Positions 1 through 64,000 are shown, numbered from the stretch's first letter. The stretch is 64,000 nucleotides of DNA from an uncultured Desulfobacteraceae bacterium (GCA_964410925.1 CAYPIW010000033.1:7266-71265), one strand, 5' to 3'. Program-made: numbers and translations. Notes: generated from the letters alone by a model not told the origin.

Positions 1-1
1 C

Positions 2-787
2 GATTTCGTTTCAGCATTCAATAAAGACATTCTGCCCGAAATTCACGAACACTATTCCTATCAGCTTAAACTCTCCGAAAGAGGGTATTGGGTATATGAC
101 TTTTGCCTTCCTATGCTGGTGTTGCACACGCTCTTCCACCACAGTAATCGGAGGTTGGTTAACTGGCTTAACATCTGCCCCCGAAAACAGTTCACCACTT
201 TAGACACCCATGACGGTATCGGCGTTGCAGACGTTGCTGATCTGCTCAGTCAGGACGAAATCGAACGTACAATAGAAGGCTTGTATGAAAAAGGATCTAA
301 TCTAAAAAAAATTTACTCCGGACCGGATTATCAAAATCTGGATATTTACCAGGTGAACTGTACCTATTATTCGGCCCTGGAGTGCAATGATGATTCATAT
401 ATCGCAGCACGAACCATACAGTTTTTCACTCCGGGTATACCGCAAGTGTATTATGTCGGTCTTCTGGCAGGTGAAAACGATATCGAACTGTTGAAAAAAA
501 CACAGCTGGGACGAAACATCAATCGACACAATTATACTTTGGAAGAAATTCATGAGGCTTTTAAAAAGCCGGTGGTCCGGCGTTTGCTTCGTCTTATGAA
601 ATTTAGAAATTCGTATCGGGCTTTCGACGGTGAATTTCGTATCGAAGATTCCCCCGAAAATCAGATGGTGATGACCTGGAAGCAGAACAATTATCAAACA
701 ACCGCCACAATTGATTTAAATGATTACCAGGTAACAATTACTTATCTTGACCCGGAATCCGACACTTCAAAGCAATTTGAGGTTTAA
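2..787 (+). CDS. GH13 sucrose-phosphorylase-family glycoside phosphorylase, C-terminal part (5' end lies outside the window)
   Basis: The frame is open from base 2 (DFVSAFNKDILPEIHEHYSYQLKLSERGYWVYDFCLPMLVLHTL...). Motifs LDTHDGIGV, QVNCTYYSAL, FFTPGIPQVYYVGLL and GRNINRHNY are typical of sucrose/glucosylglycerate phosphorylases. Confidence 0.8.
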   Translation, partial: DFVSAFNKDILPEIHEHYSYQLKLSERGYWVYDFCLPMLVLHTLFHHSNRRLVNWLNICPRKQFTTLDTHDGIGVADVADLLSQDEIERTIEGLYEKGSNLKKIYSGPDYQNLDIYQVNCTYYSALECNDDSYIAARTIQFFTPGIPQVYYVGLLAGENDIELLKKTQLGRNINRHNYTLEEIHEAFKKPVVRRLLRLMKFRNSYRAFDGEFRIEDSPENQMVMTWKQNNYQTTATIDLNDYQVTITYLDPESDTSKQFEV

Positions 788-895
788 TCACAGTATACTG
801 TTTTCTTTAATATTCTTGGCATTTTTCTTGATTGTGATAAAAATTTTTGATTCATCATCCCTGTGTACATTGGATTGAAGGTTCGAAAAAGAGCT

Positions 896-1435
896 ATGGT
901 AAAATCCGGATCTGTTTATAAGAATACCGTAAAAACGGATAACGTGATATATTTTCAAGCGGTCTGGCAGGGCGGTGCCCTGCTGGTTTTGTCAATTTTA
1001 CTGGCGCTTTCAATCAATCAGCTTCGACCTGACCCGTTGCCGCTCATGGGAGATTGGTCTGTTAAATCCAGACTCACACCCCCTGACGGTGATCGCCTGG
1101 ATATTTCTTTTGAAGAAGCTGAAAAATTATTTATGGAAAAGTCAGCGCTCTTCATAGATGCCCGTTCTATGGATGAATATGTAAAAGGACACATTCTGGG
1201 TGCCCGCAGTCTGTCCTGGCATGATGTCGACCAACGGTTTATTGAGGTTACAAAAGATATTTCGCCGGATACATTGATCATTACCTATTGTGACGGGATA
1301 AACTGTGAACTGAGCTGGGACCTGGCATTGTTTTTGATGGATATGGGGTTTAATAATGTCCGGGTGCTGCTGGACGGCTGGGCCGAATGGACCAATGGCC
1401 ACCTTCCTGTGGAAACAGGAAATACCGTGTCCTGA
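896..1435 (+). CDS. Rhodanese-domain sulfurtransferase with an N-terminal membrane anchor
   Basis: FIDARSMDEYVKGHILGARSL ... ITYCDGINCELS (active-site Cys loop) ... GWAEW. A hydrophobic N-terminal segment is present. ATG at 896; the listed ORF start at 863 is a GTG alternative. Confidence 0.8.
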   Translation: MVKSGSVYKNTVKTDNVIYFQAVWQGGALLVLSILLALSINQLRPDPLPLMGDWSVKSRLTPPDGDRLDISFEEAEKLFMEKSALFIDARSMDEYVKGHILGARSLSWHDVDQRFIEVTKDISPDTLIITYCDGINCELSWDLALFLMDMGFNNVRVLLDGWAEWTNGHLPVETGNTVS

Positions 1436-1471
1436 CTTTTTACGACTTCATCAATTTTACAGGTGTGAAAT

Positions 1472-1918
1472 TTGACAATAGAAAAAAAAAACTTGAGTCC
1501 ACATCGGATAATAGCACTGTATACCAGGCTCATATTAGGCGGGGTCTTTGTTTATGCCAGTTTCGACAAAATCCTGCACCCGGCCGCATTTGCTGAGGCA
1601 GTCTATAATTATCAGATCCTGCCGGACGAACTTATAAATCTAACGGCAATTGTCCTGCCGTGCCTGGAACTTGTTCTGGGAATTTTTCTTATGATCAATT
1701 TCTGGATGCCCGGAACCGTTATCCTGTGCAACCTTCTTTTAATAACTTTTATCGTCGCCCTGCTGTTTAACATGGCACGCGGGCTGAACATTAACTGCGG
1801 GTGCTTTTCTATCACTGCTGTCGAAAGCTCAATGAACGTCTTGACTGTTTTACGGGATACATGCCTTCTTGTAATATCCGGTTATCTTCTATATGTAATT
1901 TTTTTTTATAAAAAATAA
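1472..1918 (+). CDS. MauE/DoxX-family membrane protein
   Basis: Four hydrophobic segments; LILGGVFVYASFDKILHPAAFAEAVYNYQILP resembles MauE/DoxX. Only a TTG start is available. It follows the rhodanese gene, which is a common pairing. Confidence 0.7.
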   Translation: MTIEKKNLSPHRIIALYTRLILGGVFVYASFDKILHPAAFAEAVYNYQILPDELINLTAIVLPCLELVLGIFLMINFWMPGTVILCNLLLITFIVALLFNMARGLNINCGCFSITAVESSMNVLTVLRDTCLLVISGYLLYVIFFYKK

Positions 1919-1941
1919 CAGATCTCTCCGAAATTACATTT

Positions 1942-2247
1942 ATGAGAAAATATGTTACAATCCTTGTCATAGCTGTGGTTCATTGTACTGTTACTAAAAT
2001 TATTTCAACGATAACGTTATCCGTTGTCACTGCCAATGTACACAACCCTCAGATGACTGTGATGGGTCGTTTGTTCATGTGGATGTCTAAGGTGCTTTAT
2101 TTTCCGGTCATTACAATGGCATTTTATCCAAGGCAGTTTTTCCCCGGAAATCTTGTTATCGTACCGCTGTTTATCAATAGCCTGTTATGGGCATTGATGA
2201 TCTATGTCGTTGCAGTTTTAATTAAAAAATTCGCAAGTCCTCGATAA
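1942..2247 (+). CDS. Hypothetical small membrane protein
   Basis: 101-aa ORF with hydrophobic helices and no recognisable motif. Confidence 0.4.
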   Translation: MRKYVTILVIAVVHCTVTKIISTITLSVVTANVHNPQMTVMGRLFMWMSKVLYFPVITMAFYPRQFFPGNLVIVPLFINSLLWALMIYVVAVLIKKFASPR

Positions 2248-2271
2248 ATTCGACAAGCCCACTCTTTTTCT

Positions 2272-2808
2272 ATGGAGCGTCTCATGCAGGAAACAAACTG
2301 GTATGTCATAACCGGAGCGCCAAGTTCCGGGAAAACTACAGTTATACGCGCGCTTGAACAACTGGGTTATCCGGTTGTTCATGAAGTTGCCCGGAATTAT
2401 ATCGATGAAGAATTAAAAAAGGGCAAAAATATCGGGCAAATTAAAGCGGATATCCTGTCGTTTGAGCGCCATATTTTGTATAAAAAGCTTGAAATTGAAA
2501 CATCTCTTCCCAAAGACGAACCGGTTTTCCTGGATCGTGCGATTCCTGACAGTATTGGATATTATATTCTGGAAGGATTATCTCCGGATGAACCCATTAG
2601 AAAGAGCAAGCAAACCCGGTATAAAAAAATTTTTTTATTTGAAAGATTGCGGTTTGAAAAAGATGACGTTCGCTCAGAAAATGATAAGATCGCAGCCAAG
2701 CTCAATGGTATCTTGAAGGAAAGTTATCAAATGCTGGGATATGCAATTATTACTGTTCCCTTGTTGTCTGTCGACGATCGCGTCGATTTTATCTTAAAAC
2801 GTCTTTAA
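2272..2808 (+). CDS. AAA-type P-loop ATPase (NadR-kinase-like / AAA_28-like)
   Basis: Walker A ITGAPSSGKTT at the N-terminus, FLDR Walker-B-like segment, about 180 aa. Confidence 0.75.
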   Translation: MERLMQETNWYVITGAPSSGKTTVIRALEQLGYPVVHEVARNYIDEELKKGKNIGQIKADILSFERHILYKKLEIETSLPKDEPVFLDRAIPDSIGYYILEGLSPDEPIRKSKQTRYKKIFLFERLRFEKDDVRSENDKIAAKLNGILKESYQMLGYAIITVPLLSVDDRVDFILKRL

Positions 2809-2837
2809 TTACAAGTTAGTTCGCTTCGCTCACAATT

Positions 2838-2911
2838 GGCCTCCGGCCCGTGGGGCCTACGCCCCGGAGGGAATAGTGGAATAATGGAGTAATGGAGTAA
2901 TGGAGTAATGG
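2838..2911. repeat. Dispersed palindrome (CCTCCGG...CCGGAGG) followed by an 8-bp tandem repeat GGAGTAAT x3-4
   Basis: ggcctccggcccgtggggcctacgccccggagg is followed by ggaataatggagtaatggagtaatggagtaatgg. Related palindromes occur near 17311-17345 and 38070-38104. Confidence 0.8.
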
Positions 2912-3119
2912 GTTTTAAGGAATTTCTTAAAATTAAAATGGTTTATTTCCACCTCTATCCCCAATATTTTTACCCAGTGAAACTTTTTTCTATTTCACCG
3001 GGGCCAGCATTCCAATATTCCATTCTTCCATTCTGATGGCATAAACAGGTTGCCATTAATAAACTTATATTCTCAAGATGTTGTAGAATTTACGATTCAT
3101 TAAATTAAAGGGGCAAATA

Positions 3120-3755
3120 ATGAAAAAAACAATTGCAATCATTGCGAGTCTGATACTGACCATATCTCTTTTTTCATGTGTCGGCACAACACAAAAGGAA
3201 AAAGGTGCGAAAACAGGCGCTTCAATTGGCGCTGCAAACGGTGCGGTTCTCGGCCAAGTTATTGGCGGGCATACGGAATCCACTCTTCTCGGAGCGGCAA
3301 TCGGCACCGCTGCTGGGGGTCTCGCCGGTCATCAAATCGGTGTATATATGGACCGGCAGGAGCAAGAGTTGAAAACTGCAATGGCTGCGAGTGAAGCTGC
3401 CAGCATCCAGAGAACCCATGATGTTTTGACGGCCACTTTCCGTTCCGAATATTTGTTCAACCTTGACTCTTCAACCTTAAAGCCGGGAGCATATACGGAA
3501 ATCGGCAGGGTTGCCGATGTATTAAACAGATATCCACAGACAACCATCAGAGTCGAAGCCCATACCGATTCAAAAAGTTCCGAAGCATATAATCAAACTT
3601 TGTCCGAAAAGCGGTCACTGGCAGTTAAGAGCGCTCTGACGCAAAGAGGGGTGGATCCCACAAGAATACAAACCGTGGGATCGGGTGAGTCACAACCTAT
3701 ATCTTCAAATGATGCCATGAACAGAAGAGTTGTGATTGTAATTATACCCACTTAG
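3120..3755 (+). CDS. OmpA-family lipoprotein with a glycine-zipper N-domain
   Basis: Lipobox LFSC; Gly-rich GASIGAANGAVLGQVIGG segment; OmpA_C motifs RVEAHTDS...YNQTLSEKRSLAV...NRRVVIVI. Confidence 0.9.
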   Translation: MKKTIAIIASLILTISLFSCVGTTQKEKGAKTGASIGAANGAVLGQVIGGHTESTLLGAAIGTAAGGLAGHQIGVYMDRQEQELKTAMAASEAASIQRTHDVLTATFRSEYLFNLDSSTLKPGAYTEIGRVADVLNRYPQTTIRVEAHTDSKSSEAYNQTLSEKRSLAVKSALTQRGVDPTRIQTVGSGESQPISSNDAMNRRVVIVIIPT

Positions 3756-3787
3756 AAAATATAGAATAAAAAAGGAGGATTAAAAAG

Positions 3788-3916
3788 ATGAGAGTCTTAG
3801 GAGCAGCCTTATTATTAATAATTTGTTTTTCTCCTTTCCCCGCGGCAAGAAAATGGTTGGGCAATTTAAATTTGGTGAATTTGTCGGGAAATAGCCAAAG
3901 CCATGTTGCCCGTTAA
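3788..3916 (+). CDS. Possible 42-aa small secreted or membrane peptide
   Basis: A strong RBS (AAAGGAGG) lies 7-8 nt before the ATG. The N-terminus MRVLGAALLLIICFSPFPA looks like a signal peptide. It is too short to validate by eye. Confidence 0.25.
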   Translation: MRVLGAALLLIICFSPFPAARKWLGNLNLVNLSGNSQSHVAR

Positions 3917-4296
3917 TCTCTTACGACAAAATTTTGCACCACATTAAAGAGATCATTCACACCGACAGGTTTAGCAAGAAAGGCATCAGCTCCGGAATTT
4001 CTGGCGAGTTCTTCATTGGCAGGATTATCGGACATCAGAAGGAATTTCTTGCCCGGACTTTTCTCCTTGAATTTAGCCATAAGTTCAAATCCGTCCAACC
4101 CGGTAACGTCAATCTCTGAAATCATCATGTCCGGACTTTCATTGCCCTCTATATATCTCCAAGCGGCCAAACCGTTATCAAAAGATAAAACATCTCTGTT
4201 CACACAATACATCAAAACTGTGACAATAAAATCTCGGACCAGCAGATCATTATCAACAACAGCGATCTTTACGTTTGGTATATTGACTGGGTTCAC
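3913..4296 (-). CDS. Stand-alone CheY-like receiver domain protein (atypical: Glu at the phospho-acceptor position)
   Basis: KIAVVDND...MMISEIDVTGLDGFEL...FLLMSD...FLAKPV aligns to CheY without gaps. CheY D57 corresponds to E61. Confidence 0.85.
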   Translation of the reverse strand: MNPVNIPNVKIAVVDNDLLVRDFIVTVLMYCVNRDVLSFDNGLAAWRYIEGNESPDMMISEIDVTGLDGFELMAKFKEKSPGKKFLLMSDNPANEELARNSGADAFLAKPVGVNDLFNVVQNFVVRD

Positions 4297-4733
4297 GCTA
4301 CTTTCAGAAAATTTACATCTCGAATTTGGAATTTGAATATAAGCGTCTCACAGATCTTGTTCAAGTTGTCGGCAAGAGCCTTTTCTCTGAAATGACCCCT
4401 GAGACGGTCCTCGGCCAGGGCTTTGGCCATTACGGCCAGCAGCTGAACCCGCTGATGAAACAGATGCTCTTCCGAGGTCTTTCCCCTGAAAACACTATCT
4501 GCCGGGATCTCAATACCATTGTCCTTTAAAATGGAGGATTCGCTGACGATATGGAGGAAATGATAGAAAACATGGTTTGCATTTTCCATGGTGGCTTTTT
4601 TCCGGTAATTTCCCAGAGGGCAATCTCTTAAATAGGCCTTGGCCATGATAATAAGAAGCTTTAGTCTCGATGAAAAAATATCATCTTCCGACATTGCTCT
4701 CATCTCCACGGACGTCCACCCCAATTTAATCAT
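4293..4733 (-). CDS. Hypothetical protein with an internal duplication, translationally coupled to the receiver gene
   Basis: 4-nt ATGA overlap with 3913..4296. Two related segments: LLIIMAKAYLRDCPLGNYRKKATMENANHV and LLAVMAKALAEDRLRGHFREKALADNLNKI. Confidence 0.6.
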   Translation of the reverse strand: MIKLGWTSVEMRAMSEDDIFSSRLKLLIIMAKAYLRDCPLGNYRKKATMENANHVFYHFLHIVSESSILKDNGIEIPADSVFRGKTSEEHLFHQRVQLLAVMAKALAEDRLRGHFREKALADNLNKICETLIFKFQIRDVNFLKVA

Positions 4734-4807
4734 TCTATGTCCTTGCCGATGAATTTCTTAGTAAAAAACATTACCTCCAGACCGAATATTATAGTATTCC
4801 CCTTATC

Positions 4808-5539
4808 CTATTCGCATGTGGATGTCAATAATTCTTTGCGGGAAGTTAGATGGGTTAAAAGTTCTTTTTTTTCTCTTTCCGTCAAATTGCGCCATGTGCC
4901 TTCGGCCAGGCTTCCCAGTTTAATTTTTGAAACCCTTATCCGCCGCAACTCTGTCACACGGTTCCCCACTTTTCTGACCATGCGTCGTATCTGCCTGTTT
5001 CTACCCTCTTTAAGTATGATATGAAAACGCCTGGAAGAAATTCTCCGGATCTCTGCGGGTCTGGTTTTGCTTCCCATCATGGGTAAGCCTTGGGCAATGC
5101 TCCGGAGGGAGCCATCGGTTATGTGCCTTGAAACGGTAACCTCATATTCTTTTTCATGATCAAAGGAAGGATGTGAAAGTCTGTGATGGAGACTGCCGTC
5201 ATTGGTTAAAATCAAAAGTCCGCTTGAGTCCTTGTCAAGCCGTCCTATGGGATAGACACGCTCGGATATGTCTATAAGATCCAGCACGATCTTTTCCCCC
5301 GGATGGCTGCAGCTGGTAACATATCCTTTGGGTTTATTGAGAACTATATATACGGGTTCACTTTTTAGCGATACACCCTTTCCATCGAATTCCACCCTGT
5401 CTTTCTCAGCATCTATCTTTGTACCCAGCTCGGTAACAATTCTGCTGTTTACCCTGATACGCCCTTCCCGGATATATACTTCTCCTTTTCTTCTGGAACA
5501 GATGCCGGCTTCGGAAAGAAATTTTTGCAAACGTATCAT
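4808..5539 (-). CDS. rRNA pseudouridine synthase, RsuA/RluB/RluF family (S4 domain plus PseudoU_synth_2)
   Basis: S4 motif RLQKFLSEAGICSRRKGEVYIREGRIRVN and catalytic GRLDKDSSGLLILTNDG. Start chosen at MIRLQKFL. Confidence 0.9.
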   Translation of the reverse strand: MIRLQKFLSEAGICSRRKGEVYIREGRIRVNSRIVTELGTKIDAEKDRVEFDGKGVSLKSEPVYIVLNKPKGYVTSCSHPGEKIVLDLIDISERVYPIGRLDKDSSGLLILTNDGSLHHRLSHPSFDHEKEYEVTVSRHITDGSLRSIAQGLPMMGSKTRPAEIRRISSRRFHIILKEGRNRQIRRMVRKVGNRVTELRRIRVSKIKLGSLAEGTWRNLTEREKKELLTHLTSRKELLTSTCE

Positions 5540-5580
5540 CGTCATAAGCTGTACCCACACCGGTCACAATTTGCGCTCAG

Positions 5581-6765
5581 CTAAGATCTGTAATCCGCAT
5601 TGATTTTTACATAGTCCACGGAAAAATCGCAGGTATACATAAAGTCAGAGCCCCGGCCCATGTTTAAATCAATGGTTACGACGAATTCCGGTTTGCAAAG
5701 AATCTTTGTGGCCTCAGTCTCGGCGGCCTTTCCGCATCCCATGCCGCCTTTCACCATTTGAATATCATCAAAATAAACATCTATCTTATTTGGGTCTATT
5801 TTAGCATCCGCCCTTCCCACAGCGCCCACAATACGTCCCCAGTTGGCATCCTCTCCGAAAAATGAAGTCTTTACCAGAGGAGAATGAGCAACCGTGCCTG
5901 CAACGTTTCGGGCATCAGAGTCCGACACCGCCCCCCGGACCATAATTTCAACCAGCTTTGTCACCCCTTCCCCATCTCTGACCAGCTGTTTGGCCAGGTT
6001 CAGTAAGATTTGATCCAAAACTTTTTGAAAAATATTTTTATGGACTGCGTTTTGAATAACGGCTCCGGACAGCCCGTTTGCCATGACCATGACCGTATCG
6101 TTGGTGCTGGTATCCCCGTCAATGGTTATCCGGTTAAAAGAACGGTCTGCAGCTTTAACCAATGTCTCTTTTAAAATTTCCGGCGATGTTCCAATGTCGG
6201 TACAGATAAAGCAAAGCATTGTGGCCATATCCGGACGGATCATTCCTGCGCCTTTGGCAACACCGGTAACGGTAAAAACCGTTCCTTCCACAACTCCCTG
6301 TGAAGAGGCTGTTTTAGGAACGGTGTCTGTTGTCATTATCGACCAGGCCAGGTCGACAATTCCTTCGGGCCGAAGGGATTCCACAAGATTGGGAACCGCT
6401 GTTTTAATCTTTTCAATGGGCAGGGGCTCACCGATAACACCGGTTGAAGCCACAAATACCAGGTCATTTGAAATTCCGAGTTCAGATGCTGCGAGACGGG
6501 TCATGGTTCTGGCATCGCGCATCCCCTGTTCGCCGGTACAGCAATTGGCATTACCGCTGTTGACAATAACCGCCTGGCAAGCACCCGATTTTATCAATTC
6601 CATGTCAAGAAGAACCGGCGCCGCCTTTACCCGGTTTTTGGTAAACAGACCGGCAACGGTTGCCGGTACCTGTGAATAGATAAGCCCAAGATCTTTTTGA
6701 CCTTTTTTTTTAAGGCCCGATGCAACCCCGGCGGCCTTAAATCCGGAACACATTATAACGCTCAT
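5581..6765 (-). CDS. argJ: Bifunctional ornithine acetyltransferase / N-acetylglutamate synthase
   Basis: Autoprocessing site ATMLCFICTD, plus KGAGMIRPDMATML and GEDANWGRI. Confidence 0.95.
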   Translation of the reverse strand: MSVIMCSGFKAAGVASGLKKKGQKDLGLIYSQVPATVAGLFTKNRVKAAPVLLDMELIKSGACQAVIVNSGNANCCTGEQGMRDARTMTRLAASELGISNDLVFVASTGVIGEPLPIEKIKTAVPNLVESLRPEGIVDLAWSIMTTDTVPKTASSQGVVEGTVFTVTGVAKGAGMIRPDMATMLCFICTDIGTSPEILKETLVKAADRSFNRITIDGDTSTNDTVMVMANGLSGAVIQNAVHKNIFQKVLDQILLNLAKQLVRDGEGVTKLVEIMVRGAVSDSDARNVAGTVAHSPLVKTSFFGEDANWGRIVGAVGRADAKIDPNKIDVYFDDIQMVKGGMGCGKAAETEATKILCKPEFVVTIDLNMGRGSDFMYTCDFSVDYVKINADYRS

Positions 6766-6863
6766 GTCTATACGTTTCCTTTAAGAAAATTCATTTTAAC
6801 ATATTCCTCACGTAAGGATTTCATTTGACAGAATAGTCAAATATTGTCAATCTGCATTTCTAC

Positions 6864-7604
6864 ATGCTACAGAACTTTAAAATTACCATCGAATACGACG
6901 GTACGGCCTATCACGGCTGGCAGCGTCAGACAAATGATCGAACCATTCAGAGCGAAATTGAAAAAGCTCTGATGACCATGACGGGAGACCGGATAACTCT
7001 CACAGGATCCGGTCGAACAGATGCCGGTGTGCATGCCTTTGGCCAGGTCGCAAATTTTTCTTGCAACACATCATTGGATTCCGGTGTTTTTCAAAAAGGC
7101 CTCAACAGTCTTCTGCCCGAAGATATTGTCATCACGATGTGCACACAAGTCTCGATGAAATTTCATGCCCGCTATGATGTTACAAGCAAATCTTATCATT
7201 ACAGAATATTAAATCGTCATCTCCCCGCTGCCATCTTCAGGCAATATGCCTGGCACATCCCGAAAAAACTCGAGCTGGATGCCATGGCCGGCTCCCTGCG
7301 TTATATCATCGGAACCCACGACTTTAAAGCGTTTGAAGGCACAGGGAGCCCCAGAGCCAACACCATCCGATCTGTTATTCATGCGGATCTTGAAAAAATG
7401 GATAATGGATATCTTGTTTTTAAAATACAAGGAAACGGCTTCTTGAGGTTTATGGTGCGAAACATTGTCGGAACACTTTTGGATGTAGGACTGGGCAAGA
7501 TCACACCCGATGACTTTAACAATATACTGTTGTCAAAAGATCGCAACCTTGCGGGTGTGACAGCGCCGGCACACGGGTTATTCCTGATGCAGGTCAACTA
7601 TTAA
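6864..7604 (+). CDS. truA: tRNA pseudouridine(38-40) synthase
   Basis: IEYDGTAYHGWQRQ and GRTDAGVHAFGQVANF. Confidence 0.95.
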   Translation: MLQNFKITIEYDGTAYHGWQRQTNDRTIQSEIEKALMTMTGDRITLTGSGRTDAGVHAFGQVANFSCNTSLDSGVFQKGLNSLLPEDIVITMCTQVSMKFHARYDVTSKSYHYRILNRHLPAAIFRQYAWHIPKKLELDAMAGSLRYIIGTHDFKAFEGTGSPRANTIRSVIHADLEKMDNGYLVFKIQGNGFLRFMVRNIVGTLLDVGLGKITPDDFNNILLSKDRNLAGVTAPAHGLFLMQVNY

Positions 7605-7634
7605 TGATTACCATATTATAATCTCACAAAATCC

Positions 7635-8591
7635 ATGAAAATCCTCGTCTCTCATTACGGTGGCCTGGGCGATTTTCTAACAATTCTGCCGGTTGTTGCA
7701 TACTATAAAACAATACATGCGGCTTCCATTACCCTGCTCGGAAAGCCGTCCTTCGCTTCGCTTGCCATGCAGGCGGGATACATTGATCATATAGAAGACG
7801 CGGGCAGCGCCATGAATTTATTTCTTTTTCAAGAGAATTCAGATCAAAAATTGCTTCGCGGTTTTTTCGCGCCGTATGATTTGATAATTCTCTTTGCGGT
7901 TCCGGATTCTCCGCTGATCGAAAATACCCGCGCTTTTTCAACCGCTAAGATAGTCGCACAGCCTCCTTTCCCGGAAAAGCGAATTCCCATAGTCGATTAT
8001 CACCTTTCGGCAATTGGAAGCATGCCCTTTGAGTTAAGCCAGCGGGTCCCAACTCTCTCTCTGCCCGAGGGAGAACCCGGAAATCCACTGTCTGCCATTC
8101 TGCAAAGCATACAAAGAAAGGGTATTGGGATCGCCCTCCACCCGGGCAGCGGGAGCAAAATAAAGAACTGGCCATTTGAACGTTTTCTGGCTGTGGCAAA
8201 ACGATTGCGTAATGAAAGCTTCAGCGTCTTTTGGATTTGCGGCCCCGCGGAAGCGGATATTGAAGTTCCAACGGAAGATACGCTGCTAAAGGGACTAACG
8301 CTCCTTGAAATATCTAAAATTCTGCGGTATTGTGCGGCGTTCATAGGCAATGACGGGGGCATAACCCATCTGGCTGCAGCATCCGGATGCCCGGTTATCG
8401 CCCTGTTCGGACCGTCTGATCCAATAGTGTGGGGGCCGCGGGGAATAAACCCGGTAAAGATTATTTATCATCCTTATGATTGCTCGCCATGTCATCGCAT
8501 ATCTGATAAAACAAAAGTATGCGACCACAGGTGTATGAATGCCATCCATCCGGATGAAGTGCTGAACGTTCTGCACTCATTAATCCGGTAA
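7635..8591 (+). CDS. Glycosyltransferase family 9 (heptosyltransferase-like)
   Basis: HPGSGSKIKNWPFERF...GNDGGITHLAAASGCPVIALFGPSDP. Confidence 0.85.
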   Translation: MKILVSHYGGLGDFLTILPVVAYYKTIHAASITLLGKPSFASLAMQAGYIDHIEDAGSAMNLFLFQENSDQKLLRGFFAPYDLIILFAVPDSPLIENTRAFSTAKIVAQPPFPEKRIPIVDYHLSAIGSMPFELSQRVPTLSLPEGEPGNPLSAILQSIQRKGIGIALHPGSGSKIKNWPFERFLAVAKRLRNESFSVFWICGPAEADIEVPTEDTLLKGLTLLEISKILRYCAAFIGNDGGITHLAAASGCPVIALFGPSDPIVWGPRGINPVKIIYHPYDCSPCHRISDKTKVCDHRCMNAIHPDEVLNVLHSLIR

Positions 8592-8670
8592 TAGATGTAT
8601 TTCATATCGAACACAATATATTACATACCAGGTACTTGATGAATTTGATCTTCTGCGAGTTCATGGATAG

Positions 8671-10488
8671 TTAAGTTCTGTTTTTCATCTTCTGGACCTG
8701 CTCGTTGTAATAAGAGATGACCTCTCGCCGGTTCAGCATCCCCACCAGAATACCATGGTCATCATCTTTTACAACCGGCAGGCTGTCAATATTTTTAATG
8801 GTAAATTTCTGCAGGACCGCATTCAAATCCTCGGAAGGCGTCGTTAATATAATGTCAAACGTGGCAATATCATTCATCACCACAAGCTGACCGATTCCCC
8901 TTGAAAAAAGTACACTTCTGATATCTGTACTGGAAAATATTCCCACCAGTCTGTCATACTGATCCACAACCGGAAAATAGTGCTGTTTTGTTTCTGAAAA
9001 AAACTTCCTGAAATCACGAAAGGTCATGTCCCGGGGAATGACTTCCACTTTTTTAACGAGGTGCATTAGATTCTTGACTTTGATCGCCTGTAAAATGTCC
9101 ACAAAAAAATCCCCTGCGTGGGCAGGAGAGTCGATTTTGCTTTTAACCTGTCTTTTATAAATTGTCCATTTCCGTGACGCAAGATAAGATACGGAACAAA
9201 CCAGAAGGCAGGGCAGAAGCAGATGATAGGAATTGGTCATTTCACTGACGAATATGATGGTAGAAATCGGAGTGTTTGACACCGCCGTAAAAAAGCCTGC
9301 CATACCCACCACTACAAAGGCTCCGGGTTCAGTAACAACTCCGGGCATGATCTGGTGAAAAATTTTTCCCACCACACCGCCCATTGCACCACCGATGACG
9401 ATTGAAGGGCCAAATACCCCGCCGCTGCCCCCGGATCCGATGGAAAATGATGTGGTCATTATTTTTCCAATGGCAAGAAAAAATAAAAAAGGTATGGTAA
9501 GCTCATTGTAAAGCGCTTTCTGAGCAAATCCATATCCGAAAGCCAGAGTTTGAGGCAAAAAAAAGCCGATAATACCGGTACATAAGCCGCCCACAGCCGG
9601 CTTTAAGTGATTTGGGATTTTGATAGATTTGAAAATACCGATAAGACCGTAAAATGATTTGATGTAAAGAATGCCCGTGCCGACAAGAACTAAGGAAAGC
9701 ACGAGGTAGGGTCCTAACTCCAGGGGATTGCGAAATAAAAAATCAGGGGACTCGAACAAAGACCCCCAGCCGAACACCAGGCAAAACAGGCAATAGGCCA
9801 CCACCGAGGAAATACCGGCAGGAATAATGACCTCCGATTCAAACTCGGGGTCTCGGTAGAGCACCTCGGCAGCAAAAAGCGCGCCAGCCAGAGGAGCCCT
9901 GAAGATACTCCCCACTCCGGCACCGATTCCCGCAGCCATCATTATCCTGCGTTCCCGGTCTGATAGTTTTAAGGTCGTTGCCAGAAATGAACCGAAGCCT
10001 GCTCCGATTTGAGCAATGGGACCTTCTCTTCCCCCTGACCCACCCGTGGTAAGGGTCAGAACAGATGCTACGGTTTTAATAATCGGAACCCTTCCGCGTA
10101 TGAAGCCTCCTTTTCTATGATAGGCATCAATCGCCGCATCTGTTCCATGACCTTCGGCTTCCGGGGCATAGGTATAAACCAGCCATCCGCTCAACAGACC
10201 GCCGAGCACAGGAAGAAAAAGAAGTGTCATCCGGTTAAACGGCGTGCTTGTGGGGTGAAGAAGACGATGTTCACCGGCAGGAGAAGGGGGACGGTAGCCG
10301 GCCATTAAATCCATAAAATAATGCAGACCCAGCTGGCACAGGTAATGAAAAACGATGGATCCAAGGCCGGCGATAAGCCCGATTAATACAAAATAAAAAG
10401 TCCATTTACCGGCACGGGCGATATTGACGGACCGCTCTTTGCCGGTAATGAATTGCATGATTTTTTGAAAACGATTTAATACTGCCAC
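8671..10488 (-). CDS. ClC-family chloride channel / H+-Cl- exchanger with a C-terminal CBS pair
   Basis: Selectivity motifs GGSGGREGP and GSGGSGGVFGPS, about 10 TM segments, and a CBS-like C-terminus. The listed start is GTG; an internal ATG (MQFITGK) is also possible. Confidence 0.9.
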   Translation of the reverse strand: MAVLNRFQKIMQFITGKERSVNIARAGKWTFYFVLIGLIAGLGSIVFHYLCQLGLHYFMDLMAGYRPPSPAGEHRLLHPTSTPFNRMTLLFLPVLGGLLSGWLVYTYAPEAEGHGTDAAIDAYHRKGGFIRGRVPIIKTVASVLTLTTGGSGGREGPIAQIGAGFGSFLATTLKLSDRERRIMMAAGIGAGVGSIFRAPLAGALFAAEVLYRDPEFESEVIIPAGISSVVAYCLFCLVFGWGSLFESPDFLFRNPLELGPYLVLSLVLVGTGILYIKSFYGLIGIFKSIKIPNHLKPAVGGLCTGIIGFFLPQTLAFGYGFAQKALYNELTIPFLFFLAIGKIMTTSFSIGSGGSGGVFGPSIVIGGAMGGVVGKIFHQIMPGVVTEPGAFVVVGMAGFFTAVSNTPISTIIFVSEMTNSYHLLLPCLLVCSVSYLASRKWTIYKRQVKSKIDSPAHAGDFFVDILQAIKVKNLMHLVKKVEVIPRDMTFRDFRKFFSETKQHYFPVVDQYDRLVGIFSSTDIRSVLFSRGIGQLVVMNDIATFDIILTTPSEDLNAVLQKFTIKNIDSLPVVKDDDHGILVGMLNRREVISYYNEQVQKMKNRT

Positions 10489-10617
10489 AGGGTAGCCTGC
10501 CCCGTTGTTTCAACCATTAATAAAGAATATCAAACCGTTCTGACACCCGCAACAAGTATCAGCTGTTAAATTCTGCAAGCTTTGTATTGAAATTATATAG
10601 TTTTTAATGCCAACCTG

Positions 10618-11937
10618 TTATGTTGCAAGATCTTTTAGATCTTCTACACCCTGCAAAATCATATTGAACAGGTCAAGGATATCACTTTCCTCCAGGCAAG
10701 AAAAAGCGATCCTCAAATCCCTTTCTCCCATGGATATAAGACCTACGCCGTATTTTTCAAGAAGATGGCACCTGAGCGTTTCGGCATCCACCGATTTTAA
10801 CCTGATACACATAAAATAACCGGAATTAAACGGGTAAACATCCCAGGCGTCTTTATATCCGGGATCCGAAAGCACTTCTTTAATCCGTCCGGCTCTGTTT
10901 TTCAGCACCTTGAATTTTTCTTCTTTTTCTTTAGTAAAGTTTGCACTCTGCATGGACTTCAGGACAATGGTCTGTCCCAGGTGGGAAGCATTGGAAATAG
11001 ACCCCCTGATGCTTCCTGCAGTTTTCCGTTCCAACGCATCATATACGGCCATAGAATCACCTTCAATTTTACATCCGTAGGTTATAAAACCCACCCGTAG
11101 CCCCCAGACATAGTTCTCTTTGGTGGCACCATCAAGCTTAATCGCCAAAAGCCTGGGGTGCCGGTTGCAAAGATTCGCAAAAAGAGATTCTTTCAGAGTC
11201 TGTTCCTCATAAAAAAGTCCGAAATAGGCGTCATCCATAACAGCGATAATATTTTTACCCGTGTCGGCAATCCGGGCAAGGATTTCTATAATGCGGTTCC
11301 CCTCTTCGACGGTTATCGAATACCCCGTAGGATTATTGGGAAAATTCAGCAAAACCGTAAGCTTATCATGTTTCTCCGACTCAATCCGTATCTTTTCCTC
11401 AAAACTTTCAAGATTAAATCCATGACGTTCCGAAAACAAATCATACTGGCTTATTTTTGCTTTTTTTCTGACATTCAGAATCATGTTATAGTTGCCCCAC
11501 ATCTTGTCAGGCAAAATCACCACATCATCAGGATCTATCCAGATATCCGCAAACATGCTAATCGCGTGAGTAATGCCACAAGTAACGATGGGCAAACTGA
11601 TGGTTTTACCTTCAAGGGAAGGATTTTTTTTAAAAAGAGAGTCCTGCCAGACCTTTCTTAAACTCGCAATGCCAAAGGAGGGTGCATAAGTCAGCGACTC
11701 TTTGGGTCGAATACTGTCAATGGAACCCATTACCGAAGAAAAATGCATGGTTCCCCCGCACTCCGTGGCAATGCCGATGGTTGCATTTAACTTATGGGCC
11801 TTTTCCCTGGCCTCGGCACTCTGGCTTAAAATGCCTTTAGGAAAAAAAAGGTTTTTGCCCATCTCAGACAGCATTTCCATGATATGGGGATTACCTTTCT
11901 CGATAATCCGGTTGAGGTCTTGAGCAATAGGATTCAC
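10618..11937 (-). CDS. PLP-dependent aminotransferase, class I/II fold
   Basis: NFPNNPTGYS and a Lys-containing GATKENYVWGLRVGF segment. Substrate specificity cannot be determined from sequence by eye. Confidence 0.85.
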   Translation of the reverse strand: MNPIAQDLNRIIEKGNPHIMEMLSEMGKNLFFPKGILSQSAEAREKAHKLNATIGIATECGGTMHFSSVMGSIDSIRPKESLTYAPSFGIASLRKVWQDSLFKKNPSLEGKTISLPIVTCGITHAISMFADIWIDPDDVVILPDKMWGNYNMILNVRKKAKISQYDLFSERHGFNLESFEEKIRIESEKHDKLTVLLNFPNNPTGYSITVEEGNRIIEILARIADTGKNIIAVMDDAYFGLFYEEQTLKESLFANLCNRHPRLLAIKLDGATKENYVWGLRVGFITYGCKIEGDSMAVYDALERKTAGSIRGSISNASHLGQTIVLKSMQSANFTKEKEEKFKVLKNRAGRIKEVLSDPGYKDAWDVYPFNSGYFMCIRLKSVDAETLRCHLLEKYGVGLISMGERDLRIAFSCLEESDILDLFNMILQGVEDLKDLAT

Positions 11938-12132
11938 GGATTTTCCTCCTTTAACCTGAATAAACTAACTCGAACATGCCCCCACCACAAGGGGTATCTT
12001 GGATTTTTTTATAGTGATCATAGAAACCCATTTAAAATTTACCGTGTTGACACAAAGAATGTCAAGGGAAAATAACTTGAAAAATCGGGAAGATGAATAA
12101 GTGCCGGCCCTATGGCGGAATGGAGGATTGAT

Positions 12133-12162
12133 GGAAAACCCCGCCTTTTTAACAAGGCGGGG
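12133..12162 (-). terminator. Rho-independent terminator downstream of the PxxKW gene
   Basis: On the minus strand: CCCCGCCTT-GTTAAA-AAGGCGGGG followed by TTTT, about 25 nt after the stop at 12187. Confidence 0.55.
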
Positions 12163-12186
12163 CTTATGGGTCGATCGAAAGCAACA

Positions 12187-12465
12187 TTACTTGTTTCCTC
12201 TCTTGGATGCTTTGAGCGGATTAATCTTGGCCTTTGTTTCTGTCGCAGCCTTTGTGACATGTGAAGCAAAATTGCATTCTCCGGCTTTCCATTTCAGAGA
12301 AGGATCAGGGCATGCCGAACAATACCATCTGGAAGCATATTCAATGCTCCGATTGCAGCCGTTACACTGCTCCACAATCTCGTGACAAATTCCGCCATTG
12401 TAAGTACACCCCTTTGCAGTCATAAAAGGGCATTCAAAACCTTTTCTAACCGTTTTACAAACCAT
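12187..12465 (-). CDS. PxxKW-family cysteine-rich small protein
   Basis: MVCKTVRKGFECPFMTAKGCTYNGGICHEIVEQCNGCNR...CPDPSLKWKAGECNFASH. RBS AAGGGGGTG precedes the ATG at 12465; the upstream 16 codons of the listed ORF are rejected. Confidence 0.8.
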   Translation of the reverse strand: MVCKTVRKGFECPFMTAKGCTYNGGICHEIVEQCNGCNRSIEYASRWYCSACPDPSLKWKAGECNFASHVTKAATETKAKINPLKASKRGNK

Positions 12466-12493
12466 TGGAATCACCCCCTTTCGGAAAAAAATC

Positions 12494-12525
12494 AAAAAAA
12501 GGCCGGGAGACATTAATCCCCGGCC
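12494..12525 (-). terminator. Terminator-like hairpin plus T7 run inside the 5' leader of the PxxKW gene
   Basis: On the minus strand: GGCCGGGG-loop-CCCGGCC followed by TTTTTTT, ending about 15 nt before the RBS. Confidence 0.45.
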
Positions 12526-12790
12526 TCAAATAGACAGGTCTTAATAAAACTGGCGCAATATAATCAGACGAATAAGGGTTGTCAATAAAAATTGACATTT
12601 TTTTATTATATATCGATGGTCAAAAATATGCTCGCAACTCTGAGAATTACCATGGACCATTAAAAAGAATCCTTGATTTTTTATTTAAAAATTGCCAAGT
12701 TATTGACACAGGTCCGTTTGTTTGGCTCATCTTGCCATGACAGGGAAACGGTATTTGACAAAATCTCATATAAAAGGAAATATATTTTAT

Positions 12791-13765
12791 ATGGTCATAA
12801 AACAGGTTGTTGAGGTTCTCAAAATAGAGGCCCAGGGTATTCTGAAACTGGCAGATCGTATTGATGAAAACTTCCCGAAAATGGTGGATATCATCTGCCG
12901 GAGCCATGGCAGATTAATTGTCAGCGGGATCGGTAAATCCGGACTCGTGGGCCGGAAAATCGTGGCTACGTTGAACAGCACGGGAACAAAATCACTTTTT
13001 TTACATCCTGCCGAGGCTATGCACGGAGATCTCGGCATGGTCGGCCCGGATGATATATTCATCGCCCTTTCCAACAGCGGTGAGACCGACGAACTGAATA
13101 TCCTTATCCCCAGTATCCGTAAAATAGGATGTACAATCATTGCGTTCACCGGGAACAAAAATTCTACATTAGCCAAACGTAGCGACATCATCATTGATGT
13201 GGCGGTAAAAAAGGAGGCATGCCCGTTGGGTTTTGTTCCCACTGCAAGCACCACCGCACTTCTTGCCATGGGCGATGCCCTTGCCGTGGTTTTGATAAAC
13301 AAAAAACATTTCAATTCAAGTGACTTCAAAAAGATTCATCCCGGCGGTACCCTCGGGCATCGGCTTTCGAACAAAGTTAAAGATTTCATGCTAAGCGGCA
13401 AATCCATTCCCCGCGTTCCTGAAGGCACCTCCATGGAAGATGCGATCAAGGAAATCAATCGGCTTGGACTGGGAGCGACCCTTGTCTTCAGACCCGACAA
13501 CACCCTTGCCGGTATCATCACCGACGGCGACTTGAGGCGTCTGATTGCAAAAAGAGCCTCTATTCACAAACTCACCGTTGACCAGGTCATGACAAAAAAG
13601 CCCCGAACCCTGTCCCCGGATTCTCCGGCATATGACGCCCTGAATATGATGGAAAAATACCAGATCACGGTCCTTCCCATAACGAGTTCCGCAGGAAAGA
13701 TTCGGGGAATTTTGCACCTGCACGATATATTAGGCAAAGGTGATTTCAAATTTAACGGCAACTAA
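12791..13765 (+). CDS. kdsD: Arabinose-5-phosphate isomerase (SIS domain plus CBS pair), KdsD/KpsF family
   Basis: GRLIVSGIGKSGLVGRKIVATLNSTGT, SNSGETDE, C-terminal CBS pair. Start chosen at MVIKQVVEVL. Confidence 0.9.
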   Translation: MVIKQVVEVLKIEAQGILKLADRIDENFPKMVDIICRSHGRLIVSGIGKSGLVGRKIVATLNSTGTKSLFLHPAEAMHGDLGMVGPDDIFIALSNSGETDELNILIPSIRKIGCTIIAFTGNKNSTLAKRSDIIIDVAVKKEACPLGFVPTASTTALLAMGDALAVVLINKKHFNSSDFKKIHPGGTLGHRLSNKVKDFMLSGKSIPRVPEGTSMEDAIKEINRLGLGATLVFRPDNTLAGIITDGDLRRLIAKRASIHKLTVDQVMTKKPRTLSPDSPAYDALNMMEKYQITVLPITSSAGKIRGILHLHDILGKGDFKFNGN

Positions 13766-13786
13766 ATCGTAAGGTAAGAGAATATC

Positions 13787-15112
13787 ATGGAATTCGATTC
13801 TATTGACACAACTATATCGACCCTTGGACCTTGTAAAATAACATCACCGATTCGCAGATATGAAAAAGATTCTCTGAATCGGAATTTTGTGCACGATAGC
13901 GACAGGATTCTTGTGGACGTCAATTTAAAGAGAATGATTAAACTGGCCGAAGAAGGAAAAGATTTCCCCTCTTTCGAGCTGGCCGGTCCCAGAAGTGAAA
14001 TTTACTTCGACCCGAGCAAACTGCGGTGTGCACTGGTAACCTGCGGCGGGTTGTGCCCCGGGTTAAACGACATTATTCGGGCAATCGTTCTTGAGCTTTT
14101 TCACGGGTATGGAGTACGAAATATCTATGGCTTCAGATATGGTCTTCAAGGCTTTATCCCTAAATACGGGCACGATATCATCGATCTTAAGCCCGAGACC
14201 GTCGTTAATATACACGAAATGGGCGGTTCGATCTTAGGATCTTCACGGGGACCCCAGCCTATAGATGAGATTGTCGACAGCCTGGAACGGATGAACATCG
14301 GCATCCTTTTTATGGTTGGAGGAGACGGCACACTCATGGCAGCGACAAAGATAGCGGATGCCATATCCCAAAGAGGTCTGAAGATAAGCGTCGTCGGAAT
14401 CCCAAAAACCATTGACAATGATATTCACATGGTATCCCGCTCTTTTGGTTTTCATACAGCGGTTGATGTTGCGACCCAGGCGATCAAGGGTGCGCATAAC
14501 GAATCGGAGGGATATCCCAACGGAATCGGCATGATCAAGCTGATGGGCAGACATTCGGGCTTCATCGCGGCAACAGCCGCACTGGCCCAGCAGGATGTAA
14601 ATTTTGTGCTCATACCGGAGGTAGACTTTGACCTTGAAGGATCGAATGGCTTTCTTGCCTCCCTTGAAAAACGACTTCATCACAGAGGACATGCCGTAAT
14701 TGTAGTGGCTGAAGGCGCAGGTCAAAAGTTTTTTGACGATCAAACAACGGAGCGTGACAAATCCGGCAATATCAAGCTCCAGGATATCGGACTTTTCCTC
14801 AAAAATACCATATTGTCATATTTTAATCTCAAAAATATCGAGGTTTCTTTAAAATATATCGATCCCAGCTACATGATAAGAAGCCTGCGTGCAAACGCCA
14901 ATGATAATGTCTTTTGCAGCTTTTTGGGGCGCGACGCGGTTCATGCAGGCATGGCGGGAAAAACAAAACTCCTCATCGGCCGATGGAACAACCATTTCGT
15001 GCATCTTCCCTTGAGTGCCTCGGCCGGAAAACGCAAGCAAATCAATCCCAGAGGAAAATTGTGGATGAGTGTCCTGGGAACAACGGGTCAGGGATCGTTG
15101 AAAAACGACTGA
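13787..15112 (+). CDS. pfk: ATP-dependent 6-phosphofructokinase (long form)
   Basis: TCGGLCPGLNDIIR, MVGGDGT (GGDG suggests the ATP-dependent type), GIPKTIDNDI, MGRHSGFIA. Confidence 0.9.
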   Translation: MEFDSIDTTISTLGPCKITSPIRRYEKDSLNRNFVHDSDRILVDVNLKRMIKLAEEGKDFPSFELAGPRSEIYFDPSKLRCALVTCGGLCPGLNDIIRAIVLELFHGYGVRNIYGFRYGLQGFIPKYGHDIIDLKPETVVNIHEMGGSILGSSRGPQPIDEIVDSLERMNIGILFMVGGDGTLMAATKIADAISQRGLKISVVGIPKTIDNDIHMVSRSFGFHTAVDVATQAIKGAHNESEGYPNGIGMIKLMGRHSGFIAATAALAQQDVNFVLIPEVDFDLEGSNGFLASLEKRLHHRGHAVIVVAEGAGQKFFDDQTTERDKSGNIKLQDIGLFLKNTILSYFNLKNIEVSLKYIDPSYMIRSLRANANDNVFCSFLGRDAVHAGMAGKTKLLIGRWNNHFVHLPLSASAGKRKQINPRGKLWMSVLGTTGQGSLKND

Positions 15113-15164
15113 TACTTTATTTGTCAATGGGATTTGTCAATGGATTTTCTTATGAGCTGCGCAG

Positions 15165-17144
15165 TTAGTGATCCAGTTCCACAAACTCTTTGCCTTTGAT
15201 TTGAAGAAGATATATTTTTTTTCGAACCTCTCCGCTGTTATCAAAGGAAGTAAGTCCGGTTACTCCACGGAAATCGTTAAGCGTTTTGAGTTTGTTTTTT
15301 AAGTCGCTTCTGAATCGGATATCCGGACTACTGACCGTCTGAAACAGTATCATGGCCGTATCGTATGCTACTGCTTCGATGAATCCCGGCTTTCGATGGA
15401 AAGTGTTCTGAAAAATTTCGGCAAAACCCATGACCTCCTCTGAAGCGCTTTCGGCAAAAAAACCGTCCGGCATAATTGCGTACTGTACATATTGCCGGGC
15501 CATCTCGATCAAACTGTCAGAATGCCACAAATTGGTTCCTAAAAGATAGATATCGGTAACATCATAAAAAGCCAGCTGTGGAATTATAAGCCCTGCTTTT
15601 TTGGGAGCATCGGGAATAAAGATTGCATCAAAATCCACAATGGCTTGCGTTTTTTCCTGTTTTTCCTCTATTAAACTTTCATCATATTCATGTGCATCCC
15701 CAAGTGATGTATCCGCCTCATCACCGATGGGGACATCCTCTTTTTTTTCGTTATCGGCCTCCGGGTCAATAATTTTAAGATATTCAGGCACCTCATAGTA
15801 GAGCCCCACCAGTTTTTTGATAGCATCGGAAAAATCGGTTTGAGCGGAATTGTAGGATTCAATCCCCGTAACTCTGCCTCCGAAAGCAATCACTTCATCC
15901 CAGAAAAGATTCATAAAGATTTCCCCATAATTTTCGTCGGGATAAAGAATTGCAAAACGGTTAAGATTAAGATCCTTGACCGCATAAGATACCAGCGCCT
16001 TAACCTGCGCAACCGGAGTGAGAAAATTTCTAAACACCCAGTCGCCAATTGAAGGAATATTACTTTTCTGGGTTAATGTTATTATGGGCACCCCGTTATC
16101 CTGTGCCTCCTGAGCGGCCGGTTCGGCCATAATAACGGGACCAATTATGGCGGCAACCTTTTCATTAAACAATTCTTTTACGGCCCGAACGGTCTTAACC
16201 GGGTCAGATTCCGTATCTTTTATGATCACTTTGATACAAGGAGAACTGTTTTGTGAGCTGAATTTATTTAAAGCCAGTTCAACACCGTTTAATGCTTTGT
16301 TGCCATAAAAACTATAAGGACCGCTCAAGGGGAGCAAACATCCTATGGTATACCGGCTAAAGATTGACTTTTGATTAATTTCCATTATTAGATTTTCTGC
16401 CTGTTGCACATTCTCGTGATCCGGAAACTTTTCGATAAACTCCGACAGAACCCGTAACGCCTCATCATATTTTTCTTCAGCGGCACTGTTAATTCCCAAT
16501 TGAACCCTAAGATAACCTGCCGGGAACCTCTCTTCCCGGCCTTTTAATAGAAATTCGATATCTTGAGAGCTAAGCTGCCGGACAGCGTCTTTAAGCTTTG
16601 ATATAATGACCTTGTTTCCCGGATCCTGGGCTTTCGGATATGCTGCTGCATAATAATTAACCGCATCTTTTGGCCATCCCAAAGCCAAACAGGCATCACC
16701 TGCCAGTACATATGTTCTGAGAATATGGGATTCGGAAACAGCATCTTTGAGAAAGTCGGCTGCCTGCTCGATTACTTTTTCATAATCTCTCTGGTTATAA
16801 TAAGTGACCATTATTTCAATTCTGGCATCCGGAATGAAATAACTTTCCGGATATTCGGCGATGAGTCTGTTATAAATACTGCGAGCGCTGTCATTGTTCC
16901 CGAGAGCCGCCTGGATTGTTCCTGTCCTCATTAACGCTGCATCGCCCATAGGTCCGTCAGGAAATCGGTCAAGGTACTCATTGAATAAAACCAGCGCGTT
17001 ATCATAGGATTTCTCCTGAAACATTTTTTCAGCTCTGGAAAAAAGCTGGGCTGCGGGATCAAACCTTTCATAGACAGTCTTCGGTATACATGACCCTAAA
17101 AAGAGGGTTGCCGTGATGACTGCAATTTTGCAAATGAGCTTCAT
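15165..17144 (-). CDS. Lipoprotein with N-terminal TPR repeats and a C-terminal type-I periplasmic binding fold (LpoA-like penicillin-binding-protein activator / Leu-Ile-Val-binding family)
   Basis: Lipobox LFLGSC, TPR-like YDNALVLFNEYL and YEKVIEQ segments, and a Peripla_BP_6-like C-terminal half (IGCLLPLSGPYSFYGNKALNGVELA). Confidence 0.75.
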   Translation of the reverse strand: MKLICKIAVITATLFLGSCIPKTVYERFDPAAQLFSRAEKMFQEKSYDNALVLFNEYLDRFPDGPMGDAALMRTGTIQAALGNNDSARSIYNRLIAEYPESYFIPDARIEIMVTYYNQRDYEKVIEQAADFLKDAVSESHILRTYVLAGDACLALGWPKDAVNYYAAAYPKAQDPGNKVIISKLKDAVRQLSSQDIEFLLKGREERFPAGYLRVQLGINSAAEEKYDEALRVLSEFIEKFPDHENVQQAENLIMEINQKSIFSRYTIGCLLPLSGPYSFYGNKALNGVELALNKFSSQNSSPCIKVIIKDTESDPVKTVRAVKELFNEKVAAIIGPVIMAEPAAQEAQDNGVPIITLTQKSNIPSIGDWVFRNFLTPVAQVKALVSYAVKDLNLNRFAILYPDENYGEIFMNLFWDEVIAFGGRVTGIESYNSAQTDFSDAIKKLVGLYYEVPEYLKIIDPEADNEKKEDVPIGDEADTSLGDAHEYDESLIEEKQEKTQAIVDFDAIFIPDAPKKAGLIIPQLAFYDVTDIYLLGTNLWHSDSLIEMARQYVQYAIMPDGFFAESASEEVMGFAEIFQNTFHRKPGFIEAVAYDTAMILFQTVSSPDIRFRSDLKNKLKTLNDFRGVTGLTSFDNSGEVRKKIYLLQIKGKEFVELDH

Positions 17145-17190
17145 AAACCTCTCTGAATCGTTTCAATAGTCCGGTGATTTGTAAAAATTA

Positions 17191-17466
17191 AAAGATGAAC
17201 GTTCAACATCGAATAATGATGTCGCTTCACTCCGCAATTTATTCTAACATCGAATGAGAAACAAACATCTAATACCAAATATTCAACAGCTATTTCTTTT
17301 TCTTTTCAGCCCTCCGGGGCGCAGGCCCCTATGGACCGGAGGCCGTTTTGACACTCGTAACAAATATCTTAATTAATTTTTCTGTTTCTTTATCTTTTTC
17401 CTGAATCAGCATTCGCTGTTCAATATTAGTTTTTTATTTACCATTTGATGTTGGACGTTCTTTTTT
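17191..17466. repeat. MITE-like element bounded by about 20-bp inverted repeats (GAACGTYCAACATC core)
   Basis: aaaagatgaacgttcaacatcgaat at 17191-17215 matches the reverse complement of atttgatgttggacgttctttt at 17444-17466. A CCTCCGG/CCGGAGG palindrome sits inside. Confidence 0.4.
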
Positions 17467-17622
17467 TTGCAAACCACCTGCGGTCCTTCAAGCGCAAAAA
17501 AACTTAACGCTTATGGAGCGAAGCCCCTAAGTTCGTTATCTTCTCGTGTTTACCCTCATTTAATAACAAAGGCAAGCATAAGATGCATCCTTTACTTGCC
17601 AAACACCTTAGGAAAATGATAT

Positions 17623-18819
17623 ATGGCCGGAATCATGGAAACTGATAATCCAGAACAGCCGTCCTCATCCCGAATCGTAAATCCTGTCAGCGATAAGGTT
17701 GAGCAGGAACTTGAAAGCTTAAGGAGACAACTCGATGCCATTGACCAGAATATCGTCTCCCTTCTTGCAAAACGCCGGGCAGAAGTCGAACGTGTTGTTA
17801 ATCTCAAAAAAGCCCATAACCTCCCTGTCTATCATCCGGCCCGGGAAGAAAATCTGATTTCTCAGCTCCGCAATCAGGGAGCCCAGGCGGGACTGGATTC
17901 TGATTATATCGAAGAACTTTACCGTCGTATTCTCCGCCAGTCACGGGTAGATCAAGCCGCTCGTCTCTCAAAAAAAGGCGTCCGCAACGGTGCAACCGTT
18001 CTTATGGTTGGCGGCATGGGGGCTATGGGGCAATATTTTTCTAAATGGTTTGCCGATTCCGGCTACAGGGTGCGTATTCTTGACCGGAATGATTGGGTGA
18101 ATGTCGACAAACTCTGCCACGGGATTGGGCTCGCAATTATCAGTGTCCCCATTGAAGTAACTGCCGAGGTGGCCGGAAAACTGGGTCCTCACCTGCCCTT
18201 CGATTGTGTTCTTGCAGATATCACCAGTATTAAAGAGCAACCTCTAAATGCCATGCTCGACGCTTTCCAGGGCCCGGTGATGGGTCTGCACCCTCTTTTC
18301 GGTCCGACCACCCCAACCATGGACAAGCAGATCGTCGTCGTGACCCCCGGCAGAAATCTGCCCTCATGCCGATGGCTTATTGATCAATTCAGCGCCTGGG
18401 GCACTATTATCCTGCAAGTAACCGCACAGGAGCATGATGAAATCATGTCAATCGTTCAAACAGTTCGACATTTCGCAACGTTTTCATTCGGTCAATTTCT
18501 GTGTCACAAACAGATTGATTTGTCCCGAACTTTGGAATTTTCCAGTCCCATTTACCGTCTGGAACTTGGGATGGTGGGAAGGCTTTTTGCACAAGACCCC
18601 TCACTTTACTCTGAAATCATATTCGCATCCCCCAAACGGCTTGCTCTCCTGAAAGAGTATCTTTCTTCTCTTGCAAACAATCTTGACATGGTTGAAACGG
18701 GTGACAAAGAAATGTTTCGGACCGAATTTAAAAAAATTACAGACTGGTTCGGGACGTTTAGTGAACAGGCCATGCGGGAGAGTACTTACCTGATTAACAA
18801 ACTCATCGAACGGTTTTAA
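17623..18819 (+). CDS. tyrA: Bifunctional chorismate mutase / prephenate dehydrogenase (T-protein)
   Basis: Collinear with E. coli TyrA throughout, e.g. GLHPLFGP, VRHFATFSFG and SSPIYRLELGMVGRLFAQDPSLYSEII. Confidence 0.95.
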   Translation: MAGIMETDNPEQPSSSRIVNPVSDKVEQELESLRRQLDAIDQNIVSLLAKRRAEVERVVNLKKAHNLPVYHPAREENLISQLRNQGAQAGLDSDYIEELYRRILRQSRVDQAARLSKKGVRNGATVLMVGGMGAMGQYFSKWFADSGYRVRILDRNDWVNVDKLCHGIGLAIISVPIEVTAEVAGKLGPHLPFDCVLADITSIKEQPLNAMLDAFQGPVMGLHPLFGPTTPTMDKQIVVVTPGRNLPSCRWLIDQFSAWGTIILQVTAQEHDEIMSIVQTVRHFATFSFGQFLCHKQIDLSRTLEFSSPIYRLELGMVGRLFAQDPSLYSEIIFASPKRLALLKEYLSSLANNLDMVETGDKEMFRTEFKKITDWFGTFSEQAMRESTYLINKLIERF

Positions 18820-19140
18820 AGAAAAATCGACTCGCGTTTTTTCCAGTTGTTTATTTTATTCATAAAGTTTTCCCCTTTTGAGGACTTTTTCGGTTCCAGA
18901 GTCTTTCCACTCGACAAAAACAAATAGTCTGATAAAGGTTGAGGTGTGATTTTCAGATCTGCGCCCTACCGGCACTGTCCAGTCCTTCCTTGACATAAAC
19001 CCCTCTCTTTTGTAATCTTCGAATAGAAATTTTTATCTCCAACTTCCAAACCCAATCAAATGCAAAGGTATAAAGACCACGATTTCTGGAAATTGGATAG
19101 ATAATCACCGAGAATCAAAGCCAAAAAAGGAATCTGGCAA

Positions 19141-19633
19141 TTGCCCGAAACAACACCTCCATACAACAGTGGAATAACAAAAACATATTTAGCTTTTATA
19201 AAAAAGACTTATCCTGATTTAGATATAGATTCTATTATAAATTATTCGGGAATGACCAAATATGAGGTAGAGGATCCGGCCCATTGGTTTACACAGGATC
19301 AAACGGATTGCTTTCAACAAATTCTGATTAAAAAAACCGGCAACCCGAATATTGCCAGGGAAGCAGGTCTCTACCTTATGTCATATGAAGGATTGGGTCC
19401 CGGGAAAAAATATAAGGCTTAAAAATATTTTCTGTAACATAATGAAAGAAATGGAAAAAAAATTCGACTTTGACCCCTATGTAGGAATAAAACTCTATTC
19501 TTTTCTTTATGACCCGGGCTACCAGGATATCGATGTGAGCCTGGCCCCCCACCACCTGATTTTTGGAGAGCTGGAAGAAATTGACGATTTCAACTGGACT
19601 AAAAAGCTTGAAGTTGCAGTGAAAAAGAATTGA
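19141..19633 (+). pseudogene. Juxtaposed gene remnants: an N-terminal fragment of a sensor-like protein joined out of frame to the C-terminal tail of a class-I SAM methyltransferase
   Basis: Two overlapping 93-aa ORFs in different frames. The second ends ...DPYVGIKLYSFLYDPGYQDIDVSLAPHHLIFGELEEIDDFNWTKKLEV, a typical methyltransferase C-terminus with no catalytic N-terminal half. Confidence 0.4.
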
Positions 19634-19868
19634 TTGCATTTGTAAAGATGACATTTTAGCCCTTTTTCATAAGGGCATTTTTTTTGTTATAAACATTTTG
19701 ATAATAATAAGATCATTTTGTTTGATTGTTTTTAGTCAATTTTGATAGACTCTTAAAAATTCATTTTGCGGATGATATTGGGTTTTCGAAGTTCGCTGCC
19801 GGCAAGATGAACCCGGGAATAAAATTTCATTAAAGAGGAACGTTTTTAAAAAGTTTCATAATGGAGTT

Positions 19869-21323
19869 GTGGAACAACGGAGGTATGTTCTGAGATATTC
19901 GAACAGGTTTTGGAAATTTTTCGTATCTGTAAAACTGACCGTAGTGCTGTTATTGTCATTAGCAGTCACCTCGATTGTCGGAACGGTTATTCCTCAGAAC
20001 GAAAATCCCACGGCATATTTTCGTGACTACGGAGAATCTGTTTACAAGCTTTTTAATCTCCTTGGCATCTTTGACATGTACCATTCCTGGTGGTTTCAGT
20101 TTTTGATTCTTTTACTGACCATAAATATTGTTGTCTGTTCAATAGATCGCCTGTCTGCCACATGGAAGACAATATTTGTTAAACATCCTTTGTTTAATCT
20201 GTCACGGTTCAGAACCCTTTCTCAAAAAGAGGTATTTACCGGCAAACAAAGTCCCGTAGAATTGAGCACTGTCTATGAGAAGGCGATTTCCGGACAGTTC
20301 GGATACACCCGTGTAGAAGAAACCGATAAAGGGGTGTGCATTTTTGCCGAGAAATGGCGATGGACCCGTTTCGGGGTTTACATCGTACATTTTAGTGTCA
20401 TCCTGTTGTTGCTCGGCGGACTGATGGGTTCTCTTTTCGGTTTTGAAGGATTTGCCATAATTCCGGAAAATGAGAAGATTGACAGCATCCGGATTAGAAA
20501 TACCGACCAGATCCGGCCCCTGGGTTTTGAAGTGTTATGCGATGATTTTGACATCAGTTTTTATGATAACGGAACGCCCAAAGAATACCGATCGAGTTTA
20601 ACCATTATCGAACACGGCAAGCCGGTATACAAAAAAGATATTATCGTTAACGATCCCTTGCGGTATAAGGGCATTAATATATTTCAGTCCAGCTACGGCA
20701 AAATGCCCTCAGGTGCCCTTCAAAAAGAAAAAAATCATGAAAAAAATCCTTCGGAAAACATCACACTGAATGTTGTGGGTAAAGAATCAGGGAACACATA
20801 TAAAATAAAGGCCGATATCGGTAAACCGGTGGATCTTCCTGAAGGTCTGGGAAAATTTGTTCTTGTTGAATATCGAAAATCAGCAGAATTCGGCGGTCAA
20901 AACATCGGCCAGGCATACCTGGGAATTCTGACGCCCAAAGACAAAGATCCTGTCAACGTCATACTTCCGTTACATTTCCCGAATTTTGACAGGATGAGAA
21001 GGGGTGCCGTGGTTATTTCAGTGGCAGATCAGGAGACAAAAACATTTAACCCCGGTAAAGAATCAGATCAGAGGTATTACACGGGTCTCCAGATCACAAA
21101 AGATCCCGGGGTCTGGGTGGTTTATATAGGATTTATAGGGATGATTATAGGAATTTTCATCACGTTTTTCATGTCCCATCAAAGGATGTGCATCGAAATG
21201 GTTAAAATCGGCAACCAAAGCCAAGTCATAATTACCGGCACGGCCAATAAAAACAAACTGGCAATGCAAAACAGAGTAAAGAAGATTTCAGAAAAACTTA
21301 TTAATTTACAGCAGGGTTTATAA
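19869..21323 (+). CDS. resB: System II cytochrome c biogenesis protein ResB/Ccs1
   Basis: N-terminal FWKFFVSVKLTVVLLLSLAVTSIVGTVIPQ, a large periplasmic loop, a C-terminal TM with YTGLQITKDPG, and a 1-nt junction with ccsA. GTG start. Confidence 0.9.
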   Translation: MEQRRYVLRYSNRFWKFFVSVKLTVVLLLSLAVTSIVGTVIPQNENPTAYFRDYGESVYKLFNLLGIFDMYHSWWFQFLILLLTINIVVCSIDRLSATWKTIFVKHPLFNLSRFRTLSQKEVFTGKQSPVELSTVYEKAISGQFGYTRVEETDKGVCIFAEKWRWTRFGVYIVHFSVILLLLGGLMGSLFGFEGFAIIPENEKIDSIRIRNTDQIRPLGFEVLCDDFDISFYDNGTPKEYRSSLTIIEHGKPVYKKDIIVNDPLRYKGINIFQSSYGKMPSGALQKEKNHEKNPSENITLNVVGKESGNTYKIKADIGKPVDLPEGLGKFVLVEYRKSAEFGGQNIGQAYLGILTPKDKDPVNVILPLHFPNFDRMRRGAVVISVADQETKTFNPGKESDQRYYTGLQITKDPGVWVVYIGFIGMIIGIFITFFMSHQRMCIEMVKIGNQSQVIITGTANKNKLAMQNRVKKISEKLINLQQGL

Positions 21324-22162
21324 TGAACAGTTCGGTCTTACTATCCATCACGACATTTGCTTACGGTCTGGCCACATTTTTTTATTTTGCATTTTTGATT
21401 TTCAAGAAACCCCTTCTGGGCAGGCTGGGCACCTGGACCGCATTAACCGGAGTTGCTGTGAACGCGGCAGGCATTATCTTACGATGGGTGGAATCATACC
21501 GCCTCGGCATCGGTCATGCGCCGCTTTCGAACATGTATGAGTCTTTGGTCTTTTTTTCCTGTACCATTGGAATTATTTATCTTGTCATCGAACGCAAGTA
21601 TAAAACCAGCGTCATCGGAGCCGTTGCCACTCCTCTCGCCTTTCTTGCCATGGCCTATGCTTCCCTGTCTCCCAATATCAATGATCGTATTCAGCCGCTG
21701 ATTCCGGCATTGAAAAGCAACTGGCTGATCGCCCATGTTGTCACGTGTTTTTTAGGGTATGCCGCCTTCGCAATAGCGTTTGGCATAAGCATTATATATC
21801 TTTTTAAGCAAAGAGATGCAGAGGGTCAAAGCAATTTTCTCTCTCATTTTCCAAGGTCTCTTGTTTTGGATGAGTTGACGCATCAGATGGTCATGTTCGG
21901 ATTTCTTTTTTTGTCTATCGGCATCATTACCGGAGCTGTCTGGGCCAACTCGGCCTGGGGGAGTTACTGGTCCTGGGATCCCAAGGAAACCTGGTCTTTG
22001 ATAACCTGGTTTGTTTATGCAACATTTCTGCATGCCAGGATGATGCGGGGGTGGTCCGGCAAAAGAATCGCCTATCTTTCAATCATAGGGTTTATGGCGG
22101 TGATCTTCACCTATTTCGGAGTGAATCTGTTGCCTGGCCTCCACAGTTACGGTTTGGGATAA
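21323..22162 (+). CDS. ccsA: Cytochrome c biogenesis heme-handling protein CcsA/ResC
   Basis: WWD motif WGSYWSWDPKETWSLITW and a multi-TM profile. Confidence 0.92.
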   Translation: MNSSVLLSITTFAYGLATFFYFAFLIFKKPLLGRLGTWTALTGVAVNAAGIILRWVESYRLGIGHAPLSNMYESLVFFSCTIGIIYLVIERKYKTSVIGAVATPLAFLAMAYASLSPNINDRIQPLIPALKSNWLIAHVVTCFLGYAAFAIAFGISIIYLFKQRDAEGQSNFLSHFPRSLVLDELTHQMVMFGFLFLSIGIITGAVWANSAWGSYWSWDPKETWSLITWFVYATFLHARMMRGWSGKRIAYLSIIGFMAVIFTYFGVNLLPGLHSYGLG

Positions 22163-22179
22163 AAAATAGGAGGCTATTT

Positions 22180-23079
22180 ATGAAAATATTTATTACCGGT
22201 GGATCCGGCTTTGTGGGCACAAACCTGGCATTTTATCTGCTCGAGAAGGGGCACCGCGTTATTGCTGTCGGCACCTCTTCAGCCCATAACACAATTCAGC
22301 ATGATAAGTTTTATTACATCTCGGCGGATAGTACGATTAAAGGAGACTGGCAGGATGCGCTCAAAGATGTTGATGCAGTGATCAATCTTGCGGGGAAAAA
22401 CATTTTTAAGCGGTGGAGCGACACCTATAAGGATCAAATATATAACAGCCGTATTCTGACCACGCGTAATCTGGTTGAGGCCATTGCCAGCCAGAAAGAT
22501 ATAATATTTTGCAGCACTTCTGCTGTTGGATATTATGGTGACCGGGCAGATGAAGTTTTAAAGGAAGATGCTCCGCCCGGAAATGATTTTGCTGCGAAAG
22601 TTTGCAGGGACTGGGAAAAGGAAGCTTTCCAAGCGGAAACAAAAGGAGTCCGGGTCGCTGCGATGCGTTTTGGTGTGGTTCTCGGAAAGAACGGAGGCGC
22701 CCTTTCAAAGATGCTTCCGGCGTTTAAATCTTTTGCCGGCGGCCCCCTTGGAAGCGGTCTGCAATGGTTTCCATGGATTCATATGGATGATCTTATTGCC
22801 GCGATTATTTTTATATTTGAAAATCCGGATCTAAAAGGCCCGGTAAATTTCTGTTCACCGAATCCTGTTAGACACCGTGATTTCGCCGGCGCCCTTGGCC
22901 GGGTACTGAACAGACCGTCTGTTATGAAAACTCCAGCCTTTATGATCCGGTTGATAATGGGAGAAATGGGGAAATCTCTGATGAGCAGCCAGCGGGCAAT
23001 CCCTGATAAACTTTTAAAACAGGGGTTTAAGTTTCAATATCCTGACATTAACACTGCTCTCTATAACCTCTTGCTCTGA
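22180..23079 (+). CDS. TIGR01777-family NAD-dependent epimerase (SDR39U1-like, DUF1731 C-terminus)
   Basis: MKIFITGGSGFVGTNL Rossmann motif. RBS TAGGAGG precedes the ATG at 22180. C-terminal GFKFQYPDINTAL. Confidence 0.85.
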   Translation: MKIFITGGSGFVGTNLAFYLLEKGHRVIAVGTSSAHNTIQHDKFYYISADSTIKGDWQDALKDVDAVINLAGKNIFKRWSDTYKDQIYNSRILTTRNLVEAIASQKDIIFCSTSAVGYYGDRADEVLKEDAPPGNDFAAKVCRDWEKEAFQAETKGVRVAAMRFGVVLGKNGGALSKMLPAFKSFAGGPLGSGLQWFPWIHMDDLIAAIIFIFENPDLKGPVNFCSPNPVRHRDFAGALGRVLNRPSVMKTPAFMIRLIMGEMGKSLMSSQRAIPDKLLKQGFKFQYPDINTALYNLLL

Positions 23080-23597
23080 TTTGGAATTTTTGATTTGTTT
23101 TTTCCGGCTTGCTCGGGTCGGGGTTCAGATAGAAAGTCGATAAGGCCCGAAACTGCATCCTCAATATCCAGAAAGCAAAACCGGTATGCATCGTACTTAA
23201 GCCCGTACGGATCGGCAACGCCCCGTCTCTTTGAACCATAACGGGCAAAGTGCCTGATTAACCGGGTTTTGTCTCTTGCTTCCGGAAAGTCGGTCACAAG
23301 CGTATCCTTGTGAGATTTCTCCATTACCAGAATGAGACTGGACCATGCCACAAGTTCTTTGGATATGGTTTTGGCCTTGTGATCGGAAAGCTCTACACCG
23401 AATTCTTCAGCAACGCGTTGCGCCATATAGGTAGCCGAATTGCCCGGAAGCGCAAGCAATCCCGCAGATTCAACGGCAATACCCCGGAGTTGATTTTGAT
23501 TCACCAACTTTTTAAAAAAGGCATGCGCAAAAGGGCTGCGACAAATATTGCCGGTGCATAGAAACAGAATATTAGCTGTTTTTATATTCATGTTCAA
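23061..23597 (-). CDS. Low-molecular-weight protein-tyrosine phosphatase
   Basis: P-loop LFLCTGNICRSP and a DPYG Asp loop. Confidence 0.88.
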   Translation of the reverse strand: MNMNIKTANILFLCTGNICRSPFAHAFFKKLVNQNQLRGIAVESAGLLALPGNSATYMAQRVAEEFGVELSDHKAKTISKELVAWSSLILVMEKSHKDTLVTDFPEARDKTRLIRHFARYGSKRRGVADPYGLKYDAYRFCFLDIEDAVSGLIDFLSEPRPEQAGKNKSKIPNQSKRL

Positions 23598-23619
23598 GAA
23601 TCCTAAAAGGGTTGAGGTT

Positions 23620-23807
23620 GGGTGTAAATCAAGACTGTTGTTTGCTAAGATTGCAATGGCTATTTGGTTTCAGGTTTCAGGTGTCAAGTGTCAGCTAATT
23701 CGTTTCTTACTCCTGACACCTGACACCTGAAACCTGAAAAAAGCTTCGGAGCAACAATTTGTCAATAGAAAGGCATCAGCGTTTACCAACGGTCTTGATT
23801 TCCACCC
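23620..23807. mobile_element. MITE family B, copy 1 (TIR GGGTGTAAATCAAGAC), carrying a nested GGTGTCAGG/GGTTTCAGG hairpin module
   Basis: Terminal inverted repeats gggtgtaaatcaagac / gtcttgatttccaccc. Flanking direct repeat GTTGAGGT at 23611-23618 and 23808-23815. The arms are homologous to the copy at 29470-29582. Confidence 0.6.
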
Positions 23808-23852
23808 GTTGAGGTGTGGGTTGACCAATGATAAATGTCCCGGTCAGGCGGA

Positions 23853-24683
23853 CTATTCGTTTCCGGTAAGATAATTTTCACCCAAAGATCCGTATACAAC
23901 GGGGAGCGAATCCATGTCCGGAGGCTTGAATCCAAAGATGGTTTCAAGAAAAACCATTGTAATGCGAAAGGTTGCGCCCCAAAGCACTTCGTATTCCCCC
24001 TGATATTCATGGACAAAACAGGGATATTCTTTCATGTTTGGATCTTTCCCGTTTTTTCGGGGTGATTCAATATCTAATCGATACCGTGCATAAGCGGAAG
24101 GGTTCAACAGATTCTGGAGGGGAATATAAACCACCCGTTCCACTTCCCAGTTCGGGAAAAACCGCTTTTGACGTCCGGTCCAGCAAACCATTGGATAAAT
24201 CACCTTGCGGAACATAACAAGTTGCTGGGACGGCAGAGGTCCCAGAAACTTCACTCCCAGAGGGTTTAACCGTATTTCCTCAAAGCCCTCCCGCAAACAG
24301 GTGGCAAAAAGAATCGCCAGACGTCGTGCCTCCCTGCGCCGCTTTTTACGCCATAGTGACCAGTAAGGCCAGCGGTATAAAGGAGAACCCCGCACATATA
24401 AAAGCTTTGCAAGATAAAAATCCCGACCCGAAGAGATGCTTCCCCCCGGACAGCAAAGGTCTCCCGATTGTTTTACCTTTAAGGATCGTTTGGTTAAGAT
24501 CAGACAGGGCGTTAAAGAAAATCTTTTTCCCCGGCAATCCGGACCGAGAAGAAACAGCACCGAAGAAGTGACAGATGAAACTGTAATCCCTTTCGAAAAA
24601 ACCATATTATTCTGGTTTCTTTCTTGAAGCGCGTACATAATCTTTTTAATAAATGCTAAAGTAGTCCCGAAAGAATCCGGCAT
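23853..24683 (-). CDS. Nudix hydrolase, CoA-pyrophosphatase-like
   Basis: LILTKRSLKVKQSGDLCCPGG plus the Nudix-box-like REGFEEIRL. Confidence 0.6.
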   Translation of the reverse strand: MPDSFGTTLAFIKKIMYALQERNQNNMVFSKGITVSSVTSSVLFLLGPDCRGKRFSLTPCLILTKRSLKVKQSGDLCCPGGSISSGRDFYLAKLLYVRGSPLYRWPYWSLWRKKRRREARRLAILFATCLREGFEEIRLNPLGVKFLGPLPSQQLVMFRKVIYPMVCWTGRQKRFFPNWEVERVVYIPLQNLLNPSAYARYRLDIESPRKNGKDPNMKEYPCFVHEYQGEYEVLWGATFRITMVFLETIFGFKPPDMDSLPVVYGSLGENYLTGNE

Positions 24684-24888
24684 TTCATTAACTCTTATAT
24701 TTAATTAAGCATTTTTCTTGCCGCAAAAACACAAAATTTACAACTAAGCAGATAATCTTCACCAAAACAGTCAGAAAATACCGATTATAACCCGTTTGTC
24801 TAATTCATCGTTGAACTTTTTGCAAGTTTGCGTTAAGGATTCTCGAAAAAATAAGAGATAGCCGGCTTGTCCAGGTTGGGAGGTAAAA

Positions 24889-26073
24889 ATGCATGGAAAA
24901 CTGTCCGCCGAGTTTTACAATTGGCTTGTAGAGTTGCGTCGCTGGTTTCACCGGTTCCCGGAACTCGCTTATAAGGAAAAGAAAACCTCCGCCAAAATTT
25001 GCGAAGTTCTCGAGGGATTCAACGTTCCTTTCCAAAAAGGTATCGGAGGGACTGGCGTGGTCGCAAAAGTCAGCGCAAATCAACCCGGGCCTCTGGTGGC
25101 CTTTCGGGCGGATATGGATGCCCTTCCTCTGGAGGAACTCAACGATATCCCATACAAATCGCAGCATAAGGGATTCATGCATGCCTGCGGCCATGACGGG
25201 CATACCACCATTGCTCTCGGTGTGATACGATGGCTCATGGAAAACTCATGGCGTCAGAACGGTTCCGGTGAAATTCTCTTCATCTTCCAACCCGCCGAAG
25301 AAGGCGGAGCCGGTGCTAGGGCCATGCTGGACACCGGCATTTTCGACTCGGAACCGGTGGAAGCAGCTTTTGCCGGGCATATGTATCCGGAATTTGCTGT
25401 GGGACATATCGGAATAGCTACTAAAGTCAGTAATGCGGCCGCTGACACACTCTTTATTCGATTAAAAGGAAAAGGCGGCCACGGCGCTCATCCGCATCAT
25501 TGCAAAGACCCCATTGTAGCGGGAGCCCATCTTATTACACAATTACAGTTTCTTATCAGCCGGGAGATTCCACCCCAGGAAAGTGCAGTCCTGTCCATCG
25601 GACGTTTTCAGGCCGGAACGGCCTCAAATATCATACCGGAAGACGCCGTGCTGGAAGGAACCCTCAGAACCCTGCAGCCGGACATTCGCAAACAGATCAT
25701 AAAACGCCTTGAAGAACTGGTCAAAGGTGTGGCTCAGTCTTGCGGCATCATGGCAACGCTTGAAGTTAAAAAGGGCTATCCCGTGCTAATAAATAATTCC
25801 GAGCTGGTTAAGCATACCGTAGCCTGCGGCCATGAAGTTCTGGGGGCTGACAAAGTCCACATCGGACTTCCCAGAATGGGGGCCGAGGATTTTGCCTATT
25901 TTTGCCAAAAGTGGGGCGGGGTAATGGTAGGACTGGGATGCCACGATCCCCTTAAAGGATTTCAATACGGCCTGCATTCTCCTTATTTCAATATTGACGA
26001 AAGTGCCCTGGAAATAGGAACCCGGCTGTTCGCACATGTTCTGACTCAATATATAGAAAAAAAAAGGGTGTGA
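24889..26073 (+). CDS. M20D-family amidohydrolase (N-acyl-L-amino-acid amidohydrolase / hippurate hydrolase-like)
   Basis: LRRWFHRFPELAYKEKKT, FRADMDALP and HACGHDGH. Confidence 0.9.
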   Translation: MHGKLSAEFYNWLVELRRWFHRFPELAYKEKKTSAKICEVLEGFNVPFQKGIGGTGVVAKVSANQPGPLVAFRADMDALPLEELNDIPYKSQHKGFMHACGHDGHTTIALGVIRWLMENSWRQNGSGEILFIFQPAEEGGAGARAMLDTGIFDSEPVEAAFAGHMYPEFAVGHIGIATKVSNAAADTLFIRLKGKGGHGAHPHHCKDPIVAGAHLITQLQFLISREIPPQESAVLSIGRFQAGTASNIIPEDAVLEGTLRTLQPDIRKQIIKRLEELVKGVAQSCGIMATLEVKKGYPVLINNSELVKHTVACGHEVLGADKVHIGLPRMGAEDFAYFCQKWGGVMVGLGCHDPLKGFQYGLHSPYFNIDESALEIGTRLFAHVLTQYIEKKRV

Positions 26074-26099
26074 TTTCTTCCGGTTCATCCGGGCTGCGG

Positions 26100-27251
26100 T
26101 CAGGGGCCGGAAACCGTTATAATTTTGAAACCTTCGGATAACTCCGCCAGATTTTTATCGCTTACTTTTATACCCAGTCCCGGACCCTTCAAAGGACCGG
26201 CTTCTCCCCCCGGACCCATTGACACATCCTCGACGGTAACGTTTTTTTCCAGCAGAAATTCATCATAAGAACCGTCACAGTATACGGCATCACTGCAAAG
26301 AAGACATAAAATCCTGCCGGCGGCGGAAAGAATGCCGGACTCACCCAGGTGGCATCCGATCTGGAAAGAAATACCGTTGCACCTTAAATACTCGATTACC
26401 TTCAATGAATTTCTGAACCCTCCGCATTTGGACAATCTTACGTTAATCATCTTATAGTAACCCTCTTGGGCAATCTTTTTCATATCATCCAAAGAGCATG
26501 CCGACTCATCGGCCATCAGGACCACACCGGTTTTCTGCATAAGGCCGGCAAAATCTGCGGTTTCCGGGTCATCCGGCCTCATAGGCTGTTCAATAACCTT
26601 AATTCCGTAGTTTTTTATCAAAGATATGTGTTTCAAGGCCAGATCATAATTCCAGACACAGTTTATATCAGCTTTGAGATCGCAATTTTCTCCGAACACC
26701 ATGCGAACCGCTTCGAAAATTTCTTTGTTTTGGGATAAATCTTTACCCAGTTTCAGTTTCACCTTTTTCACTTTCATTTTTTTGATCAGCCGGCATATTT
26801 CAACAATTCTTTGTTTGCCGGCGAGCGGAAGTGCAGCGCCATAATAAACCTTGTTTGTCATAAAATCTTTGGGAAAATAATCTATGAGGTTTCTGTCCTG
26901 GCTTTTGCCTAAAGCATCCAGCAGCGCTGTTTCCAGGGCACAAATAGAAGCATTGTGAGCTTTCCCATGGAAAAGACCGTCAACAAAATTCCATATCTGT
27001 GAAACGTGGTTCAACTCCCATGGAAAATTATCCAGTGCAATAAATCGGGATATAATTCGAGCTGCACTTTCCTGAGATTCTCCGGTTACGAAAGATCTGG
27101 GAGCCCCTTCACCATATCCTTTGATTTTACCCTGTTGGGCAACCACTTGAACAATGATGTTTTTAACTGAATTTCTTTTTCTTAAAGAGTGTGAGAACTC
27201 GGCTGAAAAGGGAAGCAAAACCGGATATACACTTATGTGGTCTATTCTCAT
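26100..27251 (-). CDS. Enolase-superfamily enzyme (mandelate racemase / muconate lactonizing / dipeptide epimerase family)
   Basis: KVKLKLG, IEQP, LMADES and KLSKCGG barrel motifs. Confidence 0.88.
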   Translation of the reverse strand: MRIDHISVYPVLLPFSAEFSHSLRKRNSVKNIIVQVVAQQGKIKGYGEGAPRSFVTGESQESAARIISRFIALDNFPWELNHVSQIWNFVDGLFHGKAHNASICALETALLDALGKSQDRNLIDYFPKDFMTNKVYYGAALPLAGKQRIVEICRLIKKMKVKKVKLKLGKDLSQNKEIFEAVRMVFGENCDLKADINCVWNYDLALKHISLIKNYGIKVIEQPMRPDDPETADFAGLMQKTGVVLMADESACSLDDMKKIAQEGYYKMINVRLSKCGGFRNSLKVIEYLRCNGISFQIGCHLGESGILSAAGRILCLLCSDAVYCDGSYDEFLLEKNVTVEDVSMGPGGEAGPLKGPGLGIKVSDKNLAELSEGFKIITVSGP

Positions 27252-27290
27252 ACAATCGTTTAATCGTTTACTCGTTATATCAATCTTACT

Positions 27291-27589
27291 GGGTGCATTA
27301 CCAGTTTGTTAATTGCTATCCAAGACTTTTTTGGTGTCAGGTGTCAGGTATCACAGCTGCCAGGTGTCAGGTTTCATATGTCAGGGTTAAGGGCAAAAGA
27401 GGTGACCTATAGCAATTATATGGAGGTGGAGGATTTTGAGGTCTATAAAAGGTTGTGACTGAACATACTTCCTGACACCTGAAACCCTACCCCTGAAACC
27501 TGACACCTGAAACCTGATCGCAAGGCTTTCGCTTAAAAAATGAACAAGTTAATGGGTGAAAACCATTTTAACAAATCGGCGATGCTCCC
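27291..27589. repeat. MITE family A-like composite (reverse orientation), with both terminal sequences present but an enlarged interior
   Basis: gggtgcattaccagtttgttaattgctatccaagac at the left end and cgcaaggctttcgcttaaaaaatgaacaagttaatgggtgaaaaccattttaacaaatcggcgatgctcc at the right end. Multiple GGTGTCAGG / CCTGACACC units lie inside. No flanking duplication was found. Confidence 0.55.
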
Positions 27590-27632
27590 GTTCGCCGGGG
27601 TTATGCTGAGAAACGAAGTGCTCACAATACAC

Positions 27633-29390
27633 TTAGGATCCCCACAGGGCATCCTTAAGTCCTGAGGTTCGTTCGATTTTACGGGATATGGTTCTTTTTA
27701 ATACATCTTCTGTCGCCCAAATCGACACGGTTTTTCTGGTCCTTGTTATTCCCGTGTAGAGCAGTTCCCGTGTTAATACCGGATAATCACGGTCCGGCAG
27801 AATTAACAGAACATGATCAAACTCCGATCCCTGGCTCTTGTGAACAGTCATTGCATAAACCGTTTCATGTTCCGGCAGCCGGTAAGGAAGAAACCGCCTG
27901 AGTTCGCCGGATTCTCCTGAAAAATAAACATACAGATCCTTGCCGGTTGAACCCGGAGCCGTCAGGGTTATTCCCATGTCTCCGTTAAAAAGTTTCATGC
28001 GGTAATCGTTGCGGGTAATCAAAACCGGTCTGCCTTTGTACCAGGGATTGGACGACGATCTGTCCGGCGCGATCAGACCCTCACGGATTAATACCTGCTC
28101 CGCCAACCGGTTGACGGCATTAACTCCCATTGAGCCGATTTTTATGGCACATAATATTTTGAACCTATTAAAAAGTTCAAGGGCTCTGTACGGATCATCC
28201 GTATTAAGATAATCCGAATAGCCTTTGATAATGCTATGGGTTAGGAAAAGTGACAGATCATCCGGCCGTGAAATCTTTCTCCAGGATATTTGGTCGGATT
28301 TGTTTTTCATCAGGTACAAGACCTTATGGATTTCTCCCCGGTTTACCGTACGGCTGAGTTTTCCTATTCCGCTGTCGCCGGTAAACCGATAGTTTTTTTT
28401 CAACACAACCATACAGTCGTAAAGACCGGGGGACTTTTTATGTTCTTTAAGCGGAAGTTCAATTTTTTGTTGGGTGACCGCTTCAAACTTGTTGCAAAAA
28501 CATTCTGAAAATGAGTGAACATTCTCTCTGTCACAGACATCTCCCAATACAAAACCGGTCTCAACCGAAGAAAGCTGGTCTTTGTCTCCGATCAATATGA
28601 TCCTGGCATCAAAAGGAACCGCCCAAAGGAGTTTTGACATCAATGCAAGATCTACCATTGAGGCTTCATCCACCACCACCACATCCGCATTAAGAGGGGT
28701 TTCATGGTTGTGTTGAAAATACGGGGAACCCGGGATGGTTTTGAGCATTCTGTGTATGGTATATGCTTCGGAAGGAATCGCCTCGATAATATCCCAAGGG
28801 CTGTTTAGCGTTTTCTTTGCATCATTCATTGATTCGGCAATCCGGGATGCAGCCTTTCCCGTGGGAGCGGCAAGCAAGATGTTAAGCTTCTCTTTTCCGT
28901 ACAACTCCAAAAGCAGCGCAAGGATCTTTGCCACGGTGAAGGTCTTCCCGGTTCCCGGCCCACCGGAGATAATACAAATTCTTTTAATGGCCGCAATGTA
29001 TGCCGCGACCATCTGCCAGTTAAACTCATGCTCTTCATTTTGCCGGAAAAGCCTCTTTAAACTTTCTTTTAAACGGGTGATATCCAAATCGCAGAAATCT
29101 TCTCCGGGCCATCCTACTACCGGGCTTTGCCTGATTTTTTGCATCCAGCCGGAAAGGTTCGGCCATTTGACAGTCCCCTCCTGTTCCAGACCCATAAAAA
29201 CCGATCTTTGGGCCATGGAAGCGAGGTCAAAATATACATCTCCATTGCCGGTGGCATTGCTGGCGAGGGCGGCGGCCAGGAAAATATCCGGATCATCATT
29301 TTTGCCGAGACCGGTGATGAACTTAGCAAAATGGATATCTATATCTGTCAAATATCCCATTTGATATAAATATGTTATGTGTTTTTCCAT
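27633..29390 (-). CDS. recD: Exodeoxyribonuclease V alpha subunit
   Basis: ISGGPGTGKTFTV, VVVDEASMVD, LIGDKDQLSSVE, YAMTVHKSQGSEF. Confidence 0.93.
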   Translation of the reverse strand: MEKHITYLYQMGYLTDIDIHFAKFITGLGKNDDPDIFLAAALASNATGNGDVYFDLASMAQRSVFMGLEQEGTVKWPNLSGWMQKIRQSPVVGWPGEDFCDLDITRLKESLKRLFRQNEEHEFNWQMVAAYIAAIKRICIISGGPGTGKTFTVAKILALLLELYGKEKLNILLAAPTGKAASRIAESMNDAKKTLNSPWDIIEAIPSEAYTIHRMLKTIPGSPYFQHNHETPLNADVVVVDEASMVDLALMSKLLWAVPFDARIILIGDKDQLSSVETGFVLGDVCDRENVHSFSECFCNKFEAVTQQKIELPLKEHKKSPGLYDCMVVLKKNYRFTGDSGIGKLSRTVNRGEIHKVLYLMKNKSDQISWRKISRPDDLSLFLTHSIIKGYSDYLNTDDPYRALELFNRFKILCAIKIGSMGVNAVNRLAEQVLIREGLIAPDRSSSNPWYKGRPVLITRNDYRMKLFNGDMGITLTAPGSTGKDLYVYFSGESGELRRFLPYRLPEHETVYAMTVHKSQGSEFDHVLLILPDRDYPVLTRELLYTGITRTRKTVSIWATEDVLKRTISRKIERTSGLKDALWGS

Positions 29391-29469
29391 AATTCATAAC
29401 ATTAAGATTTATAACAACGGTAACCGTTCAAGTCTAACGCACAAAAGAAGTTTTTTTCTAAGGTCTCCC

Positions 29470-29582
29470 GGGTGTAAATCAAGACTGTTGTCTGCTAAAG
29501 ATTGCCATGGCTACCTGATATCGAAGCCACGGTTTGTCAATGGCCAAGGATCAGCGGTTACCAGCGGCCTTGATTTACACCC
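29470..29582. mobile_element. MITE family B, copy 2, inserted in the 3' end of recB
   Basis: TIR gggtgtaaatcaag / cttgatttacaccc. 8-bp direct repeat GGTCTCCC at 29462-29469 and 29584-29591. The recB stop codon (29558-29560) lies inside the element. Confidence 0.65.
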
Positions 29583-32500
29583 GGGTCTCCCCCCGGAATA
29601 AGTGCCCTGGCCAGTGCATGAATAAGATCCGGACTGGGATAATCCTTGTAAATTCCGAATTCCGGTCCATAATCAGGATCCACCCCCCTTAAAAAAACAT
29701 AAAATACACCTCCAAAATCTTTTTCATAATCAAAACCCGGTAACCGAACCCAAAGATACTGATAAAGCGCAAGGGTATACAGATGATACTGGAGGATATA
29801 AAAATCATTACTCATCACGGTGTTCAATGCATCTCTCGAATAATCCTGCACGCGGGTTCCCAATAGATTCGACTTCCAGTCCACCAGGTAGTAACGCCCC
29901 TTTTCATGAAAGATCATGTCGATATATCCTTTCATGAACCCCTTTGTAAAAGGAAAAGTCAGCTTTCCAATCCGGTCCGGAAAATTGCCGGGAAATTGAA
30001 TGGTTCCATGATCGGAAAATATTTTTTTCAGTTGTTGCGGGGTAAAGGGATTCAACGGATAATAAAATTCCATCTCATTGATCCGATCGTTAAACGAGAC
30101 CGAAGAAAGCGTCAGAGATTCTGTTCTTATTTCGAGCGGTATGGATAGGACCCTGGTTATCATGCGGCATACCACATCCCGCCATTTTGAATCGAACCCA
30201 TATGCCGTTAATTTGCTGGTTACCAGTGTCTCTTTATATCCGCAATTCGAAGCTGTAAAATCGAGATGCTCAAAAATATCATGAAAAAAAAGCCCGGGCC
30301 TTGCGCCTTTTGGAAAGGAGAAAATGTCCATGCGTTCAATACGCTCAAGACCGTTCTCCGTGGTATAACCATAGGACACATCACGATCGGGCACCGCTTC
30401 TTCCGGGACCCGCTGCGATACCATGGATGAATAACTTGAGATTTTCCAGGAGGTGTCTATTTTTCCCGAAAATTGCCGGGAGGAAATTTCTTCCGTTTCA
30501 TCTTCGAAAGACGCATATTCCATACCGTTATTCGCAGGCAGCGGAACAAGTACGATGCTTCCTTTGGATTTGTCCGCCAGCTGTTTTAAATCTTCCAGCA
30601 ATTCCTCATCTTTTTTCTCTGAACACCTTGATTTTAAAGAAGATACCAGATCCTCTATTTTAATGTCATCTTCGGGTGGCGGCCCATAGTGAAAAAGGTA
30701 GGCCATGGCAGAGGTATCCGCGGTGTTGAATCGTCCCCATACCAGGTAACACCTTTTTATGGCGCGGGTTACCGCCACGTAAAGCAGTCGCATGTTCTCT
30801 GCCAGGAGTTCATTTTGAGCAAAGGTGAGATGAATATCTTTTTCACTGGAACCCAGATCCAGTGTCAGTTTCTTGGTATCATGATCATGGAATGCGATCT
30901 CCGGGGCTTTGATGAGTGATCCTCCCCATGAGAAGGGACAGAATACCACCGGAAATTCCAGCCCTTTGCTTTTGTGCAGTGTTATAATTTTTACGGCATG
31001 TTCATCGCTTTCAAGACGAAGCTGATGAATCTCGGATTCCGGAACAGGCGTGTTGATCTGTTCGGACATCCACTTCATTAACCCGGTGATCCCGGTTTGT
31101 TTTTCAACTGACTCCTGGTGGAGTATTTTGGCCAGATGAAGAAGGTTGGTCAGTCTTCTTTCCCCGTCCGAAAATGCCAAAAGCCGTTCTCTTATTTTCT
31201 CTTTTGACATGAAGTTCCGAAACATTCTGATAAAACCGTATCGGATCCACAGCCGAAAATACTCCATGAAGTTACTGACCCGGGGTTCCCACCCAAACGG
31301 CTGACTGTCTGCGGAATCGATTTTATGTCCGGAAACCCCCAGTATATCGGTCACAAGGGCGGTTTTGAACCGCCGCTCACTGCCAGGTTCGGAAATGCTC
31401 CAAAGAATCCTTTCCATGTCCCGGGCTTCGCAGGTATGAAAAATGTTCCCGGTATCATAGAGAACCGAGGGAATTCGTTTTAATAACAAACTGTTTTTAA
31501 TGATCTGAGCCTGCCGGTTCGTCCGAACAAGAACAGCGATATCCCCGGCGCTAATCCCGTCGGATTCATCACGGGACCAGCTCTTCGGACCCGGAGAAAT
31601 CAGGCGGGAAATTTCGTCCGTAACCGCCGTTGCAATCAGCGGCACGGCTTGGGTTTTGTTCAGAAGTTTTGACGTGTCCGTGTTTCTGCCCGATTCCCAA
31701 TACCACACTATAAGGGGGGAGGAGGATTTGTCATCCATGGATTGGATTTCTTCTCCGGGAATTCCTTTTTCAAACCCGATCTGCTCGAAAACAAACGGCG
31801 ATGGGACATTTGAAAATATGGTATTTACGGCTCTAATCAAACCGGCGTTCGACCGCCAGTTTTCTATCAAAGTATATTTTGAATTCGCATCGCCGGCAGC
31901 CGTCAGGTACGAAAAAATATCGGCCCCCCTGAAACTGTATATGGCCTGCTTGGGATCGCCGATCATAAACAGAACACTTCGTTTAGAATCAAAGAGCCTG
32001 CGAAATATTTCATACTGAACAGAATCGGTATCTTGAAATTCATCCACAAGGGCTGCTTTATATTGCCGGCGTATGGCTGATGCCAACTCATTGCCGCCGG
32101 TATCTTGGAGTGCTTTTTTCATTCTTATCAAAAGATCGTCAAAAAATTGTATGTTGCTCTTTTCTTTTATGACAGGGAGTTGTTCCCGGGCATAGCTGAA
32201 AAACAAGGTCTTCAAATATAAAAGGCAACGCTCCATTTCCGCTTCAAGGGAAAGCCCTTTTTCATAGAGTTCGTCACATATATTAAAAACATCGTGAAAC
32301 GGGGGAGTATGATTTTTTCTGGTGGACGCTGCAAGTTTGGTTGCAGTAAATTTCTCAAAATCTTTCACCACCGGGAACCCCATTGATTTTGAATCAACGA
32401 ATCTATCCATGGTTCGAGTCATGGACAAAACCTTCAGGTCCCTTTTGGAAAAACCCGTGTGGTTTGTTTCTGTCTTGGTGCTTCCGTAAACCGTACCGCT

Positions 32501-33211
32501 TAAACACGGATTTTTTAATAACGGTATGACCTGTTCCTTTGACAGGTTCCAGGCGATTTTAAGCCTTTTGAAAATATTTCTAAACTCATCAAGGATCTCC
32601 AAGTCAGGGGATTCGAGTTCCGGAATAATCCTCATATCCGGCGCATTATTTTTTGCCAAAAGCGCTAAAAAATATTCCGGACCGGATATCTTTTTGCTGG
32701 CATAGCTTATAAATTCCCGGGGCATATTGTAAAAATAGGTCCTCCAGAAGTCATCCACGATTTCCCTGGCCATATCGGCCTGATCGGTAACCAGTTCCGT
32801 ATCAAACAGACTTTGGGTTTCAAACGCATGCTTATTCAGCACCCTGTGGCAAAACCCGTGTATGGTAAAAATAGCGGCATTGTCAAAATCAATAAGGGCG
32901 TCTTGAATCAACCGAACGGCCAGAGCCGTATTCTCATATTTTTTAACAAGCCTGTTAATCAGATCGTTTTCGCTCGATCCCTTTGAGAATGCGGATTTCG
33001 CCTTCAAAAGCGTATTGCGGATCCGGTCTTTAAGCTCTTGGGTGGCAGCCTGGGTAAAGGTTACGACCAGAATCTGATCGGTGGTAAGGTGTTCTTCGAC
33101 AACCAGCCTTAAATAGATTCCTGCAATTGCGTAGGTCTTGCCGGTACCCGCACTTGCTTCAATAAGGTTGGTTCCCATAAGAGGGGTATTGATGGGATCA
33201 AAGATTTTCAC
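29558..33211 (-). CDS. recB: Exodeoxyribonuclease V beta subunit (UvrD-type helicase plus PD-(D/E)XK nuclease)
   Basis: IEASAGTGKTY, LVDEFQDTD, a UvrD_C region, and nuclease motif GYIDMIFHEKGRYYLVDWKSN. The last 8 codons (PGVNQGRW) are encoded by the MITE. Confidence 0.93.
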   Translation of the reverse strand: MKIFDPINTPLMGTNLIEASAGTGKTYAIAGIYLRLVVEEHLTTDQILVVTFTQAATQELKDRIRNTLLKAKSAFSKGSSENDLINRLVKKYENTALAVRLIQDALIDFDNAAIFTIHGFCHRVLNKHAFETQSLFDTELVTDQADMAREIVDDFWRTYFYNMPREFISYASKKISGPEYFLALLAKNNAPDMRIIPELESPDLEILDEFRNIFKRLKIAWNLSKEQVIPLLKNPCLSGTVYGSTKTETNHTGFSKRDLKVLSMTRTMDRFVDSKSMGFPVVKDFEKFTATKLAASTRKNHTPPFHDVFNICDELYEKGLSLEAEMERCLLYLKTLFFSYAREQLPVIKEKSNIQFFDDLLIRMKKALQDTGGNELASAIRRQYKAALVDEFQDTDSVQYEIFRRLFDSKRSVLFMIGDPKQAIYSFRGADIFSYLTAAGDANSKYTLIENWRSNAGLIRAVNTIFSNVPSPFVFEQIGFEKGIPGEEIQSMDDKSSSPLIVWYWESGRNTDTSKLLNKTQAVPLIATAVTDEISRLISPGPKSWSRDESDGISAGDIAVLVRTNRQAQIIKNSLLLKRIPSVLYDTGNIFHTCEARDMERILWSISEPGSERRFKTALVTDILGVSGHKIDSADSQPFGWEPRVSNFMEYFRLWIRYGFIRMFRNFMSKEKIRERLLAFSDGERRLTNLLHLAKILHQESVEKQTGITGLMKWMSEQINTPVPESEIHQLRLESDEHAVKIITLHKSKGLEFPVVFCPFSWGGSLIKAPEIAFHDHDTKKLTLDLGSSEKDIHLTFAQNELLAENMRLLYVAVTRAIKRCYLVWGRFNTADTSAMAYLFHYGPPPEDDIKIEDLVSSLKSRCSEKKDEELLEDLKQLADKSKGSIVLVPLPANNGMEYASFEDETEEISSRQFSGKIDTSWKISSYSSMVSQRVPEEAVPDRDVSYGYTTENGLERIERMDIFSFPKGARPGLFFHDIFEHLDFTASNCGYKETLVTSKLTAYGFDSKWRDVVCRMITRVLSIPLEIRTESLTLSSVSFNDRINEMEFYYPLNPFTPQQLKKIFSDHGTIQFPGNFPDRIGKLTFPFTKGFMKGYIDMIFHEKGRYYLVDWKSNLLGTRVQDYSRDALNTVMSNDFYILQYHLYTLALYQYLWVRLPGFDYEKDFGGVFYVFLRGVDPDYGPEFGIYKDYPSPDLIHALARALIPGGDPGVNQGRW

Positions 33212-33276
33212 TAAATATCTACTATAATTTCATTGGGTTATAAAATTTCCGGGAAGTTTGACTTGCAAATACCGTT

Positions 33277-34629
33277 TTAGAAATCATGGATGCCCGTATA
33301 ATTTTGAGGAGTTATTTGTTTTAATTCTTTTTTAACGGTTTGATCGACAGACAGGCTATCTATAAATTCAACCATCGCCTTCTGGTCGATGCGCAAATGG
33401 GTCCGCGTGAATTCCTTGAGAGTTTCATACGGTTCCGGATACCCTTCCCTGCGCAATACGGTCTGGATGGCTTCACTGACCACCGCCCAATTATCCTGCA
33501 GATCGGCATGAATGGCCTCGGAATTTAAAATCAATTTGTCCAGTCCTTTTAAAAGGGATTTAAAAGCAATGAGCGTATGGGCAAACGGCACCCCGATATT
33601 TCTGGCAACCGTGGAATCGGTCAAATCCCTCTGAAGTCTGGAAACGGGGAGCTTGGCGGAAAGATGTTCAAAAACTGCATTGGCCACCCCCAGGTTGCCT
33701 TCTGAGTTCTCAAAGTCAATGGGATTGACTTTATGCGGCATGGCCGAAGATCCTACTTCGCTGTCCTTTATCTTTTGTTTGAAATAATTCATGGAGATAT
33801 ACAGCCATATATCCCTGTTCAGATCGATGAGAATGGTATTGATCCGTTTAAGGGTGTCACAAAATGCTGCCAGATTATCATAATGTTCGATCTGGGTGGT
33901 AACCTTTGATCGATCAAGACCTAACACCTGGTTTATGAGATGATCTGCGAACCCTGTCCAGTCGATTTCAGGATACGCCACATAATGTGCATTGAAGTTA
34001 CCGGTTGCCCCGCCGAATTTGGCGGAATACGGGATGGTTTCCAAAAGGTTTTTCTGCTTTTTTAGCCGCTCCACAAACACAAAAATTTCTTTGCCCAGGC
34101 TTGTGGGCGATGCTGGCTGGCCGTGGGTTCTTGCCAGCATGGGGATTTCTTTCCATTGATTGGCGTATTCATGCAAGGTGTCAACAATCTCATCTAAAAC
34201 CGGTTCCAAAACATCGACCCATGCACGTTTTAATGAACTGGGCATGGCAGTGTTGTTAATATCCTGGGAAGTTAAGCCAAAATGGATAAACTCCTTGAAG
34301 TAATACAACCCCAGATTATCAAATTTTTCCTTGAGGAAATATTCAACCGCCTTGACGTCATGATTGGTAACCGCCTCGATATCTTTAACTCTGCGAGCAT
34401 CATCATTGGAAAAGTTCTTATAAATACTTCTTAGTGCTTCAAATATATGCCTGTTAATATCCGCCAATTGAGGAAGCGGCAAATTGCATAATGCAATAAA
34501 ATATTCCACCTCCACCATCACCCGATATTTTATCAATGCGCCTTCGGAAAAATAATCGGCGAGCTTATCGGTAAGTTTGTGATAACGTCCGTCAATAGGA
34601 GAAATAGCAGTTAAAGATGAAAGTTCCAT
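33277..34629 (-). CDS. purB: Adenylosuccinate lyase
   Basis: Collinear with E. coli PurB from MELSSLTAISPIDGRY through SSAMPHKVNPIDFENSEGNLG. Confidence 0.97.
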   Translation of the reverse strand: MELSSLTAISPIDGRYHKLTDKLADYFSEGALIKYRVMVEVEYFIALCNLPLPQLADINRHIFEALRSIYKNFSNDDARRVKDIEAVTNHDVKAVEYFLKEKFDNLGLYYFKEFIHFGLTSQDINNTAMPSSLKRAWVDVLEPVLDEIVDTLHEYANQWKEIPMLARTHGQPASPTSLGKEIFVFVERLKKQKNLLETIPYSAKFGGATGNFNAHYVAYPEIDWTGFADHLINQVLGLDRSKVTTQIEHYDNLAAFCDTLKRINTILIDLNRDIWLYISMNYFKQKIKDSEVGSSAMPHKVNPIDFENSEGNLGVANAVFEHLSAKLPVSRLQRDLTDSTVARNIGVPFAHTLIAFKSLLKGLDKLILNSEAIHADLQDNWAVVSEAIQTVLRREGYPEPYETLKEFTRTHLRIDQKAMVEFIDSLSVDQTVKKELKQITPQNYTGIHDF

Positions 34630-34653
34630 GGGGGTTTTGTCTCCGATTTAAAT

Positions 34654-34800
34654 ATGATGGTATCGTAAAAAGTCAAAAAATACCGTTTTCTCTCCGAGCC
34701 GGAGGCCGTCATTCCGGTGAAGCTTGTCCTCGACCTGATCGGGGAGCCGGAATCCAGTCTTTTCAAGCAGTCCCTTGTAGAGACCTTTGCGGAACGGTTT
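34654..34800. repeat. Dispersed repeat family C
   Basis: cgtaaaaagtcaaaaaataccgttttctctccgagccggaggccgt is repeated at 55081-55126, with related sequence at 53218-53350. It gives rise to spurious ORFs such as 34617..34835. Confidence 0.5.
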
Positions 34801-35185
34801 TGGTTGTCTTTTGTATATTGTGTACCGGTCAGTAATTGTACATATACATGTACTTTAATATGGGCCTTGTGTCAACAAAACCGGTTCGTCCCTTTTGATT
34901 GGAAAATATGATCAAAATAAAGAATGGTTCCCTCAGGGCTGCATGCCTCCTGACACCTGACATCTGAAACCTGAAAAAAGGGGTTGCATTTAGGAAAATA
35001 ATATCTTAAAAATATATAGAGTCATGACGAGATCATCTCTTTCGAAGTTGACAACAATATGAGGTTATTCTCCCCGGATAAGATTGTCACTGCTAATGAT
35101 AGTAAAATTCTTGACCCTGGCAATGTATTGCCAAAGTATTTATGGACAGTCAAAATATTTTCAACTCAACCAAGGAGGTAAATTT

Positions 35186-35413
35186 ATGAAGTATATCAAA
35201 TTGTTATTGGGTATCGTCTGCCTGTTCGCTTTTCTTGCATGTGGACAGAGCGAAAAAGCTGAACAGTCAACCGAAAGTGACGTCAAGCAACCTGTTGAGA
35301 TGGTAAAAGAAACGGCCGAAGAGGCTGCCGGGGCTGCGGCAGAAGAAACTGAAGCGGCCGCTGAGATGGTAAAAGAAACAGCCGAAGAGGCTGCTGAAAC
35401 GGTGAAAGAATAA
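35186..35413 (+). CDS. Small lipoprotein with a tandem EMVKETAEEAA repeat
   Basis: RBS GGAGG, signal peptide with lipobox FLAC, and two copies of EMVKETAEEAA. Confidence 0.6.
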   Translation: MKYIKLLLGIVCLFAFLACGQSEKAEQSTESDVKQPVEMVKETAEEAAGAAAEETEAAAEMVKETAEEAAETVKE

Positions 35414-35467
35414 TAAAAGTGAGGAATTTTTTTATAAGGTAATAGAGAAATGTAGTAACATCATGTG

Positions 35468-35518
35468 GGTTATGAAGATGGGTTTCGGTAGCGATCTTTT
35501 TTTCCCATCTTCATAACC
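35468..35518 (+). terminator. 15-bp stem hairpin downstream of the lipoprotein gene (possible terminator, no clear T-run)
   Basis: ggttatgaagatggg - 21-nt loop - cccatcttcataacc. Confidence 0.35.
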
Positions 35519-35587
35519 GCATGACTAAGGGCTCTAATTCATAACTGCGATAACGTATTTTTAATGGACACTGCCTCGTATAAGGTG

Positions 35588-35810
35588 AAGTCCAAAGTTT
35601 GAAGTTTGAAGTGCCTTAAGTGAGCTAAAGTTCTGGAGTCGCTTCGCTCTCTCCGAGCTGCAGGCTCTACCCTCTCTCCGAGCTGTAGGCTCTACGAGCC
35701 GGAAGCCGGTGATTTTATATAATTGGGTGATTTTATATAATTGACAGAATTCCTTAACCCTGAACGTTGAACCCTGAACGTTGAACCCTGAACCCTGAAC
35801 CCTGAACCTG
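35588..35810. repeat. Cluster of four different short tandem repeats
   Basis: AAGTTTGAAGT-type units; 2 x about 24 bp ctctctccgagctg(c/t)aggctctac (35647-35695); 2 x 17-18 bp ggtgattttatataatt (35708-35742); 2 x aaccctgaacgttg plus 3 x aaccctg (35756-35808). Confidence 0.85.
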
Positions 35811-35893
35811 TGAACGGTTACAGCTTTTATTCCTTCCTATTACAAAAATGCGCCATTCAACAGATTGTGATTTTCATGCCAGTCAATCATTCC

Positions 35894-36085
35894 AGGAGCA
35901 TTACCGATTTGCTAAAATGGTTTTCACACATTAACTTATTCATTTTTTGAGCGAAAGCCTTGCAATCAGGTTTCAGGTTTCAGGTGTCAGGTGTCAGGAG
36001 TAAGAAACGAATTAGCTGGCACCTGACACCTGACACCTGAAACCAAAAAGTCTTGGATAGGAATTAACAAACTGGTAATGCACCC
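35894..36085. mobile_element. MITE family A, copy with TSD ATCATTCC
   Basis: Ends aggagcattaccgat... and ...actggtaatgcaccc form an inverted repeat. A central GGTTTCAGG/GGTGTCAGG palindrome is present. 8-bp direct repeat ATCATTCC at 35886-35893 and 36086-36093. Confidence 0.65.
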
Positions 36086-36323
36086 ATCATTCCTGCTTTA
36101 ATGCCTGAATCATAATAAATCAGCATGTTACAGTTATTATCATTAACGATTTAGAATCTAAACTTTGAATTTTTCGAGCTTCATTTTTTAAGAAAGCAAT
36201 CTTAGCCGCTAGAGCATTCATTCAAAAATCAAAAAAATGGTATCATTTACTTTCAGCAAATAATGATTAATGTACAGTCTGGCAAGTATTCGTCAGGAAC
36301 CAATTTCAGGGAGGGGAAAAAAC

Positions 36324-36836
36324 ATGTATAACGAAGTTGTAATGGACCATTTCAGGAATCCTAGAAATGTAGGGGTTATCGAACACGCAGACGGCGTTGG
36401 AGAAGTTGGAAATCCCTTATGCGGAGATATGATGACCATCTATTTAAAAATTAAAAATGAGCAGATAGAGGATATCAAATTTCAAACCTTTGGATGTGGA
36501 TCGGCAATCGCAGTTTCCAGTATGCTAACGGAAATCGCCAAGGGAAAAAGCATTGACCAGGCCAAACAGATTACCAACAAAGATGTTGCCGATGCCCTGG
36601 AGGGTTTGCCTAAAAATAAGCTGCATTGTTCTAATTTAGGCGCCGATGCCCTCCAATTGGCCATAAAAGATTATGAAAATCGAAAAGCCGGGAAACCCCG
36701 GGCTGAACTCAAACGCAAAGAAGAACATGAACATATCCGGGGAGATCGGTGTTACTGTCCTTACTGTGATGTAGAGCTTGATGAAGGGACAGAATTCTGT
36801 GAGGCCTGTCAGCACAGTCTTGCCGAAGAACACTAA
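36324..36836 (+). CDS. iscU: IscU/NifU-N-type Fe-S scaffold with a C-terminal CxxC...CxxC zinc-ribbon extension
   Basis: Cluster ligands are present: GNPLCGDMM, FQTFGCGSAIAVSS, LHCSNLGADAL. Tail: CYCPYCDVELDEGTEFCEACQHS. RBS GGGAGGGG precedes the ATG at 36324. Confidence 0.9.
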   Translation: MYNEVVMDHFRNPRNVGVIEHADGVGEVGNPLCGDMMTIYLKIKNEQIEDIKFQTFGCGSAIAVSSMLTEIAKGKSIDQAKQITNKDVADALEGLPKNKLHCSNLGADALQLAIKDYENRKAGKPRAELKRKEEHEHIRGDRCYCPYCDVELDEGTEFCEACQHSLAEEH

Positions 36837-36862
36837 CTTGTATCTGAGAAAGGATTACGGCC

Positions 36863-38038
36863 ATGCGCATTATCAATTTGGATCACATATCATCGAACCC
36901 GCTTCTGCCGGAAGTTAAAGAGACAATGGTCACCGCCATTCGGGAGGATTACCACAATCCCTCAAGTCAGCATAAACGTGGCGAGACGGCCGCTATGCTG
37001 TTGGAAAAATCGCGTGAAACTGTGGCGGGCCTTATCAATGCATCTGACCCCAAAGAAGTGGTGTTTACCTCAGGAGGAACCGAATCCGTGAATCATGCCG
37101 TCAAGGGAGCCGCTTTGGCCAACGCCAAAAAAGGTAAGCATATCATCACATCAAACATCGAGCATAATGCTGTAATCCGAAGTATCCGGCGACTCAAAGG
37201 ACTCGGGTATACCGTCACCTCCCTTGATGTGGATAAATACGGGCGTGTGAATCCGGCGGATGTATCCGATGCCATCACCGATGAAACCATACTGGTCAGC
37301 ATCATGCACAGCAACAATGAAACCGGAACGATTCAACCTATTGAAGAAATTGCTAAAATTACTCGTCAGAAAAAAATTATTTTTCATACGGACGCCGTGG
37401 ATTCCGTAGGTGTCGTCCCCATTGATGTGCAGAACATGGGGATGGATCTTTTGAGTTTTGCGTCTAACACTTTTTATGGTCCCACAGGCGTGGGCGGACT
37501 TTATGTTCGCCGGGGTACCATGATTTGGCCGTTGCTTGACGGTGGGGTTCAGGAAAACAACAAGCGTGCGGGGACCGAAAATCTGATCGGCATCATCGGA
37601 ATGGCAGCGGCCGCCAAGATCGCCAAAAAAAAATTGCCGGATTGGCTGGCACATTTGGAAAAACTTAAATTCAGGCTGATCAACGAGTTGCCCAGGCACA
37701 TCGATGAGTACATCATCAATACGCCACCGGAAAACAGCCTGCCGAATTTATTGTCCCTATCCATTAAATATATCGAAGGTGAAAGCGTAATGCTGATGCT
37801 GGATGATGATGACATTGCGGTTTCCACGCGTTCAGCCTGTGCCACCGGATCCCTGAGAGCATCCCATGTTTTGATTTCCATCGGCCTTTCCCATGCAGAT
37901 GCTCAGGGAACACTCGTAATTACACTCGGCCAGGATAATACCGAGAAAGATATCGACCTTTTTTTAAAATCACTCCGTAATGTGGTGAAAACCTTGCGCG
38001 ATATCTCGCCGTTATACCAAAAAATCTCAACAGGTTGA
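36863..38038 (+). CDS. IscS/NifS-like class-V aminotransferase-fold protein lacking the PLP-binding lysine
   Basis: SGGTESVNHA, FHTDAVDSVG and the active-site Cys loop STRSACATGSL are present. The SGHK(I/F)YGPKG motif instead reads SFASNTFYGPTG (His-Lys replaced by Asn-Thr). Confidence 0.88.
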   Translation: MRIINLDHISSNPLLPEVKETMVTAIREDYHNPSSQHKRGETAAMLLEKSRETVAGLINASDPKEVVFTSGGTESVNHAVKGAALANAKKGKHIITSNIEHNAVIRSIRRLKGLGYTVTSLDVDKYGRVNPADVSDAITDETILVSIMHSNNETGTIQPIEEIAKITRQKKIIFHTDAVDSVGVVPIDVQNMGMDLLSFASNTFYGPTGVGGLYVRRGTMIWPLLDGGVQENNKRAGTENLIGIIGMAAAAKIAKKKLPDWLAHLEKLKFRLINELPRHIDEYIINTPPENSLPNLLSLSIKYIEGESVMLMLDDDDIAVSTRSACATGSLRASHVLISIGLSHADAQGTLVITLGQDNTEKDIDLFLKSLRNVVKTLRDISPLYQKISTG

Positions 38039-38390
38039 TTCTATTTTGTCTTGAAAAACCTGATACTTTGGGCCTCCGGCTCGTAGAGCCTACGCCTCGG
38101 AGAGCCAGATCAGAATTAGATGGCTTTGCCTTGGAGTTTTGTGTCTAAAATCACAAGCTCCAAGCACCAAATTACAAATAAATCTCAAATTCCAATATTC
38201 AATAACCAAAACCTTTTATGACGAAACATTGTTTGGATTTTCGAATTTCGGTCATTGGAAATTGCCTGCCCCGTTAAATAAATCGAAGATTTAATGCGAA
38301 GCATTATTTAACAGGGTAAAATATTTGTTATTTGATATTTGTAATTTCAATAATTCAATAAACTTCCGACAAACCAAATCCCCTTTGGGA

Positions 38391-41249
38391 TCATCCCTTG
38401 TGCAGCACAATACCGGCAGGCAAAGATTCTCCGAAAATGTTGCTTTCCTCCTGTTTGGCCAGGGGAACCACTTCTTTCAGGTATGGGATATGCGGCCTCA
38501 ACAGTTGCTCCCGGTGGGGATCCTGGGTCATCCACGCCATAATCCGTTCCAAATGGGCGTGGTCCAGGTCCCGGGCACGATCGCCGGTTTTACGGGCCAG
38601 TTGGGTAATGGCCGCGCCCATGGGTCTGGGGTCGCGCCAGGTTGTTGAAATCAGTGTTTCAATCCAGGCAGCCGCTTCTTTAGCCGGTATCACACGGTCC
38701 ACGGACCCGTAAAGGAGCTCTCGAGCCCCCATGCGCGACAGGGCCCAGAAATGCTGGGGCCTGCTTTTTTTGGGTTTTATCTCGGACAGCAGGGCTCGAC
38801 CGCATTTGATCTTGTCTTTTGCCATCAAATGTTCCATATTGGCCACGGCCATCCAGATCTCCAGTCGTTGCTGGGGCGGCACTTTTTTTCGGGAACCTTT
38901 GCCGGGAAACAGTATCGGTGTCAGGTCCTGGAAGAATTGACGTTGCTGGCCGGGCTTCAGGCCGCCGGCCACCCGCCGCCACATGATCCACCATTCATTT
39001 TGTACCTGCAGATGATTGGGATGACACATTCCCTGAATGTAGATCTGCCAAATTTTTTTCATCCGTATGGGGTCCAGTGCGTCGGCGAATCCCGGACGCA
39101 TGCAAAATCCCAAAAAATTCAGCCAGCGGCTTTCAGCCAGGGCCGAATCGGTTCGAACGGTTTCAAGTTCGATGAGATCGTCGGCCATGCGGCGAATAAA
39201 CGTCAGGGGCCATTGTTCCTTTGGTCTTTCCACGCGTTTTGAAATATCTCTGGCAAGAGATATCCGGAAGGTGTCGGATGCCCCATCTGAAAACGCCTCC
39301 CGGATAAGTTCACGAACATTATCCACAACCGAAGATTCCAAGACTTCCTGATCCGCTACCGGCGCAGGCACCAAAACCGTGCGAAGTTGAAATTGAAGGT
39401 GCCAGCGGTGGGTGCTTACCAGACTCCGGCACCACAGCGCCAGGGCCCCCATCTCCGTATAGCTGGCTGCAATATGGATGGGGATGCGGGTTTGAACCCC
39501 TTTTTTCCCATACTGAATTATGGTTTGAATGGGCGGCAACGGGGTGAGAGAATCGTCTATGGTAACAAGATCGCCGCACCGGTCGCCGCTTCGAAAACTG
39601 GAGCTGTACATGTCAAAAGTAACCGGCTGGTTGGTCAACACCTCAAATTGACGGTCTTTCAATTCAATGTCGGTCCCCTCTTCCAAACCGCGTTCCACAA
39701 GGCATATGGCCTGTTTCCCGGTCTTTTGGCTGCGGGCGTCATCGGGATCGGCCACACCCAAATAAAACGCCCGGGGGCTTCCGCTGCCCACCCGAACCCC
39801 TTGACCGACCTTGACCCGTCCATAATAAGCCGCGCCCATTGCAACGGACAAATCGGGATCCGGGTTATCCAAAACCCTCGGCAGCGCATCATCCGGTTGC
39901 CCGAACCACTGCCGGATGGCGCCGCGAATCCGCTCCTGGATTACGGCCGGCTTTAACGATCCGCCGTTAAAGAGAATAATATCCGGTTCGGGCCGATCCT
40001 TTTGTAAAAATACGGCCACATCCGTGGCGTGCTGTTCCAAAAACCAGCACAGGTGTCGCGTGATGGCCGGTTCCTGTTCATACGGCAGTCCGAATTCCGT
40101 TATGCCTTTGCGCTTGGCCCGTGGTTTTTTCTCGGAAGGATCCACAAGGGGAAAAAATCCGTTCAAAATGGTTTCGGTGACTTCCCTTTGCCCGAGAGTA
40201 GCCGTCAGTGTTCCGGCAATCAGTTGACCGCCTTCCCCCATGAGGGCTATTTTTTTGGAATCCGCTCTTCCGTCGAGAAGGGTTTCTTTGGCCTGCCGAC
40301 ACTGGTGGCAAAGAGTTTTCCACCGATCGCCGCTCAGGGAATGTTTGTTTTTAAAAAATTGCGCTTCCAGGAGCCGTGCCAGTGCCAGATCCATATTATC
40401 CCCGCCCAGAATCAGATGATCTCCCACGGCAATGCGCTCAAACCGAGGGCTGCCGTTTACTTCCCGCAAATAGATCAAGGTAAAGTCCGTGGTCCCGCCC
40501 CCCACGTCGCAGATCAGGATGAGGTCTTTTGGTTTGACAAATCTGTTCCAGTCATGTTCATGGGTCATCAGCCAGCTGTAAAAGGCGGCCAATGGTTCTT
40601 CCAATAGCGTCACGTCGCCCATACCGGCTAATCCGGCCGCTTCAAGAGTCATCTCACGGGCCACCTCGTCAAAGGAAGCCGGTACAGTGATGATGACCAT
40701 CTGATATTCCAGAAAAGCCTCCTCATCGCTTTGTCTGCGATTCCAGGCACGGCGAATATGCCTTAAATAGGCGGCGGTGGCGTGAATGGGGGAAATTTTG
40801 AGAACCTCTTTGCTTGCGCCCCAGGGCAGTATAGGGGCTTTCCGATCCGCATTGGCGTGACATAGCCAGCTTTTGGCCGACCACACCAGACGGGCGGGCA
40901 CTTTGGCGCCGTGATCCCTGGCATAGGCTCCGGCAAAATTGTCGCCATGGCAACCCCAGTCATGGACAAGGCTCTGTTTGGAGATATCATAATCGCCGGG
41001 AATATAGAGAAAAGATGGCAAGACCGGCAGGCGGGAGACTTCGCCGGGACCGGTCAGTTGGGAAATGGGAAACAGATGGATGCGCATCCGCCCACTGCCC
41101 TCGGCATGTAAATCCACATAGAATACCGCCGAATTGGTAGTGCCCAGATCGATGCCGATAATGTAGCGCTGGCTGTCAAGATCCAAGACCGTGTTTCTCC
41201 CGTATATTGAACTCGAGTTTCCACCGGCGGCCGTCCACCCGTGACACAC
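38391..41249 (-). CDS. Hsp70-family ATPase, long form (about 930-952 aa) with a roughly 350-aa C-terminal helical extension
   Basis: IIGIDLGTTNSAV (phosphate-1) and CDVGGGTTDFTLI (phosphate-2). The tail is rich in Trp and Arg. The start is uncertain: ATG at 41249 (74-nt overlap with the upstream gene) or TTG at 41186 preceded by GGAGAA. Confidence 0.85.
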   Translation of the reverse strand: MCHGWTAAGGNSSSIYGRNTVLDLDSQRYIIGIDLGTTNSAVFYVDLHAEGSGRMRIHLFPISQLTGPGEVSRLPVLPSFLYIPGDYDISKQSLVHDWGCHGDNFAGAYARDHGAKVPARLVWSAKSWLCHANADRKAPILPWGASKEVLKISPIHATAAYLRHIRRAWNRRQSDEEAFLEYQMVIITVPASFDEVAREMTLEAAGLAGMGDVTLLEEPLAAFYSWLMTHEHDWNRFVKPKDLILICDVGGGTTDFTLIYLREVNGSPRFERIAVGDHLILGGDNMDLALARLLEAQFFKNKHSLSGDRWKTLCHQCRQAKETLLDGRADSKKIALMGEGGQLIAGTLTATLGQREVTETILNGFFPLVDPSEKKPRAKRKGITEFGLPYEQEPAITRHLCWFLEQHATDVAVFLQKDRPEPDIILFNGGSLKPAVIQERIRGAIRQWFGQPDDALPRVLDNPDPDLSVAMGAAYYGRVKVGQGVRVGSGSPRAFYLGVADPDDARSQKTGKQAICLVERGLEEGTDIELKDRQFEVLTNQPVTFDMYSSSFRSGDRCGDLVTIDDSLTPLPPIQTIIQYGKKGVQTRIPIHIAASYTEMGALALWCRSLVSTHRWHLQFQLRTVLVPAPVADQEVLESSVVDNVRELIREAFSDGASDTFRISLARDISKRVERPKEQWPLTFIRRMADDLIELETVRTDSALAESRWLNFLGFCMRPGFADALDPIRMKKIWQIYIQGMCHPNHLQVQNEWWIMWRRVAGGLKPGQQRQFFQDLTPILFPGKGSRKKVPPQQRLEIWMAVANMEHLMAKDKIKCGRALLSEIKPKKSRPQHFWALSRMGARELLYGSVDRVIPAKEAAAWIETLISTTWRDPRPMGAAITQLARKTGDRARDLDHAHLERIMAWMTQDPHREQLLRPHIPYLKEVVPLAKQEESNIFGESLPAGIVLHKG

Positions 41250-42975
41250 ACCACAATTCCAGGACTCCCATCTCGGTCACTCGAATTTCCAGGGCAACAG
41301 GAATCACGCTGCCGTATTCACCATCCAGAGTGGTTTCGATGACGGCAATGTCCTGGATCTCACTTTCCCAGTCTTCAACCACCGTGCCCGGTTCATGGTC
41401 ATGGCGCATGGAACTGAGAAAATCGAACGTAACGGGCTCACCCACCACCAAAGCAAACTCCTGGTTTTCAAGGGTTGCCTCAGTCCCTTCTTCCATGCCG
41501 AAGGGCGCCACACACAGCGCCTTGATAGGCGTCGGCATCCCCGGAACCGCCGGCATGGACGCGGCAATACCCACATAATAGGATTTGTTCAGACCGTATC
41601 GTATGCGAATGCCCCTGCCCCGCCTGGCCATCCCGTAATATACCGCACCTTTGGCAACCGCCAGGTCGAAGTCGCCCGATTCGATCTCCCGAATGGGCGG
41701 TGCATCCTCCGACGCTTTCCATAAAGACATAACCTCCATGATTCGGTTGCGGACGTTTTGCGCCTTTATTACGCCGCCGTTGAACAGGACCGCCGTGGGC
41801 ATGGCTTCACCGATGTTTTGCTGGAGAAACCGGGCCAGATGGTGGGTTACGGCAGGGTCGGACGCATAAGCCAGACCCATCTCCTGGATGCCGGTTTTTT
41901 GCGGGGAAACCGGTCTGGCCGTACGTTCGCAAAGCGGGAAAAAGCCGTCCAGCATGATCTTTTCAACCGTATCGCGGGAAAGCTCGGTTTTAACGGTTCC
42001 GCCAATCAGGCTGCTGCCTCTGCCCAAAACCGTCACCGGATATTCCCGGGCATCGGGGTCGGACAGAAGTTTCTCTTTGGCGTTGCGGCAGCCGTGCCAA
42101 AGCCCCCGCATCTGCCAGACGTCCAGCCGGGAACCTTTATCCGCCATTTGTCGAGAAATCGAATAGGCAATGGCCAAATCCATGTTATCGCCACCCACCA
42201 GCAGGTGCTCTCCCACCGCAATCCGCTCAAGGGCAAGTTCGCCCTGTTCTTCGGAAATTTTGATGAGGCTGAAATCGGTTGTCCCGCCGCCAATGTCGCA
42301 AACCAGAACAAGATCGCCTTTGCTAACCATCTCCCGCCAGCGATCGGAGGTCCTTTCAATCCATGCATAAAAGGCGGCCTGGGGTTCTTCCAGAAGGGTG
42401 ACAGTGTTCAGCCCGGACATCTCGGCGGCTTTTACCGTCAGCTCGCGAGCCACCGCATCAAAGGAAGCCGGTACGGTCAACAAAATTTCCTGGTTTTCCA
42501 TCTTCAACCGGTCGTCATCTGAAGCCATCGAGTGGTTCCAGGCATCCCGGATATGTTGGAGAATGGCTGCGGATGCTTGCACCGGTGATTTCTTAGATTT
42601 CGCATCAGGACCTTCCCAGGGAAGGATGGGCTTGTTCCGGTCGATCGTTGTATGACAGAGCCAGGATTTTGAAGAAGCGATCAAACGGCTGGGCAGCTCA
42701 ACACCGCGAGTTTTGGCAAATTCGCCCACCGCCAGGGGCCCACCCTTGTGCCACGGTAAATCCATGGCGGTTTTGGAAACATCGTGTTCCCCCGGAATCA
42801 GTATAAAAGAGGGAAGCATTTGCCGCTTTTCCACCACGCCGGCATCAATGAGCTGGGGAATTTCAAATAAGTGTATCTTAAAGGAGCGACCTGTTTCCGA
42901 ATCCGCCTCGGTGTAGGCCACAACGCTGTTGGTTGTCCCAAGATCGATTCCTATCACATAAACCGGGTTTGGCAT
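41176..42975 (-). CDS. Hsp70-family ATPase, short form (599 aa)
   Basis: VIGIDLGTTNSVVAY and CDIGGGTTDFSLI, with a beta-rich C-terminal domain and no helical lid or EEVD-type tail. Confidence 0.88.
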   Translation of the reverse strand: MPNPVYVIGIDLGTTNSVVAYTEADSETGRSFKIHLFEIPQLIDAGVVEKRQMLPSFILIPGEHDVSKTAMDLPWHKGGPLAVGEFAKTRGVELPSRLIASSKSWLCHTTIDRNKPILPWEGPDAKSKKSPVQASAAILQHIRDAWNHSMASDDDRLKMENQEILLTVPASFDAVARELTVKAAEMSGLNTVTLLEEPQAAFYAWIERTSDRWREMVSKGDLVLVCDIGGGTTDFSLIKISEEQGELALERIAVGEHLLVGGDNMDLAIAYSISRQMADKGSRLDVWQMRGLWHGCRNAKEKLLSDPDAREYPVTVLGRGSSLIGGTVKTELSRDTVEKIMLDGFFPLCERTARPVSPQKTGIQEMGLAYASDPAVTHHLARFLQQNIGEAMPTAVLFNGGVIKAQNVRNRIMEVMSLWKASEDAPPIREIESGDFDLAVAKGAVYYGMARRGRGIRIRYGLNKSYYVGIAASMPAVPGMPTPIKALCVAPFGMEEGTEATLENQEFALVVGEPVTFDFLSSMRHDHEPGTVVEDWESEIQDIAVIETTLDGEYGSVIPVALEIRVTEMGVLELWCVSRVDGRRWKLEFNIREKHGLGS

Positions 42976-42995
42976 AAATTTTTTTCCTAATCTAA

Positions 42996-43045
42996 AAGAT
43001 TAAAGTGCCTAAAGTTCAAAGTGAGCTAAAGTGAACTAAAGTTAA
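42996..43045. repeat. 9-10-bp periodic AAAGTNNNN tandem repeat in the DUF2760/Hsp70 intergenic region
   Basis: taaagtgcctaaagttcaaagtgagctaaagtgaactaaagtt, related to 35588-35633. Confidence 0.6.
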
Positions 43046-43143
43046 TGTATTTGCCTTATTTCATTAGTAATAAATAACCCAATAATTTTATTACTTATAA
43101 AAAATAAAAAAAGCTTCTCGAAAATTTTCATGAAATATTCGGG

Positions 43144-43896
43144 TTAGAGGATTTCCACCTCCGCCGGAGCGATGATGCGTGCATCTTGACCCCCGGATAG
43201 AGCGGGCAGTTCCAGCTTTCGGGAGCGCCAGCCTTTATGACGTAAAATACCTTTGAACGGCGGCTCACCCGTTACATTGCCGGTCAGTTTTATGGCGTCG
43301 GGATCGAACCCCGGTTCAATCCGAATCTCTTCTCCTTCGCTGCGGTCTATGACCGCCTCAAGGGAAAGACTTTTGTTCATGGCGTTTTTACAGTTCTCGT
43401 GGATGGCGCGAACCGCACCGCCGATCTGTGCATCTTCATAATGATTGAGATCTTCCGATAAAAAATCTACCAGACGTCCTTCCCGCTGAAGCACGGACAG
43501 CAGGTGTAAAAACAGGCGCTGTTGAGTGTACTGTTGAGCTTCCCGATCAGCAGTGGATGCTACCGGTGCCGGAACCTGTTTTTTCCGCACGGGTTTGCCG
43601 GATTTTTTGAAAGAATTTACAGCGATTCTCCGCAAACCGCCCCACAACAGGATGCCGAAAATCAGGAAAACGCCTCCCCATATGCACGCCGCATAGATAA
43701 ACACCTTATGATGAATCAAAGAGATGGGATCAAGGAGCGCCGTTGAGAGGGTTTGGGGAGTTACCAGCAATGATATGTCCCGGTACATTCCCTGCAGTAC
43801 CCAGTAAAACCCTGAAACCGTAGCCGCCAGCAATATGACGCCCAGCACTGAAATTAAAACAAAAGATCCGCGTGAATAGGACTTGATGAATTCCAT
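43144..43896 (-). CDS. DUF2760-like protein with two N-terminal transmembrane helices
   Basis: Hydrophobic segments FVLISVLGVILLAATVSGFYWVL and VFIYAACIWGGVFLIFGILLWGGL. The C-terminal domain LLSVLQREGRLVDFLSEDL...GWRSRKLELP...IIAPAEVEIL is recognised from memory as DUF2760. Confidence 0.7.
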   Translation of the reverse strand: MEFIKSYSRGSFVLISVLGVILLAATVSGFYWVLQGMYRDISLLVTPQTLSTALLDPISLIHHKVFIYAACIWGGVFLIFGILLWGGLRRIAVNSFKKSGKPVRKKQVPAPVASTADREAQQYTQQRLFLHLLSVLQREGRLVDFLSEDLNHYEDAQIGGAVRAIHENCKNAMNKSLSLEAVIDRSEGEEIRIEPGFDPDAIKLTGNVTGEPPFKGILRHKGWRSRKLELPALSGGQDARIIAPAEVEIL

Positions 43897-44082
43897 TGTC
43901 CAATCTCCTTTTTGCAGTTTTGTATAACCCTAATTGAGCGAAAGTCGAGAGTGCCCCAGATTCATAGAATATTTTTCCCATTTTGTTTACGATCATTTAG
44001 GGTATAATTGCAAACTGAATATAATATGCATTATTTTCTAAAATGCAAGGGATTGCGGGTGGCATCACAGGGTATAGGTATT

Positions 44083-44150
44083 TGATTTCGGTACAGCGTA
44101 GCGACTGCGGGTTTCTCTTTCCAACCGACTGACTGTTTGAAGGGGTTTGT
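44083..44150. repeat. Dispersed repeat family D, immediately 3' of the flavoprotein gene
   Basis: tgatttcggtacagcgtagcgactgcgggtttctctttccaaccgactgactgtttgaagg. Related copies lie at 47808-47880, 47979-48056 (inverted) and 55314-55350. Confidence 0.6.
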
Positions 44151-44151
44151 C

Positions 44152-44784
44152 CTATATACTGCCCAGTCGTCTCCCGATTTCCTTAACTCTCTTCACAATC
44201 TGATTATCTGTCTCAAATTTTTGGAACATGTCAGGAGTAACTTTTTTAAAATTTTCAAATTCCTCGGGAGACATCCAACGTGCCGGACCGCCATATTTGC
44301 AGGTGGTTCCAAATCCGCATATAAAACACGGGGGGGTCATTGTATTGTAAAAGAGTTTATCCAGTACTTCAAAATTAAAATAACTATTTAAATGATAGCT
44401 GATTTCATCGCACACAATTTCCGCTTCGTTACCTCCCACAGCCACCGACACAGCCGGCTTTCCCATGGTCTGAGATTTTCTATGGCGCAAAGGAAAAAAC
44501 CGTTCGAGAAAATTATGGGTAAACCCGTTTGCTTTTCTAAAATATACCACCGCTCCAACAACAATAGCATCGGATTCCACGATTTCATCATACAAGGGAA
44601 ACATATCGTCTTCCATGACGCACCGATTGGTTTTGGCACACTTGACACATCCCACACAAGGTTTGATGTTCATTTGTGCCAAATCATATATCCGGAAATC
44701 CTTTCCGGATTCTTTTAACATCATATCAATGATTCTTCGCAAATTACTATCGGGTTTCGGACTTCCATTAAATCCCAACAGCAT
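44152..44784 (-). CDS. Iron-sulfur flavoprotein (Isf-like, flavodoxin-fold NAD(P)H-dependent FMN reductase family)
   Basis: GFNGSPKPDSN flavodoxin-like N-terminus and a compact Cys motif CVGCVKCAKTNRC. Confidence 0.8.
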   Translation of the reverse strand: MLLGFNGSPKPDSNLRRIIDMMLKESGKDFRIYDLAQMNIKPCVGCVKCAKTNRCVMEDDMFPLYDEIVESDAIVVGAVVYFRKANGFTHNFLERFFPLRHRKSQTMGKPAVSVAVGGNEAEIVCDEISYHLNSYFNFEVLDKLFYNTMTPPCFICGFGTTCKYGGPARWMSPEEFENFKKVTPDMFQKFETDNQIVKRVKEIGRRLGSI

Positions 44785-44947
44785 GATATACTCCTTTTAA
44801 TCTTTGCAGTAAAAAGTTCATGGGCTTTTCTCCCAGGCAACAGCACCTCGAAGGAACGTCATCAATTAAGTGCTTTAAAACCTCGATACAAACCATATCA
44901 CGCAAATTAAGGGTTTCTTCGGAAATATATCCCATGGCTTTGCATCT

Positions 44948-45100
44948 TTAGCAATATCTAAATACGACCTTGAAAACTTCGCAGATCGTAATGACAGGTA
45001 CAATCAGGGAGGATGTATCATTCAGGGGAGGCAAGTAATATTTTGTATTCGGTCCATCGGAAAAATATTCCAGCCAGCCTGAGGAATCAATAATATTCAT
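44948..45100 (-). pseudogene. vapC: Truncated PIN-domain toxin (vapC remnant)
   Basis: ATGA overlap with the antitoxin stop. Translation MNIIDSSGWLEYFSDGPNTKYYLPPLNDTSSLIVPVITICEVFKVV matches a VapC N-terminus, then stops after about 50 codons. No PIN C-terminal acidic residues are found in any frame downstream. Confidence 0.6.
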
Positions 45101-45303
45101 ACCCGATCTTTCTCACGTTCGATATGCGTATCCATTCCCTTGAGGAACCCTCTGAGTTCAGAAATATCCCGGTCCGGTATCAGTTCAATTCGCCCATCAT
45201 ATTCGATCACTCTAATTTTCTGCCCAGGCCGCAGTCGTAATGTATCCCTGATTTCTTTCGGTATCACCACCTGATATTTAGGGGATACTGTGACGGTTTG
45301 CAT
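45097..45303 (-). CDS. AbrB/MazE/SpoVT-family antitoxin (VapB-like)
   Basis: MQTVTVSPKYQVVIPKEIRDTLRLRPGQKIRVIEYDGRIELIP. Confidence 0.85.
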   Translation of the reverse strand: MQTVTVSPKYQVVIPKEIRDTLRLRPGQKIRVIEYDGRIELIPDRDISELRGFLKGMDTHIEREKDRV

Positions 45304-45733
45304 GTTACACCACCATTAATAAGATTTTGTTATTACATTATTTTAATCGATAAAAAATGTCAACCTTTGTTGATAAGACCTTTGGAAAGAAATATATCTG
45401 TTGGATATTCAAATAGTTGAAATGAACTGTTCCGTTTTGGGATAGTCATTTTTGGAACATATGTTTTGGGTGTTATTCAGCCCCGTGAGATTGAATTTTT
45501 CTTTACGACAGAACAGCATGCTTATTTATTGAAAATAGCATGCTACCGGGATATTTAAAAAAACATAACCGCTTAAATTCAAAGAAAGACATGCAAACAA
45601 AGAAATACACCTTGAAGCCAATGCCAAATATTAGCTTAAACTCGTGTGTTCTCCATCAGTGATCCGCTCTTCGTCACTTTTTCAGATATATCTTTGGAAC
45701 ACAGAATATTTTGATGCAAAAAAATCGTGTGTT

Positions 45734-45847
45734 TTAATTGCAGTAATCTGCATTGTATGGAATTTGGTTTTCACCCAAAGATTCTTTGCTACGGCAGCAA
45801 TCCGGACACCAATGGGCTTCGTAGACAGTTATTTCTCGTTTAGACAT
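45734..45847 (-). pseudogene. Glutaredoxin/NrdH-like ORF interrupted by an in-frame TAA
   Basis: Minus-strand translation MSKREITVYEAHWCPDCCRSKESLGENQIPYNADYCN* has a WCPDC redox motif. The frame continues NTRFFCIKIFCVPKIYLKK after the stop. Confidence 0.3.
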
Positions 45848-45920
45848 ATCATCAAAATGGAAAGAACGAAACACCGAAAAATGGATTTCACATCTATATG
45901 CTGTTTGATCATCCTCTTAT

Positions 45921-46838
45921 TTATTGCCGCCAAATCGTCGCTTTATTGCCGACAGAAGTACGAAGTTCGCGACCCTCACCCAATGGTACAACTTTGTATG
46001 CGAAGTCTTCCCAAGTATTGTCTTCATTAATTACGAAAAGCTTCTTGCCATCGGCGAACCATTTCCCGGAATACTCTTTTTTGCTTTTATCCTCCAGCCA
46101 GATCCCTCCGGCTCCGACAAGCGCATGGGAGGTGTTGACACGATGCCATCGTCCATCGGCGGAGAAGGTGAGATGACTCTTATCTTCCGATACCGACTGG
46201 GCTGCCGTCCAGGCTGTTTGATAGATCCTGTCAGGATTTGCCAGTGAGGCAGTGGCATACTTGTTCCATGTACCGACAAGGGCCTGATCCAGCTGCCCTT
46301 CTCCGAACACAAACGACGTAAAGACTTTTGTCAATGAAGCGTTACGCTTATCGATTAGTCCCTTGTGGGCGATCGCGGAGAGGACAAGCGCGACATCTTT
46401 AACGATAACGATATAGGCACGACCTTCGATCAGTTTGCCGAAATTATTGTTGCCAGCCCAACTAAAAACGACACCCTGCGTACCCATTAGCTTTACATGC
46501 TTTCGATCTTTCGAGAGCTGTAGTTGCGGCAGGACAGATCGCACCTGCTGATCGACATAACTGATGACTTGCGGATCGTCCGCCCGGGAGATGCCGCTCC
46601 CCGCTGTACTCTCTCCGCTGACAAAATAGAATTCCGAAGGCCCTTCCTGCGTCGTCACAACGTCCTTGGGTACAAGTTGCAGCGCTCCATCCATCTCCTG
46701 AAGTCGCCAGCTTTGCGGATACCAAAATGTAAGCCCTGTCGGATGGTGATAGACATTTCCCTTTTCGGACGCATCAAGCTCTATCGCGCTGATGACAATA
46801 AAGATACATGCAAGCAGATAATGAACAATTTTTCTCAT
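45921..46838 (-). CDS. Hypothetical secreted protein
   Basis: N-terminal signal peptide MRKIVHYLLACIFIVISAIELDAS. No recognisable domain. Confidence 0.6.
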   Translation of the reverse strand: MRKIVHYLLACIFIVISAIELDASEKGNVYHHPTGLTFWYPQSWRLQEMDGALQLVPKDVVTTQEGPSEFYFVSGESTAGSGISRADDPQVISYVDQQVRSVLPQLQLSKDRKHVKLMGTQGVVFSWAGNNNFGKLIEGRAYIVIVKDVALVLSAIAHKGLIDKRNASLTKVFTSFVFGEGQLDQALVGTWNKYATASLANPDRIYQTAWTAAQSVSEDKSHLTFSADGRWHRVNTSHALVGAGGIWLEDKSKKEYSGKWFADGKKLFVINEDNTWEDFAYKVVPLGEGRELRTSVGNKATIWRQ

Positions 46839-47198
46839 AACAGCCTCCTTATGGAAATTCAGTTCTTGTTACGATCATAACGTACTCTTTGCGTATAATA
46901 AGATAAATCAGGAACATGTATCTTGCCCAGACCGGGGTAACGCGAACTTTTACGGTGTAAAGTTCATCCTCAATGAGATTGAGAGAGTGCCGAGTGTATT
47001 CACCCTATATATAGTTTCATAAAAAATATGCCAAAACTATATTATATTGAAACATTTATAGATCTTATGCATATTACAGAGAAGTTTTTAGAATAAACCC
47101 CGCGTGAATTCCAGAGAAAAAACGTTTCGCAGGGCATATTTTTAACCCTTCGGTTTCGACCAACAGTGCGGGGTCCCTTTTGGGCGGCCCCTGCTATT

Positions 47199-47618
47199 TT
47201 ATTTCCTTAAGACGGAGCTCTTGATGCGTAACAGACGTTTAATTTCAGATGCTTGTCGCAACGCATGTTCCGTTTGGCGTGTATTGGCAAGGCGCATTGA
47301 AAACCTGGCGGCCTCTAAAGGCTGTTCTTTTTTACTTTCAAGGTTAAGCCGATACCAATAAGGCAGGTCGTTTTGGTAGGTGGAAACCAGGTCTGAACAG
47401 TGACGGCGTATGGACGCCCCTCGATCTTGTATTTGCGCGCCTTGATTATTCTGCGGCCGGCCGTCTTGCAACATATCCAGCAACGCCCCAATATCGGATA
47501 TAAGCCGGCACTTAATCTTTAGATATCTGCCGATGGGTAATATCCAAAAGCGAATGATAATATAGCCCAAAAGGCCGGCAATAAAGCTGAGTAAGGCCGC
47601 AACATAGATCGGTTCCAT
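47199..47618 (-). CDS. Hypothetical protein with one N-terminal TM helix
   Basis: MEPIYVAALLSFIAGLLGYIIIRFWILPIG. No recognisable domain. Confidence 0.5.
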   Translation of the reverse strand: MEPIYVAALLSFIAGLLGYIIIRFWILPIGRYLKIKCRLISDIGALLDMLQDGRPQNNQGAQIQDRGASIRRHCSDLVSTYQNDLPYWYRLNLESKKEQPLEAARFSMRLANTRQTEHALRQASEIKRLLRIKSSVLRK

Positions 47619-47807
47619 TAAGATCTCCCGGTGGGCACCTGTTAAAATATGTCAGCATGTTATCAGCGATTCCAATGGGTCTAACCCGTTTCCATACATA
47701 AAATCACCTGATTCACGACTTGCATTCATATTTCAATATCTCCAATTAGTCAAGAACGCCCAGAGTGTTCCTTCCGAGCAGACTTCTTCGAGTTCAAAGT
47801 AGACAAA

Positions 47808-48056
47808 TTTGATTTTGGTGCAGCGTAGCGACAGGGTGTTTTTCCTGGAAACCGACTGACTGCTTGAAAGGCTTTAGCACGCGTTAGCCTGAGCCGGATG
47901 AAATTATAACTTAGAAAATCAATGGGATCATTCAGCCACCAATTGTTCTTGACACCTCTGGCGCGGTTCGGGCTTACGGGTGCTAAAGCACAAGTTTCAG
48001 TCGGTTGGAAAGAGATATGCGCCGTCGTGGAGCGTTCTCCCTGTATTGGGATTCAA
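47808..48056. repeat. Inverted pair of family-D repeats (about 70 bp each) separated by about 100 bp
   Basis: 47808-47880 (tttgattttggtgcagcgtagcgacagggtg...accgactgactgcttgaaaggctttagcac) matches the reverse complement of 47979-48056 (gtgctaaagcacaagtttcagtcggttggaaagag...ctgtattgggattcaaa). Confidence 0.65.
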
Positions 48057-48141
48057 AAACGTTTACCCTGTTTCAGAGTTTCTCACTCTTTCTATGATTA
48101 AAAGAAAAATGAAATTTTGGAGGACGACAGGAGACCCGTTT

Positions 48142-49428
48142 TTATCCGAGAAAAAACGAACAGGCCAGCACTGCAAAGATCACTCCAGTCGCATCGGCGG
48201 TCAACGCTGCGGCAAGTGAATGGCGGATGCGACGGACCTGTACAGCTCCAAAATAAACCGCCAACACGTAAAAGGTGGTTTCGGTGGATCCCTGCAGCGT
48301 GGAAACCAGATAACCGGTGTAACTGTCCGGACCGATGCCCGGATCGTTGATGATGGAAGCTAAGATGCCATATGCACCGGATCCGGAAAGCGGTCGCATC
48401 AATGCCATGGGAAGGGCCTCCGCCGGCAGGCCCAAACGCCCGGTCATGCCTCCCAGCGCACCGACTACAGCATCCATCATGCCGCTTGCCCGCAGCATAT
48501 CTACTGCTACCAGTATGGCTACAAGATAGGGAATAATGCGAACGGCCACCTGAAAGCCGTCTTTGGCGCCTTCGACAAATACTTCATAAACGCGCACGCG
48601 GCGCACTATACCAAACCCCAAAAATCCAACCATAAGTGCCGGTATGATCCATGGCGATACGGACCTCCCATAACACACGGCAACGGGGATCAACGCAACC
48701 AGGGCTGCGAGGGCCACAAGGCTGACCCACAAAGGATATCCCTGGGCAGCGTCTTTGAGCGACATTTTCTCTCCATCCTTTGACAAAGACTCCTGTAAAA
48801 CAGCGCCGTCATCAACCCTAACCGGCGACACTCTTTGGTATAGTTTGGCTGCAACCACGGCAACAGTGGTAGAACAAATAGTGGCAAACAAGGTGGTGGG
48901 CAAAATTGCCGCAGGATCTGATGAACCGGCCGCTGCGCGAAGGGCGATAACACCGGTAGGCAGCAGGGTTATACTGGAGGTATTTATGGCCAGAAACAGG
49001 GCCATGGCGTTGGTGGCCGTACCGCGCTGGGGGTTCAGCGTGTCAAGTTCCTGCATGGCACGGATGCCGAACGGGGTCGCGGCATTGCCCAGTCCCAGCA
49101 TGTTGGCCGCAAGATTCAGGATCATTGCGCCCATGGCCGGATGATCGGCCGGCACATCGGGAAACAGCTTTACCATTACCGGACGAATCAGCCGCGCCAG
49201 GATGGTGAGCAACCCGCCGGCTTCGGCCACTTTCATGAGTCCCAGGAAAAGGGCCATCACACCCACTAGGCCAATGGCCAGCTCCACGGCGCCGGTGGCC
49301 GACTGGATCATGGCATTGGAAAGAACCTCCATGGATGAAGGACCGCCATTCACGGGAATAGAGAAAACCTGATGCCAGCCGGCAAAAAAGAAAGCACTCA
49401 GTACAATGATTACGAATATGACGTTCAT
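48142..49428 (-). CDS. Nucleoside-recognition (Gate) domain membrane protein, SpmA/SpmB-fusion-like
   Basis: Polytopic and Gly/Ala-rich. The two halves resemble Gate domains (LGLMKVAEAGGLL... and ...GYLVSTLQGSTETTFYVLAVYFG). Confidence 0.75.
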   Translation of the reverse strand: MNVIFVIIVLSAFFFAGWHQVFSIPVNGGPSSMEVLSNAMIQSATGAVELAIGLVGVMALFLGLMKVAEAGGLLTILARLIRPVMVKLFPDVPADHPAMGAMILNLAANMLGLGNAATPFGIRAMQELDTLNPQRGTATNAMALFLAINTSSITLLPTGVIALRAAAGSSDPAAILPTTLFATICSTTVAVVAAKLYQRVSPVRVDDGAVLQESLSKDGEKMSLKDAAQGYPLWVSLVALAALVALIPVAVCYGRSVSPWIIPALMVGFLGFGIVRRVRVYEVFVEGAKDGFQVAVRIIPYLVAILVAVDMLRASGMMDAVVGALGGMTGRLGLPAEALPMALMRPLSGSGAYGILASIINDPGIGPDSYTGYLVSTLQGSTETTFYVLAVYFGAVQVRRIRHSLAAALTADATGVIFAVLACSFFLG

Positions 49429-49431
49429 GAA

Positions 49432-49641
49432 TTATTCATCATTAATAACCATATAGCCTTTCAATTTTTCCATCAGAGAATCAGGCAATGTTTCTTTATA
49501 AATAAACGCCTGAGCTTCCTCTCCGGTGATCTTTTCTTTGATTTCAATGGGTAGGGCGCGCAAAACCGCCATACGCTCAGGATCGGGTCTGTCCTTACGG
49601 GGTCCGACTTTTTTATTCATCATTTCCTCCTGACTTTTCAA
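49432..49641 (-). CDS. Hypothetical 69-aa protein, tightly packed between the CAP and Gate genes
   Basis: There are 4-nt and 3-nt intergenic gaps on either side. Charged, with no recognisable motif. Confidence 0.5.
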   Translation of the reverse strand: MKSQEEMMNKKVGPRKDRPDPERMAVLRALPIEIKEKITGEEAQAFIYKETLPDSLMEKLKGYMVINDE

Positions 49642-49645
49642 GTAG

Positions 49646-50524
49646 TCAATTATAAATGAGTTTGCAACTTATGTCAGTGATTGAATCATAGTTGTTTTTG
49701 ATTAAAAGGTAAGTGTCTTTTTGCGCCAATCTTCTATCAGAGATATGGGTTTGGTTTATGGTTTTGTCATGGGATTTGTCCGAACCCGTTTTGATAAACG
49801 CATTCATATGACTAAGTGAATCAAAAAAATACATGTCCACGGGACTTGATGATTGGATTCTGATATCTACAGGGTAAGATTCTTGAAAACCAAAAGATTC
49901 ATCATTCAGGTTAACCTTGACGTAATAATCGGGTTTCAATGTCCATTTATTACTGACAATAAAATCAGCACAATTAAAAATCACATAACAAGACAAGTTA
50001 TCGCAAGTTACGCCAACCGCTCCATGAGTAAAAAATTTGTCCCTGTCAACGATTACCCACCTATGGCCCGGACTACTCATCCAACCCTCCACAACGACAT
50101 CAGGTATATTTTCTGTGCTTGCTTTAAGCATAAAAAGATTTTCGGCAGCCACTATAAAGAAAAGATCTTGGTTTTTTAAACGGTCTGCCACACCTGCGCC
50201 TTCAACATTATGATGTGAGAAGGTTTTATGTGTCCGAAGATCTGTAATATGAGCCTTTGCAGCCTGGTGAATCCTTTCATCCCATTCCAGAGCATTATTT
50301 CCCAGCTCAAGCCTTTTGTGATTTATCTCATCGAATATTTCTTTTGCCAAAGACGTTTCATCGACCCCTGAGGACCCATATGTCTTTATTAATGCCGGGC
50401 TTTTAGATGTCTGTATTAGAGAAAATTTTATTATCACGGAGCGTAATAATAAAAGTGATGACACAAAACCCAATATCAAAACAATCGGAACGATGTATTT
50501 TGTTTTTTTTGACGGTCTTTCCAT
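49646..50524 (-). CDS. CAP/SCP/PR1-like (YkwD-like) domain protein with an N-terminal anchor and an extra C-terminal domain
   Basis: N-terminal TM. CAP motifs LEWDERIHQAAKAHITDL...FSHHN...AENL...VVEGWMSSPGHR. Confidence 0.8.
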   Translation of the reverse strand: MERPSKKTKYIVPIVLILGFVSSLLLLRSVIIKFSLIQTSKSPALIKTYGSSGVDETSLAKEIFDEINHKRLELGNNALEWDERIHQAAKAHITDLRTHKTFSHHNVEGAGVADRLKNQDLFFIVAAENLFMLKASTENIPDVVVEGWMSSPGHRWVIVDRDKFFTHGAVGVTCDNLSCYVIFNCADFIVSNKWTLKPDYYVKVNLNDESFGFQESYPVDIRIQSSSPVDMYFFDSLSHMNAFIKTGSDKSHDKTINQTHISDRRLAQKDTYLLIKNNYDSITDISCKLIYN

Positions 50525-50638
50525 GGTAACCCCGTTATATGAAAATCTGCGTCTAATATCTGTTCAATATCTTCTCCGACGATTCTCATGGGCTTTATCT
50601 ATATCCCGTTCTTTTCCCCAAGGGTCAAATTTCAATGG

Positions 50639-51580
50639 TTAGTTTGCCACCTTCTTCAAATGGTCCTGATATCCCAATCCTTCATAAATTTTATAGATCA
50701 TCTGTAACCACTTATTTGCTTTCGAGTAGAAGTGAACTTCGGGAACATATCCCCGGCTCAAGTCCACAAGAAACTGGGTAAAGATGATCCACTGCATGGC
50801 TTCATCAATCTTATCCAGAACGGCAGAGTGGTAGCGAAATTCGATGGTGGCGCGATACCAGTATGAATGAAGATTCAGGCCATGATAGCGGGTTTTATCA
50901 TACCGGGGGTTCCTGGCTGATTCTGTATCGTATCGATTTTCGGGTGAATACCAGAGTTGCCTGATCCGACAATCTTGAGTTTCTAATCTACATTCACAGG
51001 TGTCCAGAAACGCTTGCACATCCACTTCCATGGGCCGGCAGGTTTCGGCATTTTGCCGATCTCCCGGGATAAGCAGATAAAATTGATCTTCGTATTCATG
51101 CACGATACGAATAAGTTGCCGAAGCTGATTGCAGCCGTATTTCTCAGGATCAACACCGTGATGAACATGAAATCCGCAGGTGTTATCGATATCGATCCCG
51201 TCGATATCACATAGAAACTGAAAGGCCCGGTAGGCTTGAACCAGGCCTTGTATACCCTTTAAAATCGGGCTGGTCAGTTCGGTACCATACTGTGTATGCC
51301 CCTTTCCTCTGACGGAAGAATCCGGTTCAAAATGCCACGAGTTACTGTCGGAGCCGATAGGGATTTTATAGGTCTTACAAAGATCTAAAAAGTGCCGGCC
51401 GTCTCTGGCACGGGATGAGATGCAATAGGGTTTAATGATATTACCGTCAATTGGAGCGATAACATAATTCAGCCCAAAAAACTCGATCTCCACACCAAAG
51501 GGGTGATCGGTGAAATACTGTAACATGGGGTACTTGGACTTAAGCTGTAATATCAGGTTGTTAGATTCCATCGTCATCAT
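50639..51580 (-). CDS. Putative amidoligase (glutamine-synthetase-like Amidoligase_2 family)
   Basis: FGVEIEFFG, GTELTSPILKG, CGFHVHHGVD and GLNLHSYWYRATIEFRYH follow the family pattern. RBS AAGGAAA precedes the ATG at 51580. Confidence 0.8.
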   Translation of the reverse strand: MMTMESNNLILQLKSKYPMLQYFTDHPFGVEIEFFGLNYVIAPIDGNIIKPYCISSRARDGRHFLDLCKTYKIPIGSDSNSWHFEPDSSVRGKGHTQYGTELTSPILKGIQGLVQAYRAFQFLCDIDGIDIDNTCGFHVHHGVDPEKYGCNQLRQLIRIVHEYEDQFYLLIPGDRQNAETCRPMEVDVQAFLDTCECRLETQDCRIRQLWYSPENRYDTESARNPRYDKTRYHGLNLHSYWYRATIEFRYHSAVLDKIDEAMQWIIFTQFLVDLSRGYVPEVHFYSKANKWLQMIYKIYEGLGYQDHLKKVAN

Positions 51581-51648
51581 ATGTTTCCTTAACAAATGTT
51601 CCGATAACGCGCTGCCCCACTTATATTTCGATCTTTTTTTAGAATGGT

Positions 51649-51715
51649 AAGGTGTCAGTGTTCAGGTTTCAGCTTTTCAAGTTTCTCGACCCTGACACCT
51701 GAAATCTGACACCTT
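51649..51715. repeat. Solo GGTGTCAG/GGTTTCAG hairpin module upstream of the amidoligase gene
   Basis: aaggtgtcagtgttcaggtttcag - loop - cctgacacctgaaatctgacacctt. Confidence 0.75.
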
Positions 51716-51887
51716 TTCCCCAAAGCTGAATACCTGGCGCAGACGAACATGAATTTTCATATTGCCAACAGCCGTGATTCACACCCGAATTTATTGATAT
51801 CGCAATAATAAAATAACATATTGAACCTTAAATGTCGAGACTAAAATGCACATAACCAACTATTTTTATTGATCTTTGAGAGAGCTT

Positions 51888-52904
51888 TTAGAATTGATAT
51901 GATATACTGAGCGAACCAAATGAATCCGCACTGTCTTGCCTGTGGTATTCTTTGGTGCGATAAATTTGTGTATAACTCATACGGACCCGGTGTACCTGGA
52001 TCGCGATACCGACCTGTAGATCGCCAACCCATAGCTTTTTATCCACCGAATGGCTATTGGAGAAGGTATTTCCGTCAAGAAATATATTATACAATACAGC
52101 ACGTCCTTCTATACCGGAGAATACATACCAGTTAAAACCTTTCCTGCCGCGAAAAAAACCGCCGCCCGGTAAGCTCGGCTGGATTCGTGGCGGACCGAAA
52201 TCTTCATCCAGGTCCGGCCCTATCCTTAGGGTCAGGCCGGCGGAAGCATAGGTAAAAACATTGCCAAGACTGCCACCAAAATGGGGAATAACATCATACT
52301 CTAAACCATATAACAACATATTTTTTTCCAAGCGTCGCGCCTGCTCATAGAACACGTTTATACCCGGCTCATTTTCCAATTGATGATCCCATCCCTCGGG
52401 CTTTCGCAAATCAAAGATAGAATGCCATTTTTTTTGCACTTCTTCAGCATATGATAATGGGCCGACCACACCGATATCGATCTCAAGTTTGTCATAGCGT
52501 TTACTCCCCTGGTTCGCAACCAGCCCGAAGCCCAGATACAGCCAACCCGCATAAGGCCGATCTTCCTTAATCAACTGAGGATCGGTAATATCTTCGGGGG
52601 TATAAATATTCTGGCCGATTGAAATGCTGGCTCGTGCCTGCAGCGCATTTTCGGGGTGTGTAAGCACATCTTCCTCAATGAACCAGGGGAGTTTGGTTGC
52701 TGCATTCGTAATCCATTGTATGGGTTGGGTCAGGCAATTAAAGCGGGTGCCGTGAGTGAAATGCCTGTCAGTTCCGCCGCCGAATAAATCATTTTCCAAT
52801 TGCACGCTGCACGTAAGACCGGGCTCATCGGCCGAAGCCGACCGAGGGTCATCGTAAAAACACAAGATCGTCAAGATAAGTATAAGTACTCGAACAAAAA
52901 ACAC
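51888..52904 (-). CDS. LpxR-family lipid A 3-O-deacylase-like outer-membrane protein
   Basis: Signal peptide plus LENDLFGGGTDRHFTHGTRF. The beta-barrel-like C-terminus ends in YQF. GTG start. Confidence 0.8.
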   Translation of the reverse strand: MFFVRVLILILTILCFYDDPRSASADEPGLTCSVQLENDLFGGGTDRHFTHGTRFNCLTQPIQWITNAATKLPWFIEEDVLTHPENALQARASISIGQNIYTPEDITDPQLIKEDRPYAGWLYLGFGLVANQGSKRYDKLEIDIGVVGPLSYAEEVQKKWHSIFDLRKPEGWDHQLENEPGINVFYEQARRLEKNMLLYGLEYDVIPHFGGSLGNVFTYASAGLTLRIGPDLDEDFGPPRIQPSLPGGGFFRGRKGFNWYVFSGIEGRAVLYNIFLDGNTFSNSHSVDKKLWVGDLQVGIAIQVHRVRMSYTQIYRTKEYHRQDSADSFGSLSISYQF

Positions 52905-52924
52905 CGGACAACCCCTTTTTCAGG

Positions 52925-53087
52925 GGGAGCATTACCGATCTGTTAAAATGGTTTTCACCCATTAACTTATTATTTTTTGAGCGAAAACCTTGCAATCAGG
53001 TGTCAGGAGTAAGAAATGAATTAGCTGACACCTGACACCTGAGGCCAAAAAGTCTTGGATAGCAATTAACAAACTGGTAATGCACCC
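52925..53087. mobile_element. MITE family A, copy with TSD TTTTCAGG
   Basis: gggagcattaccgatctgttaaaatggttttcaccc ... aaactggtaatgcaccc. 8-bp direct repeat TTTTCAGG at 52917-52924 and 53088-53095. Confidence 0.65.
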
Positions 53088-53217
53088 TTTTCAGGTGGAT
53101 TTAATGGCAAAACTCAGTTTAGGCCTGTTGACATTCAATATCTCTTTTTTGTAAAAAAGCAATTCAAAATGGGTGGGGTCCAAATTTCAAAATGCAGGGC
53201 AAAAAAATTGACGGCCT

Positions 53218-53350
53218 CGTAAAAGTCACAAAATACTGTCATCCGTCATTCTGGAAAAAGAAGAACTCAAATTTTTTTCAAGCATTTTAGACCATCTGGA
53301 CTCCGGTTTTCACCGGAGTGACGAATTTTTACGGAGCCGTCAAAATTGAC
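53218..53350. repeat. Dispersed repeat family C-related sequence
   Basis: cgtaaaagtcacaaaatactgtcatccgtcattctgg ... ctggactccggttttcaccggagtgacgaatttttacggagccgtcaaaa. Confidence 0.45.
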
Positions 53351-53452
53351 TTCAAGGGAAACAGTATTATTAATTAAATGAACAGGAAAAAAATCACTCA
53401 AACTTGGTTTAAGGAAAAACTCCCCGATTCCCCAGTTATTCAGGAGGTTAAA

Positions 53453-53812
53453 ATGGAATGTGAACGATGTAAAAAAGTCATAGGAAAAGGAGAAGAGCGG
53501 AAGCATCACAGCCGGATCTTGTGTGAGGATTGCTATATGGATTTACTTTCTCCGGCCCGAACGTGTGATCCATGGGCGGTTCACAGTGCCCAAACCCTTG
53601 CCAAAAAGAGCGGACGCAGTCTTGATCTGACTGAAATCCAGAAAAAAATTCTTGAAATTGTCCAAGAGGTCGGGGGTGAAGAACCCGGTGTAATCGCAGA
53701 AAGGCTTCAAATCGAACCGGCGGATCTTGAACGGGAGGTTGCGGCACTCCGGCATATGGAGAAAATAAGGGGGGAACTGAGGCAAGGGAAAAAATTTCTA
53801 ATTCCCTGGTAA
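53453..53812 (+). CDS. Small protein with an N-terminal Cys-rich (CxxC...CxxC) motif and a C-terminal winged-helix-like domain
   Basis: RBS AGGAGG precedes the ATG at 53453. MECERCKKVIGKGEERKHHSRILCEDCY...CDPW, then LTEIQKKILEIVQEVGGEEPGVIAERLQI. Confidence 0.55.
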   Translation: MECERCKKVIGKGEERKHHSRILCEDCYMDLLSPARTCDPWAVHSAQTLAKKSGRSLDLTEIQKKILEIVQEVGGEEPGVIAERLQIEPADLEREVAALRHMEKIRGELRQGKKFLIPW

Positions 53813-53858
53813 TCTGCTATTCCGATTCCTGTAACGTCTTCATATTCATTGGAATAAC

Positions 53859-55058
53859 TTACATGGCAAATTTGCCGTTTTCATAGATGGTAAGCTTTTT
53901 GCCGGATACAAGATGAGCGGAAACCCTTTTCTCTTCAGTGTTGACAAGGTCCCAGTGCAGGGCGGAGTCGTTGAACCCCAGATCCTTCTTTTTTTCTTTG
54001 GTTAATTCCTGCAAATTGCCGCTATACGTATCCGCATAGGAAGCACCCAACGCCACGTGGCAATTGCCGTTCTTCCCACCGTAGTTCTCATCAAAAAGCG
54101 TGTTTGCCATGAATGTATCAATCTTGGAAAGTCTTTTGTCTGTGAGAGAAAATTCGCCCAGCTTGCTGGCTCCCTTATCCATTGAAAGCTGTTTGACGAC
54201 AAAATTTTGTCCCTTCCGGGCCTGGATGCTAACCGCAACGCCTTTTTTAAATTCAAGCCTTACGCCTTCTACATAATTTCCGCTTCGAAACGAGGGCTGA
54301 TCCGCAAAGTATATTCCGCTGGTTCCTCTCCAGTCCGGTGATAAAAATATTTCAAAGCTCGGAATGTTATGACCAGAAATTCCGATCCATTTTCTTTTTT
54401 CCCCGGGTGTTATTTTAAGATCAGTATTTGCAGATTCAATATGATAGAAATTTACTTTCATACTGTTGAGCCATTTTTTAATGGATGTTGCATTTTTAAA
54501 AACATTTTGCCAATGCGAAACCGGTGACCTCCTGTTGAGAAAACATGCTCTTATAATCTGGCCTGCATATTGCCGCAGGGAGAGTCCGGCATGCCGGGCC
54601 TGTTCTTCTGTGGGGTAATTGCACAAGGTCCAGCCGAAAGCGCCTGCCTGATCTCGATCATCGAGAATATCCCGCAAATATTTTCTGGCTATGGCAGCTT
54701 TTCCAATCTTTTTGGGATCCACATCGCTCAAGTGGGTAATAGATTCCGGGGCATGCAAAAAAATAGCTCCGTTTAATTTTTTAAAAAGTTCTTCCTCACC
54801 GGGGGGCTGGAAGACAATCTGATTGTTAGTTGCAAGCCTGAAAAAATTTCGCTCCATGGCCGATGTCAGATTGAGGCGCAGGACGGGATTCATCCCTCTA
54901 TCCAAAAGTTTGGCGTAAACAATTTCAGCCAGAGGGTTGGCCGGTATATTGTACCGTATGAGCACAATGTCTTTTTTTTTGAATCTGCCACTGCGGGATG
55001 TTTTAAGCCCCCATAAGAGCACATCCGCATATCTGTCCAGCTGACTTTGGGTAAACAT
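53859..55058 (-). CDS. M29-family aminopeptidase (AmpS/PepS-like)
   Basis: MFTQSQLDRYADVLLWGLK... and ...NCHVALGASY...LHWDLV are characteristic. The first 35 codons of the listed ORF are repeat-derived and rejected. Confidence 0.88.
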   Translation of the reverse strand: MFTQSQLDRYADVLLWGLKTSRSGRFKKKDIVLIRYNIPANPLAEIVYAKLLDRGMNPVLRLNLTSAMERNFFRLATNNQIVFQPPGEEELFKKLNGAIFLHAPESITHLSDVDPKKIGKAAIARKYLRDILDDRDQAGAFGWTLCNYPTEEQARHAGLSLRQYAGQIIRACFLNRRSPVSHWQNVFKNATSIKKWLNSMKVNFYHIESANTDLKITPGEKRKWIGISGHNIPSFEIFLSPDWRGTSGIYFADQPSFRSGNYVEGVRLEFKKGVAVSIQARKGQNFVVKQLSMDKGASKLGEFSLTDKRLSKIDTFMANTLFDENYGGKNGNCHVALGASYADTYSGNLQELTKEKKKDLGFNDSALHWDLVNTEEKRVSAHLVSGKKLTIYENGKFAM

Positions 55059-55065
55059 ATTTTTT

Positions 55066-55135
55066 TTCCTTTTGATAGTCTCGTAAAAAGTCATAAAATA
55101 CCGTTTTCTCTCCGAGCCGGAAGCCGTATGTATCG
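55066..55135. repeat. Dispersed repeat family C copy abutting the aminopeptidase start
   Basis: ttttgatagtctcgtaaaaagtcataaaataccgttttctctccgagccggaagccgt (reverse translation ...FYETIK). Confidence 0.55.
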
Positions 55136-55351
55136 TTGGCATTTTTAAACTTGTCAATATCAACCATGGCGATGGAGAATGTTTTGTTGTAGCGATCAGA
55201 TCTTATTAACTCATCCTGAAGCCTGGACATAAAATAACGTCGAATATACAGTCCAAAACCTGTATAAATTTTATATAATGAAATCAGGGTGTATTGTCAA
55301 TAGGGTCACCGCGTTTGATTTCGGTACAGGGCAGTCACTGGCGTCTTTCTA

Positions 55352-55960
55352 TTATTGAAGGTTGTTCTCGATTTTTCTAATTTTTAATTTTAATCGATTA
55401 ATAATCTGATCAGGGGTTTTCTTACGCAAAATCTCCTGAAATTGGGCTCCATAAAACCGAACAACGCTGATTCCGAATCCGGAAATATCGTATGCTTTCC
55501 AGGAATCGCCCCGTCTCACCATTTTAATTTCCACCGGAATTTCTACATTATTCCAAAACACTGTCACTTGAACCACGGCTTTGGAGGAGCTGATCAAGTT
55601 TTGACGGGTTAAAATTACCTTCTCATTAGTGTAGTTATCCTGCAGCATGCTAAGGTAATAAACCGTTACAAATCTGGAAAAAAGTTTTGTGAATTCATTC
55701 AGTTGCTGTGGTGTGAATTTTAGCAGATTGCTCGCCAGTGCACGCCGGCAAAACTCTTTAAAGTCAACGATTTGGTTTAAAATTTCTGACAGCTGTTGAC
55801 GTTGGTTATCTTTTTGGGCCGTATCTTTATAAATTGGATCATTTAAAACGGTGATTCCCTGATCTATCAGTTTCTGCAGTACATCTAACGGCTGCTCCGC
55901 ATAAGCAAAAGTAGAAAGTTCTACGAGTATCATAACCACTGCAACCAGAGCCTTTTTCAT
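55352..55960 (-). CDS. MlaC/Ttg2D-family periplasmic lipid-binding protein
   Basis: Signal peptide, DFKEFCRRALASNLLKFTPQQLNEFTKLF, and WKAYDISGFGISVVRFYGAQF. Confidence 0.8.
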   Translation of the reverse strand: MKKALVAVVMILVELSTFAYAEQPLDVLQKLIDQGITVLNDPIYKDTAQKDNQRQQLSEILNQIVDFKEFCRRALASNLLKFTPQQLNEFTKLFSRFVTVYYLSMLQDNYTNEKVILTRQNLISSSKAVVQVTVFWNNVEIPVEIKMVRRGDSWKAYDISGFGISVVRFYGAQFQEILRKKTPDQIINRLKLKIRKIENNLQ

Positions 55961-55972
55961 GGTGAAAATTCC

Positions 55973-56518
55973 CTAACATATTTCTATATTATCTCTTTTT
56001 CTCTTCCTCCAGGAAACATATGATCGGAAAATGATAATCGACACAGGAATACCGACAAAAGTACTGTCATCAATGTTTCCAGGTGAAAAGTCAGGCATGA
56101 AAAAATAGACCATTCCCCCTAAAAGGAGGCTTCCACGAAGCGCCCTTCCATATCCCATAAAGGTAAAGACTCTGAAAAAAGTCATGAAGAGAAAGGTCCA
56201 AAAAAGAAAGACGATGAAATTCGCTACATACCGGTATCGAGCAGGAACCAAATCTGCTATGGATTTGAGTAACGTTTCATAAAAAGAGGTTTCCTTTTGG
56301 ACGCGCACCGTTATGATGTCACCGATGGTCATTTTATCATCGATGTAGGTGGCGCCAGGAATTAAAAAATCAAGAGTGAATACGGATTTCTTTTTGTGAA
56401 GAGCATCATTTGTTGGCCGGAACGGAAGTTCAAGGATATGCTTTACAAACAAAATACCGGCAGTGCATAAAATGGCCAGGAGCAATAAAAGTATGCACTG
56501 GGAAATAGACCTTTTCAT
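55973..56518 (-). CDS. Hypothetical membrane protein
   Basis: Several hydrophobic helices and no recognisable motif. Confidence 0.55.
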   Translation of the reverse strand: MKRSISQCILLLLLAILCTAGILFVKHILELPFRPTNDALHKKKSVFTLDFLIPGATYIDDKMTIGDIITVRVQKETSFYETLLKSIADLVPARYRYVANFIVFLFWTFLFMTFFRVFTFMGYGRALRGSLLLGGMVYFFMPDFSPGNIDDSTFVGIPVSIIIFRSYVSWRKRKRDNIEIC

Positions 56519-56603
56519 GTGGGAATTGTACCCTTTGTAACCATTGAGTTAATCTAAATAATAGGTATGATGCATTATTTAAGGCTCATTTTATCCAGAT
56601 ATA

Positions 56604-57089
56604 TTATTTGCGAAAGCCTTCTAGCTTTTCGATGTGTGACGACTCTTCCCGAATTATTTTTTCCAGATGATCAATGGTTTTCTCATCCATGAGGAAGGTT
56701 TTTAACATTTCATAAAATAAAATCGTGTCCTTTTCAAACTCTATAAAAATATCGATAAGATCTTTACTGTTTTCAAGCTGAGAAAAATCAACATCGGCAA
56801 GTGAAAACGTTTGTTTTCCGATTAAACCTTCGATCAATGACGCATCAATCTCCTTGACCTGCGGACGATCCTTGCTTTTTTCAATATCATCCTTTAAGGT
56901 CAGGAACCAGTCGGCATGTTCCAACTCTTCATCTGCCATTCGCAGCAGCAGATCATCCAGTTCAGGATTTTTCGATTGACCGATAGCTTCGCGATAGACC
57001 GTTTCGCCGTTTTTTTCCAATTGAACAGCAATTTCAATAATTTCAGTTATAGAAAACATTGGCTCAGCCTTTTGAAACATCCCTGACAT
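56604..57089 (-). CDS. Rubrerythrin/ferritin-like diiron-domain protein
   Basis: IAVQLEKNGETVYREA...ADEELEHADWF and a second half with FEKDTILFYE...EESSHIEKL (ExxH pairs). The start is uncertain among ATGs at 57089, 57080 and 57059. Confidence 0.75.
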   Translation of the reverse strand: MSGMFQKAEPMFSITEIIEIAVQLEKNGETVYREAIGQSKNPELDDLLLRMADEELEHADWFLTLKDDIEKSKDRPQVKEIDASLIEGLIGKQTFSLADVDFSQLENSKDLIDIFIEFEKDTILFYEMLKTFLMDEKTIDHLEKIIREESSHIEKLEGFRK

Positions 57090-57162
57090 GGGGGCCTTGC
57101 CGATATGCCGCCAGTGGGTTGTCGAAAAATGTGGCTTATAGGAATTTGTTTTGACCCCCATT

Positions 57163-57933
57163 CTATTGCTTCAATACCCATCGGCCGTGGATTTTTTGTC
57201 GAGTCGCAAGATGCACCCACGATGGGAGGTCAAGCGTGTCGCGCAAAGCGATCAACGCGCTCCCGAATTCCTTTGCATTCGAGAGGAGCAAGCCGGCTAC
57301 GTTCTGTCTGAGGTAAACGAACAATCCCTGTATAACAGGATTCTTATTTTGGAAATGCGAAATAAAATAGGATGAAAACCGCCGCTGATCATTGGTCAGT
57401 TTCTTACTGTATACCGAGCATGACAAATCGGCCAACCGCAAACGCCATGCGGTAACCAGGGGACGAGATTCCACGGTAAAACCCTGCGCAATGGAGATGA
57501 CTCCCCGCTTAATATCCTTACGTATCTCATCATAGAATACGTCACTGATTGGAAGCATTCCAGTATCAGTGAACATGTGATGAAGTATGTATGTGTCATC
57601 AACAACAGTTCTGATTTGCTTTACGAGATCCTTTGTTCCCGGATTAAGGTCGGGGTGATTCACGGGACATGCGAGAAGCGGAAAGTGGTTATGAAATTGC
57701 ATGCGAACGCGAAGCAATTCGTGTGCCATATCCACGAATTCCTCAGCAGCGCTTTTGTACCTGATTTCAACGTGCTGTAACCTGTCATCGAAGTCCATCC
57801 GTGAACGCTCGGTCATACCATTATCCTGTATGAATACGATCAGCACGACATTAGACACTTGGCTGTAAAGCTGTTTTGCGTACTCGGTCTTAAAGTTATA
57901 AGTCATCTTTATATCTCGATGTCTATATCTCAA
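57163..57933 (-). CDS. Hypothetical 247-256-aa protein, downstream partner of the GHKL ATPase
   Basis: Lies 40-67 nt after the ATPase stop on the same strand. No motif recognised. Confidence 0.6.
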   Translation of the reverse strand: MRYRHRDIKMTYNFKTEYAKQLYSQVSNVVLIVFIQDNGMTERSRMDFDDRLQHVEIRYKSAAEEFVDMAHELLRVRMQFHNHFPLLACPVNHPDLNPGTKDLVKQIRTVVDDTYILHHMFTDTGMLPISDVFYDEIRKDIKRGVISIAQGFTVESRPLVTAWRLRLADLSCSVYSKKLTNDQRRFSSYFISHFQNKNPVIQGLFVYLRQNVAGLLLSNAKEFGSALIALRDTLDLPSWVHLATRQKIHGRWVLKQ

Positions 57934-57973
57934 TATCAGGTGTTAATCGGAGATCTTCGGCTATGGGAAATCC

Positions 57974-59818
57974 TCACTTCAAATGTTCTTCCGTGTACAA
58001 AGAGAGTTCGATCATCCGTTCAAGAATTTCGTCTGTGGGCAGTCCCGGAAAATTATGATGAACCAGTTCTTTGCAGAACAGCCGGCAAATATAGCGAAGC
58101 TTTCGGCTTTTTTGTTTGCCGGCAAACACGAAGTCCCTGTGTCCGTTGTTGATTATAATGACGTTTTTGTCCGCGTCGAATTTCGAACGCCACATCTCTC
58201 CCGGAGCCCGACGATATGTATACCCCGGCAGCCCCTTGCGACTTCCTCCGGTTCCAACCGATGGGTCCATGAGTGAATCGGTGATGGTTATCAGGGCCTC
58301 ATCCGTACATTCCGTATCCCCCTGGCGCACCACCACCCTCAATGTGGTCAGACACGGCTCTGAAGGCGCAATAAAAACCACTGATTCTTCATCACCGGCC
58401 TGGAGTTGACCCTCTCCATCCGTTATTTCCCAGCGATATACCAGATTCTCCAAAACGGTCCGCCGCGAGCGATCCCGACAAACCGCACGATATTTCTTGC
58501 GATTGTCAACCGGGACCACACTCGACTTTGGCGAAATCAGTACACTGAACAGCGGTCCGGCAAACTCAAAAAACTCCATCTGCCTTCTTTGATCGCCGTT
58601 AAGCTCCCTAACGTCTTCGTACGCCTCACCTTCCCCGCCATCCTCCTCACGGGCACTCCCCGTCATGGGTCCCGATGAAAAAAGAGCCGCCTTCTTTTTT
58701 TTGCCTTTTCCGCCATGAATGTCGAACCAATCATATTCCTCTTGCGGAAGACGCAGAAACGCCTCCCTGAGAGCACGTTGCACCTTGCGCAGAATTTGAC
58801 GACTGGACCGTTCGTCCTCCGCCTTGCGCTGCTCTTCGATCACCTGCTTCAAACGCTTTTCAACCGGCTCCATGGCCCGGCAAAAAGCGTCAAACTGTTC
58901 ATCACGGATGATCCCCTGACGAGTCCCCGGCGTAAGGTTCAGGAACGAAGCATCAACAATACCCTGAAGGTATCCCGCGGTCCACGGCTCTTTCTGAAAA
59001 TAATCGAGTTCGACAATGGACGGCAAAACCCGCGTACCGCGTCGATACAGTCCCACCTGGTTACCGGAACCCGGATCACTGAGATACAATTCCAGATAGA
59101 TATCACCCGGCGGGATCTCAGCTGGTCTCAGGTCATGGAGCAGGCGCCCGGTGAACTGTCGCGGAACCACAAGATGCTCTGTCCGGCTTGTCCGATCCAC
59201 AACCTCTATTTTTACTCCCGACTCCTTGATCCGGTCCCTGAGTTCTGACGCGAGGTAGCGCTGGATCTTTTCCCCGGTCAAGAGCCGAAGCCCCGGCAGC
59301 AGGGGATAAACCATCAGGTCTGTTCCCTTGAAGGGAATCAATACACGTTTCTTGAAAACCGAGAATTCCGGTGAGTTCTTGGCCATGGTCATCTCGTATG
59401 TGCTTCCATCGGCCCCGCAACAGGTCATACTGAGGTTCTGGCCGACAGTCCAGAAACTGAGGAGACCGATACCAAATTCGCCCTGAACTCCCTCTGCGCC
59501 TTTGTCCTTTAACCGTCGCTTCACGGAATCACAGATGTGTGTTGCCACGTGGCGAAAATCGGGCAACCCTTTTCCATCTCTGGGTATCCCTTCACCATTG
59601 TCACTGACCTTGAGATAAAATTCACCTTTTTTCTTTCCTCTCGTGATCACGATGTGCCCGGCCCTTGCATCAATGCTGTTTTCCACAAACTCGGCCACTG
59701 CTTTCAACGGATTGGCCTGGGAGCTGGCAATGATGCTGATGGCATTCCAATGATCCGCTATTCGTAATTTTCCGGCGCTTGTGCCTTTTTTCCTTTTCTT
59801 TGGAGTGGATCTGGCCAT
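57974..59818 (-). CDS. GHKL-superfamily ATPase of the MutL/MORC (HATPase_c_3) type with a large uncharacterised C-terminal region
   Basis: N-box AVAEFVENSIDA, G1 SDNGEGIP, G2 GEFGIGLLSF, a basic N-terminal tail, a central coiled-coil-like acidic segment, and C-terminal ...IIINNGHRDFVF.... Confidence 0.8.
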   Translation of the reverse strand: MARSTPKKRKKGTSAGKLRIADHWNAISIIASSQANPLKAVAEFVENSIDARAGHIVITRGKKKGEFYLKVSDNGEGIPRDGKGLPDFRHVATHICDSVKRRLKDKGAEGVQGEFGIGLLSFWTVGQNLSMTCCGADGSTYEMTMAKNSPEFSVFKKRVLIPFKGTDLMVYPLLPGLRLLTGEKIQRYLASELRDRIKESGVKIEVVDRTSRTEHLVVPRQFTGRLLHDLRPAEIPPGDIYLELYLSDPGSGNQVGLYRRGTRVLPSIVELDYFQKEPWTAGYLQGIVDASFLNLTPGTRQGIIRDEQFDAFCRAMEPVEKRLKQVIEEQRKAEDERSSRQILRKVQRALREAFLRLPQEEYDWFDIHGGKGKKKKAALFSSGPMTGSAREEDGGEGEAYEDVRELNGDQRRQMEFFEFAGPLFSVLISPKSSVVPVDNRKKYRAVCRDRSRRTVLENLVYRWEITDGEGQLQAGDEESVVFIAPSEPCLTTLRVVVRQGDTECTDEALITITDSLMDPSVGTGGSRKGLPGYTYRRAPGEMWRSKFDADKNVIIINNGHRDFVFAGKQKSRKLRYICRLFCKELVHHNFPGLPTDEILERMIELSLYTEEHLK

Positions 59819-60039
59819 TACTGATCCCTCGGTTCTTTGGCTTTGTTGTTACTTTGTTTCAATTTTATAAACTCCATCTGCATGAAAAATGGATTGGATT
59901 TTGCTTAGATCATTTTAAGAAGAAAATGTCAAACCAATGCGTTAACCAAAATCCACCGCCTAATTTGTGATCGAGCCATTTTTATGTCCCACAGCGTTTT
60001 TCTGAATAAAAATTCAGAACCGTCCAGGGTCATTTTTCT

Positions 60040-60695
60040 TTATATCTCATAAAACCTGATCAAAAAGCAGATTTTGGGCGAAATTATCCTTATAAAATGC
60101 GCGATGCCGAAGAGAAATGTATCCGCCTTATTCGTAGCCACAAGCGTGGCATCCATGTCCAACGTCGCTGTGATTTCAAAATCCTGAAAACCCGAAAAGG
60201 CTGCCAATTCTTTATTAATCCTGGCAAAACCTTTCAAATGCTCGTTTGACGATGGAATAAACGCTTTCACGGTAACTTTTTGCTTTTCTTGATCATTATC
60301 ATGAAATTTTGACAAATACCGAGATATTGACGACGCAGAAGGAACGGTACGGGTTTTCTCTTTACGCCACCGACGTAATAATGCCCTTCTGACTTTTCGC
60401 CTCAAACCATGCAGCTCAGCTTTTTTAAACACTTCACAGAATCCGTCATCGGCTTCAAGTATCTTTATGTCATCTACACAGACCCCCCTGCAAGATTAAG
60501 CAGCACAAGGGAAAGCACAATTTGACTGTCTGTCCAGCCCTGTACGCCCTTACGTATTTTTAAATGTTTTTCTATTGATTTGCTTAATCCTATTACCCCG
60601 GCCAGATTCAGATACACTGGAAGACCGGCCAATGCGGTCATGCCTGTTGTGTTTTCTTCAGTTTCATACTTAAAAGGAAGAACGCCTTGTGCCAT
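60040..60695 (-). pseudogene. Frameshifted and 3'-truncated IS1380-like DDE transposase remnant
   Basis: N-terminus MAQGVLPFKYETEENTTGMTALAGLPVYLNLAGVIGLSK...QGWTDSQIVLSLVLLNLAGG, then a second frame ...ATLDMDATLVATNKAD, then a premature end. About two-thirds of a normal transposase is missing. Confidence 0.7.
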
Positions 60696-61098
60696 AATTG
60701 TTACATCTCGTTGATGATAGGTTTCTTTGTCAAAATCATACTATCTGCTTGATTGCTCAAGCGCAACGAGGTTTTTTATTTTTTTTGATGGTGGATCAAG
60801 GCAGGTCTTCATTCTTGACATTTTTTTTGGAATAATGTGAAGAATGAAGGCCGCCAAACCAGGCACTTAAGAGGGACCGGGCGGGCCGTGTCACTTTCGC
60901 AGTTTTTCCGCAAACAAATGTCCGTGCTATCGGACTGGACCTCAGCTAAAATCCGCCCGGCCGTTTAGCTTGGCCGAACCCCGCAGTAAGATGCAAAGTT
61001 AGGCGCAACTAGAATGGCATTTTTTGATGAAGCATGATGAATCCCTTAAGCCTATGAGGCGTTCCCTGCATCTAAAAATGATGAAGGAGCAGTGGTGA

Positions 61099-61306
61099 TC
61101 AAGCAAGGCACCTGGGTATGTTTTGTTGAACAAAGGTGAGGCGAACCTGCTCAAGAAAAGTGTTATAAACATTTCTCAAATCTTCACTGTGAATAAAAGC
61201 GATTTATCAGAAAAAATAGGGGCTTTTATCTCGGGAACGGTTTTATCAAGTGCTTGAAGGAATTAAATTTCTCACGGAGCCCCGAGAGATTGACGATAAA
61301 AATTAG
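61099..61306 (+). pseudogene. C-terminal remnant of a MazF/PemK-family toxin, frameshifted
   Basis: APGYVLLNKGEANLLKKSVINISQIFTVNKSDLSEKIGAFIS, then a frame change to ERFYQVLEGIKFLTEPREIDDKN*. The N-terminal half is absent. Confidence 0.6.
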
Positions 61307-61478
61307 ATTTTGAGGAGCACCCAACCTGGCGTTTCACCAGACAACCATGGCGGGACGGCAGTGGCAATTTGAAGTTTCGTACTGCCCTGGTTGCTCCTGA
61401 ATTTGTCGTTAACCGTCAGTAAAATTATGCTTGCAAACTCTCCAAGTATGATGTATTGTCATACCTGGGGTGATTAAA

Positions 61479-61721
61479 ATGGCAGCATCAAAAATCGCAA
61501 TTACAATTGACGACAATACACTTAAACGGCTCGATATTCTCGTTAAATCGAAATTTTTTCCAAACCGCAGCAAAGCTATCCAGCAGGCTGTTACCGAAAA
61601 ACTAATGCGCATAGAGAAAAGTCGTCTTGCCCAGGAGTGCGCCAAACTTGACCCAGATTTCGAACAATCCTTAGCGGAGGAAGGCTTCTCATCGGAGCTG
61701 GAAAAATGGCCAGAATATTAA
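61479..61721 (+). CDS. Ribbon-helix-helix (CopG-like) antitoxin of the MazEF-type pair
   Basis: [38 protein letters not shown]. Overlaps the mazF start by 16 nt. Confidence 0.85.
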
Positions 61722-62044
61722 GGGGCGACATACACTGGGCAGATTTAAATCCAGTCATTGGCAGCGAACAGGGCGGCTTACGCCCTGTTCTTATTTTAAG
61801 CCATAATGTGTTTAATGAGAGATCTGGTACCGTCATTGCTGTAGCGATCACCAGTCAGCCACAAAGGGCTGGTTATCCGCTGACCATGGAACTTGTGGAT
61901 TCCGAGCTTCCAAAAAAATCTTGGGTAAAGATCAGCCAGATTCGAATTCTTTCAACGAAGCGAACCGGCAAGAAGATAGCAAAAGTTTCTGACGAAGAAT
62001 TGGCTCTCATCATTGATGGTTTGAATGAAATAATTGGCGGTTAA
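61706..62044 (+). CDS. mazF: MazF/PemK-family mRNA interferase toxin
   Basis: [45 protein letters not shown]...[12 protein letters not shown]. Confidence 0.92.
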
Positions 62045-62199
62045 TCGGGTAAGGGGGAGTCTTTCTCTCCTCCTCCCCACACATCCGGCAAACGGGTCCC
62101 CTCCAAAAGAGGGCAAGCCCTCCAAAGGCGGACAAGCGCACCGGACGGTTCACTTAAATTACCGGACCGTAGTCTGGGTGGGGATGTCCATTTTTTTTA

Positions 62200-62400
62200 G
62201 TCTCTCACAGAGCTCTCAGAGAACGCAGAGCTTAAATCTTATTACTTTCCGGCAAAGCCGGAATAAAAGACTATTGTCCTTCCCTGCCTGCCCGGTTAAA
62301 TGCGCAGCTTATTTAACCGAGGTGTGCTTTGTGTACTCTGCGAGAGATTTATAATTTGGATGTTTATTTGTCTTTGGGTCTCTCGCAGAGATCGAAGGGA
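62200..62400. repeat. Mosaic of dispersed repeats (CTCTCACAGAG/CTCTGCGAGAG units and a CGGTTAAAT-N9-ATTTAACCG hairpin)
   Basis: ctctcacagagctctcagagaacgcagagc; cctgcctgcccggttaaatgcgcagcttatttaaccgagg (62283-62322); gtactctgcgagag; tctctcgcagagatcgaagggatcacagag. Confidence 0.7.
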
Positions 62401-62817
62401 TCACAGAGTTTTATTCTTTACCCAATTTTCACATTTGAGCTTTGGGATTCTCGAAAATTCCTTGATGTTGTTTGAAATAATCGTTAGACGCAACCCCAAA
62501 GCATGGGCGGCAATTAACATATCCAGAGGACCGATGGTTTTGCCTTCAGATTCCAGTGATGCTCTTATTTCACCGTAGCATCTCATCACTCTTTGGCCAT
62601 TAAAAGGAAGAATCGTTAGGGGCAGCAGGAACTCATCAAGAGCATTTTGATTCGTATGTTTGTTCCTGCTTTTTTCAACTCCATACTGCAGCTCTGCATG
62701 TGTTATTGAAGAAATCCCAAATTCAGAAACAGGATATTGTTCAAATTTTCTCAATACGTTCTCTGGCTTTTCATTTATGATGTATATGCAAATATTTGTG
62801 TCCAAAAGGTATTTCAT
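62401..62817 (-). CDS. vapC: PIN-domain toxin
   Basis: MKYLLDTNICIYII...ITHAELQYG...GPLDMLIAAHA...IISNNIKEF. Confidence 0.92.
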   Translation of the reverse strand: MKYLLDTNICIYIINEKPENVLRKFEQYPVSEFGISSITHAELQYGVEKSRNKHTNQNALDEFLLPLTILPFNGQRVMRCYGEIRASLESEGKTIGPLDMLIAAHALGLRLTIISNNIKEFSRIPKLKCENWVKNKTL

Positions 62818-63050
62818 TTGAACATTGGCTCTCGTTTTTGATTTTCTACGGGTTGATTTCTCTCGATTTTGAAATCTTTCGCGAAATGATTCAGACTGTC
62901 AAAAAGCGTATTCCATGATTTTTCTTTAGGTAATAAGATAATTGCCTCGCCTTGTTTTTTGATATACACTTCGCTTCCTGACATTCTGAATTCCTTTGGC
63001 AATCTGACGGCCTGGCTTTGTCCGTTTTTAAACAATTTTGCTGTTTTCAT
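62814..63050 (-). CDS. vapB: VapB antitoxin (SpoVT/AbrB-like)
   Basis: MKTAKLFKNGQSQAVRLPKEFRMSGSEVYIKKQGEAIILLP. RBS GGAGG precedes the ATG at 63050. 4-nt overlap with vapC. Confidence 0.88.
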   Translation of the reverse strand: MKTAKLFKNGQSQAVRLPKEFRMSGSEVYIKKQGEAIILLPKEKSWNTLFDSLNHFAKDFKIERNQPVENQKREPMFK

Positions 63051-63067
63051 TGCTATCCTCCATCTTG

Positions 63068-63111
63068 AATATATATTAAAAATATATATATTTTCAATGA
63101 TGTTTGTCAAG
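63068..63111 (-). promoter_or_regulatory. Candidate vapBC promoter with AT-palindromic operator
   Basis: On the minus strand, TTGACA (63110-63105) is followed 16-17 nt later by TATATA-type sequence. The self-complementary AATATATATT blocks overlap the -10 region and are plausible VapB autoregulation sites. Confidence 0.35.
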
Positions 63112-63144
63112 AGTAAATGAGAAATGAGGTTCTTGGGAACCTTT

Positions 63145-63430
63145 TGTTTTTTTGAACCGCCCCGGTTAAATTCGTCCCGGTTAAACAAAAAATGGGCAGG
63201 TTTAACTGGATAAACTCCGCCTTTGTTAAATACGCCTTGCTGTCATTATCATGAATTTAACTTGGCAGGCTTGTCTCCTTCGAAGCCCCGGCTAAACATG
63301 AGCAACAGAATGGTTGAATCCTGGTTAAATGTAAGGACAGATTTAACTGGACAGGCAGGGTAAAAATTAAACAGGCCAAGGCGCAAAGATTTATCTTTAT
63401 CACCGATTTTCGCGCTAGGTTTAACCGTCA
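63145..63430. repeat. Array of about 10 GGTTAAA/TTTAACC-containing units between vapBC and the transposase 3' end
   Basis: ccccggttaaattcgtcccggttaaac...ggcaggtttaactgg...ctttgttaaatacg...gaatttaacttggcagg...ccccggctaaac...cctggttaaatgtaaggacagatttaactggacaggcaggg...ctaggtttaaccg. Confidence 0.6.
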
Positions 63431-63458
63431 TATGAATATAATAATTTCGAACCTGGTC

Positions 63459-64000
63459 TTATTGAAATATCAGTTTAAGACGGCCGCCATCAAGCCAATT
63501 TAGAGACTCCGGCATTCTATGCCATGGGACGGATCTCAAAATAGGGTTATGAGCTCTTTTCGGATATATGACGGTTAACTCGTTGCCCTTGACAGTTATT
63601 TTTCCTTTTCCTCTGACAAAATCACGGTAGATTTTCGGCGCATCGCAATCTTCAAAACCCCGAAGCTTTTTTGACAGCATACCATAAAATGTATCTGCGA
63701 TCATTGTCATTACAATGTCAAAGTGGACTTTGATCAGAATAGGAGAAGAAAGGGTGTTGAGATTAAAAAATTTAACGGCTTCTGCAATGACATTCTCGAC
63801 ATGCCATCGCCTTGAATAGTTGCTTACCAGCAGCTCCACCGGAGATTCAAAATCGTTTGTGATCAGGAATGCGGGTTTTTCCCGGCCGTTGCCTCGAACA
63901 ATCACTTGGCGCAGTTGGCCAGTGTAATTACTCATCTCTACAACCGACTCATGAACTAGTGGATTGGGATATTTCCTTTTCCCATGGGGAATGTTAATGC
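63459..64000 (-). CDS. DDE transposase (IS4-superfamily-like), C-terminal part; the 5' end lies beyond the window
   Basis: The frame is open to base 64000 (INIPHGKRKYPNPLVHESVVEMSNYTG...). YSRRWHVENVIAE is a Y-x2-R-x3-E-type motif. Confidence 0.75.
   Translation of the reverse strand, partial: INIPHGKRKYPNPLVHESVVEMSNYTGQLRQVIVRGNGREKPAFLITNDFESPVELLVSNYSRRWHVENVIAEAVKFFNLNTLSSPILIKVHFDIVMTMIADTFYGMLSKKLRGFEDCDAPKIYRDFVRGKGKITVKGNELTVIYPKRAHNPILRSVPWHRMPESLNWLDGGRLKLIFQ

Follow-up and report, generated by a model that had tools for sequence, protein, structure and literature searches.

HscC of E. coli works with the membrane-anchored DjlB and DjlC, and DjlA tethers DnaK to the inner membrane. 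Hsp110 and Grp170, both long Hsp70s, form pairs with canonical Hsp70s. HspBP1, Fes1 and Sil1 are armadillo-repeat alpha-solenoids that promote nucleotide exchange by binding the Hsp70 NBD. CnuD of the McrBC-like type III CoCoNuT systems joins an Hsp70-like NBD and SBD to HEAT-like helical repeats; it is linked or fused to McrB/McrC homologues, its ATPase motifs are described as degenerate, and RNA binding has been proposed for it (PMC11090510). In Myxococcus xanthus, MXAN_5323 is a 925-aa non-canonical Hsp70 that is non-essential, mildly heat-induced and upregulated in development, and its deletion lowers both sporulation and oxidative-stress resistance (PMC8265645).

The locus described here lies in a 64,000-nucleotide stretch of DNA from an uncultured Desulfobacteraceae bacterium (GCA_964410925.1 CAYPIW010000033.1:7266-71265), referred to below as the window. 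It encodes a DUF2760 membrane protein, a short Hsp70 and a long Hsp70 with a C-terminal DUF3731 extension. With a probability of roughly 0.55, the three genes make up a single operon for an atypical Hsp70 system that is self-contained and, in many bacteria, passed on as a unit. The products may be a J-independent, membrane-tethered Hsp70 pair and, as such, an undescribed kind of bacterial Hsp70 machine; a literature search found no paper naming DUF2760 or DUF3731.

As with HscC and DjlB/DjlC, the gene for a specialised, non-heat-shock Hsp70 lies beside that of a membrane-anchored partner, by which the Hsp70 would be localised or regulated at the inner membrane. The partners of HscC, however, are J-domain proteins, whereas DUF2760 has neither a J-domain nor an HPD motif and the J-contact arginine of the Hsp70s is lost. 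HscC also possesses a lid, whereas of the two Hsp70s at this locus one is lidless and the other ends in a predicted alpha-solenoid. The combination of a standard-length Hsp70 with a longer, divergent paralogue recalls Hsp70-Hsp110/Grp170 and Ssz1-Ssb/RAC, in which the long partner is an exchange factor or holdase, and Hsp110-type pairing provides a model for why two paralogues would be co-translated. Nevertheless, homology to Hsp110 is confined to the Hsp70 core, and the Hsp110 extension is built from a larger SBD and lid instead of an ARM/HEAT solenoid.

Gene organization of the locus

An ORF scan returned the three co-directional minus-strand reading frames that a reading of the sequence alone (the sequence-only reading) had reported, at 43144-43896, 41176-42975 and 38391-41249 (Table 1). 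Gene 1 is called identically in public assemblies. The longest frame for the long Hsp70 starts at a GTG and encodes 952 aa; homologue N-termini and public gene calls place the true start at the TTG at 41186, so that the protein, taken earlier to be of roughly 950 aa, has 931. The overlap between the two Hsp70 genes likewise stands, at 11 nt and not at the 74 nt given by the longest ORF. This overlap of stop and start points to translational coupling of both Hsp70 genes. A GGGAG lies ~9 nt upstream of the TTG, and at most of 33 loci with all three genes the stop and the start are -7 to +50 nt apart. The spacer upstream of the short Hsp70 contains its AGGA Shine-Dalgarno sequence and no Rfam element. 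No heat-shock control elements were found. In keeping with the earlier remark that no co-chaperone is encoded in cis, the scanned window neighbours yielded no J-domain or GrpE gene, and the listed recurrent families of 144 Desulfobacterota flanking genes include neither DnaJ nor GrpE.

Table 1. Features of the three-gene locus, in window coordinates.
Feature	Position	Strand	Basis
Gene 1, DUF2760 membrane protein, 250 aa	43144..43896	-	ORF, PF10816, own Shine-Dalgarno AAGGAG
TM helix 1, residues 12-30	43807..43863	-	Kyte-Doolittle 19-aa mean 2.48; long helix in AF2 model
TM helix 2, residues 65-83	43648..43704	-	Kyte-Doolittle mean 2.37
DUF2760 domain, predicted cytoplasmic, residues 127-248	43153..43518	-	Pfam match, AF2
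AT-rich spacer, 168 nt, DUF2760 / short Hsp70	42976..43143	-	10-nt x 2.5 micro-repeat
Gene 2, short lidless Hsp70, 599 aa	41176..42975	-	ORF, PF00012
Short Hsp70 NBD	~41611-42975	-	Paralogy to gene 3
Short Hsp70 SBD-beta-like domain	~41200-41583	-	Paralogy to gene 3
11-nt overlap, short-Hsp70 stop TGA / long-Hsp70 start TTG	41176..41186	-	
Gene 3, long Hsp70, 931 aa: NBD, SBD-beta-like domain, predicted DUF3731 alpha-solenoid	38391..41186	-	
Long Hsp70 NBD, residues 1-461	39804..41186	-	phmmer vs DnaK NBD structures
Beta-rich SBD-beta-like domain, residues 473-598	39393..39770	-	AF2 strands, crop residues 34-159; Foldseek
DUF3731, predicted alpha-solenoid, residues ~618-928	38403..39335	-	PF12531, AF2, Foldseek

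The DUF2760 protein

Gene 1 had been recognised by eye as a DUF2760 protein with two N-terminal TM helices, and both parts of this assignment are confirmed. Its C-terminal domain scores 170.6 bits with Pfam DUF2760 (PF10816; cut-off 25, E=1.5e-50) and covers model positions 3-124 of 124; the family comprises 1,811 clusters at 50% identity. Both N-terminal helices are strongly hydrophobic. A K/R-rich segment, RRIAVNSFKKSGKPVRKKQ, follows TM helix 2, and the AF2 model places a helix at residues 55-99 and a disordered linker at 101-109. TM topology is assigned with the positive-inside rule, by which a K/R-rich stretch after two TM helices indicates an N-in/C-in arrangement with the DUF2760 domain in the cytoplasm. 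It is plausible, from sequence and model together, that the TM hairpin and the flexible K/R-rich linker keep the domain close to the inner membrane on its cytoplasmic side, as the suggestion of membrane tethering had supposed. Proteobacterial members of the family also have membrane-binding N-termini.

The domain itself consists of helices followed by a small beta region that ends in an invariant PAEVEI motif; 22 columns are invariant across 32 diverse members. The AF2 model of the domain has a pLDDT of ~75, and Foldseek found no significant PDB match to its fold. GrpE was considered as a possible relative and rejected. None of the 32 members matches PF01025 at E<=10, and Foldseek comparison with GrpEL1 gives a probability of 0.13. 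The hhalign probability is 0.1-0.4%, with 48 of 200 column-shuffled controls reaching the score, in a comparison that a very remote relationship could escape, given that the GrpE profile was built from 3 sequences. With GrpE homology negative, a co-chaperone role for DUF2760 is therefore purely contextual.

The two Hsp70 paralogues

Both Hsp70s contain the motifs IGIDLGTTNS and D[VI]GGGTTDF, and they are 41% identical to each other over residues 6-592. An alignment of 53 short members (one of them incomplete, and the sole exception) and 49/49 long members shows no variation at D8, T11, T12, K70, E171, D194, G196-198, T199 and D201, and hardly any at N13. Judged by their sequences, genes 2 and 3 are paralogous Hsp70s in which no catalytic residue of the Hsp70 ATPase has been lost. 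At the position of DnaK R167, the arginine that pairs with the J-domain HPD motif, each of the 102 members carries T, I, V or L, and hydrophobic residues take the place of DnaK K155. An MreB/ParM-type filament protein was rejected as an identity for these genes: PF06723 matches at 34 and 31 bits (cut-off 27) over only ~110 residues of the shared ATPase core, TIGR00904 scores 34-37 bits against a cut-off of 365, and an SBD-like domain is present.

The short Hsp70 had been described as lacking a lid, and this proved correct. Its match to HSP70 (PF00012; E=7e-21) is limited to the NBD core, and the chain stops at residue 599, straight after the beta domain, without an alpha-helical lid or C-terminal tail.

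The long Hsp70 matches PF00012 at E=1e-15, and its phmmer alignment with DnaK NBD structures (E ~3e-12) stops at residue 461. The adjoining residues 473-598 have no sequence-level match to an Hsp70 SBD; in Foldseek they retrieve dozens of DnaK, BiP and Hsp70 SBD structures at a probability of at least 0.97, including 3dqg (TMt 0.51). The similarity is modest (Foldseek E ~1e-3, TM ~0.3-0.5) and the model region has a pLDDT of 66-83, so that these residues can be assigned with moderate confidence to an Hsp70-type beta substrate-binding domain.

Beyond this domain lies the helical Trp/Arg-rich tail (3.3% Trp, 9.4% Arg) noted by the sequence-only reading, which turns out to be a curated family. 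It matches Pfam DUF3731 (PF12531, 'DNA-K related protein') over model positions 2-248 of 248, at E=7.6e-84 and 281.9 bits against a cut-off of 25. Among the 120 homologues listed, PF12531 is present in all 120 and PF00012 also in 119. Structure prediction, which had been proposed for the tail, yields helices at a pLDDT of 85-96, and Foldseek matches them to the designed armadillo protein 4hxt (TMt 0.49), Rpn2 and the TIR-1 ARM domain. On this model DUF3731 is predicted to be an ARM/HEAT-like alpha-solenoid that replaces the Hsp70 helical lid. By analogy, HspBP1, Fes1 and Sil1 would suggest an exchange role for the solenoid, although they are absent from its top Foldseek matches.

Distribution and base composition

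The order DUF2760, short Hsp70, long Hsp70-DUF3731, with tightly spaced or overlapping genes, is found in 33 of 51 informative Desulfobacterota loci, and at least one Hsp70 lies directly downstream of DUF2760 in 45. Among the partial loci, 8 are without the short Hsp70, 4 are without the long one and 6 have DUF2760 alone. The trio is thus not obligatory: 12 of the 51 loci have just one Hsp70, which differs from Hsp70-Hsp110 and means that a strict heterodimer is not universal. Where the genes are unlinked, a Desulfosarcina chromosome still has both parts (L047 and L088). The trio is present across Alpha-, Beta- and Gammaproteobacteria as well as Desulfobacterota, and trios with overlapping genes also occur in Comamonadaceae, Variovorax, Burkholderiaceae and Bradyrhizobium. 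Synteny in the Desulfobacterota and in Alpha- and Betaproteobacteria bears out the earlier description of a dedicated module. In some lineages the module is mobile, the trio being carried on conjugative Bradyrhizobium plasmids. On one Bradyrhizobium plasmid, groES-groEL adjoins the trio.

Within the window, the two Hsp70 genes have a GC content of 0.55, compared with 0.44 elsewhere, and many shadow ORFs overlie the pair, so the GC-rich block pointed out earlier is real. The GC of the Hsp70 pair exceeds that of its flanks in 38 of 38 loci, taken from genomes with GC of 0.32-0.70, by a median of +4.8 points (+10.9 in the window). The excess is therefore a property intrinsic to the genes and not evidence of recent transfer. 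The repeat mosaics said to bracket the block reduce to AT-rich micro-repeats: TRF reports only very small AT-rich arrays of low score, at 38072-38106, 38321-38361, 43018-43042 and 43097-43111, and detects no array at 44083-44150. Direct or inverted repeat pairs bracketing the block do not exceed chance, and no integrases, transposases or tRNA genes bracket it. With the GC intrinsic and no bracketing elements, the case for horizontal acquisition that had been built on composition and repeats falls away. The flanks in the window are shared only with the closest relative (L001) and not with relatives at 80-87% identity, and the closest homologues all belong to the same order.

Proposed mechanism and alternative readings

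In the mechanism envisaged for the self-contained system, the two Hsp70s would work as a pair, possibly as a heterodimer in the manner of Hsp70-Hsp110, with the long-Hsp70 solenoid serving as a lid, an adaptor or an exchange-factor surface. The DUF2760 domain would replace the missing co-chaperones by recruiting the pair to the membrane and gating its ATPase cycle. Paired and recruited in this way, the machine would act on membrane-proximal clients, in the quality control or remodelling of membrane or envelope proteins or in the relay of a membrane signal. A bolder version, advanced tentatively, would make the trio a fourth kind of bacterial Hsp70 system beside DnaK, HscA and HscC, run without J-proteins or GrpE. 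In this version DUF2760 would be a new co-chaperone fold that anchors the pair and drives its ATPase/exchange cycle, and the ARM/HEAT solenoid would be a lid substitute or a built-in exchange factor for the lidless paralogue.

It is highly improbable that genes 2 and 3 are ordinary DnaK, HscA or HscC orthologues that rely on J-protein and exchange-factor partners encoded elsewhere. The proposed Pfam and NCBIfam searches do match the HSP70 and DUF2760 models, the best NCBIfam matches are HscA and DnaK models and the NBD motifs are canonical; yet the top score is 95.2 bits on TIGR01991 (HscA) against a cut-off of 708.55, that on NF001413 (DnaK) is 74.3 bits against 648, and equivalog scores overall are 57-95 bits against cut-offs of 620-1019. 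Plain orthology is further opposed by a Pfam HSP70 match confined to the NBD core, with no lid, by the family-wide replacement of the J-contact arginine and by the strict linkage of the accessory families DUF3731 and DUF2760 to these Hsp70s. A recently acquired genomic island, with a foreign GC-rich block whose content is incidental to the host, could account for the GC excess in the window, for flanks shared with L001 only and for plasmid-borne copies in other phyla. It is an improbable reading, given that the excess recurs at every locus compared, that mobile-element hallmarks are missing from the borders and that the nearest homologues stay within one order.

Alternatively, the Hsp70 pair could be a regulatory switch like StkA or Ssz1, controlling or controlled by DUF2760 and relaying an envelope signal instead of folding. 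Non-chaperone regulatory Hsp70s are known (PMC4319316) and set a precedent for this. In three Desulfosarcina genomes the gene for a 910-aa sensor histidine kinase comes after a lone DUF2760 paralogue, the Variovorax locus has two-component genes in its flanks, and histidine kinases are the commonest flanking family (6/144). Such a signalling module is nonetheless unlikely: the kinase linkage is limited to one genus and is loose, with gaps of ~270-360 nt, kinases are common genes for which 6/144 is not clearly an enrichment, and the conserved catalytic and SBD-like features fit signalling and chaperone readings alike. Distinctly unlikely, too, is an anti-phage or conflict system in which Hsp70-like ATPases would sense infection and trigger the two-TM DUF2760 protein as a membrane-disrupting effector of abortive infection. 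What speaks for it is an island in Thiodictyon that combines DUF2760 and a short Hsp70 with DISARM-like, PLD, VapC and TIR genes, the conjugative plasmids, content that varies between close relatives (L002 is without the short Hsp70), flanks that relatives at 80-87% identity do not share and a MazE antitoxin gene 1.2 kb upstream in the window. In addition, the long Hsp70 has the same domain order as CnuD, compared by the latter's description (PMC11090510). That description also sets the two apart, and CnuD was rejected as an identity, since here the ATPase motifs are intact, where those of CnuD are described as degenerate, and the associated protein is DUF2760. An McrB-like partner is missing: McrB/McrC (DUF2357) families are absent from the window neighbours and the recurrent flanking families. 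Against a defence role, moreover, PADLOC-DB v2 gave no convincing match to the three proteins, the sole one being PDC-M61B (E ~1e-4, 18.7 bits), the 144 Desulfobacterota flanking genes gave only generic kinase-type PADLOC matches and housekeeping Pfam families, and the genes are surrounded by metabolic ones in Burkholderia, Variovorax and the window. The sequences are very strongly conserved, and there are zero copies in 50,697 phage records or IMG/VR. The neighbourhood survey suggested earlier therefore supports conservation of the trio and finds no defence enrichment, the one exception being the two-gene relative in Thiodictyon; association with defence islands is not general.

MXAN_5323 is a possible orthologue of the long Hsp70, its length and its NBD-only CDD class (PMC8265645) fitting a DUF3731-type protein. 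The paper on it mentions neither a DUF2760 gene nor an adjacent Hsp70 (PMC8265645). If orthologous, MXAN_5323 would be the sole member of the family with phenotypes.

The DUF2760 operon and its gene starts

The three minus-strand genes recognized in the sequence-only reading are present as described, and a Pfam search confirms one DUF2760 and two HSP70 proteins among their products. The C-terminal extension of the long Hsp70 (3.3% Trp, 9.4% Arg) corresponds to a curated Pfam family, DUF3731 ("DNA-K related protein"; E=7.6e-84). That reading had proposed an Hsp70 of about 950 aa with such an extension; the architecture stands, but the length does not. The 952-aa reading begins at the most upstream GTG, whereas homologues start with M(D/N)L(D/L)xxRYIIGIDLG and public gene callers give 931 aa, which places the real start at TTG 41186. 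A GGGAG precedes this codon by about 9 nt, and the overlap with the short-Hsp70 stop is 11 nt, which sets the extent of the overlap already noted between the two Hsp70 genes. The Hsp70 genes are also GC-richer than the remainder of the window, as had been seen by eye (0.55 vs. 0.44). The "repeat mosaics" said to bracket the block, on the other hand, amount to a handful of AT-rich micro-arrays between genes, all low-scoring, and a search for a repeat pair flanking the Hsp70/DUF2760 block found none.

Genes of the DUF2760 operon in the window, with their Pfam matches
Gene product	Coordinates	Strand	Pfam match
DUF2760 protein, 250 aa	43144-43896	minus	DUF2760, E=1.5e-50, residues 127-248
Short Hsp70, 599 aa	41176-42975	minus	HSP70, E=7e-21, core of nucleotide-binding domain only
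Long Hsp70 ORF, 952-aa reading	38391-41249	minus	HSP70, E=1e-15, core of nucleotide-binding domain only

Distribution and arrangement

At 50% identity, the relatives of DUF2760 form 1,811 clusters, and at least 8,000 candidate matches were returned for the long Hsp70 and again for the DUF2760 protein. With each species represented by a single genome, the DUF2760 gene was detected in more than 520 genomes, and the best 80 of these matches all belong to Desulfobacterota. Gene order was counted in the 51 of these 80 loci that retain at least 5.6 kb downstream of DUF2760. The short Hsp70 followed by the long Hsp70-DUF3731 protein was found in 33 loci, the long Hsp70 alone in eight, the short Hsp70 alone in four, and no Hsp70 of either kind in the remaining six. 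The neighborhood survey suggested for this module therefore finds the trio conserved in order in 33/51 Desulfobacterota loci, and in most of these the distance from the short-Hsp70 stop to the long-Hsp70 start is -7 to +50 nt. Trios with overlapping genes also occur on a Comamonadaceae megaplasmid, in Variovorax and another betaproteobacterium, on Burkholderia and Caballeronia replicons, and on two conjugative Bradyrhizobium plasmids (B. barranii pCC829_3, L082; Bradyrhizobium sp. CB82 pCB82_1, L091). On one Bradyrhizobium plasmid the trio lies between trb transfer genes and a topoisomerase gene, and on the other about 1 kb upstream of groES-groEL, near an IS256 transposase.

One Desulfosarcina chromosome carries a lone DUF2760 gene (L047) and an Hsp70 pair at a separate site (L088), which indicates that the two families co-occur even when unlinked. 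At L088 and L089, both from this lineage, DUF2760 is missing upstream of the short-long Hsp70 pair, and a Cys-rich 280-aa gene (L088 9778-10626, L089 9778-10614; CGACCG motif, no Pfam match) overlaps the long-Hsp70 stop; this gene was found at no other locus and is confined to the single lineage. In three Desulfosarcina genomes, the gene after a lone DUF2760 paralogue encodes a sensor histidine kinase of about 900 aa (L041 11039-13684, L047 10911-13640, L066 11005-13734), with HisKA and HATPase_c domains and an N-terminal 670 aa that match no family. Another lone DUF2760 gene (L030 8107-13682) has an alternative partner set, with an ABC_tran_2 gene (PF16949) upstream and a DUF6178 gene downstream. 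At L019, 2.6 kb downstream of an intact long Hsp70, an extra fragment (18118-18330) is 58% identical to residues 87-157 of the DUF3731 query, made up of the last 251 aa of the long Hsp70, and may be a pseudogene remnant.

Two Hsp70 paralogues with intact catalytic residues

Neither Hsp70 is an ortholog of DnaK, HscA, or HscC, as the best NCBIfam scores (HscA 95 bits, DnaK 74 bits) fall far below the respective cut-offs of 709 and 648 bits. Residue conservation was assessed in an alignment to E. coli DnaK comprising 53 members of the short family and 49 of the long. The residues D8, T11, T12, K70, R151, E171, D194, G196-G198, T199, and D201 are invariant in both paralogues, except in one incomplete sequence of the short family, and N13 is close to invariant; on this conservation, both proteins should hydrolyze ATP. 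The position of DnaK R167, the known partner of the J-domain HPD motif, is occupied by T, I, V, or L in every member of both families, and the position of K155 is hydrophobic in both.

Short and long Hsp70 are 41% identical across residues 6-592. Against PDB sequences, residues 163-281 of the long Hsp70 alone align, to the DnaK nucleotide-binding domain (NBD; E ~3e-12), and its tail has no alignment. Structure prediction had been recommended for the tail. The AlphaFold2 (AF2) model of residues 440-931 (mean pLDDT 77.7) contains a beta-rich domain at 473-598 and a confident all-helical domain at about 618-917 (pLDDT 85-96). In Foldseek searches of the PDB, the beta part matches many substrate-binding domains (SBDs) of DnaK, BiP, and Hsp70 (probability ≥0.97, E ~1e-3; 3dqg, TMt 0.51), and the helical part matches ARM/HEAT solenoids, including the designed armadillo protein 4hxt (TMt 0.49), Rpn2, and the TIR-1 ARM domain. 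The short Hsp70 ends where the beta domain does, and is a lidless NBD + SBD-beta protein; in the long Hsp70, the modeled solenoid takes the position of the lid.

The DUF2760 protein

The two transmembrane (TM) helices seen in the DUF2760 protein are borne out by strongly hydrophobic 19-residue segments at 12-30 and 65-83. The second is followed by the segment RRIAVNSFKKSGKPVRKKQ, from which the positive-inside rule places both termini and the DUF2760 domain on the cytoplasmic side, the same side as the Hsp70s. At least one TM segment is predicted in 141 of 150 DUF2760 representatives; Bradyrhizobium members have two strong TM helices, and in betaproteobacterial members the N-terminal segment is moderately hydrophobic or amphipathic and leads into an Ala/Pro-rich linker. 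In the AF2 model (pLDDT 73.9), a helical hairpin and a disordered linker precede three helices, after which a small beta region closes with the invariant PAEVEI. Among 32 diverse members, 22 columns are invariant; Q137, R141, D144, F145, H220, and W223 are invariant residues of the domain. Foldseek gave no significant fold match (best E=0.78), and a DUF2760 profile found no relative among solved structures in the PDB.

A divergent GrpE was considered on account of a weak Foldseek match to GrpEL1 (probability 0.13), a common helices-then-beta layout, and a by-eye likeness of FDP...GW/GY...APAEVEI to RPAMVKV. This identity was rejected: hmmscan found no GrpE match at E≤10 among the 32 members, and hhalign, with a profile of three authentic GrpE sequences from the PDB that can exclude a detectable relationship only, gave probabilities of 0.1% (whole domain) and 0.4% (beta sub-domains), a score that 48 of 200 column-shuffled controls also reached. 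Nor is PAEVEI favored as an EEVD-like tail left free to dock on the solenoid, because it forms the last beta strand of the domain in the AF2 model and is kept in a Thiodictyon member that has no DUF3731 partner.

Genomic context, regulation, and mobility

When all flanking ORFs were clustered, the sole other recurrent neighbor was a gene for a secreted, ComEA-like helix-hairpin-helix protein of about 98 aa, present in 23 of the 80 Desulfobacterota loci and absent from the window. It lies about 240 nt upstream of DUF2760 (e.g., L063 863-1159). Pfam shows housekeeping families among the 144 nearest flanking genes, with histidine kinases, GDPD, PilT, PGI, rhamnose/polysaccharide functions, MlaE, and FabH. 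Heat-shock control of the operon was rejected, as no CIRCE element, sigma-32 consensus, RNA thermometer, or other Rfam family was found near it.

The window neighbors include purB, nifU, nifS, an FMN reductase, a Gate transporter, a CAP protein, an amidoligase, LpxR, and RecD/RecB-like helicases. The RecD-like helicase (585 aa) adjoins a 1217-aa UvrD/RecB-like helicase at 27633-33211 on the minus strand, and the two probably form a pair of the RecBCD or AddAB type. A 68-aa MazE-family antitoxin gene (PF04014, E=1.3e-11; 45097-45303, minus strand) lies about 1.2 kb upstream of DUF2760; in public gene calls, two tiny ORFs (50 and 55 aa) come after it, down to 44785, and no recognizable toxin was found. 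The lipid A deacylase gene lpxR (51888-52904, minus strand) lies 8 kb upstream of the module, and an LpxR gene is also found directly upstream of DUF2760 on the Comamonadaceae plasmid (L081 7512-8540); the recurrence may be fortuitous or may hint at a connection to the envelope.

The GC-richness of the block had been taken as a pointer to horizontal acquisition. In every one of the 38 loci with sufficient flanking sequence, GC content is higher in the Hsp70 pair than in the flanks, across genomes with GC contents of 0.32 to 0.70 (median +4.8 points; +10 to +11 in the window and in L002 and L003, which are closely related to it). This indicates that the excess belongs to the genes themselves, and GC content was rejected as a sign of transfer. 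The window has no tRNA genes, and no integrases were found among the neighbors scanned. The window has its FMN-reductase neighbor in common with L001 (92-95% identity), and no flank in common with L002-L004 (80-87% identity). At L002 (10001-13659, 84-87% identical to the window), DUF2760 is directly followed by the long Hsp70. Some rearrangement has therefore occurred, and the short Hsp70 was lost or gained very recently within the window's lineage.

Proposed function of the module

The module is a conserved operon of a cytoplasm-facing, membrane-anchored DUF2760 protein and two Hsp70 paralogues that retain their catalytic residues and are either lidless or solenoid-bearing. Both paralogues lack the J-contact arginine, and, as the sequence-only reading had noted, no J-domain or GrpE gene is present in cis; neither DnaJ nor GrpE is among the listed recurrent Pfam families of the 144 flanking genes elsewhere. 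We propose, with a probability of roughly 0.55, that the short and long Hsp70 act as a pair, which DUF2760 would recruit and regulate at the membrane, replacing the classical co-chaperones, and that the pair would act on membrane-proximal clients or relay a signal. That DUF2760 is a true new co-chaperone is a more tentative suggestion. If the ATPases cycle with a membrane-anchored DUF2760 instead of J-domain protein and GrpE, this would be a new mode of Hsp70 regulation and would point to an unstudied membrane-proximal proteostasis or signaling pathway.

A mainly signaling role for the module seems improbable, and a role in defence still less likely. The latter draws on the sole clear defence context, a two-gene Thiodictyon variant (DUF2760 and short Hsp70, no DUF3731 protein) on T. 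syntrophicum plasmid pTs485 (L083 1-16000), which sits among DISARM-like DUF1156/DUF3780 genes, a PLD anti-phage protein, VapC, and a TIR-domain protein. Against it, the three proteins have no meaningful PADLOC match, the 144 flanking genes give generic kinase-type matches only, and no copies of the module were found in phage records or IMG/VR, which also led us to reject a phage or viral origin. The association with defence islands raised earlier thus holds for the Thiodictyon variant and not for the flanks in general. Should the module prove to act in conflict, the connection between chaperone-type ATPases and immunity would extend further than the CnuD proteins of CoCoNuT. The preferred reading remains that of an Hsp70 pair recruited to the membrane by DUF2760.

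Comparison with known systems

To our knowledge, bacterial Hsp70 biology comprises three systems, DnaK, HscA, and HscC, all of which need J-domain partners. The present module is abundant, with a range that takes in sulfate reducers as well as Burkholderia, Variovorax, and Bradyrhizobium, yet DUF2760 and DUF3731 are catalogued but uncharacterized families whose names do not occur in the literature searched. Myxococcus stkABC was rejected as a known counterpart, as StkB is SCP2-like, StkC is PhaE-like, and the locus has neither a second Hsp70 nor a DUF2760 gene. CnuD of CoCoNuT combines an Hsp70-like NBD/SBD with HEAT-like repeats, is tied to McrBC homologues, and has degenerate ATPase motifs (PMC11090510). 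Compared by description only, its domain architecture matches that of the long Hsp70, making it an architectural analogue and possibly a relative.

The system is carried by tractable hosts, namely Variovorax, Burkholderia, and possibly Myxococcus. In a survey of M. xanthus Hsp70s, MXAN_5323 is a 925-aa protein classified as NBD-only; the gene is non-essential, shows mild induction by heat and up-regulation during development, and when deleted reduces sporulation and oxidative resistance (PMC8265645). MXAN_5323 is probably a DUF3731 protein.
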